Shown piece after piece: positions 1 to 64,000 of a stretch of DNA of 64,000 nucleotides (position 1 is the stretch's first letter; every line of letters begins with the position of its first letter). Location of the stretch: positions 85,498,001 to 85,562,000 of the forward strand of contig OX597824.1 of assembly GCA_951406725.2 (NCBI GenBank), read 5' to 3'. Under the pieces are notes generated by a model, which saw only the letters and a list, made by a program, of their open reading frames with translations, had not been told where the DNA came from and did not search any database. This DNA comes from Octopus vulgaris. Taxonomy: Eukaryota. The position numbers were made by a program, and so were the translations under genes.

Positions 1-14839: not shown

Positions 14840-15146
14840 GTTTACATATCTAAAATATAATCAATATTTTTAAGATATAAATAATTTATATAATATAATA
14901 ATTTTACTTGAATATATAAATACACACACACATACATGGCAAAAGAATTCTACAAAATTTTTTTTTTTGCCACCCTATATTGATTAATTATGAATTTTCT
15001 GGTTAATTCCGTAATGGAATCGACGGCTTATATTTATTTGCTGCCGATAAATTTGGCGCGAGTGCGACGATTTGAACATTTTAGGTCAGATATAACCTTG
15101 GCAAGGTCGGAAATGCCTCGTGAAAATATCTGTTCCGACTTGGGCT

Positions 15147-15253
15147 ATTTCTTACTGAAGAATCTGAGGGCCTTTGGAAGATTGGCTTGATTTAATTTAA
15201 TCAGGTTAGTTTACCATTAATCAGCAGATGAAACGGTATATCGTATAAGAAAT
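15147..15253 (+). ncRNA. Type I hammerhead ribozyme with long stem II (copy 1)
   Basis: ATTTCTTA-CTGAAGA-ATCTG[long hairpin]CAGAT-GAAA-CGGTATATCG-TA-TAAGAAAT. Perfect 8-bp stem I, canonical core, predicted cleavage after GUA at 15245. Confidence 0.85.
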
Positions 15254-15639
15254 TACAGGGTAAATGTTTTTTAAATTTTCTCCTGGTTTACGGAATTAAT
15301 TTTCATTTGCGGTTGAAGCTTTGGCTGTTATTTCTAGTGGGTGAATGGCCTATTATGGCCGTTCCTTGATTGTTGATGTTGAACTTAAAAATGGTCTATG
15401 ACTATTTAATTTTTTCCCACTAGGCCGCTGGTGGCAAAAGAATTCTACAAAATTTTTTTTTGCCACCCTATATTGATTAATTATGAATTTTCTGGTTAAT
15501 TCCGTAATGGAATCGACGGCTTATATTTATTTGCTGCCGATAAATTTGGCGCGAGTGCGACGATTTGAAAATTTTAGGTCAGATATAACCTTGGCAAGGT
15601 CGGAAATGCCTCGTGAAAATATCTGTTCCGACTTGGGCT

Positions 15640-15746
15640 ATTTCTTACTGAAGAATCTGAGGGCCTTTGGAAGATTGGCTTGATTTAATTTAATCAGGTT
15701 AGTTTACCATTAATCAGCAGATGAAACGGTATATCGTATAAGAAAT
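15640..15746 (+). ncRNA. Type I hammerhead ribozyme with long stem II (copy 2)
   Basis: Same as 15147-15253, offset by 493. GUA at 15736-15738. Confidence 0.85.
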
Positions 15747-16370
15747 TACAGGGTAAATGTTTTTTAAATTTTCTCCTGGTTTACGGAATTAATTTTCATT
15801 TGCGGTTGAAGCTTTGGCTGTTATTTCTAGTGGGTGAATGGCCTATTATGGCCGTTCCTTGATTGTTGATGTTGAACTTAAAAATGACTTAAAAATGGTC
15901 TATGACTTAAAAATGGTCTATGACTATTTAATTTTTTCCCACTAGGCCGCTGGTGGCAAAGAATTCTACAAAATTTTTTTGTAAATCATCCAGTTCACTG
16001 TACGTCAGTTGGATACCACATAAATATGGATATAATGCAAATTATAAACAATAAATTAAATAGTGATTCAATTGATAATCCAATAATTTATTAATATAAC
16101 ATAATATAGTATAAATAGAATATAAGATAACATTTAAAAAAAAAGCATTAAAAAACCAAAAGAGTCAACAATTTGTCTCGAAGGGGTGTGTAAATCATCC
16201 AGTTCACTGTACGTCAGTTGGATACCACATAAATATGGATATAATGCAAATTATAAACAATAAATTAAATAGTGATTCAATTGATAATCCAATAATTTAT
16301 TAATATAACATAATATAGTATAAATAGAATATAAGATAACATTTAAAAAAAAGCATTAAAAAACCAAAAG

Positions 16371-16450
16371 AGTCAACAATTTGTCTCGATTTACATACAT
16401 TATTTGATTTATAAACAATTCAATCCACTGATATAAGTCTCATTAGAGCT
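16371..16450 (-). ncRNA. Degenerate HHR in PLE LTR
   Basis: Minus strand: AGCT-CTAATGA-GACTTATAT...TATGTAAATC-GAGAC-AAATT-GTT-GACT. The core is mutated at different positions from the inverted copy. Confidence 0.5.
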
Positions 16451-16639
16451 TTGGTTTACAGACAGACAAATTTCCCCGTAAAAGGACAGCTGGATAGTAA
16501 AAACTCGAGCGTGAGTGTTACCTTTTCAACTACATAACAATTACAATTAAAAATAAACAACAAAATTATAACGAACAAACTAATCAAGTAAATAGAATCT
16601 ACAACTATCGAAATATATTTCCATATATCTCTGAAATAG

Positions 16640-17850
16640 GATTATTATTTCGATTATTGTAAAAATTGTCTAATCTTTTATTATTAAAGGAAGAGATAAT
16701 TCTAAACAAATTTTTAGATACTGAAAAACCTATTATAATCTTTTTATTTTTAATTATTTTATTATATTTATGTTTTTCATGAAAGTGCTTAGATATAGAT
16801 CTGTAAAAATTGCTTGATCAAATTCGTTTTTATTTGCGTGCGCAGGCGAATAATAAACCAAGTATAATTATCTTTATTACAATTAACATCATTAGGTGTA
16901 TCTGGGTTGGCATATGGTGTATACTTATTGTCCTTAGACTTAAGTCTACATATATATATTTTTATACAGGATATAGTTACTACCCTTGTTCCTATTAATA
17001 TTATTACTATTGTTAACCATATTAGTATTACTTACGAATAAATTGCATACATTTCCACTATTAGATCCACTCATTTCGTTGTCAACCAATTTTCCATTAT
17101 TATACGATTTATTGCTGTTCGTATTCTTATTACAACACACTATTCTATTCCAGTATCCTGCTTTTTTAAGGGCATCATTATATTTGGCATTATTTTTAAA
17201 GATTTCCTCATTAGAGTATAAATAAGGAAAACGTATCGAAATATTATTAACCAAATTTTTTGTGATCGCTTTAGGATGGTTACTATGAAAGTTGATATAT
17301 TTCAAATTATTGACACGGGCTGTATAGATCAGTAACATGGTTCTGATTAACATCCAGGTAATTAAGTAAGTCATGTTAACTTTCTATAGAGAAAGATAAA
17401 CCAAATCTTAAAAAAAAAATTATGGAATTCTTTCATATATAGGTTTAGTTTTCTATTGCATTGACTATTAATCAAAAATAGTACATCATCTCTATAAAGT
17501 CCACCTTTAATGTCGGGAAATTCATTGTGGAAATTATATAATATGTAATACCTACTAAGTCAGTAACCTGGGTGGAATCGGCAGAGCCTAAGGTTATGTC
17601 AAAATAATTATTAGTATTTTTTCTGAGCCAATACTTGTTATCAAATAAAATAATGGACTTCCTGGCTTCCAAAATAACTTTCTCTTAAATCTAAGGTTAG
17701 AATTTTTCCTAGCAGATATAAGTGCACTAATTAGCATAATGGAATTAACAGAAGAGTAATAATTACCAATATCGAACTGAATGAATGTACTTCTATACTT
17801 ATCGTCTAATTTATCAAACCAATTAATGGCTTCTTGACATCTATTATTAC
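16640..17850 (-). pseudogene. Penelope-type reverse transcriptase pseudogene
   Basis: Minus-strand peptides TFIQFDIGNYYSSV (motif A), FDITLGSADSTQVTDLVG (motif B), GGLYRDD (motif C) and YINFHSNHPKAITKNL...SNEEIF...DALKKAGY (PLE thumb). Frameshifted. Confidence 0.88.
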
Positions 17851-18467
17851 AGCCTAACTCTATATCTATGGGGTAATATAGGTTGTAGTTATTGTTGCTC
17901 TAAGTTTATCTTCATATTACGGAATTCTCCCTCCAATAAATCAATTAAATAGAGAACATTTCTGTTAGGTTTCTCTTCATATTTATTACGGAATTCTCCC
18001 TCCGATAAACTAAATAAAGAACACTTTTTTTTTGTTACATTAAACAATTTTTTTATATATCAATAGCTTTAATTAAAAGAGAAAAGTTGTTATATGTTAC
18101 CAATATAATAGTATTTTATCGTTTATATTTATTTACACGCTTTATTACAGTCTCTGGATTAAGTAAGACCCTGATACTTAATTTATATACCTATATATTG
18201 TTGTTGTATGTCATCACAATAGCCAAAGATTGTCTTCGGCCTAAACGAGTTTGAATTAATATTATTTGAGATATATGGAAATATATTTCGATAGTTGTAG
18301 ATTCTATTTACTTAATTATTTTGTCCGTTATAATTTTGTTGTTTTTTAATTGTAATTGTTATGTAGATGAAAAGTTAACACTCACGCTCATAATACATAG
18401 GCATCTGAATAAAATTTTTACAATCCAGCCGTCCTTTCACACAGAATTTTGTCTATCCTTAAACCAA

Positions 18468-18548
18468 AGCTCTGATTAGACTTATATAAGTGGTTTGAAT
18501 CGTTTATAAATCAAATATAAGTATATAAGTCGGAACAAATTGTTGGCT
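18468..18548 (+). ncRNA. Degenerate HHR in inverted PLE LTR
   Basis: AGCT-CTGATTA-GACTTATATA...TATATAAGTC-GGAAC-AAATT-GTT-GGCT. 10-bp stem II. The consensus of the two LTR copies restores CTGATGA and GAAAC. Confidence 0.6.
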
Positions 18549-18672
18549 CTTTTGGTTTTTTTAATGTTTTTGCATGTTATGTTATGTTATATTCATAGTA
18601 TATTATGTTATATTATAATATAAATAAAATATTGGATTGTCCATTAAAACTCTCTATTTAATTTATTGTTTA

Positions 18673-18724
<52 letters not shown>

Positions 18725-18822
18725 AATATATACACATACATACATGCATACATATATGTATACTTTCTGCTAGGAAATTTTCTTCACTCATATTCATGGC
18801 ATATGTACACGTACATAAATAA

Positions 18823-18881
<59 letters not shown>

Positions 18882-18974
18882 ATATGTGTGTGCGCGCGCG
18901 TGATTCTGTGAGTGTGTGTTTTCACTATATTTCAAGATATCGAGAGCACTAGTGACATTAACACACACACACAC

Positions 18975-19024
<50 letters not shown>

Positions 19025-19033
<9 letters not shown>

Positions 19034-19270
19034 ATATGTTACAATTACTCAATAGTCAAGATAAAACTCTGAGTTTCAGATGCCGAAGTGGGAATCCACA
19101 ACGTCATCTCTTCGGTTATCTGGCGTTGTGGATTCCCACTTCGGCATCTGAAACTCAGAGTTTTATCTTGACTATTGAGTAATTGTAACATATTATTTTA
19201 TAGATAAATTTCCTCTATTTACATAATATCGAGGTCTCTTTCTTTCTTTTGTTATCTTACCGTTTTACCA
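19025..19270. mobile_element. Fold-back PLE-LTR-like element with 79-bp perfect inverted arms and an HHR-like fold on the minus strand (19059-19121)
   Basis: 19025-19103 is the reverse complement of 19124-19202. Minus strand: AGATAA-CCGAAGA-GATG...CATCT-GAAA-CTCAGAG-TT-TTATCT. (TA)n on both flanks. Confidence 0.7.
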
Positions 19271-19939
19271 ATATATATATAAAAGGAGAGATGGAGTGTC
19301 TGTCGTATGTTCAATTAAACACTCATTTTCGAGTTCGATGTTTTTTAATTAAAGGTTTTAGATATTTCTTTTCATCATCTTTATATTTGATATTTTGTTT
19401 GTACAATAATGTTCCTAAATCCATTAACCCATTAATGTTCCAATACTTCCCAATATCATCAGACTGAAGTGAGTGATAATGATTTATTGTTTGTACGCTT
19501 TAATGTAGGTCACAAATGAATGAAACTACAGATATAACGCATAAAACTGTCCTCGACAGTGGATTTAAACATCCTACGCTGGTTAAATCCTGGTAAATTT
19601 CATGACTTATTTTACGTGTGATGTATCACATTTTACGTGTGATGTATCTATGTGCTGAATTTTCATTTGCATTATGCACTATAATTGTACTTTTAAAAGA
19701 AAAAAGTATTGTGTCATATTATATAAAATTGTAGTACAGTTAACTAATATTTTCCAGCATAAGTTTTATTTCGTGTACTGCATAAGTAATGTCTATAGGG
19801 CAAGCTGTAAATAAATTACCCTCTAAACTTATGGACACATGTTATAAATGCTGTGTCAATCAACGAAAAAGTGTCAAAATCATGAAGTTTACAACTTTCA
19901 TGCTTACATTAAAATTTGTTTATTCCATTGGTTTTCTGA

Positions 19940-20243
19940 GTGGAGGCGCAATGGCCCAGTGGCTAGGGCAGCGGACTCGCATTCGGAGGTTCGCGGTTTC
20001 GGTTCCCAGACCGGGCATTGTGTGTGTTTATTGAGCGAAAAAACCTAAAGCTCCACGAGACTACGCCAGGGGGTGACGGCTACCCCTGTTGTACTCTTTC
20101 GCCCCAACTTTCTCTCATTCTTTCTTCCTGTAACACTGCGATGAACTGGCGTCCCGTCCAGCTGGGGGGAACACACGCCACAGAAACCAGGAAACCGGGC
20201 CCATGAGCCTGGCTAGGCTTGAAAAGGGCGCATAAATAAATAA
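19940..20243 (+). mobile_element. SINE family A head with tail Y
   Basis: tRNA-like head gtggaggcgcaatggcccagtgg...ggtttcggttcc. A-rich 3' end. Confidence 0.88.
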
Positions 20244-20364
20244 AAATTTTGTTGTTTGCTAGTTTGTGGCATCATATTAATGTGGAGGTTTTTCATTCTG
20301 GTATGATTACATATGATACTTGTAGTGTCCTTTTTATGAGTTTTTAATTACATATTCATTTAAG

Positions 20365-20580
20365 CCGGAGAGCTGGCAGAATCGTTGACACGTCGAACAA
20401 AATACGTAACGGTATTTCTTCCGAATTTGTACGTTCTAAATTCAAATCCCGCCGAACTCAATTTTGGCTCTCATCCATTCGGGGTTGATAAAATAAAACA
20501 CGAGTCAAGTACTGGGATTGATATAATCGATTTCTTTCCTCCCATTGAATTTGCTAACCCTGCACTAAAGTTAGAGAGAA
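20365..20580 (+). mobile_element. SINE family C, diverged
   Basis: gagctggcagaatcgtt...ttcaaatcccgccga...catccattcggggttgataaaa. Confidence 0.7.
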
Positions 20581-20756
20581 TTAAATATCTATTAATTTTG
20601 TAAATAGACATAATTTGCTTCTTGTAATATATGACGTTTGTGGTTTGTATATTTTTAGTGGGATGAATTTGGTTTCGTATCGTCCAATGACCTGATCTAC
20701 TAATCTTACCCTGTTTCAGGTTTCTTGGGTGGATGACAATGTAAAAGTTCATTTAA

Positions 20757-20974
20757 CCCTTTAGTGTTCAGATTATTCAATCAAACATAATGCCTATTGA
20801 TTCCCATTGATTTGAATTAATCATGCATTATCTCATATCTTCAAGATCTTGATGGTGTAATTACTTAATGTAGAATAACATTGTAGGGTAGGTGTGAGAG
20901 CCTGGATTTGGTCAGTTTGAACATAAAACAGATTAACTATTTGGCCGGATATGGCCAGTTTAAATACTAAAGGG
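20757..20974. mobile_element. piggyBac-type MITE
   Basis: TTAA on both sides. TIRs CCCTTTAGT...ACTAAAGGG. Confidence 0.8.
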
Positions 20975-21023
20975 TTAAGAAAGAATCTGATAACTCGTAT
21001 TTTCTATCTATAGTAACATTCAC

Positions 21024-21448
21024 TCTCTTTTACTCTTTTACTCGTTTCAGTCACCTGACTGCGGCCGTGCTGGAGCACCGCCTTTAGTCGAGGAAATCGA
21101 CCCCAGGACTTATTCTTTGTAAGCCTAGTACTTATTCTATCGATCTCTTTTGCCGAACCGTTAAGTGACGGGGACGTAAACACACCAGCATCGGTTGTCA
21201 AGCGATATGTGTGTGTGGGGGGACAAACACAGACACACAAACACACACACACACACACATATGTATATACACATATACATATATGCGACGGGTTTCTTTC
21301 AGTTTCTGTCTACCAAATCCACTCACAAGGCATTGGTCGACCCGAGGCTATAGTAGAAGACACTTGCGCAAAGTGCCACGCTGTGGGACTGAACCCGGAA
21401 CCATGTGGTTGGTAAGCAAGCTACTTACCACAAAGCCACTCCTGCGCC
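21024..21448 (-). mobile_element. SINE family D, full length
   Basis: Head ggcgcaggagtggctttgtggtaagtagcttgcttacc...gggttcagtccc, internal (TG)n, and 3' tail gctccagcacggccgcagtc...(gagtaaaa)n. Confidence 0.9.
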
Positions 21449-21939
21449 TATAATGAGTTAACATTTATATTTAAGCATTTGTGTTTTGTATGTATACTTA
21501 TGTGGTATATATGTTATTCTTTATACTTACATTCATATTTAATAAAGGAATGGTGATATGGTTTTCTGTATTTATGCTATAGTTACGTTGGATTGTAAAT
21601 GCAAGAACATGGTTATATTCAAGCCCTCAGCTGTTTGGTCCATAACTCACACAATAAATATATAGTCAACATGTTTTCCATTCCACATCAGCATATAGAA
21701 TGCCGTGAATATAAGGTTGGGAGGCGAATACATAGCGTCTCCAAACTCAGCGGGCATAGATTGCCTTGTAATAAGCGGAAGGGAACTTCAAGTGTGTGGG
21801 TCAACAGAAACTTTTTCATTGTCTTTCTTGGTATGGCAGATGGTCTTACTGTAAAATAAGTGTACATGTTATCCAAAATGCTAACATTATGGAGGCAAGA
21901 CTTCTAACATCTCTCGTGAAAAGTTTGCTACTTTTATTC

Positions 21940-22327
21940 GTGGAGGCGCAATGGCCCAGTGGTTAGGGCAGCGGACTCGCGGTCATAGGATCGCGGTTTC
22001 GATTCCCAGACCGGGCGTTGTGAGTGTTTATTGAGCGAAAACACCTAAAGCTCCACGAGGCTCCGGCAGGGATGGTGGTGATCCCTGGTGTACTCTTTCA
22101 CCACAACTTTCTCTCACTCTTACTTCCTGTTTCTGTTGTACCTGTATTTCAAGGGGCCGGCCTTGTCACTCTCTGTGTCACGCTGAATATCCCCGAGAAC
22201 TACGTTAAGGGTACACGTGTCTGTGGAGTGCTCAGCCACTTACACGTTAATTTCACGAGCAGGCTGTTCCGTTGATTCGGATCAACCGGAACCCTCATCG
22301 TCGTTACCGACGGAGTGCTTCCACCAC
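21940..22327 (+). mobile_element. SINE family A head with tail X, full length
   Basis: 10-bp TSD acttttattc at 21930-21939 and 22328-22337. Near-identical to 55512-55903 on the minus strand. Confidence 0.92.
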
Positions 22328-22590
22328 ACTTTTATTCATTTCCTATAGAACTCCTAGTAATTCACCGTATAATTATATGCTATAGTTGCTAATTAAGTAC
22401 TTCTTTATGGTAATATCTAGTCTTTTGGCGATATTATGCGTAGATGCATTGACTAGGAAGAAAGTAGATTAGAGAAGGATATTAGATTTGTACGTCACAA
22501 CAGTGTTATTTATGTATGAAGAGATAATCTCTCTAAGTACTGAAAAAAGATAAATCTTGTTTGAGCGGTAGTAGCAGTAATTAGTTTATA

Positions 22591-22794
22591 CAGTAAACCC
22601 CCGCCATATTGCGGTTTATTATTTAAGCTTATGTCGATTTCTCCGTGGTGTTGTTTTGCATTTATAATAAAATATATACAAATTATAAAATAATTAAAAT
22701 AAATATACGGTACAGTACTGTTTCTACTTCGCGGATTTTTACCTATCGCGGTGGTGGAAGTGGAGGGTGGAGGTTAACATAACACCCGCGATAG
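22591..22794. mobile_element. Tigger/pogo-like MITE fragment
   Basis: TA|CAGTAAACCCCCGCCATATTGCGG start. Internal cgcggatttt...ctatcgcg and cccgcgatag motifs. Right end incomplete. Confidence 0.5.
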
Positions 22795-23033
22795 TTTAGT
22801 AACGTTACAGTTCTTAATTTTAAGGAATTTGTTGATACTGTGTACCAGGTTGTTGTTTTATTAGAATATTCCTCCGGTATACGGTGCAAATGCAGTTTAC
22901 CTGATTATGTCAGTTTTCAGCTCGTAAAAAGTACGACGAAAATTCAGGGACTGAGAACAAAAGTCATACAATGTCGTAGGGGTCTGTTGCCCAGCAGACG
23001 TGACTTTATCGTCTGAAGTTGTAAAAAAGAGAA

Positions 23034-23100
23034 CTATAGGCGCAGGAGTGGCTGTGTGGTAAGTAGCTTGCTTACCACACAGCCACTCCTGCGCCTATAG
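23034..23100. repeat. Perfect 30-bp-arm palindrome built from a SINE D head
   Basis: ctataggcgcaggagtggctgtgtggtaag-tagcttg-cttaccacacagccactcctgcgcctatag. Confidence 0.95.
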
Positions 23101-23233
23101 AGAAGCGGGGGTCGGCGGGCGTTTTCGTCTTCTCCCATCACCATCTTCATTCCATCACCATCATTCATTAATGTCTATGTCCAGCCCGTAGCTACTATCT
23201 GTGTACTGCCCTTGTGGCAAATTAAATGAAATA

Positions 23234-23620
23234 AAGTAGCTTGCTTACCAACCACATGGTTCCGGGTTCAGTCCCACTGCGTGGCATCTTGGGAAAGTGT
23301 CTTCTGCTATAGCTTCGGGCCGACCAATGCCTTGTGAGTGGATTTGGTAGACGGAAACTGAAAGAAGCCTGTCGTATATATGTATATACATATATGTATG
23401 TGTGTGTGTGTTTGTGTGTTTGTGTTTGTCCCCCCACCATCGTTTGACAACCGATGCTGGTGTGTTTACGTCCCCGTCACTTAACGGTTCGGCAAAAAGA
23501 GACCGGTAGAATAAGTACTGGGCTTACAAAGAATAAGTCCCGGGGTCGATTTGCTCGACTAAAGGTGGTGCTCCAGCATGGCCGCAGTCAAATGACTGAA
23601 ACAAGTAAAAGAGTAAAGAG
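23234..23620 (+). mobile_element. SINE family D, 5'-truncated
   Basis: Begins aagtagcttgcttaccaacc. Body and tail match 21024-21448. Confidence 0.9.
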
Positions 23621-24444
23621 TATAACGAACAAATACGGAACTTACAGCTCTTGTACTTAGGCTATAGACTTCATCCTTTGCAATTACCATTAGTGCATTG
23701 GAATATAAAACTAACCAAAGATTATCTAAAGTGCCATCAAACACATTACCTTTGTTATATTTCTTGATAGCATATTACTCAATGGATCTCAACCAAGTTC
23801 CGTATGGCCTTTGGGAGTCCATACAAGATTTTGTTATTAAAACCAATGTGCAATAAATTGGTTTTACTACCCTGCGAAAAATATTTTAATTCTTTTAATA
23901 CGATTTCTTATAATAGTCAATTATAAAAATATAGTTGTTTGTTTTTTTATTTTTTTTAAACATCGAATGGCTTATGAGGATCTACCTAAGTAAAATAAAA
24001 ATTGGAGCCGTCCATGCGTAAAACCTGGTTGAGAACTACTGCTATAAATGGTCGAAAGTTTTCGTCGTACTTTTAACAAGCTGCTAACTGACATAATTCC
24101 ACAGCAGTAATATGCGTGTAGATGGGGGTGAGTGGGCGAGCGTGCGTGCGTGTGTGTGCATATGTGTGTATTGCGTGTGCGAAAGAGAATGAAACAGACA
24201 AAGAAAGAAAAAATGAAAGGAAGAGAGGGAGAAAAAAGAGAGAGGGGAGGTGGAAAATGTATTATGCTCGAGAAAATGGTTTCGGCCAACCAAATTTCTA
24301 AATCAACGAAACCCTTGGAAAGATTTAAAATCCTTGTTTATCTCAAATAAATTAACAAATGTCAGACCCTAAACACTTCTCAATGTAACTTGTGCATTGG
24401 GGTTTTCTTTTGATTGTTTTTGCACCACAAATAAATAAAACTTG

Positions 24445-24790
<346 letters not shown>

Positions 24791-25565
24791 CATAGACAGT
24801 GACAGACAACAAACATTCCTATGTATGTCTACGAACTCGTATATGTTTACTTATTTTGAGCATAAATATATACTCTTCATGCTGAACAGCACACCGACGC
24901 ACACACACACACGCACACACACATACACACACGCACACACATACACACATGCATACACACCCACACGCGTGCAGCACAGTTTCGCACACGCGTGGGTACA
25001 GACTAAGTGTAGCCATCCCGCATCTTAGCCTAATTCCTGTCGCTACGACTGAAGAATTATTATTCAGAGTAATTTGAGGAGGATAAACGAGAACTGCCAG
25101 ACAAACAGAAAGTGACAAAAGTAACAAAAAAAACCAAAAAAAACAACGAGGTAGATATCAGAAGAAGAAGAAGAAGAAGAACAGTGCAAACAACCATAAT
25201 AACATAACTAGCAACAACAGCGACGAGGGAGCGTCTATGTGGTCCACAGAGTGTCAGAAACAGCAGCCAAATCTCCCTGAATTACAACCTACTGTCTTAT
25301 ACAAGGGTAGGACCACTTTAGAGAATGTGATCTTACGTAATTGCGAAAAGTAGAAATGACCATAGCTGGAATGTGTTTAATCATAATTCTGTTCAATTGA
25401 AGCTGGCCTCGGAGCTAAACGGCAAAGTAAATACTAATGGCAACAAAGACAATGACGACGCCGACGATAAAGACAACAGCAATATCAACAACAGCAACAA
25501 CAATAACAGAAACAGTGACTTTAGCTCCGAAAGTAACAACAGCATTAAACATTGCAGCAACAGCA

Positions 25566-25921
25566 AGTGGAGGCGCAATGGCCCAATGGTTAGGGCAGCG
25601 GACACGCGGTCGGAGGAGGATCGCGGTTTCGATTCCAAGACCGGACGTTGTGTGTGTTTATTGAGCGAAAACACCTAAAGCTCCACGAGGCTCCGGCAGT
25701 GGTGGTGGGGGGCCACCCCTGTTGTACTCTTTCGCCCCAACTTTCTTGTCCCCGACTTCCTAAGCAACCGCTGAGCCTGGATGCGCATTCATCCATCCGT
25801 CGATGCTCTCGGTGTCGGGGGGTTGACCTGCTTTCTCTTCTGCGGGTCTTACGAATAGCAATGGACCACGTTTCGGACTCCTCCCATCTTGCGAGCTCTG
25901 GGACGAAGACCGTTCGTTCAA
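25566..25921 (+). mobile_element. SINE family A head with a different tail (Z)
   Basis: A head and body to about 25748, then a unique tail. TSD cagcaacagca at 25555-25565 and 25922-25932. Confidence 0.8.
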
Positions 25922-40977: not shown

Positions 40978-41180
40978 GATGCGCATTGTTAAGTGGTTAG
41001 GGTTGCTAGATTCATGATTGTAAGATTGTGGTTTCGATTCCTGGACCAAGCGATGCGTTGTGTTCTTGAGCAAAGCACTTCATTTTACGTTGTTCCAGTC
41101 CACTCATCTTGTATAAATGAGTAATACTGCGACAGACTGGTGTCCCATCCAGGGAGGTATACATACCCCCGAGAAATCGG
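40978..41180 (+). mobile_element. SINE family B head with tail Y, diverged
   Basis: agtggttaggg...gtggtttcgattcctggacc...ctgcgacagactggtgtcccatccaggg. Confidence 0.7.
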
Positions 41181-42165
41181 CCTTAAGCTTCTTACGGAGT
41201 AATGCGGACTATCATCTTCGGTTAAGTTCTACCGTTTCACTTTGAAGGTCTACCTAAAGATCGTATGATTTCCGATGGGTTTGAGGGCCAGATTCGCTGA
41301 AAACAGCAAAAACTATACAAAAAAAAAAAAAAGAAAACAAAGATTTCTCCTTCGAAGTGAGATAGGTATAAATTTCAACATCAAAGAGGCTACAGCTCCG
41401 GTATTACAATCGCAAAAGAGTTTTATCAAGTTGAGCAAACCAGCAGAAGACCTATGGTTAAACCAAGAACAAGGTGGTTAGGTAAAATCCATAGCCTCAG
41501 TTGGCCTCCCTTGGGAATCCAACCGGAAAATTTAACCACGGTTGCTTCAGATAAGACCTGAGAACTCTACCCCCATTGCCTCCAAAGAATCGTGGGCGAA
41601 GAAAACGGATGGACGGAAGTGAGATGGTTGTAATAATAAGTTCATGCCTTTTAATTCTGTTTTCTGAAGTGTTTACATCGATATATGACACAGGTACAGA
41701 CCTAGTGTGATATAAGTAACTTTCCGGTAAAGTTTTACAATTACACTCATCACATTTTGAGGTGTACGATTTAGCTAAAGAACCGACGGCTTCTGATGAT
41801 TTGATGGTCAGATTCATCCAAAACACATCATGAACTGTAGGGAAAATAGAAATTTCATTTTCAAAATGGGACGGATGTAATAGTGAAAAATGACCCTATC
41901 TTCTTTCGTGTTATCACTGGGAGAGACGAGCGTATGGGCCATACTGTCGCTGGTAAAATTCAAGGAAACTGGTCCTTGTCAGCTCTGCGACTGAGGCGAC
42001 AAAATACACCTTATCTTTCTTGCATTCAGGCGAATCGAATGAATTCCATCCTGCTTTGAATTGCATTGTTGCTACAGCCATTCTCCATGACAACGTAATG
42101 TCTCAGCCAAACAACAAAATAAAAGAAGACGGAGAGAGGGGTGCGGAGAAAGAAAGAAAGAAAAA

Positions 42166-42205
<40 letters not shown>

Positions 42206-42464
42206 GGGAGAGAGAAAGGTTGGGTCTAAAATAATTGCTGTTGCTATTCTTTTGTTTCTTTTAGTAACGAAGTGTGAAACCCAGTGAAGATTATTAGATA
42301 GTTATATCGTTAATTGCTAGTTTCTTCAAATAATTCTATTATATTGCAAATGTCATATCCAGTCGTTCAACATCCAATAAGCCATTAAGGGATTTTATGG
42401 AATTAGAAACACGGGCGGAGGTAAGTTAAGAGAACAGATTATCAATATTTATCTTTTTTACCTT

Positions 42465-42548
42465 TTATCTTTAAATTGTTTCAGTCATTGGCCTGTGGCC
42501 ATGCTGGGGCTCCGCCTTGAAAGGTTTAGTCAAACAACCCGATTCCAG

Positions 42549-42602
<54 letters not shown>

Positions 42603-42900
42603 GAGTCTGATACTTATTCTATCGGTCTCCTTTACCGAACCGCTACGTTACGGGGGCGTAAAAAATAAATCAACACTGGTTATCAAGCGATGGGAGAGGG
42701 GACAAGCACACACACAAACACACACACAAACACACACACACATATTTCAGGCTTCTACACAGTTTCCGCCTCTCAGATTCACTCAAGACATTGGTCGGCA
42801 CGCGGCTGTGATAGAAGATACCTGGCCAAGGTGCTATGCAGTCGGACTGAGCCCAAAACCACGTAGTTGCAAAGCGATCATCTTAACCATGTGACCGTGT
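42465..42900 (-). mobile_element. SINE family D, diverged, with internal (ATT)n
   Basis: tgtttcagtcattgg...ccatgctgg...gaaccgctacgttacgggg... Confidence 0.75.
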
Positions 42901-43069
42901 CTGAGTCTACTAAATTTTAATTAAGACATTCAGATAGAAGAGGCTTATACAATTTGCGATATTAGAACAATATGATAAATCATGGAATCAACATCAAACG
43001 AAGGAAGAGGCTTATGGACATATCTTTCAAAGTAGTGGTAAGAAACTTGCTTCCGGTTTATCGTTTTGG

Positions 43070-43272
43070 TTAGTTCTACTGCTGAAAGGCTACATTAAAG
43101 CTGATTGTACTCCACCGCCTGTGAAGACTAAAAAAGGCAAGAGAGTGAGAAAGTGGTTGGTGCTCCAGTGTCCATGGAGGCTGAGGGAAAGTACGAGAAG
43201 GAGAGTGAAGCGGCACCACAGACCAGGACCAGTACCAGCATCGAGGAAGAGGAGGTAAACAACAGCTGGGAA
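43070..43272 (+). pseudogene. LINE ORF1/gag-like zinc-knuckle fragment
   Basis: Translates FYC*KGYIKADCTPPP (with a frameshift), resembling a decayed CCHC knuckle, followed by an acidic/basic linker. Confidence 0.35.
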
Positions 43273-43810
43273 ATGGCGGGAAAAACTTATTTCGTTTAAA
43301 ACTTCATTGCATGAGATTGATACCATGAAATTCCTTGAATTGAGCTCTATCATTTAAGTTTAATTAAAATAGAGTTTGTTTTTAAAATAAAAAAGTTAAT
43401 TATACATAAATCCAATTTTTTGCCTTATAATTTTTTTCATGATATTTTACCTCACAAGTTTTTTGATACAAATTTTTGTTGCATGCTTTCTTTTATCATG
43501 GAAGCTACGATAAATATATTTGCTTTAAAAAAATGTTATTTAGATTTAAACTTGATTGGTGGCGTTACTTACTCTTCTATAACGTTGCTACAGATTTTGA
43601 TGTAAACTTTTTTCTGTTGGATCAAATTTCAATGTTTTTAATGCCAAAATATAGCTAGGGACCAGTCCTCTTCAGAAATGTTAACAGTGTTCAGTTTGGT
43701 TAAGAACTGAATGAGTGACAAGCTCTGAAAGGTGCTGCGTGTGAGTAAATTGCAGCCTTAAGAATATTCTTCAACTACTACCGTGGTTGAATATGTGTGT
43801 GTGTGTCTCC

Positions 43811-43900
<90 letters not shown>

Positions 43901-43926
43901 GAAAGAGAGAGAGAGAGAGAGAGAGA

Positions 43927-44088
43927 GGCGCAGGAGTGGCTGTGTGGTAAGTAGCTTTCTTACCAACCACATGGTTCTGGGTTCATTCTCACTGCGTGGC
44001 ACCTTGGCAAGTGTATTCTACTATAGCCTCGGTTCGACCAAAGCCTTGTGAGTGGATTTGGTAGACGGAAACTGAAAGAAGCCCGTCG

Positions 44089-44156
<68 letters not shown>

Positions 44157-44338
44157 TGTGTCTGTGTTTGTCCCCCTAACATCGCTTGACAACCGATAAC
44201 TTAGCGGTTCAGCAAAACAAACCGATAGAATAAGTAGTCGGCTTTCTAGCAATAAGTTCTGGAATCGATTTGCTCAACTAAAGACGGTGCTCCAGCATGG
44301 CCGCAGTCAAATGACTGAAGCAAGTAAAAGTGTAAAAA

Positions 44339-44340
<2 letters not shown>
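43927..44340 (+). mobile_element. SINE family D
   Basis: Full head ggcgcaggagtggctgtgtggtaag, internal (TG)n and D tail. Confidence 0.9.
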
Positions 44341-44400
<60 letters not shown>

Positions 44401-44951
44401 GTACCTATGTATGTATGTATGTATGTATGTATGTATGTATGTATGTATGTATAGTTTCGCGGCGACAGCAAACAACAGCAAGCTAGAAATAGTAACTAAA
44501 TCTCTCAAATTTCCTTGATATCTCATCCAAACGTTTTAGTGAAGGAACAGATACATCGGATATTGCAGTTCCTAGATACAATACGTCTGAAAACAAAACT
44601 AGAAGGTCACAACTAGAACGCCTGTGATCATCAGCTTTTTTTTTTATCAGGGGAGCCTGGGGCTATACAACAACAACAACAATAATAACTATAGCAACAG
44701 CATTGTAATCATAACGGTAATGATATAAACAAAGCTAGTCTCTTATGTACATTTGGAAGAGTTTCTGCATTTTTGGACTGGATTAGATTATGAGAAACTT
44801 TTGATGTTTCAGTTGTGAATTCCTTTCTTGTAGAAATGGCAACGCCTTAGTAATAACTTCAACACAAACTTTGCTTAACAACTGCTTATATAATTCGTTT
44901 ATTCCAGTTGACCCTACCCCACCCTCCTCCTCTACTGTAAGTTTACTTGGT

Positions 44952-45452
44952 GAAGAAGAAGAAGGAGGAGGAGGAGGAGGAGGAGAAGAAGAAGAAGAAG
45001 AAGAAGAAGAAGAAGAAGGAGAAGAAGAAGAAGATGGGGGAGGAGGAGGAGGAGAAGGAGGAGAAGAAGGAGAAGAAGAAGAAGGAGGAGGAGAAGAAGG
45101 AGAAGCAGAAGATGGAGAAGAAGAAGAAGATGGAGAAGGAGAAGAAGAAGAAGAAGAAGAAGAAGAAGAAGAAGATGGAGAAGGAGGAGGAGAAGGAGGA
45201 GAAGAAGGAGAAGAAGAAGAAGAAGAAGAAGAAGAAGGAGGGGGAGAAGAAGGAGAAGAAGAAGAAGAAGAAGAAGAAGGAGGAGGAGGAGGAGAAGAAG
45301 AAGAAGAAGAAGAAGAAGAAGAAGAAGGAGGAGGAGAAGAAGGAGAAGAAGAAGAAGAAGGAGGAGGAGGAGGAGGAGGAGAAGAAGAAGAAGAAGAAGA
45401 AGAAGAAGAAGAAGAAGAAGAAGAAGAAGAAGAAAAAGAAAAAGAAGAAGAG
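44952..45452. repeat. (GAA/GGA)n trinucleotide array, about 500 bp
   Basis: Seen directly. Confidence 0.97.
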
Positions 45453-46164
45453 CCCCACCACCACTACCACCACTTTTCACAGTTATGAAAATGCTGTTGT
45501 GTAATTCTCACGCTGATATTCTGACTCTGTCCCTTAAGAACAATAGTAAGATAGATCAAGCGATAAAACGAACCAACGCGAAAACCTCCACGTGGGAGTT
45601 GGATCTCCTAGATATACGAGCTACATTTCCCTCAAATGAAACTCGTTTTGTTTTGTTCTGTTTGCTTGTTTACTTTAAGAAGAGAATACACTGGACAATT
45701 TAGCCCATGGATACACAAATTATGGGATGATCTTGACCGGATCGTAGTGTAAACTCAGTAAACCAAGAAATTCAAAGTTTGTGTGGGCTTAGCCGTGTGG
45801 TTACTTCGTTAATCTGAACTCTCGTTGAATTCTAAATAACAACAAAAAGCCAACTTATGATCCTGTACTTGAGAGGAAGGGACTCTTTCTTTATTACTAA
45901 ATAAATAATCGTAGGTTTGAGCCTCAGTCTGCTCAACCAAGATTTGTTGGGATAACCAACAACGATACGTAATTAACGAAGGATTCTGCGCATGGACCAC
46001 TTTTTAGTACCAGAGGCGAATTTCAACTATTTCTTATATAAGAAGCTGTGAAGTGGCACACCTGTGCTGAGGAAATTAATGAATCTTTAATTTTGCAAAT
46101 TGTGTAACGCATTTTTACATAACTTCAAGCGGTATTTTGATTGGTTAATCGGTTTTATTTTAAT

Positions 46165-46197
<33 letters not shown>

Positions 46198-46789
46198 AAT
46201 AATAAGAAGAAGAAGAAGGCTTATTCTGTTTTCAATTATATCTTACGATTGATAATTATAATTCAACTGTGGAATAGAAGCTACTCCATCGGGGTTAATA
46301 AAAATCATTTTATAAAAGTTATGATCTTACATTCTTAATCTTTTCGACGAGATATCATGTGTGTATATGTGTGTGTGTGTACGCATGAATGTGTATGAGA
46401 GAGAGAGAGAAAGAGAGTGGGGAGGTATCCGCACATATTCCGTCAACTAATTTTCATCCAAAGTTATGAGAGAAGACATTTGTCCAATGCGCACGCATAC
46501 TGGAATCGAAGTCAGAACTACGCGATTGCGAAACAAACTTCTTAAACGCTCACCTGTGTCTGCAATCAGAGGATTTAATACACCTTTACCAGCTGAACAG
46601 ATTCGATAAAATAAAGTAACTGTTAAGTACTGAAATCGATGCTATCGACTAACCTTTCGCAGGGTATCACGAACGCAGGGTAGGCGCAGGGTAGACGCAG
46701 GGTAGATGCAGGGTATCACGCTTAACATGGCTGAACAAATGAAATTGTTTCATGTTAATACCCAATAGAATGGTGTCAAAATATTGGCT

Positions 46790-46995
46790 TCAAATTATGG
46801 CACAAGGCCAGCAATTTTGAGGGGCGCGGCACGTCAATTACATTGACCCCAGTTTTTTACTTGTACTTATTTTACTGCCATCCAAAAGATAAAAGACAAA
46901 GTCGACCGCGGTGGAATTTTGAACACAACGTAAAGAGTCGGAAGAAATGCCGTTAAACATTTTATCCGAGGTGCGAAGGATTCTCCGAGCTTGCT
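46790..46995 (-). mobile_element. SINE family C, diverged
   Basis: ggcacaaggccagcaatttt...aaagtcgaccgcggtggaattt. Confidence 0.65.
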
Positions 46996-48517
46996 GACTT
47001 AGAACGATGATGTCAAAGTATCTCAACTGAAAATTCTTATTTATTTTATTATAGTTCTGTCAGAAGAGGAATGATAGCGCTCATGACCATTTTGCACGGC
47101 TTTTGAAACTGATGAGGAAAGTAAGAATGAAACCACAGCTTATGACTTTTTCATAGACCAGAGAAATGATCCGAATGCATGTAACAGAGTGGACTCCACT
47201 AAAGGCAAATTAAAGGTCGGGTAGTGACGTAAAAACTAGGCGACAGGCTATGTCTATGCATTTTAGGGTGATCGTAAGCTTACTTCTGTTCTATAGCAGA
47301 CTTGCTTCTAATTTATGGTCTCAGCTGCAAATGAAAGTAAGCTCTGGGCGAACTAGTTTAGAATCTTATGCAGCTTGTGAAAAGTATAAATGTCATGCAG
47401 TCTCAGTTTTCCCGCCCCACTCTCCTATAAATGATTGGTTTTATGCTTATGATAAAGTGGTTTAGCTCACTGAAAGTTTAGCTAGTGATGAGGTTTCACA
47501 CTAGTCATTTTATTTCGCAACTGTTAGAAAATTGCCCGAAGTAAAGACATGAATACCACAATTTTATAAAGTTATGGCTGATATTTCTAGTAGGTGAATC
47601 AGCTGCATTGTTACGACCTTGTTGACTTGAAAGGAAATATATATTCTGCGTCACTGATATAAATATTCGGAGAGGTATAAACCAGCGAGTTGAGATTCTT
47701 ACAAAAATATCAATACCAAGTCAGAGGATGTAAATAATTTTTACTTATGCCATTAATACTCTTGGGAACAATGTGAATTGGATTATTCTCATTTTCCCAA
47801 CCCTAGTTTATAGAATGTTAGTGCCTAGCTCTGAGAAAATCTAATATTTATTATGTCTCTATTTCTTTACGTTTAAGTCTAGTCTGGTTAGGATTAAGCA
47901 GGAAATATGAATCATTGAATAAAAATAGAATGGGGTTTTGATCAAGCTTTCAATCATCTAGCGGCAGATGTTAATTTAGATATAGTGACGAGAAGGACCA
48001 AACGCCAGCAGGATCTTCAGCAGTTGGCACCAAAGTGTTTATCGTGCAAAGCAGTTGTCAGCGTGTAAGGGAGAGGACAGCAAGCATGGGAAAACTGCAG
48101 ACGAATCACGAACAAGGCTTCCTTTCAAAATTTCATGAGGTCTTCAATAATGAGCGTCTTTGTTACATGATTGTTATGGCGTCGGTGATGGTGACGAGAC
48201 TTTGGGAGCAGGGAAGAAGGTGATGGCAGAAGGAAATGTTTGTCGGGATGGAGATGGGAACAATGAGATGCTATTGGCAAGGAGAGAGAGGTTTGTAAAA
48301 TCGTGTGGTGTTGGTCGTGGTGACGATGTTGCTGTTGGGAGTGTGATTGTTTGTTTTCTGTTGTACTGAAAATGATGGTAATGCCCAGAAATGTGTAGGT
48401 GTTGTTGTTTTTGATGTTGTTTCGCTCCAGGTCAGCTTTGATTAGCTTTTCCACATACATGTGTGTATGCAAATTATATATACAATTTATATATATATAT
48501 ATATATATATATTACTA

Positions 48518-48931
48518 TTTTACTCTTTTACTCTTTTACTTGTTTCAGTCATTTGACTGCGGCCATGCTGGAGCATCGCCTTTAGTCGAGCAACTCGACC
48601 CCGGGACTTATTATTTTGTAAGCCCAGTACTTATTCTATCGGTCTCTTTTTGCCGAACCGCTAAGTGACGGGGACGTAAACACACCAGCATTGGTTGTCA
48701 AGCAATGCTAGGGGAACAAACACAGACACACACACACACACATATATATATATACATACATACATATATACGACAGGCTTCTTTCAGTTTCCGTCTACCA
48801 AATCCACTCACAAGGCATTGGTCGGCCCGGGGCTATAGCAGAAGACACTTGTCCAAGATGCCACGCAGTGGGACTGAACCCGGAGCCATGTGGTTGGTTA
48901 GCAAGCTACTTACCACACAGCAACTCCTGCG

Positions 48932-48933
<2 letters not shown>
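48518..48933 (-). mobile_element. SINE family D, full length
   Basis: Closely matches 21024-21448. Flanked by (TA)n. Confidence 0.9.
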
Positions 48934-48973
<40 letters not shown>

Positions 48974-49131
48974 GGAGAAATTGTACAGAATGTATAAATA
49001 GATTATGAGTAAAGCACCGGCACAGTTTCGATTACCTTTTGTTATCCGTAGGGACTTCGTAGTGGCGGTTGGGGTAACAGTATTAATAAAATAGGAGATG
49101 GAATGTGTAATAGACTTTATATATATGTAGG

Positions 49132-49183
<52 letters not shown>

Positions 49184-49209
49184 CATACATATATATAAAG
49201 TATAATTTA

Positions 49210-49241
<32 letters not shown>

Positions 49242-49451
49242 ATGATAAATATCAAAGTGAGTTATATACAGTAGCGGTAACACATCGTGACGTATTTTTG
49301 CCATTTCAATATGGCTAACCCCTAAGGGTGGATGCTACTGTAGTTTTTAGCCCCAGGAAGACACACTCCTCCAGCTGGCCATAGACACACTATCTGTGTC
49401 CTGTCAGTATTTGCAAAGGGAAGTCATCCTTCCCGTCTTCAACTTATGATA

Positions 49452-49496
49452 CACACGGACTCGAGTTTCGAGGTATTGACCTCTCGTCAGCGTGTG
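49452..49496 (-). ncRNA. Intact type I hammerhead ribozyme
   Basis: Exact reverse complement of 49905-49949. Confidence 0.92.
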
Positions 49497-49904
49497 ACAA
49501 TCATAGTTGTCGCCGATAATTAGATTTCCTTCACAAATACTTATACTTTTTCCAGCGTCCACTGTCGCTGATATTGAAAAAGTGAAATCAAACAATGATA
49601 AATATCAAAGTGAGTTATATACAGTAGCGGTAACACATCGTGACGTATTTTTGCCATTTCAATATGGCTAACCCCTAAGGTGTGTGTCCTCCTGGGGCTA
49701 AAAACTACAGTAGCATCCACCCTTGGGAGTTAGCCATATTGAAATGGCAAAAATACGTCACGATATGTTCCCGCTACTGTATATAACTCACTTTGATATT
49801 TATCATTGTTTGATTTCACTTTTTCAATATCAGCGACAGTGGACGCTGGAAAAAGTATAAGTATTTGTGAAGGAAATCTAATTATCGGCGACAACTATGA
49901 TTGT

Positions 49905-49949
49905 CACACGCTGACGAGAGGTCAATACCTCGAAACTCGAGTCCGTGTG
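49905..49949 (+). ncRNA. Intact type I hammerhead ribozyme
   Basis: CACACG-CTGACGA-GAGGT CAAT ACCTC-GAAA-CTCGAG-TC-CGTGTG. Canonical CUGANGA/GAAA core, 6-bp stem I (extendable with ATGAT/ATCAT), 5-bp stem II, palindromic stem III, GUC cleavage after 49943. Confidence 0.92.
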
Positions 49950-50133
49950 TATCATAAGTTGAAGACGGGAAGGATGACTTCCCTTTGCAAATACTGACAG
50001 GACACAGATAGTGTGTCTATGGCCAGCTGGAGGAGTGTGTCCTCCTGGGGCTAAAAACTACAGTAGCATCCACCCTGAGGGGTTAGCCATATTGAAATGG
50101 CAAAAATACGTCACGATATATATATATATATAT

Positions 50134-50315
50134 CTGTAAATTAATATGTGACAATTATTCAATAGCCAAGATAAAAATTTTGAAACAGCATCCAAAAGCA
50201 GCAGTCATATGACTCCATATTTTGTAGCGAAAAGAAATAATGGTCTTTTGGCTGGTGTTTCAAAATTTTTCGGTATGTGGTTAAGCAACTCGTTGCTAAA
50301 CCCTTAATTATTGTT
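50134..50315 (-). mobile_element. Relative of the 19025-19270 element (PLE-LTR-like)
   Basis: aatatgtgacaattattcaatagccaagataaaa is similar to aatatgttacaattactcaatagtcaagataaaa. Internal inverted repeat aaaaattttgaaaca...tgtttcaaaattttt. Confidence 0.55.
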
Positions 50316-50398
50316 ATAATTATATATATATAGACAGATAGATAGATAAACATTATATATATAGATATATATATATATAGACAGATAGATGGATAGAC

Positions 50399-50432
<34 letters not shown>

Positions 50433-51142
50433 ATTATATATTCATGATGCTGTTTCACATCAGCTCTTCCATATACATGTAGATATGCATATTACATATG
50501 CATACATACACACACACACGTATGTGTGTGTATGTTTGTGGGGGTGTGAATAATCTCCTTGCCTCTCGTTATCTCTCTCTCCTTTGCACCACTGACCGGG
50601 TCGTAGAAATGGAGAAACCTTTTCAAACTTCATACTGAAATAACTAGAATAACGTACCGACGCAAAATGTTCTGTATGTGTGGATGGATAGATGGACGGA
50701 TGCATGAACGGCGGACGGACAAATGGATTATGCAATGCAGACGCATAGTGTATATACACACGTCTGTGTGCGTGTGACGTCATAAATAGCTTTAAAGATG
50801 TCATAAATAGAGTTAAAGATCAAGAATTTATTCTGTATAGTATCGAATATAACACTATTTCTCTATATTGTTCACATACATGCCGCTGTCCACTTTGAGC
50901 TATTTCTCTAAGGTTATTTTTGTTTAATTTATGGAGATTACCTAGCCTATAAATGTGTTTCTGCTATTTTTGCGTATATCTATCTCTTTTGGTTGCAGGA
51001 GAGCGGTTAGACTAATTGTCGTGCTGATATCAACTGTTGAGGCAAAAACACGTATTAACAACTGTCCTCCTATATCCAGACGATAAGCCTATCCCTTTCA
51101 TAAAAGATACGTCAAGTTTGGAGAAAATCTTGATTCTTTGGA

Positions 51143-51183
<41 letters not shown>

Positions 51184-51709
51184 CACACACACACACATGT
51201 GCATACATACATGTGTACATATACTGAAAACGTAGTATAGGAAGTCGACAAAACGGAAAAACAGACATGTATGTATGCATGTATGTATGTAAACTATAAA
51301 ATGTCAGGATGAATGAGAGATGAATGTATTCATTTAACCACTTTACATTCTTGCAATTAAGGCCGTTTGGCAGTCTTCTTCATGTAGTAAAAATTTAGGT
51401 GTGGAATAAAATTATGTTTAGATGTTTGTAAACATAATTCTATCCTACTATGAAATTATTACCACATGAAGAACGTTGCGAAGCTGCCGTAATCCCGAGG
51501 ACATAAAGTGGTTGAAAAATATATATTTATCTCTTGTACCCCCTCACTTTTAATGGTTTATATAGTCTTCGAAAAGGAATTTCATTAAACGGCTCCCATG
51601 GGCTTCAGCTACACAGGCGCTCTGGTTTACATTCTTTACATTTCTCTGTATTGGATAACTATGTAGTTAGATAGCCGATTCCGTTAGAACAGCTTTCTGT
51701 GATAACACG

Positions 51710-51799
<90 letters not shown>

Positions 51800-51822
51800 A
51801 ACATCCTTATCTATATGTACAT

Positions 51823-51853
<31 letters not shown>

Positions 51854-51860
51854 CACACAT

Positions 51861-51903
<43 letters not shown>

Positions 51904-52380
51904 CAAACACACACACACGCACAAACACACACACACATACACACATATATATATATATATATATAAATATTAAAGGAAACAGAGAAATACAAATGACATT
52001 AAACATTTATTTACCTCATTAATATAATTATACTATAAAAAGATATATTATAACAAATAATTAAAGCAAATATATATCCTGCAATTTTTTCATAATAGTA
52101 AATAGAAATTATAAATAAGATATATTTCCTACTCCACCATATACTCTTAACATATTATATAAATTTTATTATATAATAACAATGGGCAGTAAGTATTTTA
52201 GATTAAAATATCTTTATTAAAGATGCATAAGTACATTTTATGAGCGTTGTAATTGTTTTGTTTATTTAATTTATTTTAAAATCATTAACGCTCAAGCTTG
52301 TAAACATAGTTATATTTTAATTTCTATTTTATGGTTTAGTAGTCCTTGTACGAAATTTTGTGTATTCTTAGACAAGCATT

Positions 52381-52458
52381 GCCCTGAGGAAACTCATATA
52401 CATTAATGTGAATTTTCACAAATTCACTAGTGTATATGAGTCGAAACAAATTGTTCTA
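52381..52458 (+). ncRNA. Degenerate HHR in an AT-rich PLE-LTR-like fragment (about 51965-52710)
   Basis: CTGAGGA-A-ACTCATATACA...TGTATATGAGT-C-GAAAC-AAATT-GTT. Long stem II. Same GAAACAAATTGTT signature as the 16.4 and 18.5 kb LTR HHRs. Stem I is broken. Confidence 0.55.
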
Positions 52459-52708
52459 GTTATTTCCTATATTATATTATATCATATCTTTTTATAGTAT
52501 GATTATATTGTATTATAATGTAAATGAATTTTTTTATTATAAATAAATTGTATTTCTCTATTCCCTTTAATAATTATATATTGAAATTATATCATTTTAA
52601 GTTCGAAATTTTTTCTCTACTATATTGTGGTATCTAACTGAAGAACGATTGAAAATTTTTTACATCCCTTAGAAGAAAATGATATTTTTCCTTGGATTGA
52701 TTATTAAT

Positions 52709-52835
<127 letters not shown>

Positions 52836-52848
52836 TATATATATATAT

Positions 52849-53048
52849 GGCCTAGTGGTTAGGGCAGCGGACTTGCGGTCGGAGGATCGCGGTTTCGATT
52901 CCCAGACCGGGCGTTGTGTGTGTTTATTGAGCGAAAACACCTAAAAGCTCCACGAGGCTCCGGCAGGAGGTGGTGATCCCTGCTGTACTCTTTCACCACT
53001 CTAAAAGGCGGTGCTCCATGGCCGCAGTCAAATGACTGAAACAAGTAC
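52849..53048 (+). mobile_element. Chimeric SINE: family A head/body with family D tail
   Basis: A sequence to gtactctttcaccac, then aaaggcggtgctccatggccgcagtcaaatgactgaaacaagta. Confidence 0.8.
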
Positions 53049-53139
53049 AAAAAAAATACATATATACATACATATATATATATATACATATATATATACA
53101 TACATACATATATGTATATATATAAATAAGGTGTGTGTA

Positions 53140-53325
53140 TGTCCCATAGATGTTGGTGTGTTTATGTCCCCGTAACATTAGCGGTTCGGCAAAAGGCAGC
53201 GATAGAATAAGTACTAGGCTTACAAAGAATAAGTTTTGGTTTCGATTTCTTCGACTAATACCCTTTAAGACGAAGCTCCAGCAAAGCAGTAGTCAAGTGA
53301 CTGAAACAAGTAAAATAGCAAAAGA
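53140..53325 (+). mobile_element. SINE family D 3' half
   Basis: gatgttggtgtgtttatgtccccgtaac...gactgaaacaagtaaaa. Confidence 0.75.
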
Positions 53326-53326
53326 G

Positions 53327-53365
<39 letters not shown>

Positions 53366-53527
53366 CTTACACCAAAGGAATTTAGAACAGGAAATAATTC
53401 CATTAAACGGTTGAGATCGAAGTAGATTAATACTAACCTCGATAAAAAAGAAACCATTCGGTATTAAAAACAATTCTTCAATCCAAATGTATCTTGGTGG
53501 TGTGCATGTATATACATACATACATAC

Positions 53528-53609
<82 letters not shown>

Positions 53610-53620
53610 ATATAAACAAC

Positions 53621-53896
53621 TTATAAACAAGGGCAAAAGAAAATTATTTCTATCCCAATATGCTGATAACAGACTTTTAGATCGCCAATTTCCACATTAT
53701 TATACCGACAACAGAAATACGTTGTGCTGAAATCATGGAAAGCTAGCCAACAGAATTTTTAAAGTTGGCTAGCTTTCCTCGATTTCAGCACAACGTATTT
53801 CTGTAGTGGGTATAATAATATGTGGAAATTGGCGATCTAAAAGTCTGTTATCAGCATATTGACATAGAAATAATTTTCTTTTGCCCTTGTTTATAA
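53621..53896. mobile_element. Fold-back MITE-like element with arms of about 131 bp
   Basis: 53621-53751 is the near-perfect reverse complement of 53764-53896. 12-nt spacer. Confidence 0.85.
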
Positions 53897-53981
53897 TTTT
53901 TACCTTTAAAGGTATTTTAATATGTTGCCACTTTTTTGATGAAATTTTTTTCTGTAAAAAAAGCTTCATCCTATATTAGTA

Positions 53982-54019
<38 letters not shown>

Positions 54020-54054
54020 CTTCACATATAATTTCAAATATAATGTTTTTATAT

Positions 54055-54680
54055 TAAGTCTATGAACTATATTTAGAATACAGGACAATAAAATGGACTT
54101 TATACATAATTATTATGGATTGCTACAGAAGAATTACCAAGGAGGTATATACGAAGTTCAAGATTCTCATACTAAAGTGTACTTACCAAAATCAAAAGCA
54201 GTAATTTTTAATTTATATTTCAAAAAAACACCGTTTTCCCATATTACTTCATAATTTAAAAAAAAAACTACCATTCGATAAATTATACAAATTTCACATT
54301 TGATAATACTGAACAGAAGCAGAGTTATTTATAAATGCTTATCAATATAGAATTCCATAAATTCTATATTATCTAAGTCTATGAACTATATTTGGAATAC
54401 AAGACAATATAATGGATTTTACACATAACTATTATGGATTATTACAGAAGACTAACCAAGGGAGTATATATAGATTTAAAGACTCTCATACTAAAGTGTA
54501 CTTACCAAAATCAAAAGCAGTAATTTTTAATTTTTGATTTATATTTCAAACAAGCACAATTTTATAGTATTACTTCAAATTTAAAAAACTACCATTCGAT
54601 AAATTATACAAATTTCACATTTGATATCTCTGAAGAGCAGAAGAGTTGTCAATAAATGCTTATCAATATTGGATTTCATT
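54055..54680. repeat. Diverged tandem duplication, period about 319 bp
   Basis: taagtctatgaactatattt at 54055 and 54374. The two copies are collinear throughout. Confidence 0.85.
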
Positions 54681-54975
54681 ATAGGGACAGCACTTTTGTG
54701 AAACGATCGTAAGATGCTTTAAAAACTTAATTCAAATCTTTTAAACTGTCATATATATTATATATTTATACATATTTACATATATTTATATATATTTATA
54801 TCTTTAATACAACAATTATTTTGAACATGTATATATCTTTCTGAAGAATTTTCTAATATTGATTGCCTTATATCAATAATAATATAGTATAAAATATATA
54901 TGTATATATATATATATATATATATACATACAGATATATATACATACACACACACAGACACACACACACACTTAT

Positions 54976-55014
<39 letters not shown>

Positions 55015-55017
<3 letters not shown>

Positions 55018-55215
55018 GAGCTGGCGAAATTGATATCACGCTGGGCAAGATGCTTAGCGGCAATTCATCTGGCTTTACGTTTTGAGTTCAAATTCTGCCT
55101 TGGCCCACTTTGCCTTTCGGGGTCGATAAAATAGGTACCAGTTAAACACTGGGGTCGATGTAATCGATTTACCCCCTCCCCGAAATTGCTGTCCTTGTGC
55201 TAAAATTTTAAATTA
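55015..55215 (+). mobile_element. SINE family C, diverged
   Basis: gagctggcgaaa...gagttcaaattctgcc...ggggtcgataaaataggtacc. Confidence 0.75.
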
Positions 55216-55277
55216 ATATTTATTTATATATATACGTGTGTGTGTATGTGTGTGAGTGTGTTAGTCTGTGTGTGTAT

Positions 55278-55322
<45 letters not shown>

Positions 55323-55511
55323 GGTAAGATATTTCCAGAGAAACACTCAACCCAAATTCTGGGCTATCAACACTGTCGGATTCGAGACTAATACCGAAAC
55401 TCTTCAAGTGTGGGTGGGGCGAAGAGTCAATTATAATCCAAATAATAAGACAAATCCTTTAACACACTTTCAATGATTCGTAAAGATGTGTTATGGATAG
55501 TTAGAGATGGA

Positions 55512-55903
55512 TGGAAGCACTCCGTCGGTTACGACGACGAGGGTTCCGGTTGATCCGAATCAACGAAACAGCCTGTTCGTGAAATTAACGTGTAAGTGGC
55601 TGAGCACTCCACAGACACGTGTACCCTTAACATAGTTCTCGGGGATATTCAGCGTGACACAGAGAGTGACAAGGCTGTCCCTTTGAAATACAGGTACAAC
55701 AGAAACAGGAAGTAAGAGTGAGAGTGAGAGAAAGTTGTGGTGAAAGAGTACAGCAGGGATCACCACCATCCCCTGCCGGAGCCTCGTGGAGCTTTTAGGT
55801 GTTTTCGCTCAATAAACACTCACAACGCCCGGTCTGGGAATCGAAACCGCGATCCTATGACCGCGAGTCCGCTGCCCTAACCACTGGGCCATTGCGCCTC
55901 CAC
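55512..55903 (-). mobile_element. SINE family A with tail X, full length
   Basis: Reverse complement of 21940-22327 with few differences. Confidence 0.92.
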
Positions 55904-57084
55904 TAAGTTTGATATACATACTTACATACGTGTATATATTTACACACACACTTAAAATCATTATTTCTTATGCATTCAAATACCCACACACAAAGGCGCG
56001 CGCACAACGCACATGTATTAAATGTTCCAACTGAACTACGCTGTAGGTAAACGAGCATCCAAATGCATTTATATATGTTTGTTTGTCTGTGTATGAGTAC
56101 ATGTGCGACGTTAAAAACAAAACAAAGAGAAAACGGACAAACCTCCCCTCAACTCATTATATAATTATTACACACAGAAACGTGCACACTTATCTACATT
56201 ACGCACGGCTTCCGTGTTATTGTGCATAGAACAAAGCATTGTGTAGATCAGCCTGTAGGTCAGTGTGTTACGTAAGGCCAGACGTAATCGTGTTCGTTAA
56301 TTGAAAGGAAAAAAAAAGAGCGTTGAGGAATAGTTGTGAGAAAGTTATTGACAACTGGTGAAACCGTTGACTAAGAAGTGACAGAGACGTCTTTTGTTGT
56401 TCTTTTTTTTTTATTCTTTTTCTAATATCTTCTTAAGATGGACGTTGAGAATGCAGTGGCAGGTGATTGGGGGTGAGTTGGGGGGTGCTATGATGTAAAA
56501 GAATGTTTTAAAATATTTAAGTAGAAGTGACAAGTAGAATATAGTGTTAAGTATTTTAGAAGCGGAGTGTTGATTACAGGAAACAGTTTGTAATAGAAAA
56601 CCATTCTTTCTTTCTTCCTTTCTTTATTTACTGTTATGAAAGTATATATCATATATTCCCTATTATACCACTGTTGGTATTGATGTTGTGGTTGTTGTTT
56701 AAACTTAGGTCAGCCCCGATGAAGCAAACACAAGATCAGGGAGCATACTTTCCGTGACCATCCCTCCTTTTTGTAAATCCAGTGTGATATTATCCTACGA
56801 GTAACTCCATTTTTTTTTAAGACATTACGATGTGTTTTGAGATTTGATGGAGATTTGGCTACTGTTTCTAGCTAATCGAAGAAACGCGTAACAGCTCCTT
56901 TTGTTGTAATCGTCAGCGTCACATACGTTGATGATCCTTCAACTGTCACCAATTTGTGAATAACATAAATTATTAGTCATTTCCTTAGAGCTTTCCTTAG
57001 TGCTTCACGAGAGGAAAAGATATATAGTGCGCATATAAGCCTCCATCTGTTTTAGAAAATAACGCTGCTAATATACTATGGGTC

Positions 57085-57669
57085 CAAGGCGTCGAGTTGG
57101 CAGAAACATTAGCACACTGGGCAAAGTGCTTAGCGGTATATCGTTTGTCTTTACATTCTGAGATCAAATTCCGTCGAGGTCGACTTTGTCTTTCATCCTT
57201 TCGGGGTCGATAAATTGGGTACCAGTTACGTACTAGGGTCGATATAATTGACTTAATCCGTTTGTCTGTCCTTGTTTGTTCCCTCTGTGTTTAACCTCTT
57301 GTGGGTAGTAAAGAAATAGGTATTTGGTCTGCCGTTACGTTCTGAGTTCAAATTCCACCGAGGTCGACTTTGTCCTTCATCCTTTCGAGGTCGATAAATT
57401 GAGTACCAGTTGCGTACTAGGGTCGATATAATTGACTTGATCCGTTTGTCTGTCCTTGTTTGTCCCCTCTGTGTTTAACCTCTTATGGGTAGTAAAGAAA
57501 TAGGTATTTGGTGTACCGTTACGTTCTGAGTTCAAATTCCGCCGAGGTCGACTTTGTCTTTCATCCTTTCGGGGTCGATAAATTAGATACTAGTTGCGTA
57601 CTGGGGTCGATCTAATCGGCTGGCTCCCGCCCCCTAAAAATTTCGAGCCTTGTGCCTAGAGTAGAAAAA
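57085..57669 (+). mobile_element. SINE family C trimer (one head, three bodies, period 184 bp)
   Basis: ttctgag at 57156, 57340 and 57524. A single 15-bp TSD aatatactatgggtc at 57070-57084 and 57670-57684. Confidence 0.9.
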
Positions 57670-57824
57670 AATATACTATGGGTCTTTAAATTGCAGGTAG
57701 GCCATCAGATAGCACGCAATAAACCCGACATTATTTTCAATAACGATAGTATATTGTTATTCTCAATAATAGTAGCATACTAAATATCGATTTAGTAACA
57801 CGGAATATTTATAATGGTTTCAAA

Positions 57825-58004
57825 TTTTGATACAAGGCCAGCAATTTTGCAATTACATCGACGCCAATGAACAAGTACTTTTAGCGAACCCGAAAGGATA
57901 AAGGGATAAGTCAAGCTTGGTGAAATTTGAACTCAGAACGTAAGGACAGGCGAAATGCAGCCGAGCATTTTGCTTGGCGTGCTAACTATTGAGCCAGCTC
58001 GCCT
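57825..58004 (-). mobile_element. SINE family C, diverged
   Basis: cccgaaaggataaagg...aatttgaactcagaacgtaa...gccagctcgcc. Confidence 0.75.
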
Positions 58005-58337
58005 CTTTTTCAAATATCTATGATACTGAGCGGAAATGAAGTGAGAAGCTAGATAATTACATCGACTTAGCAGTTGGATTATATATATATATATATATAT
58101 ATATATCGAAAGCACTCACACACACTAGAAAGAAGCTTCTCCTAAGAGGTTAATGGCGTTCTGATAAAGAATTTACAACCTTTTTTTTAGGAGGGGTGGG
58201 GGAAATAATTTTTTTCAAAATATCTTTTTATACTTTGCAAAACTGCATCAAAGCAATTTTCACAAAGACTCGTATGTGTACCGTTGGCGATTTTTTTTCC
58301 CTCAGTCTTCCCTTCTTTGGATCTTTCCTTTTCCTGT

Positions 58338-58372
58338 GTTTCTGACGAAGAGCTCTCCTCGAAACGTTAAAC
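58338..58372 (+). ncRNA. Minimal HHR-like motif in a PLE-LTR-like fragment (about 58270-58470)
   Basis: GTTT-CTGACGA-A-GAG CTCTC CTC-GAAA-CG-TT-AAAC. Stem III has no loop (palindrome AACGTT), so it would need a dimer. Confidence 0.55.
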
Positions 58373-58801
58373 CCCTTCTTTCTTGAGCGTCCAATAATAC
58401 TATACTTGTTCCACGTCCTCGCGTTGTTGTGTTTTCTCTTTGTCTTTTCATGTTTGGATTAACTTTATATATATACACACACATATTAAAGTAATGCTCG
58501 TAAATGAACCAACACCAGTTGTGAAGCAGTGATGAGGGAGAAACACAGACACAAAGACACACGCATACACTTACATATAGACATATATATACGAGAGATT
58601 TTTTTCAGTTTCTGTCTACCAAATCCACTCACAAAACTTTGGTTGACCTGGACACATGCTAAGTTACCACACAGTGGAACTGAACTCTAGACCATGTGCT
58701 TTGGGGCTAAGTTTCTTACCACACAGCTACACTTGCACCTACATATATGTGTGTATATATATATACATATATATATGTATGTATATAAGTATATATGTAT
58801 A

Positions 58802-59192
58802 TCCCTATATATATAAAGCTGAAGTTGTCTATGTATGGCAGGTTTGGTAGCCTTCAACTAACACTATCTCCTCCGAGACTCTGCGGCGCAAGTTGACCAA
58901 AATTGACAGTATGATAGAAGAAGGCTTGCTCTTCCTTCCGTAGAAGAAAAATTCAAATTGGACCATGTTAACACCAAAAACTATTTACATCAGAAAGGTG
59001 CTTTCTTTCTATGAAAATCCCTATTTTTTACGATTTTTTGACTGCTGTGTCGCAATTTTTCGGAGTATTTCAACCAGAAAAATGTTCACTTAAAGAGAAT
59101 AACAAACTATATAATGCGAAATTTATACGTTTCAAAAATTCCAATTCTAAAGGGTCGAAACAAACCCGAGCAACGCCGGGCGATACTGCTGG
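58802..59192 (+). mobile_element. Non-autonomous Helitron-like element
   Basis: A|TC start. Subterminal hairpin cccgagcaacgccggg. CTGG|T (CTRR) end. Confidence 0.7.
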
Positions 59193-59377
59193 TATGTGTA
59201 TAAAGATATATGTATGCATATATATATATATATATGTGTGTATATATATGTGTACATATTGCACATGCATCTATATATATACATATATACACATACATAT
59301 ATACATATATAAACATGTAAATCTATATATACATTTATACATCTATCTATCTATCTATCTTTCTATCTAATCTATAC

Positions 59378-59463
<86 letters not shown>

Positions 59464-59721
59464 ACATATATATGTATTTATAACACCAAGTAAGTTAGGG
59501 GTTGTGGATCCAACTTACTAAGAGATAATGCTTATCCAATATACTGTTGGTATAATACCCAAATTATTAATACACAAGTGTTTTAATTGCAATACAATTA
59601 ACTTACTTATTGTATTAAATGGGTGAAGGTAAAGAAATATTTTACCATTAATTTATAATACAAATAAGAAAATGGAGAAACAATTTAGTTGGTTTATCAG
59701 CTTTAGGATATTAGAATGTTG

Positions 59722-60052
59722 ATCGACCCCGGGACTTATTCTTTGTAAGCCCAGTACTTATTCTGTCGGTCTCTTTTGCCGAACCGCTAAGTGACGGGAA
59801 CGTAAACACACCAGCATCGGTTGTCAAACAATGCTAGGGGGACAAACACAGGCACACAAACACACACACGCATACACACATATACACATATATACATATA
59901 TACGACAGGCTTCTTTCAGTTTCCGTCTACCAAATCCACTCACAAGGCATTGGTCGGCCCGGGGCTATAGCAGAAGACACTTGCCCAAGATGCCACGCAG
60001 TGGGACTGAACCCGGAACCATGTGGTTGGTAAGCAAGCTACTTACCACACAA

Positions 60053-60054
<2 letters not shown>
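59722..60054 (-). mobile_element. SINE family D, 3'-truncated
   Basis: Matches 48595-48925. Confidence 0.88.
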
Positions 60055-60094
<40 letters not shown>

Positions 60095-60249
60095 ATATAA
60101 TATAATATAATACATGTGAGATATAAATGAGATAATAGTTTCACTTTAATAGTTTCAGTATTAATAGTGAAAATGTTAAACTGAAAGTATCTCACATTAC
60201 AACAGGGAGATGTTCTTGTTTCACTTTTGGCACATAATACTAAAATAGT

Positions 60250-60436
60250 GTAAGAGATAAGAGATTACTCTGGGCTCGCATTAGGCAAGAAGTTGAAAAT
60301 TTTCCCGCCAAGGACACTGCATGGCCCCTAAGTAAGACGTGTGAAATTTGAATGAAATCGATTGTGTAGTTCTCGAGGTTTAGGGATTCACACAGACAGA
60401 CAGACAGACACACATTCTCATCATTATATATATAGA
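60250..60436 (-). mobile_element. Helitron-like 5' fragment
   Basis: Reverse complement starts A|TCTATATATATAATGATGAGAATGTGTG(TCTG)n...cgatttcattcaaatttcacac. Confidence 0.55.
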
Positions 60437-61812
60437 TAATATGTATATATATATAAATATATATATATATACACACACATTATGTATAATATAAAATACA
60501 TATGTGTATATATATAGTATATATATATATAAACTTTCACTAGGGTAACAGAGTGAGTTAAAGAAAGGTGTGTAAAAGATCATTTATTTGAAAAGCATAC
60601 TTTTCTGTTAGTAATTCTGATTTTTTCTTAACCCTGTGGACGGATAAAATTTTGGTTTATACATAAGCCAATGCCTCCTTCAATTGATTTCTCGGAAACA
60701 TGGAGAAAGCTCCCACGCTGTGCCTTTCATGAAGTAGAGATGCATAAGCATTTTCCTTCGTTTTCTCTTGAATTAGTTTTTCAGGTAAGGAGGCAAGATC
60801 TGTGGTAACACAGTTCTGCCACAAGACCTTTTCAGACGGAAAACTGCATCAACATTTCCTTGTTGCTTTTAAAGTAAGGGATGCAAAAGAAATTGTTTTT
60901 TTTTACCGTCAGGATTTTGGCTGATGCTTGTACCTGTTATATTGCGATTGGCATTTGTTGGTGAAAATATTTATTATTCTTGTGTATTTTAAAAGTACAA
61001 ATCTATGTTATTTATATGACTTTTGTTTCTCTATTTACCTTGGCGTAATTTTGGGGGCGTGTAATGTTACCATTTCTAAACTGACTTACGGCAGAAAAAC
61101 ATCTTTTAGGTGAATTAATTCTTTATTTTCCTTTCTTCATACGAAAAATAAAAATGCCAGTAATAAGAGCTTATATTTCAAAACAGAGTTCACGTTAAGA
61201 TAATCTGTTCAACTTAGCATGAAATCACGCGAGCAACTCGAAGCACGTCATGGGGAGGCAAACAAGAAGAAGAAGAATCTCTATTATAGGCTCAATGCCA
61301 TAAGTCTGAAAAGGTAACAGTCGACTAAACTGAGCCCCGTACATTACTTGTACTTTTTAAAAATTCTAAGGATTTGAAGTCGATAAGCCTAGATACGTAA
61401 ATATGTCTAGCAATACATTTTCACTAACTGTTTCCCGATTATGCCATGCACCGCATGAAGGTCATGATGATGATGATGATGATGATGATGAGGAGGAGGA
61501 GGAGGAGGAGGAGAAAAAGGGGAAGGTGGATGAAGAACGGGAGAAGGCGGCAGAGAAGAATTCCTTAAGCTGGTGCTTTACTATAAATTTTAGATGTTTG
61601 TAATTGATGGAATTGAATCTTATTCTTGCTTTATTATTGATTTTATCGACGGTAGAAGGACTGAATGCAAAATCAATCCCGGTAGAAAATGGACTCAGAA
61701 CGTTAAAGATGAGATTATATAGTGAAAGAAATCTAGCTGTGATGTGGTCTATATGGGGTACACCTATTGTTGTTGCTTCATACATACATACAAGCATATA
61801 TATATATTCTTT

Positions 61813-61847
<35 letters not shown>

Positions 61848-61849
<2 letters not shown>

Positions 61850-62050
61850 TCTTTACTACCAACAAGGGGCTAAACACAGAGGGGACAAACAAGGACAGAC
61901 AAACGAATTAAGTCGATTACATCGACCCCAGTGCGTAACTGGTACTTAATTTATCGACCCCGAAAGGATGAAAGGCAAAGTCGACCTCGGCGGAATTTGA
62001 ACTCAGAACGTAACGGCAGACGAAATACCGCTAAGTATTTCGCCCGGCGT
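61848..62050 (-). mobile_element. SINE family C lacking about 25 nt of its head
   Basis: Reverse complement of 9088-9283. Confidence 0.88.
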
Positions 62051-62052
62051 GG

Positions 62053-62506
62053 CGAAAAGTCACTGATATCGAAAAGGTGTAAACAGGCAATAATAAATCT
62101 CAGAGCGAGGCATAAACAGTAGCTGCACGACATCGTGATGTATATTTTCCACTTAAATCTGGCTAACCCCTAAGGGTGGATGCTACTGTAGCTTGTAGCC
62201 CCAGGAGGACATCTCCTCCAGCTGGCTATTGACACACTTTCTGTGCTCTATCAGTATTTGCAAAGGGGAGTCATCCTTCCCGTTTTCAATCAATGATACA
62301 TACGGACTCGAGTTTCTGGATATTGACCCGTCATCGGCGTGTGACAATCAGCGGTTGTCGATGAAAAGTAGGCCTCCCTCTGCAAACATATATCCTTTTT
62401 CCAGTGACGAAAAGTCACTGATATCTAAAAGGTGTAAACAGGCAATAATAAATCTCTGAGTGAGGTATAAACAGTAGCTGCACGACATCGTGAAGTATAC
62501 TTACCA
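62053..62506 (-). mobile_element. Second subfamily of the 353/355-nt retrozyme-like element (about 1.28 monomers)
   Basis: cgaaaagtcactgatatc at 62053 and 62408 (period 355). Collinear with 49241-49680 (ggctaacccctaagggtggatgctactgtag is identical). Confidence 0.85.
62299..62343 (-). ncRNA. Hammerhead ribozyme variant
   Basis: Minus strand: CACACG-CCGATGA-CGGGT CAAT ATCCA-GAAA-CTCGAG-TC-CGTATG. U4>C in the core, one stem I mismatch and one stem II mismatch. Confidence 0.7.
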
Positions 62507-62529
62507 TATATATATATATATATATATAT

Positions 62530-62665
62530 CACCGTGATCACCGTGACCGACCAGGCTATCAGATGTTGCTACACATCGCTGGTCACAATGCGCTTTGCAT
62601 TGTTTTAGCCTTCAAGTGACGCCAATAGAAAAAAGAGTGAGAGAAAGTTATGACGAAAGAGTACA
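62530..62665 (-). mobile_element. SINE family A body fragment with another tail (W)
   Basis: Reverse complement gtactctttcgtcataactttctctcactctt (A body), then a unique tail ending (tcacggtga)2. Confidence 0.6.
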
Positions 62666-63269
62666 CTTATAAACTACGTATCCACTACGTTCACTATTAC
62701 TTTTCTCGGATTTTACTGTTTAGATTGTCCAAAATGTCATAATTTAAAATACTAGAATATGATTTCAGACAGATTTGGCTGCTGTGTCTAACAGGAACGA
62801 TTACATACAGACTCCGATGTTGGAAGCAGTTAAAAATGGAATGGTAGACAATTCTTGTATTTCACAATAATTTCATTTCAGTAACTAAGCCATTGTAGTT
62901 CCGCAGTTTCTCAATTTCGATCTGCAAGATGAAGCTATAAAAAGAAAAGACACCGTTGCGGCTTTCGAACGATGAAATGATGTAAGGTGTTTTGTGAGTT
63001 CCTGGGTTACGAGTGCATAAACCAAACTTTTTCAATTAAATTGCAGAGTATTTTGCCATTTTATATCAGCAAACTTAAAACACCTTGAAAAAAAGAAAGA
63101 TGATTTATCAGGTCATTCCATAAATAATTTTAAAATACCTATTTTAAAATAACAACAGAACATATTAACTTAACCTTGTGTAGTTATCAAACAATAATTT
63201 ATGTTGTTGCAATATGTCTTAGCCAATTCAGAAACTGTTTTGTCCTTCTTAAGTAAGAACTGTCCACAG

Positions 63270-64000
63270 TGTATTGAAGACATATCATGCTTTAGGAGTT
63301 CAGAAAAAAGAAATAATGCAGCAGGAGTAAACCGAGATATTCATGGTGCTTATAGAAAGTATTGCTTAAACGAAAGAAACTGTAGACAGGAGTGTGATTC
63401 CATATTAAATGATGCTCTCCGAGCATGCCGTCTTGCTTAGTTTTTTTTTTTTTTTTTATCAGAACCCAATCGAAATAGAAATGTTACGATTGAAGAATTG
63501 ATTCAGAAGCTGAATTTAATCCAATCAACTGGAGTGTAACCAAAAGTTGAAAGTTGGAAGTAACCAAAAGTTGAAAAATGGGTCTCCCATAATTTTTTTT
63601 TTATCAGAACCCAATCGAAATAGAAATGTTACGATTGAAGAATTGATTCAGAAGCTGAATTTAATCCAATCAACTGGAGTGACTTGGAAGTAACCAAAAG
63701 TTGAAAAATGGGTCTCCCATAATTTTACACAAAACAACCGTGCAGCGTGTGTGAACAACTGCACTTCTCTACGCTGATGTGAATACATATCACCATTTTT
63801 AAATAGATAGGTGACTGGTGATGGAAAAAGGATAGTTTATAAGAATGTTAAGCAATGCAGAAAATGGTTTATTGAAGACGAACTGGCTAAACAACAGTCC
63901 AAAAGAGACCGTCTCAGAAAAATATTGGGGATTGTTTGATGGGACTATACAGGCGTGTTCCACTTTGAGTTGCAACAGACATTTCTACCGGTAGTTACAA
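63270..64000 (+). pseudogene. mariner (DD34D) transposase remnant with an internal duplication of about 147 bp
   Basis: Hand translation gives RHIML, NNAA...DIHGAY...LNER.CR, KWVSHNFT (WVPHEL-like), PFLNR*VTGDGKRIVYKN and WDYTGVFHFEL. Many stops. About 63450-63595 is repeated at about 63597-63727. Confidence 0.85.

Follow-up and report, generated by a model that had tools for sequence, protein, structure and literature searches.

Within the window analysed here, by which we mean the whole stretch of 64,000 nucleotides, two inverted copies of a 353-nt repeat lie head to head at 49241-50119 between TA microsatellite flanks, and an older relative is found further along. The features are listed below, with unit position 1 being the first base 3' of the predicted cleavage site.

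49118..49240, no strand: TA microsatellite, left target flank
49241..49680, minus strand: long-end (site B) arm, 440 nt or 1.25 units, 5' end at unit position 131 and 3' end at 217
49241..49283, minus strand: PLE-type "tail", unit positions 175-217, present only at the end of the site B arm (tail as in PMC3846280, PMC8557442 and PMC11167929, in part)
49446..49504, minus strand: hammerhead identical to that of the opposite arm (Rfam core 49452-49496), with cleavage predicted between 49458 and 49457
49678..49680, no strand: head-to-head junction, 3-nt microhomology
49678..50119, plus strand: short-end (site A) arm, 442 nt or 1.25 units, 5' end at unit position 88 and 3' end at 174-176
49897..49955, plus strand: type I hammerhead (Rfam core 49905-49949) whose stem I is extended and whose helix III holds the palindrome CUCGAG; cleavage is predicted after 49943
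50118..50133, no strand: TA microsatellite, right target flank
62059..62515, minus strand: older single arm of 1.29 units from a related subfamily at 78% identity, separate from the inverted locus

Self-comparison of the window returned direct repeats of 87 and 89 nt at a spacing of 353 nt, and the two inverted arms match each other over 397 nt at 98% identity. The 3' terminal bases of the site A arm (unit 174-176) are also part of the TA tract, and both arms carry a C>A substitution at unit position 294. The longest ATG ORF of the tandem unit has 38 amino acids, and the unit is non-coding. These results bear out the first-pass annotation, which had described a non-coding unit captured as two inverted arms of about 1.25 units each. 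Folded as a circle, the unit has a z-score of -4.8 against 100 dinucleotide shuffles, and a stable, self-paired circle is predicted. As the locus holds one ribozyme per strand, release of a monomer by double cleavage is impossible from this locus alone. If 49241-50119 were read through, the transcript would pair with itself over ~400 bp, and RNA editing or small-RNA pathways would be likely to act on this duplex. Other tandem repeats of the window lie at 14937-15886 (period 493), 15980-16389 (period 209), and 57151-57616 (period 184), and positions 62540-62620 share with both flanks of another locus (L191) a short common repeat beside TA tracts that hold retrozyme or PLE insertions.

The Rfam model Hammerhead_1 (RF00163) matches one type I hammerhead in each arm, at 49905-49949 on the plus strand and 49452-49496 on the minus strand (32.2 bits, E of 6.5e-6 for 1 kb), which are the two positions predicted from the letters alone. 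The gathering score of the model is 34, so the window has no match at that threshold; matches to microsatellite and hairpin miRNA families were dismissed as artefacts. The GUC of the predicted cleavage site in the plus arm ends at 49943. Helix III is reduced to one C-G pair with UCGA as its loop and lies in the palindrome CUCGAG. In this the ribozyme resembles the axolotl HHR_Amex1, which likewise has a single-pair helix III with a palindromic loop and which cleaves poorly as a monomer but well as a dimer (PMC7229834, in part). The active core is absent from the minimum-energy fold predicted for the unit. Within the circle, predicted pairing reaches 0.64 in stem I, falls to ∼0.3 in stem II, and is 0 in stem III. 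Given the minimal helix III and this weak predicted stem pairing, self-cleavage stands as a prediction. Among complete hammerhead cores, 158 of 161 are intact. Across 37 hammerheads taken from subfamilies both young and old, the core bases GAAA and UC never vary, pairing holds in 91% of helix cells, and 12 cells have changed on both sides compared to 3.0 in shuffles, a control that ignores relatedness. The helix III hexamer mainly remains palindromic (CUCGAG, with CCCGGG in two old copies). Judged by these alignments, the catalytic core is kept across subfamilies. Most old subfamilies lack the G-C pair found at the base of stem II in the young family.

We searched the assembly (2.8 Gb in 227 contigs) for further copies and found 439 exact occurrences of the 33-nt ribozyme core and 1826 of a shared internal motif; the copies are spread over many contigs. 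The main sample comprised 84 fetched loci, picked by best BLAST score or from the first 100 exact core matches, and 82 remained once two segmental duplicates had been removed. A second sample added 19 loci, 14 of them picked by a motif spanning site A, and B arms are thus favored in it; selection by best BLAST score and exact motifs likewise biases the samples toward young, longer copies. Copies diverge from the column majority by 1.1%, and the family is young and dispersed, with older subfamilies. At least two intact ribozymes lie in one arm at 34 of the 82 loci. Arms longer than 0, 1, 2, 3, 4, 5, and 6 units number 117, 80, 26, 7, 3, 2, and 1, respectively, in a sample biased to at least one unit, and tandem arms extend up to six units. 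No RT or other ORF is attached to the copies and no LTR layout surrounds them in the sampled loci. The earlier view of a young family of the non-LTR retrozyme type with an intact ribozyme is supported by the 353-nt tandem unit, the type I hammerhead, the lack of an LTR layout, the low divergence, and the intact cores. One locus (L267) is rearranged and was unusable. At L139:400-900 lies a distant inverted non-coding element that has the central GGCCAGCTGG...CCTGGGGCTAAA motif in common with this family and probably represents a separate family of this type.

Contigs from sequencing runs (X1, X3, X7, and X8) were compared with 49241-49593, and the unit is nearly unchanged under two organism codes, with about half of its words present under eight. 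Going by these matches, the family may be shared among related species. The contigs of four runs presumed to be RNA all join 49593 to 49241, one of them being 383 nt long (353+30); since tandem DNA yields the same joins, these contigs are no evidence for a circle.

The first-pass annotation had expected the ends of the copies to be random permutations of the unit. This stood for the 5' ends, which are scattered over the unit (135 ends), but not for the 3' ends, which fall at two fixed PLE-type sites: site A (unit 171-179 by BLAST, 174 at non-TA targets) and site B (215-222), 41 to 46 nt apart. Within 5 nt of the cleavage site, we counted 4 of the 135 5' ends, where ∼4 are expected by chance, and none of the 3' ends. 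The same two 3' sites are used by subfamilies at 72 to 92% identity.

About half of the short arrays of this family are inverted, and these follow a pairing rule. Among 43 nonredundant inverted loci, 39 combine one A end with one B end, none is AA or BB, and 4 have one atypical end (binomial P of 4e-12 for one of each); the count was 41 of 45 before the two segmental duplicates were removed. The second sample, with 11 inverted loci among its 19, gave 8 A+B, 1 BB (L264, an exception to the rule), and 2 atypical, so that both samples together hold 54 inverted loci with 47 A+B, 1 BB, 0 AA, and 6 atypical, or A+B in 47 of 48 typed loci. Single arms, 41 in all, end at A in 31 cases, at B in 5, and elsewhere in 5. 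TA adjoins 114 of 121 A/B ends, and two insertions at non-TA targets (L062 and L080) show target duplications of ∼11 bp. The head-to-head junctions overlap by at least 1 nt at 30 of 43 loci, and the 5' offsets between arms range from 0 to 176.

PLEs are known for a 30- to 40-bp tail on one inverted repeat, partial tandems, and a TA bias (PMC8557442 and PMC3846280, in part). The two-site 3' ends with inverted arms are the tail and inverted-repeat footprint of PLEs, and the family likewise shows 5' truncation, partial tandems, and AT-rich or TA targets; its tail measures 41 to 46 nt against the 30 to 40 nt of PLEs in the accessible parts of those papers. Two fixed 3' ends, A+B pairing, and TA targets support the tie to PLE machinery that had been suggested at the outset. 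The pattern that had been named as speaking against a retrozyme, copies with fixed ends that sit as LTRs of an RT-coding PLE, was found in one part only: the 3' ends are fixed, but no sampled copy flanks an RT ORF of its own, and the fixed 3' ends therefore support PLE mobilization in trans. We consider it very likely that PLEs mobilize this family.

The nature of the template can be read from the variants that copies share. All 167 crossings of the cleavage site lack an indel, and the template was therefore continuous at that site. At seven haplotype columns, copies from different loci mismatch in 29.5% of comparisons, those in opposite arms in 3.6%, and those within one arm in 1.9%, and the arms agree at all shared columns in 36 of 42 loci, compared to a fraction of 0.29 in permutations (maximum of 0.52). 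Seventeen locus-private substitutions are present in all copies of their locus (∼0.2 expected by chance), 10 of which span both arms. Variants found in all turns of one arm with at least two turns recur in the opposite arm in 6 of 6 distinct cases. Twelve variants occupy all copies of both arms, and the eight that span two or more registers fit a monomer read repeatedly. A further 170 variants are confined to a single copy, and 71 occur in one arm only, although the other arm covers the same place; we read the latter as later mutations. At one locus (L058), both arms read G,C,G,G in the same register, which calls for a multimeric template, and three further variants are common to only some copies. 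The all-copy variants lean toward A>G (6 of 25 versus 14 of 170, P of 0.03), a post hoc result not used as evidence. From these patterns, the template was probably for the most part a single circular RNA, and the tandems seem to have arisen on insertion. A shared haplotype would also be expected of sibling molecules transcribed from a single homogeneous array, which are an alternative to a single template.

The genome holds young PLEs with an RT, a C-terminal GIY-YIG domain, and a Neptune-type CX4CxxC linker; we scored the best 150 of 6136 GIY-YIG candidates. These local autonomous PLEs have two ends of their own, ∼40 nt apart, in TA tracts, and all five inverted loci examined pair a short with a long end, the long end being forced by the query in two. 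The tail of the retrozyme unit is a few nucleotides longer than that of these PLEs, a point against the proposed mobilization. No terminal sequence is shared with the unit among 50 sampled PLE loci or in 20 loci of one further PLE family, and no sampled retrozyme copy was found as the terminal repeat of a coding PLE. The PLE fragments near copies belong to several unrelated families. Relatives near PLEs at L135, L126, and L139 proved to be separate insertions, and L069 and L272, which adjoin an older PLE family (93 to 96% among copies), are read as nested insertions. At L205, L050, and L270 a TA tract separates the retrozyme from PLE ends that face it tail to tail. In a single case, L002:1-2036 (extended in L191), a young Neptune-like PLE that is truncated at its 5' end and stops at its long site is joined head to head to a retrozyme arm; TA lies on both outer sides, and the retrozyme end, at 274, is atypical. 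Mismatches number 8 in 1021 positions between the PLE arm and its closest relatives and 1 in 652 between the retrozyme arm and the majority, and given this low divergence of both arms, the two possibly inserted together, which would point to a partner PLE family.

Among these PLEs, a very young intact family (L127:985-5760 and L121-L133) has a 781-amino-acid frame at 98 to 100% between most copies, an upstream frame of 479 amino acids that matches no Pfam family clearly, and both partial tandems and a tail of 40 nt. By eye, several local PLE families, at the 3' ends of L191-L230, L112, and L127, carry a hammerhead-like motif in which UUGA replaces CUGA and helix III is palindromic; Rfam gave no hammerhead in the eight PLE loci scanned.

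Retrozymes as a kind of element are already known (PMC7229834 and PMC7761336, each in part, and 10.64898/2026.07.22.740005). Like the metazoan non-LTR retrozymes, this family has a non-coding tandem unit within the 170- to 400-nt range with one type I hammerhead each, a GC content below 50%, a predicted self-paired circle, and co-occurrence with PLEs (PMC7229834, in part). It differs in forming dispersed short arrays of at most six units, about half of them inverted. Non-LTR retrozymes are recognized by the lack of an LTR, a primer-binding site, and a polypurine tract and, where present, by target duplications of more than 4 bp; the duplications here are of ∼11 bp. Plant LTR retrozymes, in contrast, have type III hammerheads placed in LTRs and 4-bp target duplications. 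In the accessible part of PMC7229834, PLEs are only a strong candidate for retrozyme mobilization and no analysis of retrozyme ends is given; in the accessible literature at large, we found no published end analysis of any retrozyme. The vertebrate retrozymes described in a preprint that sampled no mollusc (Li, Clavereau & Pollet, 10.64898/2026.07.22.740005) led to the same conclusion, that PLEs move retrozymes, from co-occurrence and pLTR homology, whereas the evidence here is an insertion footprint; tandems are explained there by local amplification, whereas ours look formed on insertion.

Neptune-type PLEs share with this family two internal RT starts, a tail restricted to one of the inverted arms, partial tandems, truncated 5' ends, TA/AT-rich targets, a target duplication of ∼10 bp when visible, and a hammerhead upstream of the start sites (PMC8557442, PMC3846280, and PMC11167929, in part). 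The unit differs in having no ORF, lacks the RT and GIY-YIG ORF of an autonomous PLE, shows no terminal homology to sampled local PLEs, and carries a canonical CUGAnGA core where most local autonomous PLEs examined have the UUGA-type variant. Nonautonomous Chlamys PLEs such as MRC1 are likewise multicopy, head to tail, and found at microsatellite targets, but they share 3' ends with autonomous families and mostly lack hammerheads, unlike this family (PMC8557442, in part).

We therefore propose, with a probability of about 0.68, that this non-coding hammerhead repeat is inserted by a PLE RT/endonuclease that copies one probably circular RNA from two internal start sites. Loci with at least two tandem ribozymes would be transcribed, probably via read-through or Pol II, which is favored because the sense strand has a T5 run. 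Monomers of 353 nt would be cut out by the hammerheads, which would probably act as dimers through CUCGAG, and then be closed by a host ligase. A Neptune-like PLE protein would then nick both strands of AT-rich DNA ∼11 nt apart, one DNA end priming at site A (unit 171-174), where a predicted hairpin has its tip, and the other at site B (215-222). Both cDNAs would go round the template in one direction, with displacement of the first by the second, and each would end at a random point before microhomology joined them head to head; if only one cDNA were kept, a single arm, mostly ending at A, would result. For a lizard PLE in vitro, RT starts at two internal sites that define the tail, and both strands are cut and extended; the protein was modeled as a dimer. 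Against our scheme, start-site use did not vary by strand (PMC11167929). We advance more tentatively, at slightly short of an even chance, the broader idea that a PLE RT dimer primes both ends of the staggered cut at two fixed sites on one circular RNA and rolls round it, and that the same mechanism makes the tail, inverted repeats, and partial tandems of all EN+ PLEs.

Unlikely, but the most serious competitor, is a scheme in which the PLE copies an uncleaved linear multimeric transcript, the arrays grow by unequal crossing over, and the ribozyme plays a minor role. It can draw on L058, on the weak helix III, on the in vitro work in which unprocessed RNA was the dominant substrate and ribozyme mutants inserted normally (PMC11167929), and on the vertebrate preprint, where local tandem amplification is proposed and only one of nine dimers cleaved (10.64898/2026.07.22.740005). 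However, at 13 loci, including L068, which is a local duplication within a satellite, every copy carries the private variants of its locus, and these differ from locus to locus, so that re-expansion from a single unit is routine; at columns with at least three copies, 11 variants occur in all copies and 5 in some. No inversion junction has been inherited by an unlinked locus, the sole recurrence being L089/L270, whose haplotypes differ and which were thus rejected as parent and daughter; conservation of the catalytic core also argues against a minor role.

The inverted arm might instead be a fold-back, self-primed copy of the first cDNA, as was suggested for PLE inverted repeats (PMC3846280, in part), or the arms might have been converted later. 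Three variants shared off-register between arms would agree with this, as would 5' ends at most 7 nt apart at 6 of 43 junctions. Yet in 9 of the 34 A+B loci made of two pieces, the present locus included, neither arm is contained in the other, 22 and 21 of the 34 exclude one direction each, and the offsets reach 176; this containment comparison contradicts fold-back as a general route, which also leaves the A+B rule without a reason. The 170 single-copy variants also speak against this reading. We therefore consider it very improbable. Equally improbable is that the unit is a solo terminal repeat (pLTR) of an unsampled autonomous PLE, even if Xenopus retrozymes resemble pLTRs (10.64898/2026.07.22.740005) and the PLE comparison covered the best 150 candidates: in young and old subfamilies alike, a further unit lies upstream of site A at a period of 353, or of 358 in the case of one older copy, this upstream sequence never enters a family-specific ORF, and the neighboring PLE fragments come from several unrelated families. 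LINE twin priming typically gives a head-to-head inversion with microhomology, and such inversions are seen here, but a SINE-like repeat moved in this way should have the 5' end of its A arm at the second priming site, which is so in only 1 of 39 cases (L014), the arms overlap in the template, and neither poly(A) nor a simple-repeat tail of its own is present. The dispersal of the copies on many contigs counts against a plain satellite, and we give these last two readings almost no credence. Insertion by a PLE RT/endonuclease from a probably circular RNA thus remains our preferred explanation.

In the open-access literature searched, we found no published description of the 353-nt family; a prior listing in Repbase or Dfam is possible. 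The tail on one inverted arm is known qualitatively, but the counted one-of-each rule and the shared-template evidence were not found in print. The mechanism of retrozyme mobilization has been described as remaining to be elucidated (10.64898/2026.07.22.740005), and the family gives unusually direct genomic evidence for how retrozymes and PLEs insert, in the form of countable rules: one of each start site, shared private variants, and no stop at the cleavage site. It bears on the identity of the enzyme that mobilizes animal retrozymes and on whether a circle serves as its template, and also on how PLEs make their tails and inverted repeats. With a 353-nt substrate and intact PLE ORFs in the same genome, both sets of questions are directly testable in vitro. 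If priming on a circle by a PLE dimer is true, target-primed rolling-circle reverse transcription of a retrozyme circle from an animal would here be on genomic record for the first time.
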